A stretch of 64,000 nt of DNA from an uncultured Actinomycetota bacterium (GCA_963774575.1 CAVZFO010000021.1:7315-71314); one strand, 5' to 3'; shown: positions 1 to 64,000, counted from the stretch's first letter. Numbers and translations: made by a program. Notes: generated by a model not told the origin, from the letters alone.

Positions 1-18
1 CGGAATGTGTCGCGATGC

Positions 19-817
19 TCACGCCCCACTCCGCACGTAGGTGCCGCGTTCTTGCGGGCGGTCGCTGGCCGCATCGGCGGCCACGAAGGCCTCGGTCGAC
101 CACCACTGGCGTACCTGTTCCTCGCCCAGCGCTGCGAACAGAGCCGTGGTCTGGCTGGCCTGGGCTCGCAGGGCGACGATCTTGCGGTCGACGGCCGCAG
201 GTCCTAGTCGCAGCGAGACCGCGAGCTCGGAGCGGGGTGTGCGACTTCGGCAGACCCTCGGTGAGGAAGATGTTGAACTGCTCTCGGCAGGGTTCCCACG
301 CCTGCACGAACTCCTCGGTGGTGGCGGCGTAGAGAAGTCGCGAGTCCGGGGCGGCCACGGCGTGGGCGGCGGTTGACCAGGCGGACACGGCTTGGTGGTC
401 CTCGTGGCCGGTCATCCCATCGGGGCCGAAGGTGACGATGGTGTCTGGCTCAACAGCCGCGATGATGCCGGCGAGCCGGCCTGTGATCGCCTCTGCGGGC
501 TGGGCCGCGAGGGTGCCGTCGGAGAGGCCGAGCAGGTGGTGCTCGGTGACGTCGAGCGCGGCGAGCGATGCCCGCAGCTCGTGCCAGCGGATCGCACCCA
601 GCCGGTGGGGTGGCCAGCGGATGGGGTCGTCGGTGCCGAGCTCGCCCAAGGTCGCCGTCACGCAGACGACCCGGTTGCCCGCGTCGCGGGCGGCGGCCAT
701 CAGGCCGGCCGACAGGAACGCCTCGTCATCGGGGTGTGCCCAGATGCCGAGCACGGTGCCGAGCCGGGCCGCGTCCGCGATCGGGGCGGGCCCGGCGGGC
801 GGGCGAAGGAAGGACAT
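19..817 (-). CDS. PIG-L/LmbE-family deacetylase (MshB/Mca-like), one frameshift near 230
   Basis: Manual translation MSFLRPP...GIWAHPDDE...VVCVTATLGELG...TFGPDGMTGHEDH shows the AHPDDE and GHxDH motifs. Absent from the ORF track. Confidence 0.85.
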
Positions 818-877
818 GGAACCGCTCTCGTCATGGGGACCAGGGTCAGACGGTGGAATCGGACGATGGTCGGAGAG

Positions 878-927
878 TTAGTACGACCGGTCGTACTAAT
901 TCATGACACTACGACCGATCGTGCTAA
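878..927. promoter_or_regulatory. Tandem palindromic TetR-type operators
   Basis: Perfect 22-bp palindrome TTAGTACGACCGGTCGTACTAA (878-899) plus degenerate copy CTACGACCGATCGTGCTAA (909-927), between divergent genes. Confidence 0.75.
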
Positions 928-937
928 CTTGTCAAAC

Positions 938-1594
938 ATGACGTCCCGCGCGTTGAACGGGCCTCAGCAGGCGCAGCGGCGCCAGCGGGCCGACGGCGAG
1001 CGCACCCGCAGCGCGATCTTGCGCGGAGCCGCGTCGCTGGCCACCGTCGACGGGCTCGACGGGCTGTCCATCGGGAACCTGGCTACCGCGATCGGCATCA
1101 GCAAGAGCGGCCTGTACGCCCACTTCGGCTCCAAGGAGGAACTCCAGCTGGCCACCGTGGCCGAGGCGGAGCGGATCCTCACCGAAGAGGTCATCGAGCC
1201 CGCGCTCGCGGCCGGCCGGGGGCTCGAGCAGCTGGCTGCGGCGTGCGAGGCGTTCTTCAGCTATGTGCAGCGCCGCGTCTTTCCCGGCGGCTGCTTCTTC
1301 GCCGCTACGTCGCTGGAGATGGGCATGCGCCCCGGGCCGGTCAAGGACCGGCTGGCCGCTATCCAGTCGGATTTCACCGAGCTGCTGCGGTCATTCGCGG
1401 CCACCGCGCTGGAGCAAGATGAGCTCCCCGCAGGCGAGGACCCCGACCGGCTTGCCTTCGAGCTGCACGCCGTACTGCTGGGTGCCGACACCAAATTCGT
1501 TCTGCAGGACGACCCAGCAGTACTGGACCTCGCCCGCTCCGTCGTCCGCCAACGACTCGGACTGAACGACCGCGACACCGTCGGCGGCACCTGA
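938..1594 (+). CDS. TetR/AcrR family transcriptional regulator
   Basis: N-terminal HTH GLSIGNLATAIGISKSGLYAHFGSKEEL and GGCFF motif. Confidence 0.92.
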   Translation: MTSRALNGPQQAQRRQRADGERTRSAILRGAASLATVDGLDGLSIGNLATAIGISKSGLYAHFGSKEELQLATVAEAERILTEEVIEPALAAGRGLEQLAAACEAFFSYVQRRVFPGGCFFAATSLEMGMRPGPVKDRLAAIQSDFTELLRSFAATALEQDELPAGEDPDRLAFELHAVLLGADTKFVLQDDPAVLDLARSVVRQRLGLNDRDTVGGT

Positions 1595-1791
1595 CGCCGC
1601 TGCGCAGGGCCGCGGCGACGCGTATGTGCGCTCGAGGGCGACTGCGGCTCCCCGACACCGACCAGCGCAACCTCGACGCCCTCACCCGCAGACAAGCTCA
1701 GACCTAGCGTCACACCGCCCAGATAGACGCAGGGACACCCAAGACGTGCCTCAACTGCCTCAACCATCCAACTTCAGACCATGACGCGGGT

Positions 1792-2256
1792 TCACATGGA
1801 CAGCGCGCTTGGGAACCGAGTCTCGAAGTCGAGCACACCAACCCACGAGGGTGTCACCGTGATCCGGGCCATCGGCTGGCCGCTGAGCTGCTGCGCCCAG
1901 GCATTGCCCTGTTCGTCACCGAAGTAGCGGCGAGCCGCGGCGGCGTATTCGTCCGAGACGTCCTCCAGCATTTCCACCGTCGCGTCACCTCGAACCATCA
2001 GCACGTGATACGGCCATCCCGCTGCCGCATCGATCGTGACAGCCACCCTCGGCTCTCGCTCGAGTGCTCGGAGCTTCGGAGCCTTGGGTGGGCTTCCGAA
2101 CGTGAGTGCCTCGCCGGTCCAGTGGAACCAGATCGGAACCACGCGCGGGGTCCCGTCGAGCCACGAGTAGGCGAGACGGGCCAGTTCCTGCGAACCGAGC
2201 AGTTCCTGAGCCACCGGGTCATCGAGCAGATGTAGGTCGCCCTGCGATGCGGTCAT
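1792..2256 (-). CDS. Pyridoxamine 5'-phosphate oxidase-like (PPOX/F420-class) protein
   Basis: ARLAYSWLDGTPRVVPIWFHW...PKLRALEREPRVAVTID split-barrel signature. Confidence 0.85.
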   Translation of the reverse strand: MTASQGDLHLLDDPVAQELLGSQELARLAYSWLDGTPRVVPIWFHWTGEALTFGSPPKAPKLRALEREPRVAVTIDAAAGWPYHVLMVRGDATVEMLEDVSDEYAAAARRYFGDEQGNAWAQQLSGQPMARITVTPSWVGVLDFETRFPSALSM

Positions 2257-2389
2257 TGCATTCCCTCTCGCTACACGGAAACCGGCGGTTTCCGTCCCAG
2301 ATCCCGTGGTTCTGCACGGTGTTCTGACGAACAAGTGAACGCCTACGTTTCTTACGACCGCAAGCACTGGGCAGCGTCGACTCTTGCGT

Positions 2390-2525
2390 CCTCACGCGCC
2401 CCCGTCGCCGTACGTCGTCAAGACCAAGAAGCTCACCACCGGCCAGCACAAGCTCCACGTCCGCGCAGTCCTAGCACGCGTCCCTGATCCGACACCGTCC
2501 GCCAAGAAATTCACGGTGATCCGTT
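2390..2525 (+). pseudogene. Orphan C-terminal fragment of an Ig/FnIII-like domain of a secreted protein
   Basis: SPYVVKTKKLTTGQHKLHVRAV...DPTPSAKKFTV, with no plausible upstream gene body. Confidence 0.45.
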
Positions 2526-3053
2526 GGCCGAGGTCACCAGTCCTCGAGGAGCAGCATCAGGTCACACGGCCGCGGCAGCGGCATGCAGGCACCGCGACCC
2601 GCGGACCGCAACCGTCGGTGCGATCCCACGCTTATCCTGCCCCATTCGCGACCTGCGTCTAGCCGCGAAGCGGCAGTTGTCTTATCGCCGCGAGGCGGAC
2701 GCGATGCCATTGCGAGCCACGGCCCATCCGGCCGAGTTCAGTCGGCGACTGTGCCGGTCAGGGTTCCCCGCCCGAGCGCACCAGCGCCGCTCTGATGAAA
2801 CGCTGCAATGACTGCGATGGTCGTGGTCAGCTGGGTCGGCATGACGTGTTTGCGCACGGCAGCCACCTCCAGACGCACGTGCGTCTGCCGCACGCGCCCA
2901 GTATTGAACGTCGGCAAGTGCCATGCAGTGGCTACACGGGAACGCGCTGGGCTATCGCCAACTCAGTACACCCATGGGTCGCCCAGCGGCGACCGTGGGG
3001 CCATAGGATCCGCCGCGGCGGATGGTCGGAGCGCCGCCGACTAGCGTCGCCCT

Positions 3054-3602
3054 GTGACCCTCCCGACCTTCTCCGCCGATGACCGCGTCCGGCCGCCGCT
3101 GCGCGCCGACGAGGAGACCACGCTGCGCGCCTTCCTCGACTACCACCGCGACACGCTCCGCTGGAAGTGCGCTGGACTGACCCAGCAGCAGCTCGCCCAG
3201 GCGCTGCCGCCGACCGACATGACGCTCGGCGGGCTGATGAAGCACCTCGCGGCGGTGGAGTGCGGCTGGTTCGAGGAGATGTTCGCCGGCGACTCGCCGA
3301 TGCCGCCCTTCGACACCGTGGACTGGGACGCCGACCCCGACTGGGAGTGGCACACCGCCCGGGACAACACCCCAGAGGAGCTCTTCACCCTCTTCGACGA
3401 GGCCGTCAGTCGCGCGGATGCCGTCATCGACGAGGCCCTCGCCGGCGCCGGGCTGGACGCCGAGTCACAGCAGAAGGACCGCCGCGAGCGCACGCCGTTC
3501 AGCCTGCGCCGGATCATCGTCCACATGATCGAGGAGTACGCCCGCCACAACGGTCATGCCGACCTGATCCGCCAGGGCATCGACGGCGCTACCGGAGAGT
3601 GA
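3054..3602 (+). CDS. DinB/DUF664 family protein
   Basis: FLDYHRDTLRWKCAGL...LGGLMKHLA...HMIEEYARHNGHADLIR. TAGCGT -10 lies 6 nt upstream (leaderless). Confidence 0.92.
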   Translation: MTLPTFSADDRVRPPLRADEETTLRAFLDYHRDTLRWKCAGLTQQQLAQALPPTDMTLGGLMKHLAAVECGWFEEMFAGDSPMPPFDTVDWDADPDWEWHTARDNTPEELFTLFDEAVSRADAVIDEALAGAGLDAESQQKDRRERTPFSLRRIIVHMIEEYARHNGHADLIRQGIDGATGE

Positions 3603-4099
3603 CCACGGCCATCCCCGGACCCGGCCGGACCACGGACGACGACTGGCCCCGGATCTAGCCGTTGCTCGGCAAACGTGGCGATAGGTGAGACCTATGCCTT
3701 CCCGGAGGACCTCACCGTCGAGATCGACCGGGGCTGGTGGTTGTCCGAGCCCGTCGCTGACAGCAGCTCAACGGCAAGGCGCGCCCGGTCTGCGGCATAG
3801 CGGACGTTCGCGTCAGGCGGTGCTGCCAGCCGTACCCAGTAGATCGAGCGGCTCATCGACCGTGCTCGCAACCGGCTTCCACTGGTTGCCTCCCGTCGTG
3901 TCTACGCAAGACGCAGGACGTTCGCGGGCGCGGTCCGAAAGCCGGCAATCAAGACCGCCCTCAGAGCACCATGACCTCAGAGCACCATTGGCAGAGCCCA
4001 AGCCGGCATTTGAGGCGCCACCGAATCAGGTGGGTGCGCGCTGATGCGAGCATCCGGTGTACCTCGAGGATGCTCTCTGGCCGCATCGGCCCGTCTGCC

Positions 4100-4300
4100 T
4101 GGCGCTTGGGGCCGGCCATCGCTCTGGTGGGTCGCCGTCGTAGAACTGCAGGACGTGGTCGGTGATCCACACGTCGAGGGGCGGCCGCCGGCGGCGACGC
4201 GGAGGCAGGCCTTCTGCCACTGGGCGCAGACCGCGCCGACGGCGCCGGCCAGGCGGGCGGCCGGCCACAGCTCACCCCCGACCGCGACCCGCTGCTCCTG
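4100..4300 (-). mobile_element. Degenerate remnant of an IS481-type transposase C-terminus
   Basis: Frameshifted reading AGAVGAVCAQWQKACLRVAAGGR/LDVWITDHVLQFYDGD resembles the C-terminal domain of actinobacterial IS481 transposases (recalled similarity). Confidence 0.5.
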
Positions 4301-4339
4301 CTCGCCCGGGAGCGGAGGAGCGGTAGGCGCGGCGGGCGC

Positions 4340-6632
4340 TCACTCGGCCCTGAACTCCATGACCTGATCCACCGGCAGCCGGCCCGAGCGCGCCGACGGC
4401 GGGCCCGCGTGCGTGAGTCGGAACAACATCAGTTCGCTGGCCCCGTCCGACGGCCTGACGACCGCGTCGAACTCCCGGCGCAGCCGCGCCAGCGTCGCCC
4501 GCTCGCCGCGCCGTTCCAGGCCGCGGAAGAGGTAGATCAGCGCCGTGTACGGGTGGAGCGCCAGCCCGAGCGAGCAGGCGGTGAGCCACACGTGCTGCAG
4601 CCCGCGGCCGCCGTGGAAGTAGGCCTCCGCGCCTTCGCCGTCCGTGGTGAGCATGCCGACCGCCGAGGTCGCAGCGAACGACGTGCGTGCGGCCTTCGCG
4701 AACGTCGAGCCGGCGCCGGCGACCCGGGCTAGCCTCTCGAACGCGTCTTCCCGGCGCAGCAGGCCGATCGTCGCGGCGTCGGCCGCCGGGAGTTCCAGGG
4801 TCGCGAGGTCGATTCCGGTCCCAGCCCGCGCTGCCTCCGCTGGGCTCCAGCGGAGCTCCCCGAGCAGCTCCGCCCGCAGCGCGGGGGACAGGAACCGCAG
4901 CCGGTCGCCCTCGCCGAGGATCTGGCCGAGCTCGGCGAGCTCCGCCGGGTCGGTGAGGAACCGCAGCCGCAACCCGCGCGAGCCCGCGGCGGCGCTGAGC
5001 GCCGCGATCTGATGTGGCGTCAGCGGCTGCGGGGCGGCCTGCCGCCGGTTCGTCGAGCGGCGTCCCACCCAGTCCAGCTCCGGCGCCCGGGAGGCCGCTC
5101 GCCGGCGCAGGTGTGCGCGGAACACGACGGTCCCGCCTGGCACTCCGGCGGCCGTGGGTACGCCGTCGGGGAACGACTGGACGTCGGCGGCGACCCCGAT
5201 CGCGGCGGCGGCCAGGACGAGGTTCTCCGCGGCCGCTCCGAGCGCGAGGACGCTGCCCATGGCGTCCGGGTCCAGCGCGGACTCGGCCCCGCGCAGGTCG
5301 AGCACGCCGTCGCAGATCCCGCCGTGGAAGACGAAGCGCCACGGCTGCGCGTTGCCGCCGGACGGCGCCGAGCGCGGCGCACGCGACGACGAGGCGCGCT
5401 CGCTCGGGTGACGGCGCCCGGCCCGGCGGCACGGACGCGGGTGGCGCGAGGTCCGGAGGCGGCGGGTCGGGTACGGGCGGCGCGGGCTCAGCGGCGCCTG
5501 CGCGGCCGTCGGCGGTCACGAGCTCGTCCGAGGTCGGCGTAGAAGCGGCCGGAGGCCGCGAAGGTCGCCGAGCGCGATCCGGCGCACGGCGTTGGTGACC
5601 ATCGCGCCGCCGAGCGCGACGTCGGAGGCGAGCTGCGGCCAGGTCGAGACCGACTCCTTGACCTCGAACATCGAGGCGCGACGCGGTCGGTGAGGCTCGC
5701 GCGCCGTCGAGGATGCGGAGCACGTACGGGACCTTCTGCTTGGTCGTCAGCCCGCCGGAGCTCGGCCGAGGTGACGTCGCCGAGCAGCCCGTGGAACGCC
5801 GGGCGGTCCGGCTCGAGGTCGAAGCGCTCGACGTCGAGCATGCCGCGGTGGCTCGTCGCCATCACCACCGGCGACCCGCGGCGCCCGCGCCTGCTCGCGC
5901 AGCGCGCACCTTGATCTCCAGGTCGTCGCACTCGTCGACGATCACGTCGCGCGCCCCCGTCGCGACGAAGGCGTCGATGGTCGTCCTCGTCCACGCCGTC
6001 GCGGAAGAGGCTACGACGCGGATGTAGGGGTCGAGCTCGGCGACCTCGCCGCGCGGCGAGCACGACCTTGGTGACCCCGACGTCGGCGACGCCGGCCGCG
6101 ACCCGGTTGAGGTTCGAGAGGTCGAGCGACGTCGAAGTCGGCGAGCCGGCAGCTCGCCGCCGATGCCCTCGGTCGACCATCGTCAGACGCGGTCGCCCGA
6201 CCGACGGACAGGCCGACGACGCCGATCGTCAGCGTGCGTAGGTAGTCCTGCTCGGCCGCGGTGATGCGGTACCGGTTGCGGTCGCCGCGCAGGTGGGCGA
6301 ACTCGTCCGGCGGCAGGACGTGCACGAGCCGGTTGGACCAGGGGTAGTGCACCCAACGGCCGTACGAGTGCAGGCTTCGCCCGGCGACGTGCGCGCGGGC
6401 CAGTGCCGCGCGTTCGGCCGGGCCGGTGCCCTCGCGCGGGTGCAGCGAGGACATCAGGTCGAGCACCTGGTCGGCGATGGTGTCGTGGACGACCGGCCGC
6501 GCGGGCCCGTCGAGGAGGTCGCGCAGGGCTGCGGCGTCGTCGGGCTGGCCGGCGTCCAGGACGAGCGGGCGGTAGGGCTCCCGGTCCGGTTCCTTCGCTG
6601 ATCGCCCGCGGGAGCGCGAGGTCGGCGCTCAC
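4340..6632 (-). CDS. ThiF-like adenylyltransferase / nitroreductase-fold fusion (Rv1355c/MoeY-like, OxzB-like), frameshifted
   Basis: GRWVHYPWSNRLVHVLP...DRNRYRIT...IGVVGLSVG; LDLSNLNRV; GMLDVERFDLEP; APSGGNAQPWRF; RRSTNRR; GGRGLQHVWL. The GTG start overlaps the upstream stop codon. Confidence 0.82.
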
Positions 6633-7270
6633 GTCGCGGCCCAGTGGTCGATCCAGAGCAGCGTGCTGCGGTAGCGCTCGTCGGGGAACGGCAGGTCGGC
6701 GTACCGCCGATCGACCTCGAAGCCCACGCGTTGGGCGGGGCGAAGGCTGTTCTGGTTGGCCAGGCCCATGGTCCAGCGCGCCGGGGTGCCGGTCGCAAGG
6801 GTGACGACAGCCCGCAGGAGTGCGGTGCCGAGACCCAGGCCGAGCGCCTCGGAGACGACCCAGGTGCCGGAGGACTCCTCGAGCCCGTCGGCCTCGCGGG
6901 CGGCGATCGCGGCGGCGATGCCGGGCGCCATCTGCTCGATGCCGTCGTAGCGCCCGATGTCCGAACCGGCCCGCAACCGGGTGCCACCGATGACGCCACA
7001 GTCCGCGCTCACCGCCAGAACGACCGTGGTGGCGACCTGTGGGCGGCCCGGGCCCGGAGCGAGGTGGGCGGCGCCCAGGGAGGCGTAGGTGTCGTGCAGC
7101 CCACGCCGGTAGGCGGCCCAGACGCCGGGCTCGTGAGCGACGTCGACGGCGAGCAACGCGATCGGTCCGCGCGCCGGGCCTACGTCGGCGCCGCGGGTCG
7201 TTCCGAGGTCCTGGTAGCTGCGCGCAACCGGCAGCAGGTCGATCGCCGGTATGGCCGTGTTCCCCACCAT
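6629..7270 (-). CDS. GNAT-fold N-acyltransferase-like protein (Rv1356c-like / acyl-amino-acid synthase-like)
   Basis: WAAYRRGLHDTY...VIGGTRL...GLGLGTALL...PFPDERYRSTLLWID; translationally coupled to the ThiF gene. Confidence 0.65.
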   Translation of the reverse strand: MVGNTAIPAIDLLPVARSYQDLGTTRGADVGPARGPIALLAVDVAHEPGVWAAYRRGLHDTYASLGAAHLAPGPGRPQVATTVVLAVSADCGVIGGTRLRAGSDIGRYDGIEQMAPGIAAAIAAREADGLEESSGTWVVSEALGLGLGTALLRAVVTLATGTPARWTMGLANQNSLRPAQRVGFEVDRRYADLPFPDERYRSTLLWIDHWAAT

Positions 7271-7394
7271 CGTGCACTCCCCTTCCTACGCCCTTGCCGG
7301 GCGTGCTCGTCATGTCGCTGACCGGATGACAAAAGTGCGTGTCCCGATACAGCGAGGGGGAGAGGCATCCGGCCGTCGTGCTCCCCAGAGGAGG

Positions 7395-7562
7395 GCGATC
7401 GGGAGACCGAGGTGCTCGGTCACCTGTGGCCAGCGAGACCTACGCGGAGGCGCTGTCCATCAGCGAGAAGACGGTGAACTCGCACCGGTCGAACCTGCTG
7501 CGCAAGACCGGACCAGGGACGCGACGGGAAGTGGCCGCGCTCGCACGGCGCCTGGGATGGAA
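7395..7562 (+). pseudogene. LuxR-type HTH remnant
   Basis: DRETEVLGHL/...AEALSISEKTVNSHRSNLLRKTG...RREVAALARRLG, with no N-terminal domain. Confidence 0.6.
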
Positions 7563-7720
7563 AGGCAATCGAAGAGGCTCAAACTACCCGCCCTCCCGTG
7601 ACAGCCAAGGCCCTCAATCCCAATGCTCATCGAGATACACATTCGACGCCGGCCATGCACCGGGTGCAATCACAGCGCCGCTAGCACGGTCAGCTGGTCG
7701 AGAACGACGGCGTCCTCGAC

Positions 7721-8128
7721 CTAACCGTCCAAGCGTCTGAGGGCCTTCGTAGCCGCGGTCCGCACCCTGGCCGAGTTGTCATGGCACATCGCCTCGACGG
7801 CGGCGCGTTCCTCGCCAAGGCCTCGTTCGGTCACCACCCGCAAAGCCATCTCGCGTACCCGCCACGCCTCGTCCTCGAGCGCCGACCGGATGGCACCCCG
7901 CGCTGATCCGTGCCACGCATACAGCAGACCTCGTGCCGCCCACACGCGGAGCCAGTAGTCCGGCCCAGGTTCGCCGCCGGTCCGGACCCAGTCCGCGGGT
8001 GGGCCACCGAGCGCCATTATCAGATCTCCGTCGACGGGTCTGTGGCGGAGCATGGCGACGCATCCCGACACCACAGCCCTTTCACCCCGGCGCGCGCACT
8101 CCTGCTCGACGCTCTGCTGCGGCGTCAT
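7721..8128 (-). CDS. HEAT-repeat domain protein
   Basis: YWLRVWAARGLLYAW...ALEDEAWRVREMALRVV...DNSARVRTAATKAL. Confidence 0.75.
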   Translation of the reverse strand: MTPQQSVEQECARRGERAVVSGCVAMLRHRPVDGDLIMALGGPPADWVRTGGEPGPDYWLRVWAARGLLYAWHGSARGAIRSALEDEAWRVREMALRVVTERGLGEERAAVEAMCHDNSARVRTAATKALRRLDG

Positions 8129-8223
8129 CCCCCAGTGAGACCGGCTGGCCATGGCGATCGACGATAGCTGCTGCAGAGCCGTCGCAGTTGGACGTGACTC
8201 TGCGTCTAGTAGCCGCGATCGGG

Positions 8224-8312
8224 TCAGGCGATGAGCTCGTAGTGCTTCGCACGGCTGATCCCGAGCTGAGCTGCGGCTTCCGGGACCTTCAAGTAACAAT
8301 GCGTCCACAGTG
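8224..8312 (-). pseudogene. Excisionase-like HTH (HTH_17) remnant
   Basis: SD-like GGAG, then frameshifted MDALLL/KVPEAAAQLGISRAKHYELIA* next to the tRNA 3' end. Confidence 0.6.
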
Positions 8313-8548
8313 GACTCTCCTTCTCCGGTGAGGTCCTGGAAAGGCCACGTCTGGCACCAGGTCGGGTCCGGTGCAGGAGCGAAAGCGTCAACTCGCCCCC
8401 ATGGTGCTCCAGAGCACTCTCAGACCGACGCGGACCCTGGCCACGCCGGCCGGTGAGCCAGCCATGTTTCGGTCGTGGACGGCCATGGATGGGACCGGAT
8501 TCGTGCGGATCCCGCGGCACTGTTCGCTAACGAACGACTAACAAGAAC

Positions 8549-8590
8549 GTCAGAGGCCCTTTTAACCATGTGGTTAAAAGGGCCTCTGAC
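8549..8590. terminator. Perfect 20-bp inverted repeat downstream of the tRNA (terminator or att-associated)
   Basis: GTCAGAGGCCCTTTTAACCA-TG-TGGTTAAAAGGGCCTCTGAC. Confidence 0.7.
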
Positions 8591-8606
8591 CTGCGGTTTC
8601 ACTTTG

Positions 8607-8680
8607 TAGCGGGGGCAGGATTTGAACCTGCGACCTCTGGGTTATGAGCCCAGCGAGCTACCGAGCTGCTCCACCCCGCG
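8607..8680 (-). tRNA. tRNA-Met(CAT), initiator type
   Basis: CGCGGGGTGGAGCAGCTCGGTAGCTCGCTGGGCTCATAACCCAGAGGTCGCAGGTTCAAATCCTGCCCCCGCTA. C1:72 mismatch, three G-C pairs in the anticodon stem, no encoded CCA. Confidence 0.97.
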
Positions 8681-8731
8681 TCGGTGAACGCAAGGTTACG
8701 GCACGGGAGGAGGCCGCCCAAATCCGGGTCG

Positions 8732-11727
8732 TCAGCCGGTGGGCTGGTGCCTGGCTGCCGCCGCCGCCGAGCCGACCCTGGTTCTGCTCGTTGAGGAGCT
8801 TGATGGCCTGGTCGACCTTCTGCGTGCCCTCCTCGGTGAGGGTCGCCCACTGGCCGACGTTGCCGGCCTCGAACGCGCGGTCGGCGGCCTCGAACGTCGG
8901 CCTGCGCGTCGGCGAGCAGGGTGCGTACCTGGGCCGAGATGTTGCCGGTGCCGCCGCCACCGTCGTTGGGTGGCGGGTTCCCGGTGTCGTCGGCGGCGGC
9001 GTCGTCGCCGTCTCGCCGCCGAGGACGCTGGTCGAGCGCCTCCTCGAGGGTGCTCGCCGATGCCGACCTTGTCGCCGTAGGAGACCAGCGACGTAGCGCA
9101 GGATCGGGTAGCTGGCGTCGGACAGCTGCCGAGCTGGCGTAGACCGGCTCGACGTACATCAGCCCGCCGCTCACCGGGAGGGTGAGCAGGTTGCCGTAGG
9201 TCACCGGGTGGCGCCGCTCTGGCTTGAACGGCAGCAGCTTCGCCGACACCGCTGGTCGGACTGCATCTCGTTGGCGATCCTGCCCGGGACCCGGCTGCTG
9301 CTCGTCGAGCAGGTGGAGCACCGTGATCTGGCCGTAGGTCTCCGGAGGTCGCGTCGGAGTCGACCGAGACGAACGCCGCGAGGTTGTTCTTGTGGTACGG
9401 CACGTAGATCGAGGTCGAGCGCGAAGTTCTCGTCCGGCGGTCGTCCGGGTCGCTGCACGAAGAGCCGGTACGGCGGCTGCAGGCTTGCCCGCGCGTTCGG
9501 GTCCTCGGGCACCTCCCAGCGGTCGTTGTCCTGGAACCAGGCGCCGGGGTCGGTGACGTGGTAGCGCGCGAACTGGTAGCGCTGCACCTTGAACAGGTCC
9601 TCGGGGTAGCGCAGGTGCTCGATCAGCTCGTCGGGGATGTCGGCCTTCGGCTTGCACGGTGCCGGGGAAGGCGCTGACGCCACGCCTTGAGGATCGGGTC
9701 CTGGTCGTCCCAGGCGTAGAGCGTGACGGTGCCGTCGTAGGCGTCGACGGTGGCCTTCACCGAGTTGCGCATGTAGTTGATCTCGTCGGTCGGCAGCGAT
9801 CGCGCAGCCCGTTGTCGGCCTGGAGCGAGTCGTCGGTCATCGTCTTGAACGACTCCTGCTCGCGCCGCGGGTAGCGGTCGGTGGTCGTGTAGCCGTCGAC
9901 GATCCAGACGATCCGGCCGTCGACGACCGCCGGGTAGGGGTCGTCGTCGAGGGTCAGCCACGGCGCGACCTTCTGCACCCGCTCGCGCGGGTCGCGGTTG
10001 TAGAGCACCTCGGAGTTCGCGTTGACCCGCTCGGAGAGCAGGAAGTTCGGGTCGCCGAACTTGATCGGCGTAGAGCAGCTGGCGGAACGTGCAGCCGACC
10101 GGGACGCCGCCCTTGCCGTCGTAGTCGTCGTCGGCGTCGCTGCTGCTCGTCGTCCGCCGCCGAGGTCGAGCTCGACGTCCGGCGCGCCGGGCAGCCTTGC
10201 CGACGATGGAGTAGTCCGGGCTGTCCTCGCCGAAGTAGACCCGGGTCTCGTAGCCGCCGATGGCCTTGGACAGCGCGTCCTGGCCGGCCTGCTGGCCCTC
10301 GCGCCCACTGGATCTTGTCGGTGCCGCTCGGCGCCGTCGTCGGTCGCGGTCGCGCTGGTTGGCGAACGCCGCGATGACCCGTTGCCGTGGGTGTAGACGG
10401 TGTGCAGGTTGGACCAGTTCTGGGCGTCGTCGGGCGAGCCGCTCTGGTCGAGCTCGCGCACGCCGAGCACCAGCGCCCGGTCGGTGCCGTTGATGTCGTA
10501 GCGGTCGACGTCGAGCACGTCGGCGACCGAGTAGTAGCCGCGCACCTGCTGGTTCTGCTCGAAGGCCTGGCGCACCAGCTGCGGGTCGACCAGCGGCATC
10601 GACGTGGTGTCGTCGAGCACGTCCTGACGGTCGGCCGCGGTGGCGCCGGTGCCGCCGGAGTAGGACTGGACCTCGACGTCCTGTCGATGTCGTACGCCGT
10701 CCGGGTGGCGGCGATGTTCTTCGCGATGTACGGCGCCTCCTTGTCCGGCCTCGGAGGGCTTGACCTGGAACTGCTGGACGATGCCCGGCCAGATCAGGCC
10801 GAGCAGGATCGCGGAGAGCACGAGCAGCGCCAGGCCCACCGAGGGCAGCAGCCAGGTGCGCCGCCAGACGTTGAGGAAGAACAGCACCGCGCAGATCACC
10901 GCGATGCCCATCAGGATGTTCTTGGCCGGCAGCACCGCGTTGTCGTCGGTGTAGGTGATGCCGGTCGATGCAGCGAGCCGGACCGGTGGCCAGGTCGTAG
11001 CGGTCGAGCCAGTAGTCGACCGCCTTGGCCAGCACGAAGAGGCCGAGCAGCACCGAGAGCTGCACCTGCGCGGCGCCGGACAGCCGGTCGCCGGGTGATC
11101 TGCAGCCGGATGCCGCCGTACAGGTAGTGCACGACGGCCGCGGCGAGCAGCGCGACCACCAGGGCACGCCATCACGAAGTCGACGAGGAAGTGGCACCAC
11201 GGCAGGTCGAAGACGAAGAAGCCGATGTCCTTGTCGAAGTAGGCGTCCTTGCGGTCGAACGGCACGCCGTTGCGCCACAGCAGGTAGGTGCGCCACTCCC
11301 CCGCGCCGGACGTGCCGGCGAAGAGGCCGAGCACGCACCGAGACGCCGACGACCAGCCAGGTGCGGATCGGCGTGACGGCCTGGCGGTAGCGGTCGAGGC
11401 CGGTCTGCTCGGGCGAGTGCGGCTGGAAGAAGCGGACGGAAGCCGGAAGGCGAGGTACATGTTGACGCCGACCGACGACCGCCATCAGCAGCGCCGAAGA
11501 CCAGGAACAGCCCGGTGCTTGGTCCAGAGCAGCTTGCTGAAGACGCGAGCCGAAGCCGCTCGGCGCGGTACCAGAGCCGGTCGGTGTAGAAGGACGCGAA
11601 CGTCGTCAGCGCGAAGAACGCGAGCACCAGCACAGACGCGGTGATCAGCAGGGCGCGCGAGCGGCTCGGCGGCCGACGTCGCGACGGCGGGCTCCTCGGG
11701 CACCTCGTCGTCGAAGAGGTCGCTCAC
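8732..11727 (-). CDS. UPF0182 family membrane protein (many frameshifts)
   Basis: [94 protein letters not shown]. Confidence 0.92.
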
Positions 11728-11740
11728 CGAAGGTCCTCTT

Positions 11741-12322
11741 TCAGTCCAGGCGCTTGGTCATCCCCGGGTCGGGGTCCTCGAGCGTGGCGCCCAGCAGCGC
11801 GAGCAGGCCGGGCACCAGGTCGGCGCCGCCGACGCACCGACTGGTCGTCGTCGTGCGGCGCGCAGCCGCAGGGCACAGTACGTCGCACCGGCGCGGGTGG
11901 CGCCCGCGACGATCCGCACCTCCTGGCGGTCCGGGTGCTCGCGGGCGTACGTCGTCGGCGCGGTCGGGTCCTCCGGCACTCGGTCGTCGGCGTCCGGCGG
12001 CAGCACCAGCCGCTCGACCACGGCCGCGCAGCCGGCCACGCCGGGCGGCCAGGTGATCGACTCGAGGGACCGCTCGAGGTCGGAGTCCGGCCCGATCGGG
12101 TCCTGCTCGACCGGCGTCAGCGAGCCCTCGGCCGCGGCTCGTCGAGCCCCATCGGCGTGCGCCAGGGCGGGCTCGCTGGCGCACCAGCTCGGCGGTGTCG
12201 ACCAGCGCGTAGAGCCGGGCCGGCTGGTCCCAGCCGCCGTCGGCGATGTGGCTCTCGATCTCGAGCACGGCCGCCGCGAGGGCGGGGTCGACGCCCTCGA
12301 TGAGGTCGTCCATCGTGCTCAT
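11741..12322 (-). CDS. PPA1309-family conserved actinobacterial protein (frameshifted)
   Basis: GWDQPARLYALVDT...GCAAVVERLVLPP...HPDRQEVRIVAG...DLVPGL; syntenic position. Confidence 0.8.
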   Translation of the reverse strand: MSTMDDLIEGVDPALAAAVLEIESHIADGGWDQPARLYALVDTAELVRQRARPGARRWGSTSRGRGLADAGRAGPDRAGLRPRAVPRVDHLAARRGRLRGRGRAAGAAAGRRRPSAGGPDRADDVRPRAPGPPGGADRRGRHPRRCDVLCPAAARRTTTTSRCVGGADLVPGLLALLGATLEDPDPGMTKRLD

Positions 12323-13395
12323 CCCTGGGCCTCCGCGGTCGTCGTCGTGCAGGTCGGCAGGTCGGCGTCGGGGTTCTTCGACCCACTTCTCGACCGCCTG
12401 CACGGCTGCATGCATGGTGACCGCCTTCACCAGCCGCATGTCGCCGTTGTGGGCGCCGAGGGCGTCGTCGCAGTTGTCCGGCGGGCACCAGGAAGAGCTG
12501 CGCGCCGGCCTCGCGGGCGCCGACGATCTTCTGCTGGATGCCGCCGATCGGGCCGACGTTGCCCTGCGTCGTCGATGGTGCCGGTGCCGGCGACGCGTCG
12601 CCGCCGGTGAGCGAGCCCGGGGTCAGGGTGTCGTAGATGCCCAGCGAGAACATCAGCCCCGCGCTCGGGCCGCCGATGTTGTCGCTGATGTTGACCGAGA
12701 CGTCGAAGGGGAAGCGTAGCCGGTCCCGATCCGGATGCCGACGCGCTGGTGGCCGTCGATCACCGTCGGCGTGATCTCGGTCTCCACGACCTTGCCGTCC
12801 TTCCCGTCGCGGCGGACCTTCCAGGGGATCGGCTTGCCGGGGGGCGCCTCGCTGACGGCCTTGGCCACGTCGTCGGCGGACTCGATCGGGATGCCGCCGA
12901 CCTCCAGCAGGATGTCGCGCACCTCGAGCTTGCCGTCGGCCGGCGTGCCCGGCGTGACGGCGGCGACCTCGATGACCGGCGTGACGGTGTAGCCGAGCTC
13001 CTCGCAGCGCGGCGGCGGTCGCCGCGTCCTGCGAGGAGACCATCTCGACCTGGCCCTCGCTCGCGGTTCTGCTCGGGCGTGGAGTCGACCTGGTAGACCG
13101 CGTCGTACGGGTAGACCGCGTCCTCCGGGTTGACCCACGCGGTCATCAGCGTGAACAGGTCGATCCGCGCGGCCACGGTGGAGACCAGCACCGTGGTCAT
13201 CCGGAGCTGGCCGTCGTCGCGGTAGGTCTTGTGGCCGGTGACCTGGATGATCTCCTTGCCGTCCTTCTCGCCCAGGACGTTGAGCGTGGGACCGGGCTCG
13301 TAGGTGACGTAGGGCAGCGGCTTGAACACCGCGAAAGCGACCAGCACACCCAGCAGCAGCACGGCCACGAGGCCGGCCAGGGTCCGCTGCGTCAT
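12319..13395 (-). CDS. PDZ-domain Lon-like (S16) protease, YlbL-type (frameshifted)
   Basis: PYVTYEPGPT, GQLRMTTV, IGGPSAGLMFSLGIYD, VGPIGGIQQKIVGA. Confidence 0.9.
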
Positions 13396-13422
13396 GCGGG
13401 CAAGCCTCTCACCCGGCAGAAG

Positions 13423-13739
13423 TCAGGACGCGCGACGGGTCTGCCCGCCCTCGTCGAGGTCCGCGCCGCCCATCTCGCGCGCCGGATCGGCGGCGGTCTC
13501 GCGGGCCGGCTCGGACGCGTGGCGGAGGGCCGGACCGCGATGCCGGTGCTGCGGTCGCGCACCGGAGCCGGCCGCGGCTGGCCGACGACCGGGTGTTCCT
13601 TGCCCATCGCGCGGGCCAGCCGGCGCACCGCCTCCTCGCGGTCGACCTCGCCCCGGCCCGCCCGGCCCAGCCAGGACACCCACAGCATCGCGAGCACCGT
13701 CACGACGGCGGGCGGCACCAGCCAGAGCAGGATCTCCAC
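13423..13739 (-). CDS. Small membrane protein, hypothetical
   Basis: MEILLWLVPPAVVTVLAMLWVSW...RDRSTGIAVR, with TACCCT -10 just upstream. End uncertain. Confidence 0.6.
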
Positions 13740-13774
13740 GCAGCCAGGGTAGGGACGGCGTCGGCCGCTCCGGC

Positions 13775-14196
13775 CTAGGGCGCGCCGACCCACTCCTCGG
13801 TGCCGTCGGCGAAGGACTGGTGCTTCCAGATCGGCACCTCGTCCTTGAGGGTGTCGATCAGCGCACGGGTGGCCTCGAACGCCTCGCCGCGGTGGCCGGT
13901 GGCGGTGGCGCAGATGACCGCGATGTCGCCGATGGCCAGCGGGCCGGTGCGGTGCACGGCGGCCAGGGCCGTGACGTCGTACGTCGAGGCGACCTGCGCG
14001 CAGACGTCGCGCAGCCTCTCGAGGCGCTGGGGTGGGCGGAGTACTCCAGCGCGGTGACGTCCTGCCCGCCGTCGTGGTCGCGGACCCGGCCCACGAACAC
14101 GGTCACGCCGCCCGAGGCCTCGTCGTCGAGGGCGGCCATCACCTCGCCCACGTCGAGGGGGCTCTCTCGGATGTCGACCAGGCGCAGCACGTCCAC
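13775..14196 (-). CDS. moaE: Molybdopterin synthase catalytic subunit (frameshifted)
   Basis: GGVTVFVGRVRDHDGG...LEYSAHP / VHRTGPLAIGD...HRGEAF...LKDEVPIWKHQ. Confidence 0.92.
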
Positions 14197-14273
14197 GGGT
14201 CACAGGCTAGGGCGAGTTCAGCCCAGCGCGATTTGCTGGGGTCGGCCTGGGGGCAAGGCCGTACCGTGGAGGC

Positions 14274-15679
14274 ATGAGCACCCCAGGTGACCCGCGCGAC
14301 GAGGGCCCCGAGGACAACGAGGACGCCAACCCGTTCAAGGGCACCCCGTTCGAGCAGTTCTTCACCGGCGGCGGCCTGGGCAACCTGGGCGCGATCTTCG
14401 GCACCCCGGGCGCCGGCGGCGCGGGGATGCCCGACCTCGGCGCCCTGTTCGGGCAGATCCAGGCGATGATGCAGCCCTACGACGGCCCGCTCAACTGGGA
14501 CGTCGCCACCGACATGGCCCGCAAGGCGGTGGCGCAGGAGAAGGACCCGTCGCCCACGCCCAAGCAGCAGGAGCAGGTGGCCGACGCGGTGCGGCTGGCC
14601 GACCTGTGGCTCGACGAGACCACCGAGTTCCCCTCCGGCGTGCAGTCCACGGCCGCCTGGAGCCGGGCCGAGTGGATCGTCGGCACCATCGACCGCTGGA
14701 AGCGGCTGGTCGAGCCGATCGCCGTCTCGTCGGTGGCCGGCATCGGCAACGCGTTCCCGGGCGGCGAGGCCCAGGCCATGGCCGGCCCGATCGTCGGGAT
14801 GCTCGGCAAGGCGGTCGGCGCGATGCTCGCCTCCCAGGTCGGCTCGGGCCTCGGCGCCCTGGCCGGCGAGGTGCTCAGCGCCTCCGACGTCGGGCTGCCG
14901 CTGGGCGCCCCCGGCAAGGCGGCGCTGGTCGTCGAGAACGTCAAGGACTTCGCCGCAGGGCTCGACGTCGGCGAGGAGGACGTGCTGCTCTACCTCGCCC
15001 TGCGCGAGGCCGCGCACCAGCGGCTCTTCGCCCACGTGCCGTGGCTGCGCGAGCACCTGCTCGGCGCCGTCGCCGACTACGCCAACGGCATCGAGATCAA
15101 CACCGCCAACCTCCAGAGCTCGCTGGAGGAGAAGATGCGCGGCATCGACATGACCAACCCCGAGTCGATGCGGGAGCTGATGGAGGGCGGCATGTTCGAC
15201 CTCGAGAAGTCGCCCGCCCAGCAGGCCGCGCTCGAGCGGCTCGAGATCACCCTGGCCCTGGTCGAGGGCTGGGTCGACGAGGTCGTCGGCCAGGCCACCG
15301 TCGAGCGGATGCCCACCGCCGCCAAGCTCCAGGAGGCCGTACGCCGCCGCCGCGCGGCCGGCGGTCCCGCCGAGGAGACCTTCTCCGCGCTCGTCGGCCT
15401 GGAGCTGCGGCCGCGCCGGCTGCGCGACGCCTCCACGCTGTGGGGCGCGCTGCGCACCCGCCAGGGACGGAGGCCCGCGACGGCGTCTGGATGAGCCCCG
15501 CGCTGCTGCCGACCGCCGCCGACCTCGACGACCCGCTCGGCTTCCGTGAGGGCGCGTCGACTCCCGAGGAGATGACCGAGGAGGACTTCGACGCCGCGCT
15601 CCAGCGGATGCTCGACGGCGACGAACCGACCGCGGACGACGACGAGGGGCACGTCGGCTCCGACGACTCGCCGGAGTGA
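14274..15679 (+). CDS. Zinc-dependent metalloprotease-like hydrolase (DUF2342/Rv3195-like)
   Basis: YLALREAAHQRLF, LALVEGWV, RRRAAGGPAEETF, LELRPRRLR; one late frameshift. Confidence 0.88.
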
Positions 15680-16233
15680 CCCTCGCCCCTCCGCTGCACG
15701 CCGACGCGCTGGCGACGCTGCGCGGCTGGTCCGCGCCGTCGCCGGCCCAGGAGGCGTTGCGGGCCCGCTACGTCGCCCACCTCGAGGCGCGCCCCGACGG
15801 CCTCGAGCGGCGCTGCTTCCCCGACCACCTGACCGCCGGGACGCTCGTGGTCGCGGAGTCCGGCGACGCGGTGCTGCTCAACCTGCACCGCAAGGCCCGG
15901 CGCTGGTTCGCGTTCGGCGGTCACTTCGAGCCCGGCGACGCGACCCTGTCCGGGGCCGCCCTTCGTGAGGCGCGCGAGGAGTCGGGGCTGGCCGACCTCG
16001 ACCTGCACCCCGAGCCGGTGCACCTCGACGAGCACGTCGTCGACTTCTGCGACCCTCGCGGAGAGGTCCACCACCTCGACGTCAGGTACGCCGCCCGCGC
16101 ACCGGCCGGCGGCCGTCACGCGGTCAGCGAGGAGTCCCTCGACGTGCGCTGGTGGCCGGTCGCCGGTCTGCCCGACGGCCTCGAGGACGAGATGGTGACG
16201 CTGATCCACCTCGCCCGGGAACGGCTCTGTTGA
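15676..16233 (+). CDS. NUDIX hydrolase
   Basis: Nudix box GGHFEPGDATLSGAALREAREESG. Confidence 0.9.
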   Translation: MTLAPPLHADALATLRGWSAPSPAQEALRARYVAHLEARPDGLERRCFPDHLTAGTLVVAESGDAVLLNLHRKARRWFAFGGHFEPGDATLSGAALREAREESGLADLDLHPEPVHLDEHVVDFCDPRGEVHHLDVRYAARAPAGGRHAVSEESLDVRWWPVAGLPDGLEDEMVTLIHLARERLC

Positions 16234-16240
16234 GCGGGAT

Positions 16241-17124
16241 TCAGAGCAGCTGGCGCATCCGGTAGACGCCGTAGGTGACCTGGTAGCCCAGCTCGGCGTT
16301 GAGCCGGCGGATGCCGTCGTTGTGCTCCTCGTTGTCGGTGCCGAGGGCCGGATGCCGAGGCGCCGCCGCCCGGTGGTGCACGTCCTCCTTGACCAGCCGG
16401 CCGAGCCCGCGGCCGCGGAACCTCGGGTCCACGCCGGTGTAGCCGACGCCCCCGCTGTCTCCGCCGTCCTCGACGATGGCGAAGGCGATCGCGGCGGGCA
16501 CCCCGTCGACCCGGGCCAGGCTGCCCAGGCTCCGCTCGCCGGGGAACGCCCAGTGGGTCATCTCCTCGATGCGTCATCACGTGGTTGTTGCGGGCCTCGG
16601 GGTTGGTCTGGCTCGCCGTGAACATCGCCTCCACCGCGTCGGCGTCGTCGAACGCCAGGTCGTCGGCGGCCTCGAGGGTGACCCCGTCAGGCGGTGACGG
16701 ACGGGTCGACGTCGACGAGCTCCAGACGACTGGTGATCGAGCGCTGCACGATCTCGAAGCCCCAGTGCTCGGCGACCGCGAGCGCGCGCGGGTCGTCGTC
16801 GAAGACGCGGGTGCGCAGGTCCGTGGTCGTCGACGGCTGGGCGGCCCGGCATCGGTCGTAGAGACGGCGACCCAGGCCGGCGCCTTCGTGCGTGGCGGCC
16901 ACGAGCACCAGCATCTGGTGCTGGCCCTCCGGTGTGCCCGCGGGCGCACCCGAGAAGCCGAAACCCACCAGAGCGTCGCCCTCGGCGGCCACCAGGAACG
17001 TGTCCAGGTCGAAGGCACCCGTGAAGAGACCATCCACCAGCCAGGGCTCGAGGTGCGGGCAGCGTTCGCTCGCGAGGGCGGCGACCCCGGACCGGTCGGC
17101 CGGCCCGGCCTCGCGGAGGTCCAT
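16241..17124 (-). CDS. Tandem GNAT N-acetyltransferase (frameshifted)
   Basis: HEGAGLGRRL and YTGVDPRFRGRGLGRLVK...TDNEEHNDGIRRLNAELGY. Confidence 0.8.
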
Positions 17125-17126
17125 CG

Positions 17127-17657
17127 TCAGTCGACGTCGTCGCCGGGCGGGGTCTCCACCCTGGCGGCGGCGGACCAGCCGAGCAGGTAGCCCTTGGCCC
17201 TCTCGGCCTGCGGGTAGCGGTCGACCCAGGCCCAGAACGCCGCGTCGTGGCCGGGCTCGAGCAGGTGGGCGAGCTCGTGCACGAGCACGTAGTCGATGAC
17301 CCAGGACGGCATGCCCTGCAGCCGCGCGGACAGCCGGATCGTCCGGTCGCCGGGCGTGCAGGAACCCCAGCGGGACCGCTGGTTGTCCACCCAGCGCACC
17401 GACACGGGCTGGGCCAGGCCGCCGAGGTACTCGTCGCTGAGCGCGGCGGCGCGCGCGTGCAGGTCCTCGTCGGTGGGTCGCCGCCGGCGCTCGGACTTCT
17501 CGATCCGCGCGACCATGGTCTCGACCCACTCGGCCTCCTGCCGACGGGTCAGCGAGGCCGGGATCAGCACGATGATGCGGTCGCCCTCGCGGTAGGCCGA
17601 GACCGTGCGGCGACGGCGCTTGGAGCGGCGTACCTCGACCTCGGCGTCCGGGGGCAT
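17127..17657 (-). CDS. YgjP/DUF45 (M48-like) metal-dependent hydrolase
   Basis: RWGSCTP...IDYVLVHELAHL...HDAAFW. Confidence 0.9.
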   Translation of the reverse strand: MPPDAEVEVRRSKRRRRTVSAYREGDRIIVLIPASLTRRQEAEWVETMVARIEKSERRRRPTDEDLHARAAALSDEYLGGLAQPVSVRWVDNQRSRWGSCTPGDRTIRLSARLQGMPSWVIDYVLVHELAHLLEPGHDAAFWAWVDRYPQAERAKGYLLGWSAAARVETPPGDDVD

Positions 17658-17696
17658 GGGGTCACCGTAACTCCCCGCGCCCACCAGCGGCACGGA

Positions 17697-18772
17697 TCAG
17701 GGGTTGGCCCACGCCAGCAGCCGGTCGCGCGGCCAGGTGTTGACGATCCGGTCGGGCTCGATGCCGGCGGCGTCGCGCGTTCGCAGCCGTACTGGAGGAA
17801 GTCGAGCTGGCCGGGCGCGTGGGCGTCGCTGTCGATCGAGAACAGGCAGCCGAGGTCGCGGGCCAGCTCGAGCAGCCGGGTCGGCGGGTCGCGACGCTCG
17901 GGTCGGGAGTTGATCTCGACGGCCACGTCGTGCTCGACGCAGGCCTTGAAGACGGCCTTCGCGTCGAAGGTCGACGGCGGCCGGGTGCCGCGGTTGCCCA
18001 TCACCATCCGGCCGGTGCAGTGGCCGAGCACGTTGATCCGCGGGTTGCGGATCGCGCCGATCATCCGCCGCGTCATCGGCGGCGCCGTCCATCCGCAGCT
18101 TGGAGTGCACGCTGGCCACGCGGACGTCGAGCCGGGCCAGCAGCTCGTCGGTCTGGTCGAGGCTGCCGTCGTCGAGGATGTCGACCTCGATGCCCTTGAG
18201 CAGGGTGAAGCCCTGCCCGGCCAGGTGGTCGTTGATCGCGTCGACGACGCCGAGCTGCCGGGTCAGCCGCTCGACGCTGAGCCCGTTGGCGACGGTGAGC
18301 CGCGGCGAGTGGTCGGTGAGCACCAGGTACTCGTGGCCGAGCTCGATCGCGGTGAACGCCATCTCCTCGATCGGCGAGCCGCCGTCGGACCAGTCCGAGT
18401 GCGAGTGCAGGTCGCCGCGCAGCCGGCCGCGCAGCTCCTCGCCGCCCTGGACCAGCGGCCCGAACGTGCCGCCTCCAGCTTGGCCAGCCGCTCCGGCAGC
18501 ACGCCGCGCACGGCGTCGCTGATCACCCTCGCGGTGCTCGGCGCCGATGCCGGCGAGGTCGGTCAGGGTGCCGGCCTCGACCCGCGCGGCGACCTCGTCG
18601 GCCGGCAGCGGCAGGATCACGGCGGCGGCGTTGCGGAACGCCTTGACCGGTAGGTGTCCTCGCGGCCGCGCTCGAGCAGGAAGGCGATCCGGCGCAGCGC
18701 GGCGACCGGGCCGCCCGTCGTACGCCTCGTCCGAGTGCCCGCCGATCCGCCTCGAACTTTCTTTTCGTCCAC
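17697..18772 (-). CDS. PHP-domain protein with PolX-like N-terminal HhH (frameshifted, start uncertain)
   Basis: ALRRIAFLLER, GDLHSHSDWSDGGS, LTDHSPRL, GIEVDIL, VEINSRPERRDPP, IDSDAHAPGQL. Confidence 0.85.
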
Positions 18773-18836
18773 ACCCGGTGGATCCGACGCCATCGTCGCT
18801 GGTCAGCGCGCCGGTACGGCGCCCGGACGCCGTGCG

Positions 18837-18931
18837 TCGTCCACAGGCCGGGCCGTCCCGAGGCTACCTGTCCACCGCTCCTGCACCGCCGTACCCGGGT
18901 TGTCCACAGAGTTATCCACAGGCTGTCCACA
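18837..18931 (+). promoter_or_regulatory. Cluster of DnaA-box-like 9-mers
   Basis: TTGTCCACA 18900, TTATCCACA 18912, CTGTCCACA 18923; weaker TCGTCCACA 18837 and CTGTCCACC 18868. Confidence 0.7.
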
Positions 18932-18994
18932 GGCGACGGCCGGTCACCCCCGCCGCGTTGACCCCGTCGCCGCGCCGCCTCCTAGCGTGGCGCG

Positions 18995-19082
18995 CAGACG
19001 GGGCTCCCGGTCCGTCGAAGTGACGTTCGCAAGGGGAAGGCAAGCGTCGCGGACCAGGCAGGGGGCCTCTTCTTCCTGCCCG
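18995..19082 (+). ncRNA. Candidate small RNA
   Basis: TTGACC-N19-TAGCGT promoter with no + strand gene downstream; stem GGTCCG..CGGACC and 3' hairpin GGCAGGGGG..CTTCCTGCC. Confidence 0.35.
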
Positions 19083-19100
19083 CGGCCCGGCGGTTGCGGG

Positions 19101-19901
19101 TCAGCGGCCCCGGAACGCCGGCGGCCGCTTCTCGCGGGCGGCGCGGATCCCCTCCTGGAGGTCCTCGGTCGCCAGCGTGATCGGCTGGGCCAGCGCCTCC
19201 CACTGCAGGCGGCCTCGAGGTCGGCGTGGCCGCCGTCCGCGCAGCGCGAGCTTGGTCAGCCGGCTGGCGATCGGCGCGGTCGCCGCGATCGCCCGCGGCG
19301 GTCGCGAGCACCTCGTCGCGGAACGACTCGTCGGCTCGATGCACCCGCGAGACCAGGCCCAGCCGCAGCGCCTCGTCGGCGTCGACCATCCGGCCGGTGA
19401 GCAGCAGGTCGCGGGCGTGCGCCGCGCCCGACCGACGTCCGGCAGCAGGTAGGTGGCGGCCATGCCCGGGTGCATGCCGAGCCGCACGAACGGCGACGCC
19501 CAGGCTGGCGCCGGGCGCGGCGTACCGGAGGTCGCAGGCCAGCGCGAGGCACAGCCCGGCGCCGATCGCGGCCCCGTTGACCGCGGCGATCGTCGGCACC
19601 TCGAGGCGGCGGATCGAGAGCCAGGCGCGGTAGAACGGCAGCATCCGGGTGCGCAGGTCGTCGACCGTGGCGTCCGGCTCGCTGGCGATCCACGACGTGT
19701 TGCCGCCGGAGCAGAACGCCGAGCCCTCCCCGGTCACCACGACGCGCGCACCGACCGGTCGGCGGCCAGCTCGTCGATCGCGCGCGACCCACGAGGCGGT
19801 CATCTCGTCCGACATCGCGTTGCGCTGGTCGGGGTTGTCGAGGGTCAGCAGGGCGACGCCGTCGGAGGGTCGCTCGAGGCGCAGGTGGGTGAGCCGGTCA
19901 T
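19101..19901 (-). CDS. Enoyl-CoA hydratase/isomerase (frameshifted)
   Basis: LLTLDNPDQRNAM, AFCSGG, PTIAAVNGAAIGAGLCLALACDLR, DLQEGIRAAREKRPPAF. Confidence 0.9.
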
Positions 19902-20114
19902 GCGCGCAGGCTACTGACCGGGCGCGCCGGATCGCTGTGAGCCGTTTCACGCCGGAAATGCCGCTCGACGCCGTTCCGGTGCGCCTGTCTCACGCTCAGA
20001 CGCGCGTGTCGTAGGGTCGAGACGGCTCGGCGGCACCTACCGCTGGACTCCGGCGGGCTTCCCCCACGAAACCCCGTCGCGACGACCGAGAACGAGATAG
20101 GCAAGGAGGCCGTC

Positions 20115-20273
20115 ATGGCGGAGACCTGGAGCGGCGAGTTCTACTGCGTGAAGTGCAAGGAGAAGCGCGAGGCCGAGGGCGAGGTCAGGGTGAACGACAA
20201 GGGCACCCGGATGGCCAAGGCCGTCTGCCCCGTGTGCGGCACCAACCTCAACCGCATCCTCGGCAAGGCCTGA
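20115..20273 (+). CDS. Small zinc-ribbon protein (DUF5679-like), 52 aa
   Basis: AAGGAGG RBS; MAETWSGEFYCVKCKEKREAEGEVRVNDKGTRMAKAVCPVCGTNLNRILGKA. Confidence 0.85.
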   Translation: MAETWSGEFYCVKCKEKREAEGEVRVNDKGTRMAKAVCPVCGTNLNRILGKA

Positions 20274-20414
20274 GCACCCCCACTCGTGACGCGACGGCGT
20301 CGCCCGACCTCGGTCGGGCGGCGCCGTCGTCACGCGTGCCCGGGTCGCCGCGGTCCCGACTGCGCCTGTGGAGGGTGCGCCCCGCCGCCGGCCGCGCCGT
20401 GGCAGCGTGCCGCC

Positions 20415-21345
20415 ATGGGGTCGAGCGGCGACGAGAGGACCGCACCCGTACGACGCTCGCCCGACCGGCCGACCGCGCGTCCGGTCCTGCGCCCCGGCCT
20501 GCGCGTCGTACCGCCGCGACGACGCGCACCTCCAGGTCGGCATCGACCCGCCGCGGCGTGGTGCTGCCCGACACCCCGGCGTCCGGCCGCTGCTGGGCGA
20601 CCTGCGCGACGGCGCCGGCCTCGGCTCGCTGACGCCCGACGCCGGCCTGGCGCTCGGGCACCTGCTCGACGCCGGCCTGGTGGTCGACCGGTCCGACCTC
20701 GCCTCGGCGGCACGCGGCCGCCCCGGGCGGCCGCCACCGCGGCCTTCGCGGCGCACGGACCCGAGGCGCCGACCCGCCTGGCCGCCCGGAGCCGTGCCGG
20801 GTCGCGGTGATCGCGTCCGAGCCCTGGCGCTCGACCGCCCTGGCACGGCTGGTCACCGGCGGGCTGTCCGCTGGCCACCGCCGGGATCCGGCTCGCCCGG
20901 CGTGCCCGAGGTGACGTTGCTGGTCAGCGCGGGCGAGCCGCGCCGGTCGCGGTCGATCGCCTGGTGCGGGCCGACCGGACCGCACCTGCTGGTCAGCCGG
21001 CTGCCCGACCGGGCGCTCGGCTCGGGCCGTTCGTGGTGCCCGGGCGCGACCGCCTGCCTGCGCTGCGTCGACGCCCACCTCGGCGAGCGCGACCCGCGCC
21101 GGGCGCTGGTCGTCGAGCAGGTCGACGGCCGGCGCCGCCGAGCCCGTGCGAGCCCGGTGCTCGCGCACGCTGGCCGCTCGCCTGGGCGGTGCGCGACCTG
21201 CGTCCTACGCCGAGGGCGACCGGCCCGCCACCTGGTCGGCCACGCGTCACGATCGGCGCCGACCTGGCCCTGCCGCGCCGGGACTGGCGCCGGCACCCGC
21301 ACTGCGGCTGCACCTGGGCCGTGGCCCGGGAGGCCCGGGCTGGTC
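20415..21345 (+). CDS. Rv3196-like ThiF/'TOMM leader-binding' fold protein (frameshifted)
   Basis: RRDDAHLQVGIDP, GPFVVPG/ATACLRCVDAH...DP, C-terminal HPHCGCTW. End uncertain. Confidence 0.72.
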
Positions 21346-21350
21346 GCGGC

Positions 21351-21515
21351 TCACCACCACTCGCTGTCGAGCTTGCCCTCCATCGCCCGCAGGTGCTCGC
21401 GCGAGCAGGTCGTCGCAGTAGGCTGCGCTTGCGGCCGTTCTCGACCGCGGTGGTCCAGGTGAGGGCGTCTTCGCCTCGTCGGCCTCCTGCGGCCGCAGAA
21501 GTCGCAGGTCTTCAC
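21351..21515 (-). CDS. Small Cys-containing conserved protein (frameshifted)
   Basis: MKTCDFCG...LTWTTAVENG...CSREHLRAMEGKLDSEWW, with TACGCT -10 upstream. Confidence 0.7.
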   Translation of the reverse strand: MKTCDFCGRRRPTRRRRPHLDHRGRERPQAQPTATTCSREHLRAMEGKLDSEWW

Positions 21516-21554
21516 GCAGCCGAGCGTAGCGCCGTGGCCGCCCGACCGGAACGG

Positions 21555-21596
21555 CGAGAGCCGGGTACGACGAGTGGTCGTCGTACCCGGCTCTCG
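21555..21596 (-). terminator. Strong hairpin ending the whiB7 transcription unit
   Basis: Perfect 19-bp stem CGAGAGCCGGGTACGACGA-GTGG-TCGTCGTACCCGGCTCTCG. Confidence 0.7.
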
Positions 21597-21631
21597 TTGG
21601 TCACCGCGATCAGGTCGATCGGGGTGAGGTC

Positions 21632-21796
21632 TCAGAGGGCGCGAGCGAGGGCGAGACGCGCCTGCTGCGCGGCCTGCTCGGCCTTGCGGCTGAGGCGACG
21701 GGCACGAGCCAGCTGGTGGCCGCGCCGCAGCTGCTGCGCCTCTCCCAGGCGCGCGGACATTTGTGCGCGGGCCAGGTTTTCGTGCATGAGATTCAT
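21632..21796 (-). CDS. Small basic helical protein, copy 2
   Basis: MNLMHENLARAQMSARLGEAQQLRRGHQLARARRLSRKAEQAAQQARLALARAL; GGAG RBS. Confidence 0.75.
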   Translation of the reverse strand: MNLMHENLARAQMSARLGEAQQLRRGHQLARARRLSRKAEQAAQQARLALARAL

Positions 21797-21883
21797 CTCG
21801 GTGCTCCGGTTCTGGTGGGTCTGCATGGTCGTGGTTGGTCCTTCGATCAGGAGTCGATCCACGGTGTGGCTCGATCGCGGCGC

Positions 21884-22049
21884 TCAGATGGCGCGAGCGA
21901 GGGCGAGACGCGCCTGCTGCGCGGCCTGCTCGGCCTTGCGGCTGAGCCGGCGAGCCGTGGCCAGCTGGTGGCCACGGCGGCAGCTGCTGCGCCTCTCCCA
22001 GGCGCGCGGTCATCTGCGCGCGCGCCAGGTCTTCGTGCATGATGTTCAT
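21884..22049 (-). CDS. Small basic helical protein, copy 1 (one frameshift)
   Basis: MNIMHEDLARAQMTARLGEAQQL/RRGHQLATARRLSRKAEQAAQQARLALARAI. Confidence 0.72.
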
Positions 22050-22128
22050 GTCGGTTCTCCGGTTTCTGTAGGTCGTTCATCGGTGGTGGGTCGGATCCTT
22101 CGATCGGGACTGGTGCTGCGACTGTCGG

Positions 22129-22472
22129 TCAGGCTGCGGGCCAGGCGGCGGCTCGTTCTTGCGGGGGCGGCCACGCGGACGCTTGCGGGGGATCACCACT
22201 CCTTGGAGGAAGAGCTGACCTCCCCAGACACCCCAGGGCTCACGCCGCTCGAGGGCGCCGTCGAGGCACAGGGCGCGGACCGGGCAGTCCATGCACAGCG
22301 CCTTGGCGAACTCCACGTCGCTGGGGCGACTCGGCGAACCACAGCTCCGGGTTGTTGACCCGGCACGGCAGCAGCTCGTCGTCGACCTGGTCGGCCTCGT
22401 CGTGCAGCTGGCCGAGGCGCTCGGACTCGCCTCGGCAGCTCCATCGGTGCGGTCGAGAACGCTGATGGTCAT
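22129..22472 (-). CDS. whiB7: WhiB7/WblC Fe-S transcriptional activator (frameshifted)
   Basis: AKALCMDCPVRALCL...EPWGVWGG plus AT-hook RKRPRGRPRK; downstream of uvrD2 as in mycobacteria and streptomycetes. Confidence 0.9.
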
Positions 22473-22545
22473 GTTTTTCACCTCCTTCGTTGACCTGATC
22501 GCTGGTGGCTAGGTACGTGGTCGTGCTCGCCGGTCATGTGGTCGG

Positions 22546-22589
22546 AGAAACACAAAGGCCGCGGATCCCGGTTTCGGGTTCCGCGGCCT
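22546..22589 (-). terminator. Intrinsic terminator (attenuator) in the whiB7 leader
   Basis: AGGCCGCGGAACCCG-AAAC-CGGGATCCGCGGCCT followed by TTGTGTTTCT. Confidence 0.8.
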
Positions 22590-22611
22590 GGAGGCTGCCG
22601 ATGCTGTTGTC

Positions 22612-22823
22612 TCAACAGGTCGGTGGTCTCCAGGCAGAGGTCCCCGGGAAGTCGCCCTTGGTGCGGCCCATGCCGGCGGCGCGCGGCAGCCGACGACGAC
22701 ACTGGTCGTCGCGCACGCAGCACGTCGAGCGCCGACGGACGGCACCGAAGGCGTGGCCGGAGATGGGCATGCCGAAGCACGACGGGATCTGAGCCGTCAT
22801 CCGAGATGCTGGTTGGTGTTCAT
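22612..22823 (-). CDS. whiB7 leader peptide (uORF), probably frameshifted
   Basis: GGAGGT RBS + MNTN.../MTAQIPSCFGMP...SAWRPPTC*, ending just before the terminator. Confidence 0.65.
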
Positions 22824-22900
22824 CCGGGCCACCTCCTTCGGTGCTTCGTGGCGCCGGACCTTGTCAGGGCCGTGAGTGCGCGTGCGGTTCGTTCGAGAAG

Positions 22901-22941
22901 AAGGTACCGCCGCACCCGTGTAAGGTGAGCAATCGATTTTA
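22901..22941 (-). promoter_or_regulatory. WhiB7-type autoregulated promoter
   Basis: AAAAT-cga-TTGCTC-N20-TACCTT, with the AT-rich box 3 nt upstream of the -35. Spacer is long, possibly an indel. Confidence 0.65.
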
Positions 22942-22986
22942 TGGGTATTTCTCGAAGAATTTCTCTGCTCGGCGGCCCGCCGGAGG

Positions 22987-25043
22987 TCAGCCGACGAGCG
23001 CGAGAACGTCCTCGCCGTAGCGGTCAGCTTGGTCCGGCCGATGCCGTTGATGCGCAGCAGCGCCTCGCGCCGACTGCGGGCTTGTGCTCGGCGATCAGCT
23101 GCAGCGTGGCGTCGGTGAACACGACGTAACGCCGGCACGCTCTCCTCGCGCGGCCCGCTCGCTGCGCCACTCGCGCAGCCGCTCGAACAGCTCCTCGTCG
23201 TAGGACGCCGGGCAGTCCGCGCACCGGCCGCGCTTCTTCTCCGCGCCGGTGGCCAGCGGCTTGCCGCACTCGCGGCAGCTGGCGACCTTGCGGCCGCGCG
23301 GCCGGTCGGCTGGCTGCGCGGCTGGCGTCGGGCAGCAGCGGGTCGAGGAACCGCGACGGCTTGCGGGTGGCGCGGCCGCCCGGGTTGCGGGCCAGCGCCC
23401 AGGAGAGCGGCGAGGTCGCGCCGGGCGCGGGTCATGCCGACGTAGAGCAGCCGGCGCTCCTCCTCGATCGCCGCCGGCGTGTCGGCGTAGGTGATCGGCA
23501 GGGTGCCGTCCTGGAGGCCGCAGAGGAACACCGCGTCCCACTCCAGGCCCTTGGCGGCGTGGAAGGTGGCCAGCGTGACGCCGTCGGCGACCGGGGCGTG
23601 CTGCTCGGCGGCGCGCCGGTCGAGGTCGTCGACGAACGCGCCGAGGTCGCTCGCCCCGGTGGTCGGCGAACTCGGCGGCCTGGTCGACCAGCGCCTGCCA
23701 GGGACTCCCAGCGGTCGCGGGTCTGGCCGCGGGCGGCCGGCGCCTCGGGGGTCCAGCCCATCGCCGGCCAGGATCGCCGCGCACGGCGTCGACCAGGTCG
23801 TCGTCGGCGACCGTCGCCGGAGCGGGCGGCGCCGCGCAGCCGGGTGACCGCCTCGCGCACCTCGGGCCGGTCGAAGAACCGGGCGGCGCCGCGGACGACG
23901 TAGGGGATGCCGCGGGCGGCCAGCGCCTCCTCGAAGGCCTCGGACTGGGCGTTGATGCGGAACAGCACGGCGACCTCGCCGGCGGGCGGCCCTCGTCGCG
24001 GAGCCGCTGCGATCCGCGGCGGCGACGGCCTCGGCCTCGGCGACCTCGTCGGGGTGCGACGTGTAGCGTGACCGCGGGGCCGGAGGGCCGCTGGGCGCGC
24101 AGCTCGACGCCGCGCGCTGGCGGTGCCGGCGAGCAGGGTGTTGGCGGCGGCGACGACCTCGGGGGTGGAGCGGTAGTTGCGGACCAGCTCGATCGAGGTG
24201 GTGCCGGGGAACTTCGCCGGGAAGTCGCGCAGGTAGTCGGCGTCGGCGCCGGCGAAGGAGTAGATCGTCTGCGCCGGGTCGCCGACCACGCAGAGCTCGT
24301 CGCGGCCGCCGAGCCAGAGGTCGAGCAGCGCCGACTGGATGCGGCGAGACGTCCTGGAACTCGTCGACGACGAACCACTTGTACTGGCGGCGGACCTGCG
24401 CGGCGACCCGCTCGTCGTCGGCGAGCATGCCGGCGGTGAGCAGCAGGACGTCCTCCATGTCCATCCGGCCCTGGGCCGCGCTTGACGTCCTCGTAGCTGC
24501 CGAAGATCCGGCGCCACGGTCTCGGGGTCGTCGCCGGTGACGGAGCGGCCGCGGCGCAGCGGCGATCCGGGCGTAGTCGTCGGGGCGGACGTTGCTGACC
24601 TTGGCCCACTCGATCTCGGAGGCGAGGTCGCGCAGCGTGGCGCCTGGTCGGCGGCGGACCCGCTGGCGGCGGGCGGCGGTGGCGAGCAGGCCGAGCTTGG
24701 ACTCGATCAGCGTCGGCAGCTCGGTGCCGTGGACGTGCGGCCAGAAGTAGCGCAGCTGGCGCAGCGCCGCGGAGTGGAAGGTGCGGGCCTGGACGCCCTC
24801 GGCGCCCAGCCGGCGCAGCCGGGACGCGCATCTCGCCGGCCGCGCGGGTGGTGAAGGTGACGGCCAGCACCTCGGTGGGCTGCGTAGACGCCGGTGGCGA
24901 CGCCGTGGGCGATCCGGTGGGTGATCGCCCGGGTCTTGCCGGTGCCGGCGCCGGCCAGCACCCGGACCGGCCCGCGGAGCGCCTCGGCGACCTGGCGCTG
25001 CTCGGGGTCGAGGCCCTGGCAGGACGGCGGCCGGGTCCAGCAC
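22987..25043 (-). CDS. uvrD2: ATP-dependent DNA helicase UvrD2 with HRDC domain (many frameshifts)
   Basis: [55 protein letters not shown]-terminal CxxC..C..C and HRDC. Confidence 0.92.
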
Positions 25044-25070
25044 GGAACAACTCCTGGGCGATGATGGTTG
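25044..25070 (+). promoter_or_regulatory. SigR/SigH-type promoter for mrx1
   Basis: GGAAC-N18-GTTG. Confidence 0.65.
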
Positions 25071-25115
25071 ATGTTTCTACGAGCCCGATCTCGGGTCTCA
25101 TTTACTGTTTGGCTC

Positions 25116-25137
25116 AATCTAGACGCCGGAGGCGACA
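25116..25137 (-). promoter_or_regulatory. PafBC-type (RecA-NDp) promoter for uvrD2
   Basis: TGTCGC-N10-TAGATT. Confidence 0.65.
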
Positions 25138-25144
25138 CCCCTCG

Positions 25145-25417
25145 ATGACCACGACGCCCAGCACCACCCGGACCGGGACGTTCACGATGTACTCCACCCC
25201 GTGGTGCGGCTACTGCCACCGCCTGAAGAGCCAGCTGGACCGCGAGGGCATCAGCTTCGAGGTCGTCGACATCGAGCAGCACCCCGAGGCCGCCGAGCTC
25301 GTCGAGGCGGTCAACAACGGCAACCAGACGGTCCCCACCCTGGTCTACTCCGACGGCTCCGCCCAGACCAACCCCTCGCTCACGCAGGTCAAGGAGAAGC
25401 TCGCGTCGCTCGCCTGA
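25145..25417 (+). CDS. mrx1: Mycoredoxin-1 (glutaredoxin-like)
   Basis: [10 protein letters not shown]...NGNQTVPT...TNPS; divergent from uvrD2. Confidence 0.92.
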
Positions 25418-25490
25418 GCGCTTGACGCCGGCGCAGCGGCGGCCGGACGCTGGGGAGTTGTCCGTCTCGGGACGTCGGCAGGAGGCTCCG

Positions 25491-26657
25491 GTGCGCGTGC
25501 TGGTCTCCTCCACGACGGGGCACGGGCACGTGCTCCCGCTGGTGCCGCTGGCCCGGGCGCTGCGCACGGCCGGCCACGACGTGCTCTGGGCGATCGGCGC
25601 CGACGCGCGCGACCTGGTGAGCGCCGCAGGCCTCGAGTCGGCCGCGGCGGGTCTCCCCCGAGCTGAGACCGACCGGCTGCGCCTGGAGATCCTCGGCCAG
25701 CTGGCCGACGTCCGGCCGGAGGATCGTGGCGGGCTGGTCTACCCCCGGCTGTTCGCCGGCGCCCGGGTGCCCCCGATGGTCACCGACCTGCTGGCGATCG
25801 CGAGCGAGTGGCGGCCCGACCTCCTCGTGCACGAGATGGGGGAGCTGGCGAGCCCCCTGGTCGGGGACGTGCTCGGCGTCCCGCACGTCAGCCACGCCTT
25901 CGGCACCGCCAACCCTCCCGACCAGGTCACGGCGGCCGCCGAGCGGGTCGCCGACGTCTGGCGCGCCCACGGCCGCGACGTCCCGCCGTACGCCGGGTGC
26001 TTCGAGTACCTGTACCTCGACATCTGCCCGCCCGCGATCCAGGTCGTGCCGACGGGACACATCCCGCGACGACAGGCATTGCGGCCAGGAACGTACGCCG
26101 GCGCCGAGCCCCCCGATGTCCGCTCGTTGCTGGACGACGGCACCGGCCGGCCGCTCGTGTACCTCACGCTCGGCACGGTCCAGAACCGCGAGCCGCTGTT
26201 CCGGGAGCTCCTGGGCGCCGTGGCCACCCTGGACGTCCGGGTGCTGGTGACGCTCGGCCCCGGGGCCGACCCGTCCGTCCTCGGCCCGCAACCGCCCGGC
26301 GTGCGGATCGAGGCGTACGTCGCCCAGTCCGCGGTGCTGCCCCTCACGGACGTCGTCGTCTCGCACGCGGGCTCGGGCACCGTGCTGGCCACGCTGGGCC
26401 AGGGGATCCCCCAGCTGTGCCTGCCGCAGGCCGCCGACCAGTTCCGCAACTCCGCCGGCGTCGAGCGGGCGGGCGCCGGGCTCGCGCTGCTGCCTCCCGC
26501 AGCGGCCCCGGCGGCGGTCGCCGACGCCGTCCGTCGCCTGCTGACCGAGCCGGAGTACCGGCAAGCCGCGGGCCGCGTCGCCGACCAGGTCGCCTCGATG
26601 CCGTCGCCCGAGGAGGTCGTCGACGCGCTCGCGAGCCTGGTGGCCGGCGTCGGTTGA
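25491..26657 (+). CDS. GT1 family glycosyltransferase (MGT/EryCIII-like)
   Basis: [50 protein letters not shown]. Confidence 0.9.
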
Positions 26658-26732
26658 ACACCCGGTCGACCGGGTGTTCCGACCCTTCGCGAGCGTTGCA
26701 ACCGGCACAAACGGTCAGGAACGACCGCGAAG
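26656..26732 (+). repeat. Palindromic intergenic repeat, family X copy 1
   Basis: GAACACCCGGTCGACCGGGTGTTCC...CGTTGCAAC...CAGGAACGACCGCGAAG; homologous to 38364 and 57816. Confidence 0.75.
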
Positions 26733-26737
26733 TCGGG

Positions 26738-27650
26738 CTACCAGCTGCCGGGGAGCGGGCCGCCGTACCAGTGCTCGACCAGGGAGCGGCTGATCGAGAC
26801 GCCGCCGGGGAGCACCAGGCCGCCGTCGCGGGCCTCGGCCTCCATCTGCGCACGGGTGAACCAGCGGGCGTCCTCGATCTCCTTGCCGTCGACCACGATG
26901 TCGCGCGTCTCGGCGCGCCCGACCATGCCGAGCATCAGCGACGCGGGGAGCGGCCAGGGCTGGTTGCCGAAGTAGCGCGACCTCGCCGACGCGGACGCCG
27001 ACCTCCTCCAGCACCTCGCGGCGGACGGCGTCCTCGAGGGTCTCGCCCGGCTCGACGAAGCCGGCCAGCGTCGAGTACCGCCCGGCGGGCCAGACGTCCT
27101 GGCGGCCCAGCAGCAGAGCCTCGTCCTCGGCGCCGGGCTCGCCGTAGGTGATGGCCATGATCACGGCCGGGTCGGTGCGCGGGAACTGCGCCTTGCCGCA
27201 CTGCGTGCACACCAGCTCGGCGCCGGCCATCCGCGGCTCGAGCGGCCCGCCGCAGCGCGGGCAGAAGCGGGTGGCCCAGTGCCACTCGGCCATGCCGATC
27301 GCGTGGAAGACCAGCGGCGCGTCGGCCGCGTCCTCGGCGAGGTACGGCAGCGCGGCGCGGATGCCGACCCACTCGCCGCGCTCGCCCGGAGCCTCCGCGG
27401 GGTCGACGAGCAGGGCGAACCAGGTGCGGCCGTCGCGCTCGCCCAGCAGCACCCGCGTCCCGTCGTACGGCGCCTCGGCCGGCGTCACCCACGCGACGGC
27501 GCCGTCAACGGGCCGGACCCGGGTGCCCGCGACGATCAGCACGCGGGTCTCGGGATCGGCCCAACGGGCGGCCAGCCAGTCGTCGTCGACCCGCTTCTCC
27601 CCGGCCCGGTCGTGGGCGTTGGCCGCGAGGTCGAGGTGCGGAAAGCTCAC
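26738..27650 (-). CDS. nudC: NAD(+)/NADH diphosphatase (one frameshift)
   Basis: RFCPRCG...FPRTDPAVI...[26 protein letters not shown]...NQPWP...SISRSL. Confidence 0.93.
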
Positions 27651-27670
27651 GGGATGGGAGGCTAACGCGC

Positions 27671-28389
27671 GTGAGCACGCACATCGGCGCCCGCCCCGGC
27701 GACATCGCGCCCGTCGTCCTGCTGCCCGGAGACCCCATGCGCGCCCAGTGGATCGCCGAGACGTTCCTCGACGACGCGGCCTGCTACACGCGAGGTGCGC
27801 GGCATGCTCGGCTTCACCGGCACCTGGCGCGGCACGCGGGTCTCGGTGCAGGGCTCGGGCATGGGCCAGCCGTCGATGGCGATCTACGTCAACGAGCTGT
27901 TCCGGGAGTACGACGTGCAGTCGATCATCCGGGTCGGCTCGTGCGGCGGGCTGAGCGAGAAGGTCGGCGATCCGCGACGTGATCATCGCGTCCGGCGCGT
28001 GCACCGACTCGTCGATGAACCGGATCACCTTCGAGGGCCTCGACTACGCGCCGGTCGCCGACTTCGGGTTGCTGCGCGCGGCCGTGGAGGCGGCCGAGTC
28101 GGAGCCGCGCGAGGCCGCCACGCACGTCGGGCTGATCTTCTCGAGCGACTCCTTCTACGCGAGCCGGCCGGAGCTGACGCAGCGGATGGTCGAGTACGGC
28201 GTGCTGGGCATCGAGATGGAAGCCAGCGGGCTCTACACCCTGGCCGCCAAGCACGGCCGCAAGGCGCTGGCGATCTGCACGGTCTCCGACCACATCGTCA
28301 CCGGCGAGGAGACCAGCTCCGAGGAGCGCGAACGTACCTTCGACGACATGGTGGACATCGCGCTCAGGGCGGCCATCACTTCGGGGTGA
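27671..28389 (+). CDS. deoD: Purine nucleoside phosphorylase (frameshifted)
   Basis: MSTHIGA...[48 protein letters not shown]. Confidence 0.93.
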
Positions 28390-31300
28390 GCATGCCCTCG
28401 ATCTCCGTGCGGCCGGGCAGGTCGTCGGGCTCGACGACGCGACCGCTGCGCACGAAGTAGAACGCCGCCCGCACCTGCTCGAGCGGCACGCCGGCGAGCT
28501 CGGCCCAGGCCAGCCGGTAGAGGGCGAGCTGCAGGCCGTCTGCGTCGTCGCGGCGCGAGGTCTTCCAGTCGATCACCAGGTAGCCGCCGCCCGGTTCGGC
28601 GTAGACCGCGTCGATCCGGCCGCGGACCACCTGGCCGTCCAGGACCAGAGCGAACGGCGCCTCGACGGCGTGCGGGGCCCGGTCGGCGAACGGCCCCTGC
28701 TCGAACGTCGCGACCAGCTCGGCGAGGTCGTCGTCGGAGTCGATGCCGGCGTCGGCCTGCCCGGGGAGGTCCTCGGGCTCGAAGAGGTCCTGCTGCCCGA
28801 ACCGCGCCTCCACCCACGCGTGGAAGCGGGTGCCGAACCGGGCGGCCGGCGAGGGCGGCCGGGGCATCGGCCGGGCCAGCTCGCGGGCGAACTCCGCCGG
28901 CTCGGTCCGCAGCCGGGACAACGCGGTCGCCGACAGGGACGTCGGGAGGGGCACGTCGACGACCCGGTCCCGGTCGGCGCGCGCCTCGGCCACGAGTCGG
29001 TCGAGCTCGAGGTCCCAGTCGGCGACCCTCGCGGCCTCGACCATGTCGACGTCGTCGTCGGGAGCGGTCGGGTCGGCGTCGCGCACCACCCGGGCGGCGG
29101 CGATCCGGAGGGCCGCCTCGCGACCCGGGCCCGGCTCGGGCCAGGGCCGGGACGGGTCGACCTGGTCGTAGGGGTTGGGGTCGCCCTTCGCCGGCTTGTC
29201 GAGCCAGTGCTCGACGGGCTCGCCCCAGGCCTCGAGCTGCTCGCGGACCACGGCCTGGTAGCCGGACGGACCGTAGGGGGTGGTCCGCGGGCTCCAGAGG
29301 TAGGAGGTCACGCTCAGGCGGTGGGCGGCCCGGGTGAAGGCGACGTAGCCGAGCCGGAGCTCCTCCTCCTGGTCGTGCAGCCGGGTGTCGGCGCGGTAGG
29401 CGTCGAGCGCCGCCTTGTCGTGGCCCGCCAGCTGGGGCAGGTCGCGGGCGTCGCCGCGCAGCGGTGCGGGCAGCACGGCGGGCGAGGAGGTCCAGAGGGT
29501 GCGCGAGCGGTTGGAGGGGAACCGCGTCTCGCAGACGCCGACCAGGAACACGTGCGCCCACTCCAGGCCCTTCGCGCGGTGGACGGTGAGCAGCTTGACC
29601 GAGTCGGCGGCGGTCGGCGTGGCCAGGTCGAGGCCGTTGCCCTGGTCGTCCTCGGCGGTCAGGTAGGCCAGCAGCGCCGAGAGCGAGACGTCGCCGTCGA
29701 CGGCCTGGAACTCGGCGACGGCCTTCACGAACAGGTCGAGGTTGTCGCGGCGGGCGGCCGCGGCCGGCGAGACGGCCGACGCGAGCTCGATGTCGACGCC
29801 GGAGGTGTCGATGATCCGCCGGACGATGTCGAGCAGCGGCTCACCGACCGTGGAGCGGAGCATCCGCAGCTCGGCGGCGAGCATCCGGAACCGTTCGAGG
29901 GCCTCCGGCGCGTACGGCGCGTCGCCGGGCGAGTCGAGGGCGTCGCCGAGGGCGGCGATCTCGGAGGGGTCGATGCCGTCGGCGATCCCGATGAGCTGGT
30001 CGGCCAGGTTGTCGGCCTCGCGGGCTCCGCCGCCCGCCAGCACGGCGGCGCGGCGGCCGAGGAGGCGCAGGTCGCGCGGGCCGATCGCCCAGCGGGGTCC
30101 GGTGAGCAGGGTGAGCAGGGAGGCGTTGGCGGTGACGTCGTTGAGCAGGTGCAGCGTGGCGACCACCTCGGCGACCTCGGGCAGTCGGATCAACCCCGAG
30201 AGGCCGACGATCTCGACGGGGATGTCGCGGGCGGTCAGCGCGTCGAAGACGTCGGCGGCGTGGGCGTTGTCCCGGGTGAGCACCCCCACGTCGGACCACC
30301 TGGCGCCGCCCTCGTGGGCGGCGTCCACCTCGTCGGCCAGCCAGGCGAGCTCGTCGGCCTGGGTCGGCAGCACCCGCACCGCGACGTCGCCGCGGCCGGC
30401 GTCGGGCTTGGGGGCCAGCGCGCACCACCTGACCGGCGTACTTCGCGTAGAGCGGCTCGGCGAGCCGGTTGGCCACCTCGAGGATCCGGCGGTCGGAGCG
30501 CCGGCTGACGGTCAGCGGGTAGGTCGGGACGTCGCCGTCGATCGGCGGACGGGAAGGTGTCGGCGAACCGCAGGATGTTGGACACCGAGGCGCCCCGCCA
30601 GCCGTAGATCGCCTGGTTGGGGTCGCCGACGGCCGTCACCGCGTGACCGCCCGCGAACAGCCGGGACAGCATGGTGGCCTGGGCGACGGAGGTGTCCTGG
30701 TACTCGTCGAGCAGCACGATCCGGAAGCGGTCGCGCTCGATCGCCCCGACCTCGGGCTGCTCGACGGCCAGCCGTGCGGCGAGCTCGATCTGGTCGGAGA
30801 AGTCCATCAGCCCGAGGTCGCGCTTGAGGCGGCGGTAGCCCTGCACCAGGGCCATCAGCTCGCGGCGCCGCTCGATCGCGTTGATCGCCTTGGCCGGCGC
30901 CTCCAGGTAGGTCTTGCGCCCCTTGCCGGCCTGCTCGGTCTCGAAGGCACGCAGGAACGCCGCCTCGGCCTCGCGGTCGAACGTCCAGCACCCGCTCCGG
31001 TGGGACGAGGTGCTCACTCATCGCGCCGTCGAGGGCGAGGAGGTTCTGGATCGCGGTCGGCGGGTGGTCGGTGAGGAACCGGACCTCGGCGGTGTGCCGC
31101 TCCACGACCCGGGCGCCCGAGCTGGTAGCGCGAGGCGTCGGACAGCACCCGGGTGTCGGGCTCGTGGCCGATGCGCAGGCCGTGGTCGGTGAGCAGGCGG
31201 GCGGCGTAGGCGTTGTAGGTCGCGACGGTCGGCTCGATCGTGTCGTCGCCGGCCTCGTGGTCGTCGAGGTCGGCGCTCGGCAGCAGGCCGGCGGCCAGCA

Positions 31301-31571
31301 GCGCCTCCCGCACCTTGGTGCGCAGCTGGCTGGCGGCCTTGGTCGTGAACGTGAGGCCGAGGACCTGGTCGGGACGGACCTGGCCGGTGGCGACGAGGTA
31401 GACGACCCGGGCGGCCATCAGCGTGGTCTTGCCGGAGCCGGCCCCGGCGATCACCACGGCGGGCGCCAGCGGAGCGCGGATGGCGTCCCACTGCTCGGGG
31501 CTGGGCGCGAAGTCCCAGCCCATCAGGGCGGCGAGCGCCTCGGGCGAACCGATGTCCGGTGTCGTGGTCAC
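28376..31571 (-). CDS. adnB: AdnB helicase-nuclease (frameshifted)
   Basis: [43 protein letters not shown]-terminal GRIDAVY...IDWKT...QLALY. Confidence 0.9.
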
Positions 31572-34500
31572 CGTGAGGTCACCGACCCGGCGCCCTGGAT
31601 CGGGCAGATCGAGCGGAAGTCGCAGTCGCGGCAGTGGTCGCCGGCGACGGCGGGGAAGGTCTCCTCGCGGACGAGCGCGGCGGCACGGTCGACCTGCTGG
31701 CGCAGCGCGGTGCGCTCGGGGCCGTCGTCGGGGAACGCAGGCTGCTGCTGCACCAGCGCGGCGTCGCCGTCGGGCAGGCCGAGCTGGACGAGCTCGGCGC
31801 CGCCGGACTCGCCGTGGCCGTCCGGCGCCAGGCCGTCGACGGCGCCGTGGTCGACGGCGTACTGGTAGACCCCGAGCTGGACGTGGCGCTGCACGCCGGG
31901 GCCGCTGGGTGCGTTCTTGGTCGTCTTGAGGTCCACCACCACGATCGCGGCCGTCGGCGTCGAGCTCGAGCCGGTCGGCGTAGCCGAAGAGCGTCACCCG
32001 CTCCCCGCTCTCGAGCTCGACGACGGTCTCGAACCGCTCCTCGGTGCCGATCAGCTTGCGCGGGTTGGCGCCGTGCCACTCGAGGAAGCGGGTCAGCGCG
32101 GTCTCGATGCGCTCGTGCTCGCGCGCGGCCGACCAGGGGGTGCGGAAGTGGAGCCGGCCCCAGACCTCGTCGACGTGCCCCATCAGCAGGTCGAGGTCGG
32201 GCGGGACCTCGCCGACGGCGACGCGCTGGGCCAGGGCGTGCACGAGCTGGCCGATGTTGGCCGACTGGTGGGCCGGGCCGGCCCCGCCGGCCTCGGTCAT
32301 CAGGAACCACTGCGCCGGGCAGGTCATCACGTGCTCGAGCATCGAGGCCGAGACGGGCACGGGCTTCTCGGGGTCGCGGACCGGCTGCACCGACCGCGTC
32401 GCGGCGCGGGTGCCCCACCACGAGGACGGGTCGGCCTGCGGCACGAGCGCGCGGCCGTGGATCTCCTCTCCCGCGAGGCGGGCCAGCCGGCGGGCGGCCG
32501 CGAGGCGCAGGGCGTCGCTGGTGTCGGGGTCGGCGACGGTACGTCGCAGCTCGCTCACCAGGCCCGCGAGCGACAGCGGCCGGGCCGGCCTGCCCACGAC
32601 CTTCTCGATGGTGACGCCGAGCTCGGCGAGGAACCGCGACGGCTGCTCGCCGTCGTCCTCGGCCGAGGCCACGGCCGTGACGACCAGTCGCGAGCGGGCG
32701 CGGGTGCAGGCGACGTAGAAGAGCCGGCGCTCCTCCTGGAGGAGCTCGCGGGCCGTGACCGGGGGCACCAGCTCTCCCTGGCCGCGCCCGTCGGTGCCGA
32801 TCCGGTCGGCCTGGAGCATGGTCGAGCGACGGCGCAGGTCGGGCCAGCCCTCCTGCTGCACGTGGGCGACGACGACGAGGTCCCACTCCAGGCCCTTGGA
32901 GCGGTGGGCGGTCAGGAGGCGGACGGCGGCCCCGCGCACCCCCTGCTCCGCGAGCGTGTCGGCGGGGATCTGCTGGGCGACCAGCCGGGACAGGAAGTCC
33001 CGGACGCCGGCCGCCCCGGAGACGGCGGCCACGTCGCGCTTCTCGGCCTCGCGGGCGGCGACGTCGAAGAGGGCGACGACGGAGTCCAGGTCGCGGTGCG
33101 CCCGTCGCGCGCCTCCCCCGCCGAGCTCGACCGAGCGCCGGAGACGGCCGGGCCAGTCCGTGCCGGACCACAGCCGCCACAGGGCGTCCTCGGCCGTGCC
33201 GCCGTCGGCGAGCCCGTCGGCGGTCGAGCGGATGAGCGTGTGCACGGCGCGCGCGGCCGCCGCCTCCGGGCCCGCGATCGCGTCGAGGTAGCCGTCGCGC
33301 AGCACGGCGAGCCGCACCAGCTCCTTGGAGGTGAGCGGCAGCCGCGACTCGGCGTGGGCGGCGTCCTTCTCGCGGGTGCGCAGCAGCCGGGCCAGCCGAC
33401 GTACGTCGCCGGCGTCGAGGCCGCCGAGCGGCCCGAGCAGCAGCGACTCGGCGCGGGCGTGGTCGACGTAGTCGGCCGACTCCTCGTCGTCGTTGTCGAT
33501 GTTGACCGCGGCCCGCAGCGCGCCGAGCAGGGGCAGCACGGACGGGTCCTGCACGAGCGGCAGCTCGTCCCTGGCCACCTCGACCGGGACGCCGGCGGCG
33601 CCGAGCGCGCGGCGCAGCGGAGGGATGCTGACCCGGCCGGAACGCACGAGCACGGCCATCCGGTCCCACGGGACGCCGTCCTCGAGGTGGGCACGCCGGA
33701 GCAGGTCGGCGAGGTGCTCGGCCTCGGCGCGCTCGGTGTCGAAGGTGAGCACGGTGGCCAGCCCGTCGTCCTGCGCGTTGGGGCCGCGACGGGGCGCAGG
33801 AACGACTCGCGCGCCGCGGCGTCGATGGTGCCCGGCAGCCCGATCCGGCCGGCGACCCGCTGGGTCGCCACCAGCAGCCGCGGCCCGAACCTGCGCGTCG
33901 TCCGCAGCGGCACGACCGGTGCGGGCGCACCGCCGGCCTGCGGGAAGTCGGCGGGGAACTCGAGGATCCCGCGGACCTCGGCGCCGCGGAACCCGTAGAT
34001 CGACTGGTGGGGGTCGCCGACCACGACCAGGTCCCCGCCGTCGCCGGCGAGGGCGCGGAGCAGGGCGACCTGGCCGGGGTCGGTGTCCTGGTACTCGTCG
34101 ACGAACAGGTGCCGGAACTGCCGCCGCAGCTCGTCGCGGTGGGCCTTCGCCTCGATCACCGCGCGGCGGATCAGGTCGGCGTAGTCGGTGGCCGACTGGT
34201 CGTCGAGGTTGTCGAGGTAGCCGCGCAGGAACTGCCCGGCGGCGACGAACACGGGCATCCCCTCCCGCTCGCCGAGCGCGACCAGGTCGTCGGCCTCCAG
34301 GCCCTTCTCCCGGGCCCGGGAGAGCACCATCTGCACCTCGCGGGCGAAGCCGCGGGTCTCGAGGGCCCGGTCGAGCTCCGGCGGCCAGGTGACCGACTCC
34401 GGGGTCGGCCGCAGCAGCTCGCGGACCACGACGTCCTGCTCGGGAGCCGACAGCAGCCGCAGCGGCGCGCGGTAGAGCTCGCGCGGCGCGTAGCGCCGGA

Positions 34501-34825
34501 TCAGCCCGTAGGCGAACGAGTGGATCGTGGAGCAGATCGCCGACCCGGTCGTCCGCCCGAGCCGCGCGGTGACGCGGTCGCGGAGCTGCTCGGCGGCCTT
34601 GCGGGAGAAGGTCAGGGCCAGCACCTGGGACGGGTCGGCTCCGCGTCGCTCGATGCGGTCGACGATCGCCTCGACCAGGGTCGTCGTCTTGCCGGTGCCG
34701 GGACCGGCGAGCACGAGCAGCGGCCCGCCCTCGTGGTCGACGACGCGCTGCTGGTCGGCGTCGAGCACGGGGGCCGGCGCCGGGGCGTGCTCGCGCACCA
34801 GGCGGTAGGTGGTCCCCGAGGTCAT
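31568..34825 (-). CDS. adnA: AdnA helicase-nuclease (frameshifted)
   Basis: LAGPGTGKTT, VDEYQDTD, TAHRSKGLEW, EERRLFYVACTRAR, ADRLE..VDLKT..QLGVYQ, C-terminal C..C.....C. Confidence 0.9.
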
Positions 34826-34831
34826 GCCATC

Positions 34832-34853
34832 ACCCTGCCATCGACGGCCGACA
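34832..34853 (-). promoter_or_regulatory. PafBC-type promoter for adnAB (leaderless)
   Basis: TGTCGG-N10-CAGGGT-N6-ATG. Confidence 0.65.
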
Positions 34854-34867
34854 GTAGGTTGCTGGAC

Positions 34868-36043
34868 ATGAGCGAGCAGGACGCCCCGCTGGCCGACCTC
34901 GTCGTCCTCGACCTGACCCGCGCCCTGGCCGGACCGCAGGCCGCGATGATGCTCGGCGACCTCGGCGCGCGCGTGATCAAGGTCGAGTCGGTCGCCGGCG
35001 ACGACACCCGGGCCTGGGGGCCGCCGTGGGCGGGCGACCCCGGACCGGAGGACCCGCACGACTCGACGTACTTCATGAGCGCCAACCGCAACAAGGAGTC
35101 GATCGTCCTCGACCTCAAGGCCGCCGACGACGTCCGGGTGCTGGAGCGGCTGGTGGCCAAGTGCGACGTGCTGCTGGAGAACTTCCGCACCGGCGTGCTG
35201 GACCGCCTCGGCTTCCCCGTCGCGCGGCTGCACGAGCTCAACCCCGGGCTGGTCATCGGCTCGATCAGCGGGTTCGGCCACGACGGTCCGGAGGCCGGCC
35301 GCGCGGGGTACGACCAGATCGCCCAGGGCGAGGGCGGGCTGATGAGCGTGACCGGCGTGGCCGAGCCGACCAAGGTGGGCGTGCCGATCGCGGACCTGCT
35401 GGCCGGGATGAACCTCGCGTACGGCGTGCTGGCCGCGCTGCACGAACGGATGCGCACCGGTCGGGGCCGGGTGGTGCGCACCTCGTTGCTGGCCGGGGTC
35501 GTGGGCGTGCACGCGTTCCAGGGCACCCGCTGGACCGTCGCCGGCGAGGTGCCGGGGCTGAGCGGCTCGCACCACCCGGCCATCGCGCCGTACGGCCTGT
35601 TCGCGACCGCCACCTCGCTCGTGCAGGTGGCGGTGGGGTCGGAGAACCTGTGGCAGAAGTTCGCGCCGGCGGTGGGGCTCGACCCCGACGACGAGCGGTT
35701 CGCGACCAACCGCTCCCGGGTCGCCCACCGCGACGACCTGGTCGCCGCCATCGAGGCGAGCTTCGCGGCCGAGCCCGCCGAGCACTGGCTCGACCTGCTG
35801 CTCGGCGTGGGCGTCCCGGCCGGCAAGGTGCGCGCCCTCGACGACGTCTACGCCTGGGAGCAGACCCGCTCGCAGGGACTGCTGCTCGAGGTGGACCACC
35901 CGGCGTACGGGCCGCTCACCCTCCCCGGCTCCCCGATCCGTTTCGAGGACAACCCCTGGTCGGGGGGCCGCGCCACCCACCTGCCACCGCCGCTCCTCGA
36001 CGAGCACGGCGCCGCGATCCGGGCCTGGGCCGCGGAGGACTAG
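34868..36043 (+). CDS. Family III CoA transferase (CaiB/BaiF)
   Basis: VLDLTRALAGP...LGDLGARVIKVE, NRNKES, ENFRTG, SISGFGHDGP..GYD. Confidence 0.93.
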   Translation: MSEQDAPLADLVVLDLTRALAGPQAAMMLGDLGARVIKVESVAGDDTRAWGPPWAGDPGPEDPHDSTYFMSANRNKESIVLDLKAADDVRVLERLVAKCDVLLENFRTGVLDRLGFPVARLHELNPGLVIGSISGFGHDGPEAGRAGYDQIAQGEGGLMSVTGVAEPTKVGVPIADLLAGMNLAYGVLAALHERMRTGRGRVVRTSLLAGVVGVHAFQGTRWTVAGEVPGLSGSHHPAIAPYGLFATATSLVQVAVGSENLWQKFAPAVGLDPDDERFATNRSRVAHRDDLVAAIEASFAAEPAEHWLDLLLGVGVPAGKVRALDDVYAWEQTRSQGLLLEVDHPAYGPLTLPGSPIRFEDNPWSGGRATHLPPPLLDEHGAAIRAWAAED

Positions 36044-36049
36044 GCGGGA

Positions 36050-37420
36050 CTACGCGCGGCGGCCGACCCAGGCGACCAGCGCCGCACCGGCGAGGGTGAG
36101 ACCGGCGGCCACGGCGGTGGCGACGTTCCACCCCCCGGTCAGGTCGGGGCCGGAGTGGGTCATCAGCACCGAGAACAGGGTGATGCCGCAGGCCGCGCCC
36201 AGGTAGCGCGCGGTGTTGCTGGCACCGCTGCCCATGGCCGCGCGGTCGGGAGGTACGGACGCGACGGACTCCCGGCCCAGGACGGCGTTGAGCACCCCCG
36301 TGGCCAGCCCGGTCACCAGGAAGGCCGGCGCCAGCCGCCACGGCGACGAGTCGGCCGTGACGCCGAGGGCCAGCAGCTCGCCCGCACCCACCACGGCCAG
36401 GGCGATCGCGATCAGCCGCGGCCCGGGCACCGTGACACGGAGGTGCCGGGCGGCCAGGGAGGCGACCACGCTCGCCACGGACCACACGAGCAGCGGCAGG
36501 GTGGCCTGGCCGACCGTGCTGCCGAGACCCTGCTGCACCAGTCCGGCGGCGTTCGAGGCCATCGCGATGATGCCGAGGCCGACCACCGTGGAGCCGATGG
36601 TGGCGGCGAGGAACCGCGGTGAGTGGAGCAGCTCGGGCTCGACCAGCGGCTGCGCCACCCGACGCTCGACGAGCGCGAAGGCGAGGCCGAGGGCGACGGT
36701 CGCCACGGTGAGCGTCGCCATCAGGGGCGTGACGCCGCTGCGGGCCTCGGTCACCGCGGCGACCAGGGCGGCCAGCCCCAGCGAGAGCAGAGCCACGCCC
36801 GGGATGTCGATGCCCCGAGGTACGAGCGCCGCCGACTCCGGCAGGCCCCGACGGCTCAGCGGCGCGAGCGCGAGCGCCAGGAGCGCCGTGACGACGTACG
36901 ACGCCCGCCAGTGGCCGCTGCCGAACAGCCCGGCCAGCACCACGCCGGCCGTGATGCCCAGGCCGAGGCTCGCGCCCCACACCCCCGTCGCGCGGATGCG
37001 GTGCTGCCCCTCGGTGGAGGCCGCCAGCACCGCGAGCCCGCAGGCCAGGACGGCGGCCCCGCCGACGCCCTGGAGCACGCGGGCCGCGACGAACAGGCCG
37101 GTGTCGGTCGCCGCCACGCAGGCCACGGCCCCCAGGCCCAGCACGACCAGGCCGGCCACGAAGGTACGTCGCCGGCCGACGCGGTCGCCCAGGGCGCCGG
37201 TGGCGAGCAGGGTCGCGGCCAGGCCGATGCTCATCGCGCTCATCACCCAGGCCCGTGCCGCCGGCCCGCCGTGGAGGTCCCCGAGGGTGTCGGCGATCGT
37301 CGCCATCGGCGTGACGTAGGTGGCCAGGACCAGCCCGGTGCCGAGGGCCACGAGGGCGAGGGCGCCGGGCGTCAGCGCGGTGGGCGTCGCCGGGGCACTA
37401 AGTTTGACTTCCGAACTCAC
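36050..37420 (-). CDS. MFS transporter (DHA2-like)
   Basis: GALGDRVGRRR motif A, ARVLQGVGGAA, many TM helices. Confidence 0.9.
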   Translation of the reverse strand: MSSEVKLSAPATPTALTPGALALVALGTGLVLATYVTPMATIADTLGDLHGGPAARAWVMSAMSIGLAATLLATGALGDRVGRRRTFVAGLVVLGLGAVACVAATDTGLFVAARVLQGVGGAAVLACGLAVLAASTEGQHRIRATGVWGASLGLGITAGVVLAGLFGSGHWRASYVVTALLALALAPLSRRGLPESAALVPRGIDIPGVALLSLGLAALVAAVTEARSGVTPLMATLTVATVALGLAFALVERRVAQPLVEPELLHSPRFLAATIGSTVVGLGIIAMASNAAGLVQQGLGSTVGQATLPLLVWSVASVVASLAARHLRVTVPGPRLIAIALAVVGAGELLALGVTADSSPWRLAPAFLVTGLATGVLNAVLGRESVASVPPDRAAMGSGASNTARYLGAACGITLFSVLMTHSGPDLTGGWNVATAVAAGLTLAGAALVAWVGRRA

Positions 37421-37439
37421 TCGCGGCGAGACTAGACCC

Positions 37440-37835
37440 GTGACACCGGTGACGCAAACGACCGATCCCCTGGTGGTCCTCGGAGACCTGCCGGGGCGGC
37501 CCTGCGCGATCGCGGCCTCGCTGGAGGTCGTCGGCGAGCGCTGGGCGCTCCTGGTGGTGCGTGAGGTGGGACTGGGCGCCCGGCGGTTCAACGAGATCGT
37601 CGCCGGCACCGGCGCCCCCCGCGACCGGATCGCGTCGCGGTTGACGACGCTGGTGGAGGCGGGGGTGCTGGAGAAGCGGCAGTACCAGAGCGGGCCGCCG
37701 CGGTTCGAGTACCACCTCACCGAGTCGGGCCTCGCCCTGCTCCCCGTGCTCGAGGCCCTGCTGGCCTGGGGACGCGAGTACGCCGTGTCCCCCACCGACC
37801 CCGACCTGAAGCGACGCCGCTGGGCGCCCCGCTGA
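37440..37835 (+). CDS. HxlR-family winged-helix regulator
   Basis: CAIAASLEVVGERWALLVVRE...RRFNEI...EYHLTESG; imperfect IR TAAGTTTGACTTCCGAACTCA at 37399-37419. Confidence 0.9.
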   Translation: MTPVTQTTDPLVVLGDLPGRPCAIAASLEVVGERWALLVVREVGLGARRFNEIVAGTGAPRDRIASRLTTLVEAGVLEKRQYQSGPPRFEYHLTESGLALLPVLEALLAWGREYAVSPTDPDLKRRRWAPR

Positions 37836-37848
37836 CCGAGGAGACGCC

Positions 37849-38349
37849 ATGACCGACCAGCTCGCCGTCCGCGAGAAGACCGTCACGTGGGACGACCCGA
37901 TGGCCACGGCGATGGCCGGCCGCGGCAAGGTCGGCCTGGACTTCCTGCGCTCGATGATCGCCGGCGAGGTCCCCGGCCCGCCGATCGCCAGCCTGCTCGG
38001 CATGGCGCTGGTGGACGTCGACCACGGCCGGGCCGTGTTCACGCTGACGCCCGACGAGTCGATGTACAACCCGATCGGGGTCGTGCACGGCGGCATCGTG
38101 TGCACCCTGCTCGACTCGGCCCTCGGCTGCGCCCTGCACACCACGCTGCCGGCGGGCAAGGGCTACACGTCGGTCGAGATCAAGGTCAGCTATCTCAAGG
38201 CGGTGCGTCCGTCGAGCGGGCTGCTGACCGCGACCGGCCGCGTCGTACGGGTCGGTTCCCGCGTCGGCTTCACCGAGGGCGAGGTCACCGACGCCTCCGG
38301 CGCCGTCGTCGCCACCGCCTCCAGCACCCTGCTGCTCTTCGACGTCTGA
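37849..38349 (+). CDS. PaaI family thioesterase
   Basis: [20 protein letters not shown]. Confidence 0.92.
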
Positions 38350-38363
38350 GGGCTGCGGCGCCT

Positions 38364-38441
38364 GGATACCCGCTCGGCCGGGTATCCCGGCACGTTCGGC
38401 GTCGTTGCAACGACGCCGAACCGACAGGAACGACGCCGAAG
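38364..38441 (+). repeat. Palindromic intergenic repeat, family X copy 2
   Basis: GGATACCCGCTCGGCCGGGTATCC...TTCGGCGTCGTTGCAACGACGCCGAA...CAGGAACGACGCCGAAG. Confidence 0.8.
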
Positions 38442-38442
38442 C

Positions 38443-39550
38443 TCAGCCCAGGTCGACGATCGCGGCGACCGGGCCGCCGCCGTCGGGGCCCTGGTGGGCG
38501 GCGGAGACCGACACGAAGACGGCCGGGTCGCCGGTGACCGCAGCAGTCACGCCGCCGACGCAGGCCTTGATCTGGCGGTGCCAGTGCACGTCGGAGTCGT
38601 CGAGCATGGCGTTGCGGCGACCCCGTACCTCGCCGTCCTGCGACGCCTCGCACTTGAGGAACACGTTGACCAGCCGGCCGTCGAGGTCGCGAGGTACGCG
38701 GCCGCTCGGGCAGGTCGAGGCCGGCGGAGCGGATCGCGTCCCAGATGCCGTCCTGGTCGAGCGCGTCGTTCATCACCGAGTGCCCGATCCGGTACCGGCC
38801 GCCGACACCCGTCGCGTTGCCGACCACGACGACCTGCGCCTGGTCGAGCTCGACGCCCGACGAGCACGAGGCGACGGCGGAGAAGAGCGACCGGTCGTGC
38901 ATGACGTCGGCGTCGGTCGGCATCTCGATCTCGCCGAGGGCGACGGCGATGCCGAGCGCCGTACAGCCGTTGGAGAGGTCCATCGACTGGTGGGTCTCCT
39001 CGGTCCACACCGTCTTGCCGCGGGACTTGGCGTCGCGGATGGTGTGGATCGTCAGCAGCGGGGTCTTGGTCTGCACGTAGTGGACGTCGGCGGGGTCGGT
39101 GATGCCGGCCCGCTCCATCGCCACCCGGACGGCGGCCGCGACCTTGTCGATCATCGGCGTGCGACCGATGTCCTCGGGCAGCAGCTGCTCGCTCATCGCG
39201 AACCCGACGGTCAGCCGCGGCTCGTCGCTCGGCTCGGCGTCGGTGGTCGCGAAGATCGTGGCGTGCGGGCTGATCACGCCGTCGGTGCCGCCGGACCAGA
39301 CGATCGGCACCTCCTTGACCTGCTCGGCCGGAGCGCCGGCCGCGACCAGCGCCTCGCGGAACGCCCGGTCGGCGATGATCCGCGTGTAGTCGTTGACCCC
39401 GCCGTTGCCCTCGGTCTTGCCGATGATGGCGACGACGCGCGACGCGTCCATCACGCCGTCCTCGATGAGCTTGGTCAGCTCCGAGGCGTCGGCGACGGAG
39501 TGGATGGGTACCTTGCGGACCTCGATGGCGTCGGGCCGATCAGTGGACAT
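38443..39550 (-). CDS. bar: Barbiturase (AtzD/barbiturase ring-opening amidohydrolase), one frameshift
   Basis: [70 protein letters not shown] match the barbiturase-type rather than AtzD-type motifs. Confidence 0.9.
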
Positions 39551-39574
39551 GGCGGTTCCTCTCACTAGGGAAGA

Positions 39575-40516
39575 TCAGTCGGGGAGTACGACGGTGCCGG
39601 CGCGTCCCTCGACGGCGTCGACGATGCTGTCCAGGTCGGTGATGACGGCGGGCCGTCCGGTGGCGCGCACGAACCGGCAGGCGGCGTCGCACCTTCGGGC
39701 CCATGGAGCCGGACGCGAAGTGGCCCTCGGCGGCGTACGCCTCCATCTGCGAGACCTGCACCCGGCCGATGTCCTCGGCCTCGGGGGTGCCGTAGCGGAG
39801 CACGGCGTGCGGCACGTCGGTGGCGATCACCAGCACGTCGGCGCCCAGGGCCTCGCCGAGCAGGGCCGCGCCGAGGTCCTTGTCGATGACGGCCTCGACC
39901 CCGCGCAGGATGCCGTCGGCCTCGCGGACCACGGGGATCCCGCCGCCGCCGTTGGCCACGACGACGAACCCCGCGTCGACCAGCGTCCGCACGGCCGGGC
40001 GCGTCGAGGATCTCGACGCGGCTCGGGCGAGGCGACCACGCGGCGCCAGCCCTTCTCGCCGCGGTCCTCCCAGGTCTCGCCGTGCTCCACCAGCAGCGCC
40101 GCCTCCTCGGCCGGCAGGAACCGGCCGATCGGCTTGGTCGGCCTGGTGAACCCCGGGTCGTCGATGTCGACCAGGGTCCGGGTGACCAGCGCCGCGCGTC
40201 GGCTTGGTCGACGCCGCGGCGCGGCGAGCTCGGCGTCCAGCGCGTCCATCAGGACGAAGCCGAGCGTGGCCTGGGTCTGCGCCCCGCACCAGTCCAGGGG
40301 GACGGGAGGTACGACGGCCGCGGCGAGCTCGTTCTTCACGAGCAGGTTGCCGACCTGGGGGCCGTTGCCGTGGGTGATCACGACCTCGACCCCGGTCTCG
40401 AGCAGCGCGCCGACCGCCGCCATCGCGGCCTCGGCAGCGGCGATCTGGTCCTCGACGCGGGCCCGGCCGTCGGCGTTGGTCATGGCGTTGCCACCCAGGG
40501 CCAGCAGGACCTTCAT
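39575..40516 (-). CDS. arcC: Carbamate kinase (frameshifted)
   Basis: LALGGNA, THGNGPQVG, PTKPIG, GWRRVVASPEP, GGGGIPV, GVEAVIDKD, GSMGPKV. Confidence 0.92.
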
Positions 40517-40620
40517 GGCGTCGAACCTAGTGGCGCCGCGGTGACCTCCCCCACGGCATCTTCCGCCAACAAGCTCGTCCCGGCAGCTGGCAACCGTTGC
40601 CAGGGCGGCCGGAACCCCGG

Positions 40621-41894
40621 TCAGACGGCGGGTACGGGCCGTCTCCGGAGCCGGGTCCACACGACGCCGAGCGCGCCGATGGCCGCGGGGAGCAGCACCC
40701 CCACCCGGTGAGCAGCGACCAGCCCGGCCGAGGCGGACACGGAGACTACGGCAGCCACCCGGCCCCACCCGGGCAGCAGGCGGACCGCGGCGGCGGTGCC
40801 CACCAGGTAGACGAGGGAGAAGGTGCCCGTCGTGAAGCAGCAGGGTGGCGTCGGTGTCGCGTCCCAGGAGCGCCATCACCCCGGTCGTGAGCGAGCGCCA
40901 GCACGGCCACCAGGCCGAGCGCCCGCCGAGGCACGCCGCCCGGCACCGTGCCGGACCGCCAGGAAGCCCGGCAGCGAACCGTCGCGCGCCAGGGACGCTC
41001 CCAGCTCGGCCGCGCCGGCGAAGTAGGTGTTGATGGTGGCGAAGGTCAGCAGCACGGCGACCACCGCCATCGCCGGCCGCGCCGCCTCACCCAGCGCCGT
41101 CACCAGGAGGTCGGAGAGCGGGCGCCGGCCGGGGTCGGGGCCGAGCACGGCGACGGTGCAGAAGGCGATGCCGACGTAGAGGACGGTCACCACGCCCAGC
41201 GCCGCCGCCGCCGCGCGGGCGATGTCGCGGCCGGGCGTGTGGTAGCGCGCCGAGAGCGACGCCATGATCTCCCACCCCACGAACGCCCACAGCAGGATGC
41301 CGCCGCGTCCGCCGACGCCGCCGAGCGCCGTGGGGGGCGAACGGCGTCAGGTTGTCGGACCGGGCGTGCGGCAGCGCCAGCACGATGACCAGCGACCAGC
41401 AGCGACGGCCAGCACCGCCGGCGACCACGAGCTGGGTGCGGGCCGACGACCTCGATGCCGAACCAGTTGACCGCCGTGACCGCCACCAGGATCAGCGCCG
41501 GTGACCAGCAGGGCGGTCCCCCGGCCGCGACCCAGCGCGTCGGCGACGTAGTGGGCGGCGAAGCCCGCCGCCATCGGGGCGCCGACCGGGATCGTCAGGT
41601 AGAACGCCCAGCCGACCGCGGTCGAGGCGCGGTCGCCGAAGGCGCGGCGTACGTACGTCGTCACGCCGCCGCCGTCGGGGTGGCGCGCGCCCAGCGCGGT
41701 GAAGGAGGCCGCGAAGGCGACCGAGACGAGCAGCAGGGCGCCCACGCGACCAGGCTGGCCGGACCGGCCGCCTCGGCCGCCAGCGCCGGCAGCGAGATCA
41801 CGCCCGTGCCGATCAGCGCACCCAGGGTCAGCGCCGTGCCCTGCAGCGCGCCGATGCCGGCACCTCGCCCGGACGCACCGGATCCCGCCGACAC
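40621..41894 (-). CDS. APC-family amino acid permease/exporter (YjeH-like), frameshifted
   Basis: LIGTGVISLPALAA..AGPAS, PDGGGVTTYVRRAFG, WAFVGWE, INTYFAG. Confidence 0.8.
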
Positions 41895-41959
41895 GGCGGG
41901 ATCCCGCCCGATGCTCACGCGACGAGGAACTGTAACGCGAGACCTCGGACAGCTGCGCG

Positions 41960-43433
41960 TCAGGCCGCGTCGGCCAGCACGACCTCCTCGACGGCGTCGG
42001 ACTCCGGTACGGCGACGGGGCGCCGCTGCAGGGCCAGCACGGTGAGGGCGACCGCGACGGCGATCGCGGAGAAGACCGCCGAGGTCAGGAAGGCCTCGTG
42101 CGCTCCCGGGAGGAACTCGCCGGGCACCGCGCCCGCGGCGTACACCGAGACGATGACGGCGACGCCGACCGCGCTGCCGAGCTGCTGGGTGGTCTGCAGC
42201 ATCCCGGAGGCCGCACCGGCGTGCTCCGGCTCGACGCCGGCCAGCACGGTCGCGGTGATCGGCATGAAGCAGAGGGCCCCGCCGAGACCACCGAGCAGCA
42301 TCGGCAGGAAGACCGCACCGAGGTACGTGCCGTCGGCGCCCGCGTTGCTCAGCATGACGTAGCCGAACGTCAGCGCGGTGGCACCCGTGACCACGAGCTG
42401 CAGCGGGCCGAACCGGGCGATCAGCCGCGGGGTGAACCGCGACATGGTGAAGATGCCCAGGCTGAACGGCAGGAACGCGAAGCCCGAGGCGAGCGGGCCG
42501 AAGCCGAGCACGCGCTGGACGTACTGCACGACGAGGAAGAACATCGACAGCTGGGCGCCGACGACCAGCGCCATCATCGCCAGCGCGGCGACCCGGGTGC
42601 GGTTGCTTGAGCAGGCTGGGCTGGATCATCGGGTGCGCGACCCGGCGCTCGGTGACGCGGCAGGGTCAGCAGGGCCAGCAGCCGACGACGAAGCCGAGGA
42701 GCGTGCGCGGCGGAGGTCCAGCCGTGGTCGGGCGTGCCGATCAGGGCCCAGACGATCGAGACGGCGCCGAGGGTCGCGGTGACCGCGCCGACGACGTCGA
42801 AGCGGCCGGGACGGCGCGGGGTCTCGGTGACGAACATCGGCGCGAGGACCAGCACCGCGATGCCGATCGGCACGTTGATGAACAGCGTCCAGCGCCAGGA
42901 GCCGACGTCGGTCAGCAGCCCGCCGAGCAGCAGCCCGATGGAGGCGCCTCCCGAGGAGACGGCGCCGAAGAGCGCGAGCGCGCGGTTGCGCTCCGCCGTC
43001 GTCGCGGGCGCAGGTGGTGAGCAGGGCGAGCACGCTCGGTGCGGCCATGCGCGGCGCCGACGCCCTGGAGCGGCGCGGGCACCGACCAGCAGCTCGGGGG
43101 TCGGGAGCGAGGCCGCCGAGGAGGGAGGCGAAGCACGAACAGGGCGAGCCCGGCCTCGAAGATGCGCAGGCGACCGCGTACGTCGCCGAGCCGGCCGCCG
43201 AGCAGCAGCAGGCCGCCGAAGGCGAGGGTGTAGCCGTTGAGCACCCAGCTCAGCGACGCGGGGCCGAAGTGCAGGTCGGCGTCGATGCGCGGGAGGGCGA
43301 CGTTCACGACGGTGGCGTCGAGCACCAGCATCAGCTGGGCGACGAGCACGATGAAGACGCCGATGCCGGGCGCGGTCGCGTCGTCTGGAACCGACGGGCG
43401 GGGGTGGACGTTGGAACGAGCAGGGAGAGTCAC
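41960..43433 (-). CDS. MFS drug efflux transporter (EmrB/QacA-like), frameshifted
   Basis: LDATVVNVALP, WVLNGYTLAFGGLLLLGGRLGD, INVPIG, AGAASG..TTQQLGSAVG. Confidence 0.9.
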
Positions 43434-43477
43434 GGAGAGTCCGTTCTGGCCCGTAGCGACGGGCCGTCGTACACTTA

Positions 43478-43527
43478 GTGGAGAATGACTCCGGTTACCG
43501 GATCAACCATACGGAGACTGTCTCCGT
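43478..43527. promoter_or_regulatory. TetR-type operators
   Basis: Palindrome ACGGAGAC-T-GTCTCCGT (43511-43527) and degenerate GGAGAATGACTCC (~43480). Confidence 0.7.
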
Positions 43528-43544
43528 TTAGCAAGGGGTGAATC

Positions 43545-44093
43545 GTGCGAGCCGACGCCCAGCGCAACCGGGACCGCATCGTGGAGGTGGCCCGCGTGGT
43601 CTTCCGCGAGCGCGGGTACGACGCGTCGCTCGACGACATCGCCAAGCAGGCCGGGGTCGGCCCGGGCACCCTCTACCGCCACTTCCCCACCCGCGACGCG
43701 CTGCTCGACGCCGTGATGCAGGCCTGGGTCGACCGCGTCACCGAGACCACCGACAAGGCGCTGACCTACGAGGGTCCGGCCGCGGGACTTCCTGATCGGC
43801 TGGTTCGAGGCGTACGTCGCGCTGATCAGCCTGCACAAGGGCGGACCGGCCAAGATCACCCGGCCATGGGCGACGAGGACTCCCCCATCGCCACCAAGAC
43901 GCCGCGTGCTGACCTGGCGACCCAGCGCATCGTCGACCACCTCAACGCCCAGGGCGCGCTGCGCGACGGCGTCGACGCGCTCCAGATGTGCCGCCTCGTC
44001 GGCGGCGTCGCCGTGGTCGCCGACCAGGGCGGTCTCGACGCGGACGCCGTGCGCCCGATGCTTGCGGTCGTCGCCGACGGCATGCTCCGCTGA
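43545..44093 (+). CDS. TetR family regulator
   Basis: MRADAQRNRDRI...IAKQAGVGPGTLYRHFPTRDAL. Confidence 0.92.
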   Translation: MRADAQRNRDRIVEVARVVFRERGYDASLDDIAKQAGVGPGTLYRHFPTRDALLDAVMQAWVDRVTETTDKALTYEGPAAGLPDRLVRGVRRADQPAQGRTGQDHPAMGDEDSPIATKTPRADLATQRIVDHLNAQGALRDGVDALQMCRLVGGVAVVADQGGLDADAVRPMLAVVADGMLR

Positions 44094-44241
44094 CCGGCCC
44101 CGTACTCCGGTGCGTTTTGCCGGTCGAGCACGCGTCCTGACCGGCAGACCGCACCGGACTACCGCAACGGCAGCTCGATCTCGAAGCGCTGGGGCCCGGG
44201 CGCCGGATCGCAGGGGCGCTTACCGAACCCGAACAGCCGCG

Positions 44242-45087
44242 TCAGCGCTCGTCCGCGGTACTGAACTCGATCGAGGCGACCACGGACGCGAGCTCGTCGA
44301 GGTACTTCCGGGGTGGGTCGCCCTCGTACGAGGTGAACACGGTGAGGGGCACCCCGTCGACGTCCACGACCCAGAGCTCCGTCCACGGCTGGGTGCCGAA
44401 GGCGCCGTTGCGCGAGCTCAGGAAGACGTCGGACTCGCAGCTCCGCGCCGCCTTGGTCTCCTCGGCCACGACGTGGACGGCCGGGTAGCCGAACGCATTC
44501 ACCCGCTCCGGACCCTGCAGGACGCGCATGCCTGGGAGGTGGACGAGGGCCGACACCGTCGGTTCGAAACCCTCGAGGAAGTCTTCCCTCGCGAAGGCGG
44601 TCGGACAGGACCGGCCCGCCACCGCGACCAGCTTGGCCACGACCAGACCCACGTACCAGGAGGCACGGACGAGTGCGGGCTCGTTGTACCGCCCGGTGGT
44701 CGGGTCGTCGGATTGGTGGCCGTCGAAGCGGTTGGGTCCCTCCCAGTTGTTCCAGCCGTCCGGAAGCGTGACCAGCACCGTGGGGTCGTCGGGATCGGCC
44801 GACGGCCGCAGCTCGTAGGTACCTGCGGGCATGGTCTGCATCCTGTTCCCCGGGTAGGGGACGACGGGTCGGGCCGGCGTGTCGATGGTGTCGGGGCCGT
44901 CGGCGCGGGTCGTCCGGTCCTGGACCACCCAGGTCCCGAGCAGGGCGACGAGGACCAGGGAGGCGACGACCGCCGTACGCCGCCGGTTGCGCAGGTCGTG
45001 CCCGCGTCGCTCGAGGGACTCGAGGTCGGGGACGTCGACGAGCAAGAGGGCGTCGTCCGCGAAGGCGCGGAGCCGGGACTCGCTCAT
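44242..45087 (-). CDS. Single-TM protein, putative anti-sigma/sensor
   Basis: Short helical N-terminus, RNRRR + TM, extracytoplasmic domain; start overlaps the sigma stop codon. Confidence 0.65.
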   Translation of the reverse strand: MSESRLRAFADDALLLVDVPDLESLERRGHDLRNRRRTAVVASLVLVALLGTWVVQDRTTRADGPDTIDTPARPVVPYPGNRMQTMPAGTYELRPSADPDDPTVLVTLPDGWNNWEGPNRFDGHQSDDPTTGRYNEPALVRASWYVGLVVAKLVAVAGRSCPTAFAREDFLEGFEPTVSALVHLPGMRVLQGPERVNAFGYPAVHVVAEETKAARSCESDVFLSSRNGAFGTQPWTELWVVDVDGVPLTVFTSYEGDPPRKYLDELASVVASIEFSTADER

Positions 45088-45599
45088 GACCGTGCCTCCT
45101 CACCGAGGACGGCGGCGAGGGCCGCCCGGCCCCGCGACAGCCGCGACTTGACGGTGCCCTCGGGCAGGTCGAGCTCGGCGGCGATCTGGTCGACCTTGCG
45201 GTCGGCCAGGTAGTGCAGCACCAGCACCAGCCGGAGCGCCTCGGGGAGCTGGCGCAGCGCGTCGACCACCTCGAGATGCTCCTCGAGCCCCGGCAGGTCG
45301 ACCGGGCCGGGGATCTTGTCGCGGATCCGCGTGAAGTTGCGCATCTTGCGCCAGCGGTTGCGGTGCAGGTTGACGGCGGTGGTGCGCAGCCAGGCCTCGG
45401 GGTTGTCGACGCGGGTGAAGCGGCCTCCGGCGGCGTACGCGCGGACGAAGGCCTCCTGCACCAGGTCCTCGGCCTCGCCGGCGTTGCCGACCACGCCGTA
45501 CAGCTGCACGACGAGCTTGCGGTAGGAGGCGGCGAAGACCACCTCGATGTCCACGTTCGACTCCGCGGAGCCGAACGCGAGAACGTCGCCGTCCGACAT
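45084..45599 (-). CDS. ECF RNA polymerase sigma factor
   Basis: AEDLVQEAFVRA..PEAWLRTTAVN; region 4 IAAELDLPEGTVKSRLSRGR. Confidence 0.92.
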   Translation of the reverse strand: MSDGDVLAFGSAESNVDIEVVFAASYRKLVVQLYGVVGNAGEAEDLVQEAFVRAYAAGGRFTRVDNPEAWLRTTAVNLHRNRWRKMRNFTRIRDKIPGPVDLPGLEEHLEVVDALRQLPEALRLVLVLHYLADRKVDQIAAELDLPEGTVKSRLSRGRAALAAVLGEEARS

Positions 45600-45781
45600 G
45601 TCGGTCCCTCCTTCGCCGCTGGTGACCCAGACGACCCGCGAGGACAGCCGGTGGTTCCCATGGTCCTCGGCACGGGGCGGCAGCGCGAGCCCTTACCCGT
45701 CCCGAACACCGCCCTGACCTGATGGCCACGCGGACCCGCCACCGTCGTGGGTGTCCGCCGAGGGTCGGCGGCCGGAGGAGG

Positions 45782-46300
45782 ATGACCGACATGTTCCGCA
45801 CCCTGATCGGGCGGGTGGTCGCGACCGCCCTGCTCGCCGGCACCGCCCTCGTGGTGGCACCCAGCGCCGCGCAGGCGACCGACGACGAGCCGACGGCGTG
45901 CCAGCAGGTCTGGGACTCGTTCCCGACCGCTATGCAGGACGACATCAAGGCCGCCGTGCCGCTGCCGCTGCGCCCGCGCCGGCACGCGCTGCGCGCGATC
46001 CGCTACGCCGCCCTGCACGGTAACTACGGGGAGGACGTGCAGATGTGGGCCCAGCAGGTGCGTCAGCACCGGCAGGAGATCTGGAAGCAGCTCCCCGACC
46101 GGCTCAAGGCCGACATCGTCGCCGCTCGCTCGCTGCCGCTGCGCGAGCAGCGCCGGGCCGTGCTGGCGATCCGCTCCGCGGCGCTGCACGGGGTGTACGG
46201 CGACTGGGTGCGGTCGCTGGCCGAGAAGCGGCGGGCGTTCGTCCGGGGTTGCCCGGGCGTGGCCCGGCCGTTCGTCGGGACTCCCGGGCTGGTCGCCTGA
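45782..46300 (+). CDS. Secreted protein with a two-fold internal repeat
   Basis: GGAGG RBS, signal peptide ending AAQA, two W..(F/L)P....DI.AA..LPLR..R.A..AIR.AALHG.YG..V units. Confidence 0.7.
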   Translation: MTDMFRTLIGRVVATALLAGTALVVAPSAAQATDDEPTACQQVWDSFPTAMQDDIKAAVPLPLRPRRHALRAIRYAALHGNYGEDVQMWAQQVRQHRQEIWKQLPDRLKADIVAARSLPLREQRRAVLAIRSAALHGVYGDWVRSLAEKRRAFVRGCPGVARPFVGTPGLVA

Positions 46301-46380
46301 CGCGGAGGGACGCGGGTATCACCCGCCGCCAGCCTCGGTTCCTCGCCAGTAGGGCGGGGCCACCGGGCGCCGCCAGGCAG

Positions 46381-47118
46381 TCAACGGCCTCCCGCGACGC
46401 GCAGCGTGGTGCCCGTGACGTAGGACGCCTGGTCGCTCATCAGCCAGCCGATCGCGTCCGCCACCTCGGCGGGCGCACCCGCGCGGCCGAGCGGGACCAG
46501 CGGGCCGACCCGCTCGACCCGGCCGGGCTCCCCGGCGTCGGCGTGGATGGTGGTGTCGACGATGCCGGGCGCGACGCCGACCACGCGGATGCCGTGGGCG
46601 GCCACCTCGACCGCCAGCCCGGTGGTCAGCGCGTCCAGGCCGGCCTTCGCGGCGGCGTACTGCACGTACTCGTGCGGTGCGCCGAGGGTCGCCGCCCCGG
46701 ACGACACGTTGACCACGACGCCGCCCCGGCCGCCCCGCTCGGTGCTCATCAGCCGCACCGCCGCCCGGGCGCACAGGATCGCCGCCGTGAGGTTGAGGTC
46801 GACGGTCCGGCGCACGACGTCGGTCGCGGTGTCGGCGAGCGGCCCGATGTGCAGCGTCGCGCCCGCGTTGTTGACGAGCCCGGTCACGACGCCGAGCTCC
46901 GCCGCCCTCCCGAACAGCAGGTCCACGCCGGCGTCGGCGGTGATGTCCGCCTCGACCAGATGTACCGCTCGGCCGTGCTCCCGGACGGCACCGGCGGTCG
47001 CCTCCGCCGCGTCGGCGTCGGAGACGTAGCCGAGCACCAGGTCGTGGCCGTCCGCGGCCAGCCGGTGGGCGGTCGCTGCGCCGATGCCGCGGGTACCTCC
47101 CGTGATGATGGTGAGCAC
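46381..47118 (-). CDS. SDR family oxidoreductase
   Basis: ITGGTRGIG, VNNAG, NVSS, YAAAK. Confidence 0.92.
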   Translation of the reverse strand: MLTIITGGTRGIGAATAHRLAADGHDLVLGYVSDADAAEATAGAVREHGRAVHLVEADITADAGVDLLFGRAAELGVVTGLVNNAGATLHIGPLADTATDVVRRTVDLNLTAAILCARAAVRLMSTERGGRGGVVVNVSSGAATLGAPHEYVQYAAAKAGLDALTTGLAVEVAAHGIRVVGVAPGIVDTTIHADAGEPGRVERVGPLVPLGRAGAPAEVADAIGWLMSDQASYVTGTTLRVAGGR

Positions 47119-47144
47119 CCGGCCGACGCTAGTGGTTGCCGGCG

Positions 47145-47996
47145 TCAGCCGCCGGCCGCCGTGATCCGGATGCTGCGGACGACCTCGTCGTTGAGCCGCA
47201 AGGCCTCCGTGCTGTCGTCGAACGACCAGGCCCAGATCGCCACCGGGTGCCCGACGGGTCCGTCGAGCACGTAGTAGCTGCACACCATGTCGGCCCACAC
47301 CCCGGTCTCCCAACCGGACGGTCCCGTCTCGAGCAGCGGCCAGCACGCCCGCTGGCCGCCGTTGCAGCCATCGAGGCCCGCCGGGACGTTGTGCCGGAGC
47401 CGGGCCTCGACCCGCCACGCCCGCTGGCCGCCGATCCGGGTGGGTATCACGTCGCTGGCCTCCAAGAGGGGCCGCGTCGAGATCCAGGTCGCCAGGGCGT
47501 GCGCGTCTGCCGGTGCCGAGCTCGAGCCGACCGGTCGGAGGTCCGGCATCAGGGTGACGCCGGCCCGGGCTTTGCGTTGGTAGAGGTCGACGGCCAAAGT
47601 GGGCGGGCTGCTCGCCGGTTGGGTCCAGAAACCCTTCGGGAGCCGCGCGGAGAAGCTGGTCCCCCCGTGGTGACCAGCACCTCCCGCCGGCCCCACGCAG
47701 GAGACGACCGCGTCGGGCGTGCACGTATCCGCCGCGGACCGAGACGGCGACGGCAAGCTGGTCACCGGACCGCTCGGTTCGGGAGCGGACGTCCCTCCCA
47801 GCGGTCCGAGGACCGCGAGGGCCCCGACCAGGGCCGCAGTGACCAGCACCGACCCCGCCACGCCGCGACGCCGTCGTCGGCGATCGTGGGCCCGCTGGAC
47901 CCCCGTCAACCCGGTCCTCAGGTCGCGGCCCAGGTCCTCCCCGACCTCGGCGCGCAGGTCCGCACCGGCGCGACGGGCGACGTCGTGGACGTTCAT
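47145..47996 (-). CDS. Single-TM protein, putative anti-sigma/sensor
   Basis: R6 + TM helix, Cys-paired extracytoplasmic domain; coupled to the upstream sigma gene. Confidence 0.65.
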   Translation of the reverse strand: MNVHDVARRAGADLRAEVGEDLGRDLRTGLTGVQRAHDRRRRRRGVAGSVLVTAALVGALAVLGPLGGTSAPEPSGPVTSLPSPSRSAADTCTPDAVVSCVGPAGGAGHHGGTSFSARLPKGFWTQPASSPPTLAVDLYQRKARAGVTLMPDLRPVGSSSAPADAHALATWISTRPLLEASDVIPTRIGGQRAWRVEARLRHNVPAGLDGCNGGQRACWPLLETGPSGWETGVWADMVCSYYVLDGPVGHPVAIWAWSFDDSTEALRLNDEVVRSIRITAAGG

Positions 47997-48559
47997 GCCT
48001 CCTCCACCTCCTGGCCCAGTGCCGCCCCGAGCGCCGCCCGAGCCCGCGAGAGGTGCACCTTGACGGTGCCCTCCGTGCAGCCCAGCGTCTTGGCGACCTC
48101 GGCGACCGGGAGGTCCAGCGCGTAGTAGAGGGCGACGGCCTGGGCCTGACGGGCGGGCAGCCGGCGCACCAGCACCCAGAAGTCGTCGTCGTGCGCGTCG
48201 TCGCTGCGCGCCGTCCTGGCCAGCGCCAGCCTCCCGAGCACCCGTTGCTCCACCGACCGACGGCGGGCCAGCGACACGGCCTTGCGGGCGCAGACCAGGC
48301 GGACCCAGCCACCGGGCGACTCGAGATCGGCGACGGTGGACCAGCGTCCGTAGGCCACGACCATCGCCTCCTGGGCCACGTCGTCGGCGAGCGCGGGGCC
48401 GACCAGGGCCCGGGCGAGCACCCGCAGCCGGGGGAACTCGCGCAGGTAGAACTCCTCGAACGGGGTGCCGGGGACCTCGGCGGTCACGACCGACGCCGTG
48501 TCGTCGTCCGCGACGTCGACCAGGTCCAGGACGCGGTCCGCGCGGGTTGGCTTCCCCAT
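47993..48559 (-). CDS. ECF RNA polymerase sigma factor
   Basis: FEEFY..ADDVAQEAM..LPARQAQAVALYY..EVAKTLGCTEGTVKVHLSRAR. Confidence 0.9.
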   Translation of the reverse strand: MGKPTRADRVLDLVDVADDDTASVVTAEVPGTPFEEFYLREFPRLRVLARALVGPALADDVAQEAMVVAYGRWSTVADLESPGGWVRLVCARKAVSLARRRSVEQRVLGRLALARTARSDDAHDDDFWVLVRRLPARQAQAVALYYALDLPVAEVAKTLGCTEGTVKVHLSRARAALGAALGQEVEEA

Positions 48560-48782
48560 GCCCCTTACTCGCACGGCGGGCCCCGTCGGGTTGACACCTT
48601 CTCGGAGATGGTTCACGCGGCCCCCGCGATCCGGGAGAGCAGCGCCTGTGCGAGGGCGAAGATCTCGCGGGGTTCCTGCGGCTCGACGCGGTCCACCACG
48701 CTCGTGCGGGAAGCCATGTCGCCGAGGGTAGGGCTGGACGGCCCCGGAGTGGGATCCCCGGAGGCGGGACGGCGACACGGGA

Positions 48783-49015
48783 TCAGCGGCCGAGGGTGCG
48801 CAGGGCCTGCCGGTGGTGGAGGTCGCGCAGCTCGTCCTCGAGCTCCGCGAAGGGACCGCGCGTCGTCAGCCCCGGGACCACGTCGCCGATCGACAGCACC
48901 GTCACCGGTCCGGCCGCCAGGCCCCAGTCGGCCCGCCAGCCGGCCAGCTGCGTAGCTGACACGGCGTAGGCGATCGGGCCCAGCCCCATCCAGGCGTGCG
49001 CCGCGGAGCCATCAT
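48783..49015 (-). CDS. Small hypothetical protein or fragment
   Basis: GC3-biased frame GLGPIAYAVS..QLAGW...LSIGDVVPGL..RGPFAEL; start uncertain. Confidence 0.4.
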
Positions 49016-49082
49016 GCGCCGTCCGCGATTCGTCAGGGGTCTGGCGGGTCTCCGCACCGGGCGGGTCTCTGACGAATCGCGC

Positions 49083-50996
49083 CTAGGCCAGCAGGTCGAC
49101 CTCCGCGTGCGCGGCGCCGCCGGCGAGCCGGGCGTAGCCGGGGCCACGGTCGAAGAAGGCCTCGCTCGGGGCGGGACGGCCGGCACGTTCGGCGGTGGTC
49201 GCGTCGGCGTCGTACCCGAGTGAGTCGTCGTCGAGCGAGCCGGTGAGCACCACGCCGTACGCCGCGAGCGCGGCCTCCGGGGACACCTTGCGCCAGACGA
49301 CGTCACGGACCACGAGCGCGGGGTCGCGGGCGAGCGGGTCGCCCCAGCCGCCGCCGCCCGTGGTGCGGATCCGGATCACCTCGCCGGCCCGGACGGGCTC
49401 GGCGTCGGCGAGGGCGTCGACCCGGCGCTCGGCCGGTCCGCCGGGGTCGATGGTGACCTGGAACGGCTGCCCCGCGAGGCCGCCCTTCACGCCCCAGCAG
49501 GCCAGGATCGACCGGTCGGCGATGGACATGAAGTGCGCGTCCTTGAGCATCCGGACGTGCTTCTCGTACCCCAGCCCACCGCGGTACTCCCCCGCGCCGC
49601 CGGAGTCCATCGCCAGGCCGAGCGACTCGACCCGGAACGGGAACCGGGCCTCGGTGAACTCCGTCGGCAGGTTCCGCGAGTCCGGCACCACGTGGATGGT
49701 GTCCTCGCCGTCGGCGTAGTAGCGGCCGCCGGAGCCGCCGCCGAGCACCTCGCGCATCAGGTAGGGGCGGCCGTCGAGGTCGTCGCCGTAGACGCCGGTG
49801 TAGCGGATCGTCTCCTGGTCGGCCGGCATCCGTCCGTCGACGGCCTTGGCGACCACGCCGGCGAGCACGCCGAGCAGCCGGAGGATCACGAACGTGCGGG
49901 CGTTGGTGGGGCCCGGGAAGACGGGCGTCAGCAGGGTGCCGGGCTCGGGGAAGCGCATCTCGATCAGCGGCACGATGCCCTCGTTGACGTCGAGCTCGGC
50001 CATCCGCTCGGGGGTCTCGGCGAGGTTGCGCAGGATCGGCGCCAGCCACTTCTTGAGGAACACGCCGTCGCTGTAGTCACCGCAGTGGTTGATCGGCCCC
50101 TTGGCCTGCGGCCCGGTGCCGTCGAAGTCGAGGATCAGCCGCTCCCCGTCGGGATCGTCGGGCGCCGTTCGCGTCAGGGTGATCCGCTGGGTGTGCAGCA
50201 TCGGCTCGTCGACGCCGTCGTGCTCGGCGTAGTCCTCCCACACCCACGAGCCGACGGGGATCTGGGAGAGGATCTCGCGGCGGTACGTCGTGGTGGTGCG
50301 GTCGATGATCGCGTCGAAGCACGACTCGACCGTCTCGACGCCGTAGCGGTCGAACAGCTCGCCCAGCCGCTGGGCACCCATCAGGCAGGCCGAGCACTCC
50401 GCGTCGAGGTCGGCGGCCAGGCTCTCCGGCATCCGGGAGTTACGGGTCATGATCGACAGCGCGGCCCGGTTGGGCACGCCGGCGTCCCACAGCCGGATGG
50501 GCGGGACCATCAGGCCCTCCTCGAAGACGCTGGTCGCGTGGCTCGGCATCGAGCCCGGCACCGCGCCGCCGATGTCGTCGTGGTGGCCGAAGGCCTGGAC
50601 GAAGGCGACGACCTTTCCTCCGCTGAACACCGGGACCGTGACGCACAGGTCGGGCAGGTGCCCGATCCCGCCCTCGGAGCGGTAGACGTCGTTGTGGAAG
50701 AACACGTCGCCCTCGCGCATCTGGTCGATCGGGAAGTCCCGGGCGACGGGGTGCACGAGCGCGGAGTACGAGCGGCCGGTGAGCTTGCGCAGCAGCCGGT
50801 CGTGGATGCCCGCGCGGAAGTCGTGGGCGTCGCGGATCATCGGGCTGCGGGAGGTACGCGCGATGGCCGTCTCGACCTCCATCTCCACGCTGGCCAGGGA
50901 GCCCTGCACGATCTCCACGAGCACCGGGTCGGCGCTCGCCCCCGCGTCCGCGGTCAGCGGGCCGAACGGGAACTGGGTCGGTGCGCGGCGGCTCAT
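49083..50996 (-). CDS. Hydantoinase B / 5-oxoprolinase family subunit
   Basis: DPVLVEIV..EMEVETAIARTSRSPMIRDAHD, NDVY..GHLPD, HHDDIGG.VPGSMP, EEGL, GGAGEYRGG, TTGGGGWGDP. Confidence 0.93.
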   Translation of the reverse strand: MSRRAPTQFPFGPLTADAGASADPVLVEIVQGSLASVEMEVETAIARTSRSPMIRDAHDFRAGIHDRLLRKLTGRSYSALVHPVARDFPIDQMREGDVFFHNDVYRSEGGIGHLPDLCVTVPVFSGGKVVAFVQAFGHHDDIGGAVPGSMPSHATSVFEEGLMVPPIRLWDAGVPNRAALSIMTRNSRMPESLAADLDAECSACLMGAQRLGELFDRYGVETVESCFDAIIDRTTTTYRREILSQIPVGSWVWEDYAEHDGVDEPMLHTQRITLTRTAPDDPDGERLILDFDGTGPQAKGPINHCGDYSDGVFLKKWLAPILRNLAETPERMAELDVNEGIVPLIEMRFPEPGTLLTPVFPGPTNARTFVILRLLGVLAGVVAKAVDGRMPADQETIRYTGVYGDDLDGRPYLMREVLGGGSGGRYYADGEDTIHVVPDSRNLPTEFTEARFPFRVESLGLAMDSGGAGEYRGGLGYEKHVRMLKDAHFMSIADRSILACWGVKGGLAGQPFQVTIDPGGPAERRVDALADAEPVRAGEVIRIRTTGGGGWGDPLARDPALVVRDVVWRKVSPEAALAAYGVVLTGSLDDDSLGYDADATTAERAGRPAPSEAFFDRGPGYARLAGGAAHAEVDLLA

Positions 50997-53160
50997 GCCT
51001 CGCTCCCTGCTGGCTGTCGGGTCACGATGAGGTTGAGGTACTCGTCCACGCGGACCTCGAACCCCGGGTGGATCGGCACCGTCGACCCGAACTCCTCGAC
51101 GATCACCGGGCCCGTGATGCTCGTGCCCGGGCGCGAGGTCGGTGCGCGGGACGACCGGGGTGTCGACGTAGCCGGCCTCGGCGTCGAAGCAGACGGGCCG
51201 CCTCACCGGGTCTCGTGACGGTCGCTGGCGCGACCTCCTCGACCAGCGGTGCTTCGCCGCTGGTCGAGGACGGCTCGCCTGTCGCGAGACCCGGCGACTC
51301 GACCGCCGATGAACGGATCTCAGGCCGGGTGATCGGCCCGATGCCGGACACCCGCAGGTTCACCCACTCGACCTGCTGGCTGGGATCGCCGGCGAAGTCG
51401 TAGCCGTAGAGGACCCGGTGCTCGGCGTGGAACGTGGCGGCCACCGCCTCCAACGCGGCGGCGTCGAGGTCGCCCTCCGGGACCGGCACCCGGACCTCGA
51501 AGGCCTGCCCGAAGTAGCGCAGGTCGGCGGTGCGAACGAACACGTGCTGCTCGGGTGCGAAGCCCTCCGTGGCCAGCGCGTCGGCCGCCTGCAGGGTCAG
51601 GGCGTCGTACGTCGCCGTGACGACGCCCGGGGACGAGGCGGTCGGCGAGCGAGACGTGGGTCTGCACGTAGTCGTTCTTGACGTCGACCGTGAGCAGCCC
51701 GAACGCCGAGACGTTGCCGGGGTTGGGCGGGACCAGCACCGTCGGGATGCCGAGGACGTCCATCAGCCGGCACAGCAGCAGCGAGCCCGAGCCGCCGAAC
51801 GTCGTCAAGGTGAAGTCGCGGACGTCGAGGCCGCGCTTGACGGTGACCTGGCGCAGCGCGTTGGCCTGGTTCCACGCGGAGATCTCGAGGATGCCGGTGG
51901 CGCAGGCCTCCGGGCTGAGGCCGAGCTTGCCGGCCAGCGCCTCGACGCCCGCGCGGGCCGCGTCGACATCGAGCGGGATCTCGCCGCCGAGCAGGTGGGG
52001 TGGGATCCGGCCGAGGACGACGTGGGCGTCGGTGATGGTCACCTCGCTGCCGCCCTTGCCGTAGCAGAGGGGGCCGGGGTCGGCGCCGGCCGACTGCGGT
52101 CCGACCTTGAGCGTGCCCTCCGGCGACAGCCAGGCGATCGAGCCCCCACCGGCGCCGACGGTGACCACGTCGATCATCGGGATCTTGGAGGGGTACGCGC
52201 CGACCGAGCCCTCGGTGGTCAGCGTGGGCTCCCCGTCGATCACCACGCTCACGTCGGTGGAGGTGCCGCCACCGTCGCTGGTGAGCACCCGGTCGAAGCC
52301 CGCGACCCGGGCGATCAGCGCGGCGCCGAGCGCCCCGGCCGCCGGGCCGGACAGCACCGTGGTGATCGGCTGGTGCACCACCTCGTCGGCCGAGAGCACG
52401 CCGCCGTTGGACTTCATCACGTAGAAGGGGACGCGTCGCTCCCCGCGTAGGCCGCCAGCCGGCCCTTGATGTTGGTGACGTACGCCGAGAGCCGCGGCTT
52501 GACGGCCGCGTCGACGAGGGTGGTCATCGCCCGCTCGTACTCGCGGTACTCCCGGAGCACCTGGCTCGACAGCGACACCACGGCGTCGGGGTGCTCCTCG
52601 GCGAGCACGGCGCGCATCCGCTCCTCGTGCTCGGGGTTGGCGTAGGCGTGCAGGAAGCAGACGCCGAGGGTGGCGATGCCCTGGTCGCGGAACCACCGCG
52701 CCACGACCCGAGCGCCGTCCTCGTCGAAGGGCCGCACCTCGGCGCCGGTGAAGTCGAGTCGGCCGCCGACGCCCTTGACCAGGTGCCGCGGCACGATCCG
52801 GTCCGGCTTGACCCAGAAGTAGGAGTTGCCGTAGCCGTCGGGCACCGACTGACGGGCGATCTCGAGCATCGCCTCGTAACCCTCGGTGGTGACGTAGCCC
52901 AGGGCGTCGACCTTGCCCTCGAGCAGCTGGTTGGTGGCCACGGTGGTGCCGTGGCTGACCGCGCTGATCGCGTCACCGTCGCCCTCGGGCAGGCCCAGCA
53001 GGCCGAGGACCTTGTCGATGCCGGCCATGAAGCCGTCGGCCGGGTTGCCCGGCGTCGACGGCGTCTTGGTGGTGACCAGCTCGCCGGAGTCCTCGTCGAA
53101 GGCCACGACGTCGGTGAAGGTGCCACCGGTGTCGATGCCGATGCGGATCCTGCGGGTCAT
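50993..53160 (-). CDS. Hydantoinase A / 5-oxoprolinase family ATP-binding subunit (frameshifted)
   Basis: IGIDTGGTFTD, HGTTVATN, REYER, SGPAAG, DGGGTSTD, VGAGGGSI, GPQSAGADPGP, SAFG. Confidence 0.93.
51206..51294. repeat. REP-doublet-like long inverted repeat inside the hydantoinase A CDS
   Basis: CCGGGTCTCGTGAC..TCCTCGACCAGCGG-TGCTTCG-CCGCTGGTCGAGGA..GTCGCGAGACCCGG. Confidence 0.75.
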
Positions 53161-53243
53161 GGCGCCAGTCTCGCCCGACCCGATGGGGGCGGCGACGGCT
53201 AAACCTGCCCAGTGAGACGTCGTACGTTGGCGAGAGTCGCCGG

Positions 53244-53912
53244 TCAGGCGTCGTTGGCCCGGTCGTTGTAGACGCCGGCGGCCTCCTGGCCCGAGAGCGC
53301 CTGGATCGCGGCCATGATCTCGTCGGTCACCTCACGGCGCGCCCGGCCGAGCGGGACGCCGTCGCCGCGGCCGGTGAAGTCGAGGGGCTCGCCGAACGAG
53401 ATGGTGACGCGGGCGATCTTGGGGTACTTCGTCCCGACCGGCTGGATCTTGTCGGTGTCCTTGAGCCCGACAGGCACGACGGGGACCCCGGCGGTCAGGG
53501 CGAGGTGGGCGACGCCGGTGCGGCCGCGGTAGAGGCGGCCGTCGCGCGAGCGGCTGCCCTCGGGGTAGATGCCGAAGGCCTCCCCGTTGCCGAGCACCTC
53601 GAGCGCCGTCTCGAGGCTGTCGATCGCGGCCTGGGTGTCGTCGCGGTCGACCGGCAGCATGCCGAGGCCCTCGAACCAGAGGCGCTGCAGCGTGCCCCGG
53701 ATGCCGTGCCCGGTGAAGTAGTCGGACTTGGCGAGGAAGGCGACGTTGCGGGGCGCCACCACCGGGATGACGACGCTGTCGAAGAAGCTGAGGTGGTTGC
53801 TGGCCAGCAGCACCCCGCCGGTGCGGGGGACGTGCTCGATGCCGAGCACCCGGGGGCGCCACACCGCCTTGGCCAGCGGGGGGACGACCCGTTGGATCAC
53901 GTCGAAGAGCAC
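53244..53912 (-). CDS. Lysophospholipid acyltransferase (PlsC family)
   Basis: SNHLSFFD, FLAKSDYF, IYPEGSRSRDG. Confidence 0.92.
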   Translation of the reverse strand: MLFDVIQRVVPPLAKAVWRPRVLGIEHVPRTGGVLLASNHLSFFDSVVIPVVAPRNVAFLAKSDYFTGHGIRGTLQRLWFEGLGMLPVDRDDTQAAIDSLETALEVLGNGEAFGIYPEGSRSRDGRLYRGRTGVAHLALTAGVPVVPVGLKDTDKIQPVGTKYPKIARVTISFGEPLDFTGRGDGVPLGRARREVTDEIMAAIQALSGQEAAGVYNDRANDA

Positions 53913-53965
53913 CGGCCTATTGTGACGCGCCCACTGGCGGGCCCTCTCGGCCGGTCGGGTGCCGG

Positions 53966-54865
53966 TCACGGATGGGGCCAGAGGACGTCGGCGCGGCTGT
54001 AGTGGCCGGCGACGTCGAACCACCGCTTGGCGTGCAGCGTCTCGCGCAGGTCGCAGTCGGCCACCACGATCCCCTCGGCGTCGTACAGCGGGCCGCCGAT
54101 CACGTCCCCGGACCCGGGCGCCACGACCGCCGCGCCCCCGCGGCCGAAGACGTCGTGGTCGGGCAGCGGCCAGGGGAAGTCGTCGGGGAACGCGGTCCGC
54201 GGGATGTACTGCGGCACCGAGACGACGTACGCGCCCGCCTCGATGGCGATGTGCCGGACCGTCGCCAGCCAGCCGTCGGAGTCGTCGGCCGTCGGCGCCA
54301 CCCAGATCTGCGGGCCGCCCTGGTAGACCGCCCAGCGCGCCAGCGGCATCCGGTTCTCCCAACAGATCAGCCCTCCGATCCGGCCGAGCCGGGTCGCGGT
54401 CACGGCCAGGTCGTCGCCGGCTCCGACGCCGTGGAAGAGCCGCTCGTGGAAGGTCGGCATCAGCTTGCGGTGCCGCGACAGCACGCCCTCGGGTCCGAGG
54501 AGCAGTAGCGAGTTGTAGAGGGTGCCGGGTCGCTCGTCCTCGCGCTCGTTGACGCCGATCGCGCAGTAGACGTCGTGCTCGCGGCAGGCGTCGACGAGCG
54601 TGGCGACCTCGGGTCCGCCGACGTCGACCGAGCTCCCCCAGAAGCGCTCCCAGAACTCGTCGGCCTGCGATCCGGAGGGCGACAGGTGGGCCCACGCGTA
54701 CGACGGGTAGACCGACAGGAAGGTCTCGGGGAAGACCACGAGCTGCGCGCCCTGGCCGGCGGCCTCGGCGACCAGGCGGACCGCCTTGGCGACGCTGGCG
54801 TCGAGGTCGAGGACCACCGGGGTCGCTTGGACGGCGGCCACGCGGACCAGGGGCAGCTCGGTCAT
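53966..54865 (-). CDS. Nitrilase / carbon-nitrogen hydrolase
   Basis: E-K-C triad: FPETF, HRKLMPT, ICWEN; DVAGHYSR. Confidence 0.92.
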   Translation of the reverse strand: MTELPLVRVAAVQATPVVLDLDASVAKAVRLVAEAAGQGAQLVVFPETFLSVYPSYAWAHLSPSGSQADEFWERFWGSSVDVGGPEVATLVDACREHDVYCAIGVNEREDERPGTLYNSLLLLGPEGVLSRHRKLMPTFHERLFHGVGAGDDLAVTATRLGRIGGLICWENRMPLARWAVYQGGPQIWVAPTADDSDGWLATVRHIAIEAGAYVVSVPQYIPRTAFPDDFPWPLPDHDVFGRGGAAVVAPGSGDVIGGPLYDAEGIVVADCDLRETLHAKRWFDVAGHYSRADVLWPHP

Positions 54866-54884
54866 CTCCGCAGGCTAGTGCCGG

Positions 54885-55075
54885 AAATAGGTGAAGGGCT
54901 CTCGTGAGTATGAGTCACAAGAGCCCTTCAGGTTGACCGGTACCGGTGACGCTTCCGATCGATCGTCCTTCGTGCTCGGTCCCAGCAGCTTCGTCACCCT
55001 GCTGCCGCCTCGGGTTGCCCCGCGGTGTGGACCTTCGCCTTCCGGCCGATCCCGCTCTTCCCGGAGGAAGTGCGT
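54885..55075 (-). ncRNA. Candidate structured ncRNA, copy A (family not recognised)
   Basis: Conserved with copy B: tetraloop hairpins with compensatory changes, GGUGAC/GUCACC pseudoknot, 3' hairpin + U-rich tail, own promoter. Confidence 0.75.
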
Positions 55076-55081
55076 AGGAGA

Positions 55082-55231
55082 GTTCTATGTCCTGCGCCAC
55101 CACCCGCGCAAGAGGAATCCCCAAGAAACACGGGGAAATCTCGCCGTCGGGCGTGTCGTCCACAGGAGCGGGTACGTCGTCCACAGGCGACGGGCGCTGC
55201 TCCACAGGTCGGGCGCCCCGGCTGTGGACTC
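55082..55231 (-). promoter_or_regulatory. Promoter and phased TCCACA array of ncRNA A
   Basis: TTGCGC-N18-TAGAAC; boxes at 55156, 55177 and 55198, inverted box at 55223. Confidence 0.65.
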
Positions 55232-55929
55232 AGCGCACGGCGACGACGTCGCCGACGGCGAGCGAGCCGGGGTCGACCACGTCGGCGTACACGGCGACGC
55301 AGAGCTCCCGACCGGAGGCCAGCGCCTTCAGCCACGGGGTGGTGGTGGCGACCCCGTCCTGGGCCAGGTCGATGGTGCGGCAACGCTCCACGCGCTCGAC
55401 GACGGAGAGGCGGACGTCACCGATCGCGACCTCGTGGCCGACCCAGCCCTCCTCCTCGAACGGCTCGGCCGTCTCGACGATCACGTTGGTGCGCAGCCGC
55501 CGTCGGTCGGCGTCGACGCCGAGCTCGCGGGCACACCACTCGAGGGTCGCGGTGCCGACGAGCGAGACCGCACCGGCGTCGAAGTGCGACGTGCCGTTCT
55601 CCAGGAGCACCTGGACGGCGTCGCCGAAACGCCCGGACAGCTCCTCGTCGAGCGGCGCGCTGCCGGCGGTCCACCCGTCCTTCCCGTCGGCCTCGTGCGC
55701 GAGTGACGCGGACGGTCCCGTCGGCGGCGGTCGTGGCGCCGTAGCGGAAGACCTCGTCGCGGCGGCGGAACCGTCGGCTGTCCTTGCCGGCCGCGAACCG
55801 CCCGTCGCCGTCGACGACGGCGTAGGCCCGGTCGCCGACGAGACCGCGGGGGTCGACGTCGACGCGGTCGAGGGCCTCCCCGGCCATCGACTTCACGGGG
55901 TAGCGGCGGATCTCGAGGACGGTGGGCAC
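55230..55929 (-). CDS. MOSC domain protein (one frameshift)
   Basis: IRRYPVKSMAGE...GLVGDRAYA...RRLRTNVIV...ERCRTI...GSLAVGD. Confidence 0.88.
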
Positions 55930-56090
55930 CGATCCAGGCTAGACGCCGCTGCTCCGAGGATCTCGAGACGGTTCCGCGGATCTCGGAGACGCGTCGCGCG
56001 TCCGGCGCTGGCGCGCCGGCCGCGCCGAGCGCTCCTCGATCTCCTCGCCCCACGCCGACCCGTCGCTGCGCTCCGGCTCGGCGGGCTCGG

Positions 56091-56272
56091 AAAAAGGTGA
56101 AGGGCCCCGGCAGTATGAGTGCCAGGGCCCTTCGTTGACCGCCGTGGTGACCCGACGATCGCCTCGCTCCAGATCGGGCCCCGGTCCAGATGTCACCCTC
56201 GGACCGCAGCGGCCGAAGCCGCCGTGTGAACCCTCACCTTCGTGAGACCCGAACCTCCCGAAGGAAGTTCGT
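56091..56272 (-). ncRNA. Candidate structured ncRNA, copy B
   Basis: Same architecture as copy A, with two C(UUCG)G loops and a CCUUUUU tail. Confidence 0.75.
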
Positions 56273-56279
56273 GAGGAGA

Positions 56280-56419
56280 GTTCTATGCGGTCGCGGCGGG
56301 GGTGCGCAAGAGGGAATCCCCAACTATTTCGGGCAATTCTCCGTCCTCCACAACCTTCGGCGTGTCGTCCACAGGATGCGGGCACTCCTCCACAGCCGGG
56401 ACCGCCTACCTGTGGAAGA
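56280..56419 (-). promoter_or_regulatory. Promoter and phased TCCACA array of ncRNA B
   Basis: TTGCGC-N18-TAGAAC; boxes at 56344, 56365 and 56386, inverted box at 56411. Confidence 0.65.
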
Positions 56420-57806
56420 TCAGGCGGTTCCGAGGGCCTCGAACGCGGCCGCGATCTCGAGCAGCCGGCGGTCGGCACCGTGCGGCGCGACGAGCTGGAC
56501 GCCGACGGGCAGGCCGTCGGCCGTCGTACCCGCGGGGACCGAGATGGCCGGACAGCCGGTGACGGTGATCAGGTACGCCGAGCGCATCCAGTCCAGGTAC
56601 GTCGCCATCGGCCGGCCGTTGATGTCGGCGGGGTACTCCTGGTCGGCCGGGAACGGCGGCACCTGGCTGGTGGGCAGCAGCAGCACGTCGTACCGGTCGA
56701 AGAACTGGCGCGCGGTCTCACCGACGGTGGTGAGCTGCTCGTACGCGCGGGCCACGTCGGCGCCGGTGAGCCCCTCGCCCGCCCGGATGTTGTCCGCCAG
56801 CGACGGCTTGAACTCGTCGGGGTGCTCGGCGAGCAGGTCGCGGAAGCCGGCCTGGAAGGTCCACGCCCGCAGGGTCCGGAAGGTGTCCTCGGCCAGGCTC
56901 AGGTCCGGCTGGTCGGCTGCGACGTGGGCGCCGGCGGCGGCCATCGCGCGGCCGGCCGCCTCGACGACGGAGGCCACCTCGGTGTCCACGTCGACGAGCC
57001 CGGCGAGGTCGGGGGACACGCGCCACGCGCAGCCCGGCCAGGCTGCCCACGACGGGCGGTGCGAAGGCCGAGCCCGGGTCGCCGAGCGCGAGCGGCACCC
57101 GCGGGTCGGGGCCCGCGATCACCGACAGCAGCAGGGCGAGGTCGCCGACGTTGCGGGCGAGCGGCCCGGAGATGCCGAGCGCCTCCCAGTGGTTCTCGTT
57201 CGGCCAGGCAGGCACCCGGCCGCGACTCGGCCGCAGCCCGACCACGCCGCAGAACGACGCGGGGTTGCGCAGCGAGCCGCCCATGTCGGAGCCGTCGGCC
57301 AGCGGCACCATCCCGGCTGCGAGCGCGCACGCCGCTCCCCCGCTCGAGCCGCCGGCGCTCCGCGTCGGGTCGACCGGGTTGAGGGTGGTCCCGAAGACCC
57401 GGTTGAACGTGTGGCTGCCGGCGGCGAACTCCGGCACGTTGGTCTTCCCGATCGGCACCGCCCCGGCCCGCCGGATCCGCGCGACGACGAGGTCGTCGTG
57501 GTCGGGGACGTTGTCGGCCAACAAGCGGCGAGCCGTACGTCGTGCGCCACCCCGCCACGTCGTGGGTGTCCTTGAAGGCCCACGGCAGCCCGTGCAACGG
57601 GCCGCGCTCGTCGTACGGCGTCCGGTCGGCCTCGCTCGCCCCGTCCCGGGCCCGCTCCTCGTCGAGGGAGACGATGGCGTTGAGCTCGGGGTTCCGCTCG
57701 GCGATCCGGGCGAGGTGCAGGTCCATCAGCTCGGAGCACGAGATCTCGCGCGTGCCGATCGCCGCCACCATCTCCCGGGCCGTCGAGTCGTGGTCAGGTC
57801 GGTCAT
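56420..57806 (-). CDS. Amidase-signature family amidase (frameshifted)
   Basis: GPLHGLPWAFKD, GKTNVPEF, GGSSGG, GSDMGGSLRNPASFCG, GLPVGVQL. Confidence 0.92.
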
Positions 57807-57815
57807 GCGCGGGAA

Positions 57816-57892
57816 CTTCGGCGTCGTTCCTGTCCCTGTGGCGTCGTTGCAACGACGCCGAACGTCCGGGATACCCGCTCGAGCGGGTATCC
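57816..57892 (-). repeat. Palindromic intergenic repeat, family X copy 3 (inverted)
   Basis: Reverse complement is nearly identical to 38364-38441. Confidence 0.8.
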
Positions 57893-57903
57893 CGACCCCA
57901 CGC

Positions 57904-58538
57904 TCACCGCCGCCGCCCGAACAGGGAGCCGGCGACGACGCCGAGGAGGACCAGGCCGGCGCCGACGGCGATGCCCTTGAGGAACTCGGCGGACGACGAG
58001 ACCGCGGGTGCCGGGGGTGCGGTGAAGACCTGGCCGACGACGGGGGCGGCCGCAGGCGGCCGCGTCGACGGAGCCCGAGCCGGCGACGGCGGGCAGGCCG
58101 CCGGAGAGGGTGCGGTCCACGTTGCCGAAGAACTCGCCCGCCATCCGCTTCGAGACCGAGGTCAGCATCCGCTGGCCGACCCCGCCGATCATCCCGCCGA
58201 CGACCGCGTCGGCGTCCCAGGTGACCTGCGTGGTGCCGTCCTCGACGAGCGGCGAACCCGACGTTGACGGTCGCGCCGATGGTGCCCGGGGCGCCCGTGC
58301 CGTCGAGCTTCATCACCAGCGACGAGGGCTCCTGCAGGTCCGACAGCACGCAGGTGCCGGCGTACGTGCCCTTGATCGCGGCCACGCCGGCGGTGACGGT
58401 CATGTCGTAGGAGTTCTCCCCCGTCGCGACCAGCCGCTCGCAGCCGGGGATGGTGGCGACCAGCACCGCAGGGTCGAGCAGCGCGTCCCAGGCCTGCGGC
58501 ACGGGCGCGTGCAGGACGTTCTCTCCGGCGATCTTCAT
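57904..58538 (-). CDS. coxG: CoxG/SRPBCC accessory protein with C-terminal TM (frameshifted)
   Basis: WDALLDPAVLVATIPGCE...AAIKGTY...GGMIGGVGQRML...FF. Confidence 0.85.
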
Positions 58539-60950
58539 GGCGTCTCCCCGATCTGTGAGTGGTGCGAGAGGCGAAGCGCGTAGAGCTCGGACGGCGAGAT
58601 CGGCATCGCGGTGATCGTGAAGCCCTCGGCATCGGAGATGGCGGCGGCGAACACCGCCGCCGACGGGATCACGCCGGCCTCGCCGGCGCCCTTGATGCCG
58701 AGCGGGTTGAGCGGCGACGGGGTCTCCAGGTGGTCGATCTCGATCGACCGTCGGGCACCTCGGTGACGTAGGGCATCAGGAAGTCCATGAACGACGCGTT
58801 GAGCAGCTGCCCGGACTCGTCGTAGGCCATCCGCTCGTACAGCGCCCCACCCACGCCCTGGGCCACCCCGCCGTGGATCTGGCCCTCGACGATCATCGGG
58901 TTGATCAGGTGGCCGCAGTCGTGGACCACGGCGTAGCGCAGGATCCTGATCTCGGCGGTCTGCGGGTCGGTCTCCACGATCACGGCGTGCATGCCGGAGG
59001 CGAACGTCGCCCTCTCCGGCGAGTAGAAGTCCTTGCCCTCCAGCCCCGGCTCGTCGCCCTCGGCCACGGGCGGCTTGCCCGGGTCGCCGACCGAGAACTG
59101 GGTCGCCATCTTGGACTGCTCGTCGAAGGCGTAGCGCAGCGGGTTGGAGAGCACCGCCACCGTGCCGAGGGCGATCGAGGCGTCCGGGGCGCCGCGCACC
59201 GACACCACGCCGTCGACGATCTCGAGGTCGTCGGGCGACGCCTCGAGGGCGTCGGCGGCGATCCGCAGCACCTTCTCGCGGGCCCGCGTCGCCGCGAGGT
59301 GGATCGCCGACCCGCTCATCACGGCCGCGCGCGAGGCGAAGGTGCCGACGGCGTACGGCATCCGCCGGGTGTCGCCGGTGACCACCTCGACGTCCTCGAA
59401 GAGGGACGCCGAGCACGTCGGCGACCAGCTGCGCGAAGACGGTCGCGTGGCCCTGGCCCTGGGTGGTCAGGCCGGTCGCCACCTTGACCTTGCCGGTGGT
59501 CTCGATGTGCACGTGGGCGCCCTCGTAGGGCCCGACGCCGGTGCCCTCGACGTAGCAGGCGAGCCCGATGCCGACCCGCCGTCCCTGCGCGGCCATCTCG
59601 GCCTGGAAGGCCGGGAACTCGTCCCAGCCGATCAGCGCCTTGATCTTGTCCAGCGACGCCGGGTAGTCGCCGGAGTCGTACTCCAGCTCGCGGCCGTCCT
59701 GGAAGACCAGGCCGTGGTCGTAGGGGAACTCGTCGGGCTGGATGAAGTTCGCCGCGCGCACCTCGGCGCGGTCCTTGCCGAGGTACTCCGCGATCGCGTC
59801 CATGGTCCGCTCCATCACGAAGCAGCCCTGCGGCCGGCCGGCGCCGCGGTAGGGCGTCACGATCACGGTGTTGGTGTAGAGCGAGTCGAAGACCACCCGG
59901 TAGGCGCCCGGCTTGTAGGGCCCGAGCAGCTGGGTCGAGGTGATGATCGGGACGATCAGGCCGTACGGCGTGTAGGCGCCGTGGTCGTGCCAGAACCGCA
60001 CGTCCAGGCCCAGCAGCCGGCCGTCGTCGTCGAAGCCGACCTCGACGTGGTGCACCTGGCCGCGCTCGTGGGCCGAGGAGATGAAGTGCTCGCGCCGGTC
60101 CTCGATGAACTTGACCGGCCGGCCCAGCGCCCGGGCCGCCAGCGGCACCAGCAGCTCCTCGGGCCAGGGGTGGTTGATCTTCACGCCGAACCCGCCGCCC
60201 ACGTCGGGGGTGATCACGTCGACCTGGCCGAGGTCCAGGCCGAGCTTGACGGCGACGGCGGCCCGCACGCCGGTCGAGGTCTGGGTCGAGGACCAGACCG
60301 TCAGCCGGTTGACGTCGGGGTCCCAGCGCGCGACGATGCCGCGGCCCTCCATGGGCTGGCACGCGCTGCGCTCGACGGTCAGGTCGAGGGTCGAGCGTGT
60401 GCGGGGCCGCGGCGATGGCCGCCGGGGCGTCGCCGTTGCTGCTGCTCCATCCGGGCGCCGACGTTGCCGGGCACGTCCTCGTGCACCAGGTTCGCGCGCG
60501 GCCCGGGCCGCCTCGATGCCGACGACGGGCGGGAGCACCTCGTAGTCGACCCGGATCCGGCCGACGGCGTCCTCGGCGACGTAGCGGTCGTCGGCCACCA
60601 CGAAGGCGATGGCCTCGCCGGCGTAGTTCACCTCGCCGTTGGCCAGGGCGTACTGCGTGCGGCCGTGCGTCAGCGTCGGGTGCGGGATCAGCAGCGGCAG
60701 CGGGTCGGCCATCGGCGCCGACAGGTCGGCCAGGTCCTCGTAGGTCCACACCGCGTGCACGCCCTCGACGTCGAGCACGCGTCGACGTGCACGTCGAGCA
60801 CCTTGGCGTGCGCGTGCGGTGAGCGGAGCACCGCGGCGTGCAGCGTGTTCGGCGCCGACCGCGACGTCGTCGACGTACCTGCCCGTTGCCGCGCAGGAAC
60901 CGCTGGTCCTCGACCCGCTGCACCCGCGCCCCGAACAGCTTGGTCGTCAT
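58535..60950 (-). CDS. Xanthine-oxidase-family molybdenum hydroxylase, large subunit (frameshifted)
   Basis: RVEDQRFL, RSPHAHA, VGGGFGVK, PYRGAGRPQ, GQGHAT, GTFASR, GQIHGGVAQG, KGAGEAG. Confidence 0.92.
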
Positions 60951-61536
60951 GCGCCCAACCCCGTCGACGCGTTGTCGTCGGTGCGGTCCTCGAACTCGAG
61001 CTGACCGTCGTGCTCTCCGCTGGTCGAGGGGCTCGCTCGCGCGTCTCGAGACCCAGTGACCGGAGCTCGGCCGCCCGCAGCACCGACTTCACGATGTTCT
61101 GGTAGCCGGTGCAGCGGCACAGGTTGCCGGCGATCATGTCGCGCGCCTCGTCCTCGGTCGGGCGTGCGGGTTGTCCTCGAGCCCGGCGGTGATGGTGGTC
61201 AGGAAGCCCGGCGTGCAGAACCCGCACTGGAGGCCGTGGCACTCGAGGAACGCCTGCTGCACCGGGCCCGAGCGACCCGTCGGCGTTGGTCAGCCCCTCG
61301 ACGGTGGTGATCTCGCAGTCGACCGCGGACACCGCGAACATCAGGCACGACCGCATCGGCCGGCCGTCGACGAGCACCGTGCAGGCGCCGCAGACGCCGT
61401 GCTCGCAGCCGACGTGGGTGCCGGTCAGGCCGAGGTCGTGGCGCAGCGCGTCGGAGAGCAGCCGCCGGGCGGGTACGGCGACGTCGTGCGCGACGCCGTT
61501 GACGTGCAGGCGGACGTCGTGGAGCGGCTCGCTCAC
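60947..61536 (-). CDS. Mo-hydroxylase 2Fe-2S small subunit (frameshifted)
   Basis: GCEHGVCGACTV..SCL, QCGFCTPG, NLCRCTGY. Confidence 0.92.
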
Positions 61537-62369
61537 TGCGCTGCCCTCGTCTGGGCCATCTCCTCGCCGCGGCGACGACGCGGGCGGTCAGCACCCGCAC
61601 CAGCTGGGCGCGGTAGTCGGCGGTGGCGTGGATGTCGTCGCCGGGGTCGAGGTGCTCGAGCGCCGCGTCGCCGAGGTCGGCGTCGGCGACGCCGGTCAGG
61701 TCGACCACCGTCGGTACGTCGCAGACCGACAGGTAACCGGCCACGCACCGTGTCGCCCGTCGACCAGCCCGCCGACCCCGCACAGCGCGTAGTCGCCGTG
61801 GCGGCGGGCGATCTCCTCGAACGCCACCCCGCCGCCGGCGGCGCAGCGCCGGGAAGCACGCCGACACGGCGATCTCGTCGTGGTGCAGCGAGGACTCCAG
61901 CGGGCCGACGAAGAGGTCGTCGGCCGCGATCGTGCGCCGGCCCCGCGGGCCGACGACGTCGACCGAGCCCGCCCAGCAGGCGCAGCACCATGGGCATCTC
62001 GGCCGCCGCGTCGGCGTGCACGATCGAGCCGACGGTCGTGCCGCGGTTGCGGATGGTGGCGTGCGCGACGTTGGCCAGGGCGCAGGGAGACCAGCGGCTG
62101 GACGCGGCGTACGTCGTCGGACGCGAGCACGTCGGCGTGCCGGGCCAGGGCGCCGATCCGGACGCCGTCGGCGGTCGGCGTCGATCGCCGTCGAGGCCGG
62201 CGAGGCCGTTGATGTCGACCAGCCGCGACGGTGCGGCCAGCCGCATCGACAGCAGCGGCACCAGGCTCTGCCCGCCGGCCAGCACCTTGGCGCCCGGGTC
62301 GCCCGCCAGCGCCGCGAGGGCGTCGTCGAGCGACCCGGGCCGGACGTAGTCGAAGGGGGCCGGCTTCAC
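61533..62369 (-). CDS. Mo-hydroxylase FAD-binding medium subunit (frameshifted)
   Basis: MKPAPFDY, LAGGQSLVP, IRNRGTTVGS.VHADAAAE, RRHGDYA, DDIHATADYR. Confidence 0.92.
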   Translation of the reverse strand: MKPAPFDYVRPGSLDDALAALAGDPGAKVLAGGQSLVPLLSMRLAAPSRLVDINGLAGLDGDRRRPPTASGSAPWPGTPTCSRPTTYAASSRWSPCALANVAHATIRNRGTTVGSIVHADAAAEMPMVLRLLGGLGRRRRPAGPAHDRGRRPLRRPAGVLAAPRRDRRVGVLPGAAPPAAGWRSRRSPAATATTRCAGSAGWSTGDTVRGRLPVGLRRTDGGRPDRRRRRRPRRRGARAPRPRRRHPRHRRLPRPAGAGADRPRRRRGEEMAQTRAAQ

Positions 62370-63797
62370 GCCATCACGGGGCCATCATCGCGTCGGCCGG
62401 CGTTGCGGTCGTCCCTGTCGGTGCCGGAGAGGCCCGGGTCACCTGCGCCGGAGCCGGCGTCCCGCGGCCGTTGACCATGTGGAAGAAGACGATGACCAGG
62501 ATCGTGCCGAGCGCGATGCCGGACAGCGAGAAGTCGTCGGTGATCTGGAGGCTGACGCCGCCGATGCCGGCGATGATGCCCGCCGACGAGGCCGACCAGG
62601 TTGACCGGGTCGCCGAAGTCGACGCCGTTCTCGACCCAGATCTTGGCGCCGAGCAGGCCGATCATGCCGTAGAGCACCACGGTGATGCCGCCGAGCACGC
62701 CGCCCGGGGTGGCGTTGACGATGGCGCCGAACTTCGGGCAGAGACCGAGCAGGATCGCGACGGTCGCGGCGACGTAGTAGGCGGCCGTCGAGTAGACCCT
62801 GGTGGCCCCCATGACGCCGATGTTCTCGGCGTACGTCGTGGTCGGCGATCCGCCGAACGCGCTGGCGAGCGCGGTGCCGAGACCGTCGGCGGCGATGGCG
62901 CGGCCCATGTACGGGGTCGAGGTCGGTCTTGGTCATCTCGGCGACGGCCTTGACGTGGCCGGTGTTCTCGGCGATCAGCGCGATCACGCCGGGCAGCGCC
63001 AGCAGGATGAACGTCGAGCGAGAAGCTCGGCGCCGTGCACGACGGAGACGCCGTCGGCGAGGGTCGCCGCTCGGGAAGCCGACCCAGTCGGCGGCCTTCA
63101 CGCCCGCCCAGCTGACGCGGTCGTGCTCGGCGGGCTCGGCGGCGCCGGCCGGCAGCGAGTTGATCGGGCCGAACAGGGCGTCGGCGAGCCAGGACAACAG
63201 GTAGCCGAAGATCAGCGCGAGGAACACCGCGATGCGGGACCAGAAGCCCGGGCAGCGTCGACGGCGGCGAAGACCATGAACGCCGCCGTGAGCAGCGCGA
63301 TCCACTGGTCCTGCGGCCAGTAGATGCCGGCGACCACGGGCGCCAGGTTGAAGCCGATCAGCATGACGACCGCGCCGGTCACGGCGGGCGGCAGGATCCG
63401 GTGGATCCAGTGCGCGCCGGCGAAGTGCACGATGCACGCCGACGAGCGGCGAGCACGAGCGCCGCCGACCAGGATCGCGCCGGTGACGTCGGCGGAGTCC
63501 CCGCCCTGGGCCCGGATCGCCGCGACGCTCGCCACGAAGGAGGCGCTGGTGCCGAGGTAGCTGGGCACCTTGTTGGCGCAGATCAGCAGGAACATGATCG
63601 TGCAGATGCCCGAGAACATGATCGCGAGGTTGGGGTCCAGCCCCATCACGAGCGGGAACACGAACGTCGCCCCGAACATGGCCACGACGTGCTGGGCGCC
63701 GAGCCCGACCGTCTTGCCCCACGCCAGCCGCTGGTGCGGGGCGACCGGCCTCCCCGGGCGCCGGATCGACTACTTCCCACTTGAACATCGACGACAT
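62366..63797 (-). CDS. NCS2 nucleobase (uracil/xanthine) permease (frameshifted)
   Basis: GAQHVVAMFGAT, VPSYLGTSASF, ENTGHVKAV, PTTTYAENIGV..TRVYS, PKFGA..P.GVLGG. Confidence 0.9.
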
Positions 63798-64000
63798 GGT
63801 CGGCCCCTTCCCTTGGGTGTCGATCCCTGCTGATCAGCCCCGAGAACCCACAACGTAGTGAGCCGCCATCACACACCCTCGACAGCGAAATACTGCCGAA
63901 GGAACGCCGGTGCCGACTGGCAGGACGTTGCGGCGCACGGGCGCGCCGTGAATCGCCGCGACGGTCCCGGGCGGGCCTCAGCCGGCGATGTCGAGGACCC

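Follow-up and report, generated by a model that had tools for sequence, protein, structure and literature searches.

What are the two related intergenic segments that lie on either side of a gene for a MOSC-domain protein in the genome of an uncultured actinobacterium? They were found in a stretch of 64,000 nucleotides (the window, i.e., the whole stretch of DNA analysed, with positions counted from its first letter), and an initial annotation described them as twin genes for a diverged, structured non-coding RNA. The sequence bears out their positions on the minus strand, but the count of two was too low, as a third copy is present on another contig of the same genome:

54889..55075, minus strand: RNA copy A, 187 nt; from fold and covariation, with ends from adapter-joined contigs of RNA run X3
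56095..56272, minus strand: RNA copy B, 178 nt, with the architecture of copy A; 3' end taken from a single adapter-joined contig and 5' end from promoter prediction
55230..55929, minus strand: MOSC-domain gene between A and B, in two frames (MOSC_N 55417-55929, MOSC 55230-55610)
G000:C8:99422-99545: third copy, found with an HMM of A and B (E 3e-14)

Copies A and B are 69% identical across 329 nt, of which about 150 nt lie upstream of the RNA, and a covariance model built on the 123 positions at the 3' end (66 sequences) finds exactly three copies in the source genome, which is 74% complete. The third copy sits between pxpA-like (LamB/YcsF) and pxpB-like (CT_C_D) genes. Upstream of B is an amidase gene that, like the MOSC gene, is read in two frames, and 3' of A follow genes for a nitrilase, an acyltransferase and a hydantoinase. 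The MOSC gene is indeed flanked by both RNAs, but its place there is incidental: tandem units about 360–480 bp apart are common in congeners and are too close to hold such a gene, which makes it a passenger between duplicated units.

A and B fold far better than shuffled sequences (z -5.26 and -5.79; 0/200 shuffles as good), and in both copies folding energies favour the minus over the plus strand (A -91.3 versus -82.1, B -99.7 versus -78.6 kcal/mol). From 5' to 3', the fold consists of a hairpin starting at +2 (P1), a long stem with a purine-rich internal loop (P2) that closes a three-way junction with P3 and P4, then P5, and finally a 15-bp hairpin (P6); the loop of P5 kisses that of P4 to form a pseudoknot:

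54992-54998 with 54945-54951, minus strand: kissing helix of copy A, 7 bp, L4 GGUGACG with L5 CGUCACC; from covariation in 66 sequences
56192-97 with 56146-51, minus strand: kissing helix of copy B, 6 bp; from the sequence

Covariation was assessed in 41 full-length members chosen from 72 compact members and in 66 3'-halves chosen from about 100. Among the 41, standard pairs make up 92.1% of the cells for 63 named pairs, and two-sided changes are found in at least two pairs of every one of the nine helices tested. Such changes occur in 46 pairs, compared to a shuffle mean of 27.2 (0/500 as high) and 18–24 in slid controls, with kinship ignored in these counts. The kissing helix is paired in 96% of cells of the 66 3'-halves, with two-sided changes in five of its seven pairs, and its sequence is near-invariant and common to paralogues. 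P1, P3, P4, the GGUGAC/GUCACC complementarity and the 3' hairpin had all been placed correctly in both copies. The local P2 hairpins drawn previously can be formed by the sequence, yet they are not the conserved fold, as the segment in question pairs better with a downstream segment in 41/41 homologues, only 17/41 can form a local hairpin that reaches -2 kcal/mol, and the long-range helix shows two-sided changes in 8/8 pairs. Likewise, the conserved P5 is GAUCGG/CCGGUC, bearing the GUCACC loop, instead of CCGA..UCGG, and the reported U-rich tail is only mildly so, with a terminator call in B and none in A.

Outside the compact clade, the body differs and is variable, mostly 200–450 nt long. 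One member of 91 nt (L187) has three hairpins only and lacks both the kissing motif and the long stem; the longest (L032, 815 nt, and L233-235, about 700 nt) have grown by tandem hairpin repeats. The kissing motif is present in 93/110 units of the first set versus 9/50 class-wide units, and GNRA caps in 160 units are GCAA (136), GCGA (64), GAGA (57) and GUGA (50). Constant throughout the class are the promoter cassette, the 5' hairpin and P6.

Public RNA libraries contain pieces of both copies. Twenty runs hold 5–14% of the words of positions 54300–56900; of four runs that were aligned, three from three studies (X3, X6 and X8) have contigs on A and B, from which strand and level are not readable. 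Identical pieces number two per run (86 and 134 nt in X3, 82 and 87 nt in X6, 83 and 118 nt in X8). Two X3 contigs continue into adapter after 55077, and as the genome agrees with the adapter in its first two letters, the insert ends at 55075, i.e., at the predicted +1 of A. Adapter before 54888 and 56095, in one contig each, places the 3' end of A at 54889 and that of B at 56095, in each case just past P6 at ...UUCACCU, although with one run and few contigs these may be chance fragment ends. The coding flanks are without contig cover in X3, X6 and X8, and contig cover or depth cannot rank genes; X1 has the reverse pattern, with low cover on coding parts and none on the RNAs, and regions without contigs are uninformative.

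No known family accounts for these RNAs. The Rfam scan that had been suggested as a check returned nothing at threshold for window positions 50000–61000 (Rfam 15; two weak matches far below it), and for 38 loci of many body types plus an Ms1-syntenic locus no member reached threshold, the only hit being a neighbouring tRNA. Ms1 is described as being recognised by its place next to a HAD-IB hydrolase gene, with CpaE/Ssd, oxidoreductase or Fic genes as further neighbours, and as predicted in Nocardioides (PMC9130861). The Ms1-syntenic RNA of the source genome is located on a different contig (G000:C15:335.6-335.8 kb), beside HAD-IB and Ssd/CpaE genes, in agreement with the remark that the window does not hold the usual Ms1 locus. 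It is single-copy in 93/100 congeners and is present in 67/68 carriers of the family, and the family model R1 does not match it at E up to 10. RF02566 has no match in the source genome, a weak test in that it also misses the Ms1-syntenic candidate. Such an RNA was also absent from the mostly open-access literature searched, though an earlier mention in a supplementary list is conceivable. We are close to certain that this is a real, stand-alone family of structured RNAs outside Rfam. The original interpretation as independent paralogous RNAs under structural selection is upheld by helix covariation, a promoter and terminal hairpin of each copy's own, varied downstream genes and the RNA-library pieces, and none of the outcomes named beforehand as refuting it was observed; what it overlooked was a box array, an anticodon-like loop and the spread of the family across the class.

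The covariance model matches 68/100 congeners (genus Nocardioides) with 1–5 matches per genome, two overlapping ones of which may represent a single long copy, and 47/149 other genomes sampled across the class; blastn relatives were found in 18/24 congeners. A search of GTDB for the 3' hairpin pattern gave 120 loci from 10/64 parts and about 810 stretches altogether, with loci titled Nocardioides, Kribbella, Terrabacter, Phycicoccus, Knoellia, Intrasporangium, Ornithinimicrobium, Propionicimonas, Jatrophihabitans, Nanopelagicales and other Actinomycetota; Streptomyces, Mycobacterium and Corynebacterium appear in none of the 120 titles, the pattern being biased to the source genus. The 32/100 congeners without a model match include closed genomes, which makes the function dispensable. 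In five closed congeners of this kind, the promoter-cassette pattern gave one match overall, and in 73 genomes, nearly all without a model match, matches to a box-plus-promoter pattern stayed at control level (36 in total, with box array and terminal hairpin together in 0 of 30 examined). A phylum-wide hairpin pattern matched 8/400 genomes, but it is too strict and recovers only one of the three copies in the source genome. No family member was detected in IMG/VR (pattern scan), INPHARED phages or PLSDB plasmids (blastn).

Two loci recur in the genus, one with acyltransferase/hydantoinase genes downstream and often an amidase gene upstream, the other at pxpA-pxpB or facing dinB. Across the class, a Pfam scan of the flanks shows unrelated neighbours with no recurring partner gene and no transposase among 171 flanking frames, and in 35/91 loci the frame downstream runs in the opposite direction (frames picked by a codon-bias heuristic).

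If each unit is transcribed on its own, what controls it? Both copies in the window have a predicted promoter preceded by an array of short repeats:

55082..55111, minus strand: predicted sigma-A-type promoter of A, TTGCGC-N18-TAGAAC; +1 at 55075, in agreement with the contig end
56280..56309, minus strand: predicted promoter of B, TTGCGC-N18-TAGAAC; from the sequence
55150..55231, minus strand: upstream array of A, four DnaA-box-like 9-mers (55223-31 inverted; 55198-206, 55177-85 and 55156-64 direct, in 21-bp steps) and a GACAC motif (55153-57); from the sequence
56344..56419, minus strand: upstream array of B, four DnaA-box-like 9-mers (56411-19 inverted; 56386-94, 56365-73 and 56344-52 direct) and a GACAC motif; from the sequence

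The promoter pattern of A and B, which had been recognised at the outset, occurs just twice in the 4.1-Mb assembly. In the family it reads TTG(C/T)G(C/G)-N17/18-TA(G/C)A(A/C)(A/C), with T as the next base in 149/151, and the genome has intergenic promoters of exactly this type only at its three copies of the family and at the Ms1-syntenic locus. Upstream of A and B, one inverted and three direct TCCACA-type 9-mers follow each other in steps of 21–22 bp. Genome-wide there are four clusters of at least three TCCACA, three of which are family promoters. With a relaxed pattern, at least two boxes were found in 117/127 units with full upstream sequence, compared to 146/20000 random windows. The starts of the boxes are most frequent at -42, -53, -64, -75, -85, -96, -107 and -118 from the -35 element, i.e., at intervals of one helical turn (10–11 bp). 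Most boxes are degenerate and there are about four per unit, but the commonest 9-mers, TCGTCCACA, TTCTCCACA and TTGTCCACA, recur in the dnaA-dnaN interval and the dnaA promoter of the genome (C3). The phased 9-mers are of the type present at oriC of this genome. To our knowledge, control by the replication initiator has not been described for an actinobacterial small RNA, and the literature search found none that is controlled by DnaA boxes in actinobacteria.

The actinomycete DnaA box is given as TT(G/C)TCCACA (PMC4285127), and matches to this consensus occur here both clustered and phased. We regard it as probable, on the strength of these sequence patterns, that DnaA controls the family promoter. 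It would bind the in-phase boxes 40–120 bp upstream of the -35 element, and more likely as an activator than as a repressor, considering where the boxes lie and that the -10 element ends in a non-consensus base. GACAC corresponds to the WhiA motif (PMC10243135); this predicted site is found upstream in 42/88 first-set units, mostly at -46/-47, and in 5/50 class-wide units, which is near the 10% background.

Which part of the transcript does the work? The terminal hairpin is the part that stays the same while the body changes:

54893..54929, minus strand: P6 of copy A, 15 bp, loop CUCAUAC at 54908-54914; from covariation
56099-56133, minus strand: P6 of copy B, loop CUCAUAC at 56113-56119

CUCAUAC is found in 134/143 box-bearing units, a share that is inflated because most loci were retrieved by loop-dependent searches. 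It is also the only 7-nt loop to occur three times among 110 long hairpins genome-wide. Four types of closing pair among 151 units (A-U 78, G-C 58, U-A 12, C-G 3) show that variation affects the stem and spares the loop. Nevertheless, the loop is not invariant, as promoter-anchored searching recovers variants: of 20 promoter-only matches chosen by eye, 12 belonged to the family, the other 8 did not, and the loops of the 12 were CUCAUAC (2), CUCAUGC (4), UGCCUAG (3), CUCGUAC (1) and CUCUUGG (1), with one member cut before the hairpin. Together with CUCGUAA, likewise from promoter-anchored retrieval (L206, L208), and CCCUUAC, from weak model matches, this makes six variants, and all seven loop forms have Y in position 1, C in 3, U in 5 and R in 6, as in the Y32/R37 pattern of tRNAs. 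The three CAU tRNAs of the genome have the loop CUCAUAA, one base from CUCAUAC, and CUCGUAA is the loop of one of its tRNA-Thr(CGU). Anticodon loops follow Y32-U33-N-N-N-R37, and CAU loops are read by MetRS, the lysidine synthetase TilS and VapC-type nucleases. We lean towards the 3' loop as the working part of the RNA.

Several other readings were considered and rejected. Initiator tRNA needs three G-C pairs to enter the P site, and GGG/CCC below the loop was found in 0/160 units, which speaks against initiator-tRNA or P-site mimicry. Anti-Shine-Dalgarno and CCA-end/minihelix readings of the UUCACCU tail fail as the tail varies freely among homologues. A small protein gene starting at the kissing-loop GUG was rejected too, since no frame is conserved and the distance from kissing loop to terminal loop falls in the three frames 33, 32 and 28 times.

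Our main reading, to which we assign a probability of about 0.3, is that of a DnaA-controlled RNA whose 3' hairpin may serve as a tRNA-anticodon decoy for a protein that reads anticodons, with MetRS, TilS or an anticodon nuclease as candidates. Stability and a scaffold would come from the kissing-loop core and from the pairing at both ends of the RNA, a protein indifferent to the sequence of the stem would recognise Y-U-C-A-U-R-C as if it were the anticodon loop of a CAU tRNA, and the RNA would act by titration or protection, tying the status of replication initiation to translation. A bolder version, in which, throughout the class, loading of DnaA on an oriC-like phased array switches on a stable decoy RNA whose sole fixed feature, a free CAU loop on a long stem, captures MetRS, TilS or an anticodon nuclease so as to couple replication to translation, is more tentative. 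In favour of a decoy, the 15-bp P6 and the 7-nt loop persist in members whose body is as short as about 90 nt or as long as about 815 nt. Against it, no partner protein is consistently encoded beside the RNA, CCCUUAC and UGCCUAG break the U33 turn, and 10/127 units have fewer than two boxes. Moreover, all four letters occur at the middle "anticodon" position (CAU, CGU, CUU and CCU), which is more than a single synthetase would read, and four different loops are found within one family.

The rival that survives best, though we still think it unlikely, is a stable RNA that binds RNA polymerase (RNAP) in the manner of Ms1, 6S or CoRP and stores or sequesters it under DnaA control. The confinement of the exact promoter type to the family copies and the Ms1-syntenic locus is consistent with this, as is the compact form, which loosely resembles Ms1 as described in PMC9130861 in having an irregular, purine-looped stem between terminal hairpins; further classes of RNAP-binding RNAs are also expected according to PMC11077062. 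The same source describes one abundant type of RNAP-binding RNA per species, however, and nearly all carriers already hold the Ms1-syntenic RNA, which the family model does not match; the long stem is absent from the 91-nt member and rearranged across the class.

The U-turn loop could instead seed base pairing with mRNAs (e.g., at AUG-AG starts) or with another RNA, which we consider quite unlikely. CUCA fits YUNR, a motif of antisense RNAs, the changes from A to G at positions 4 and 6 and from C to U at 1 would preserve wobble pairing, and the genome has 19 non-self GTATGAG sites, some of which fall at probable starts, one of them ClpB-like (labelled by eye). These 19 sites form no coherent set, however. 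Many actinobacterial mRNAs are leaderless, and several of the sites look so too, which means that the GU before AUG would not be transcribed. Both dnaA and dnaN start with GUG, four loops in one family would need a covarying target, and a seed could not extend into the 15-bp GC-rich stem.

Alternatively, the DNA itself may work as a site of DnaA titration or regulation, similar to E. coli datA or the DnaA-box clusters of Streptomyces, possibly with transcription supplying supercoiling and the RNA being secondary or feeding back on DnaA; both forms of this idea appear improbable to us. It would account for the helically phased boxes, the tandem amplification of whole units and the 1–5 copies per genome, and datA is helped by neighbouring transcription. 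It sits poorly with about four, mostly degenerate boxes per unit, and leaves the compensatory changes in nine helices and the conserved loop unexplained.

More doubtful again is a self-assembling scaffold, in which GNRA hairpins and kissing loops would join molecules into multimers; large ornate RNAs such as OLE, ROOL and GOLLD are the models for it. The many GNRA-capped hairpins, the growth of bodies by tandem hairpin repeats and a near-invariant kissing sequence that is shared by paralogues and could pair between molecules all speak for this, but the kissing motif largely disappears outside the first set and is absent from the smallest member. A MITE/REP-like mobile repeat or a cis-regulatory leader or riboswitch of the downstream gene, suggested by unrelated neighbours across the class and patchy presence, is scarcely credible and largely refuted, as there are 3 copies here and 1–5 per congener rather than dozens of scattered ones, two stable genus loci, no flanking transposase family, no members in plasmids, phages or IMG/VR, and downstream frames that belong to unrelated Pfam families and often lie on the opposite strand.

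If a DnaA-controlled anticodon decoy is indeed what these units encode, they would be regulatory RNAs of a novel kind and would link replication directly to translation in bacteria. Independent of function, a conserved, multicopy structured RNA without an Rfam family is present in about one third of the sampled actinomycete genomes and two thirds of the sampled Nocardioides. Its carriers are common soil bacteria, and its absence from the named matches in model genera may explain why it has been overlooked. Natural variation has narrowed its probable working part to seven nucleotides.

Several known RNAs resemble the family in part. Ms1 (MTS2823, scr3559; RF02566) is likewise a stand-alone actinobacterial RNA of 200–300 nt with short hairpins at both ends, and the Ms1-syntenic locus here shares the promoter type. 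The RNA at that locus, however, has another sequence and neither a box cluster nor a CUCAUAC hairpin, and Ms1 is single-copy beside HAD-IB, whereas the family is multicopy, has no fixed neighbour and contains a kissing-loop core; identity with Ms1 was rejected, given the different neighbours and the other RNA at the HAD-IB locus. CoRP and scr0792 are, like the family, intergenic actinobacterial RNAs that homology searches overlooked. CoRP is described as 516 nt long, confined to Corynebacterium and flanked by tRNA-Gln/Glu genes, and scr0792 as about 85 nt long and from Streptomyces (PMC11077062). An ARAGORN scan of member loci gave six tRNA genes in five loci, none for Gln or Glu, and CoRP was rejected for lack of tRNA-Gln/Glu synteny. 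6S RNA has a similar length (about 180–200 nt), its own promoter and, like the compact form, an irregular long stem, but the family is branched and pseudoknotted, lacks the rod with a central bubble, varies ninefold in body length and has no Rfam match; 6S RNA was rejected, as covariation supports the branched kissing-loop fold and the smallest member is made of three short hairpins. A CsrA sponge of the CsrB/RsmZ type was rejected because the RNA is present in 28/40 CsrA-positive and 40/60 CsrA-negative congeners (Fisher p 0.83 for 100 congeners, which as kin are not independent), and a Y RNA (YrlA) because Rsr/TROVE is found in 3/100 congeners compared to 68/100 for the RNA.

The anticodon arm of tRNA-Met/Ile2 (CAU) equals the 7-nt loop of the family in 6/7 bases, but the family has no cloverleaf, no ARAGORN call on A or B, a 15-bp stem and no conserved CCA end. 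The bacterial tRNA mimics that we know of, such as tmRNA and the YrlA Y RNAs, imitate the acceptor end or elbow and not the anticodon loop. As for control, B. subtilis sda and E. coli datA are examples of a DnaA-regulated promoter and a DnaA-box cluster, and the family has in common with them phased DnaA-box-like 9-mers upstream of a promoter and away from oriC; it differs from both in that its transcript is a structured non-coding RNA.

In members L233-L238, L032 and L043 the body reaches 580-815 nt and consists of tandem repeats of a hairpin unit 30-40 nt long with a GNRA cap. L042 and L065 each carry two family copies in opposite orientation with short spacing between them. Hairpins with the CUCAUAC loop of P6, the terminal 3' hairpin of the family RNA, stand alone at L003:785-836 and in L159 (second hairpin), with no promoter match nearby, and are possibly remnants of lost copies or the ends of unrecognised long members. 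A further hairpin lies beside a tRNA gene:

Window 8549-8590, minus: perfect 19-bp hairpin directly 3' of a tRNA(CAT) gene (8606-8680).

Since its stem base, GAGGCCC, resembles that of P6, the sequence suggests that such a base is a general terminator style; its position may also mark an integration site. The family member at L185:247-790 is transcribed away from a neighbouring tRNA(CAU) gene, the anticodon arm of which is nearly identical to the top of that RNA's own 3' hairpin.

Around the two window copies, three genes are split over reading frames:

Window 55417-55929 with 55230-55610: MOSC gene.
Window 56420-57852: amidase gene.
Window 58535-60950: molybdenum-hydroxylase gene.

Frameshifts are numerous throughout the source assembly and may be sequencing errors.

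DnaA-box-like sites also occur apart from family promoters:

Window ~18900-18935 (contig C21 of the source assembly, 26217-26245): stand-alone cluster of three closely spaced sites.
Contig C3, ~80150-80270: box pair with GACAC (WhiA motif), plus a palindrome, adjoining parA.

One site of the window cluster is a perfect TTATCCACA; its flanking genes, labelled by eye, are enoyl-CoA hydratase-like and PHP-like, and no family RNA follows it. The palindrome beside parA is similar to parS, and oriC lies at ~74.3-74.6 kb on the same contig, with dnaA and dnaN on either side.

A separate RNA occupies the locus syntenic with that of Ms1:

Contig C15, 335600-335850 (L024:1040-1250), minus: Ms1-syntenic RNA.

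Flanked by the HAD-IB gene and its downstream neighbour, this RNA has no match to the Rfam model of Ms1 (RF02566); it is present in one copy in 93 of the 100 congeners, and its promoter is of the same type as those of the RNA family.
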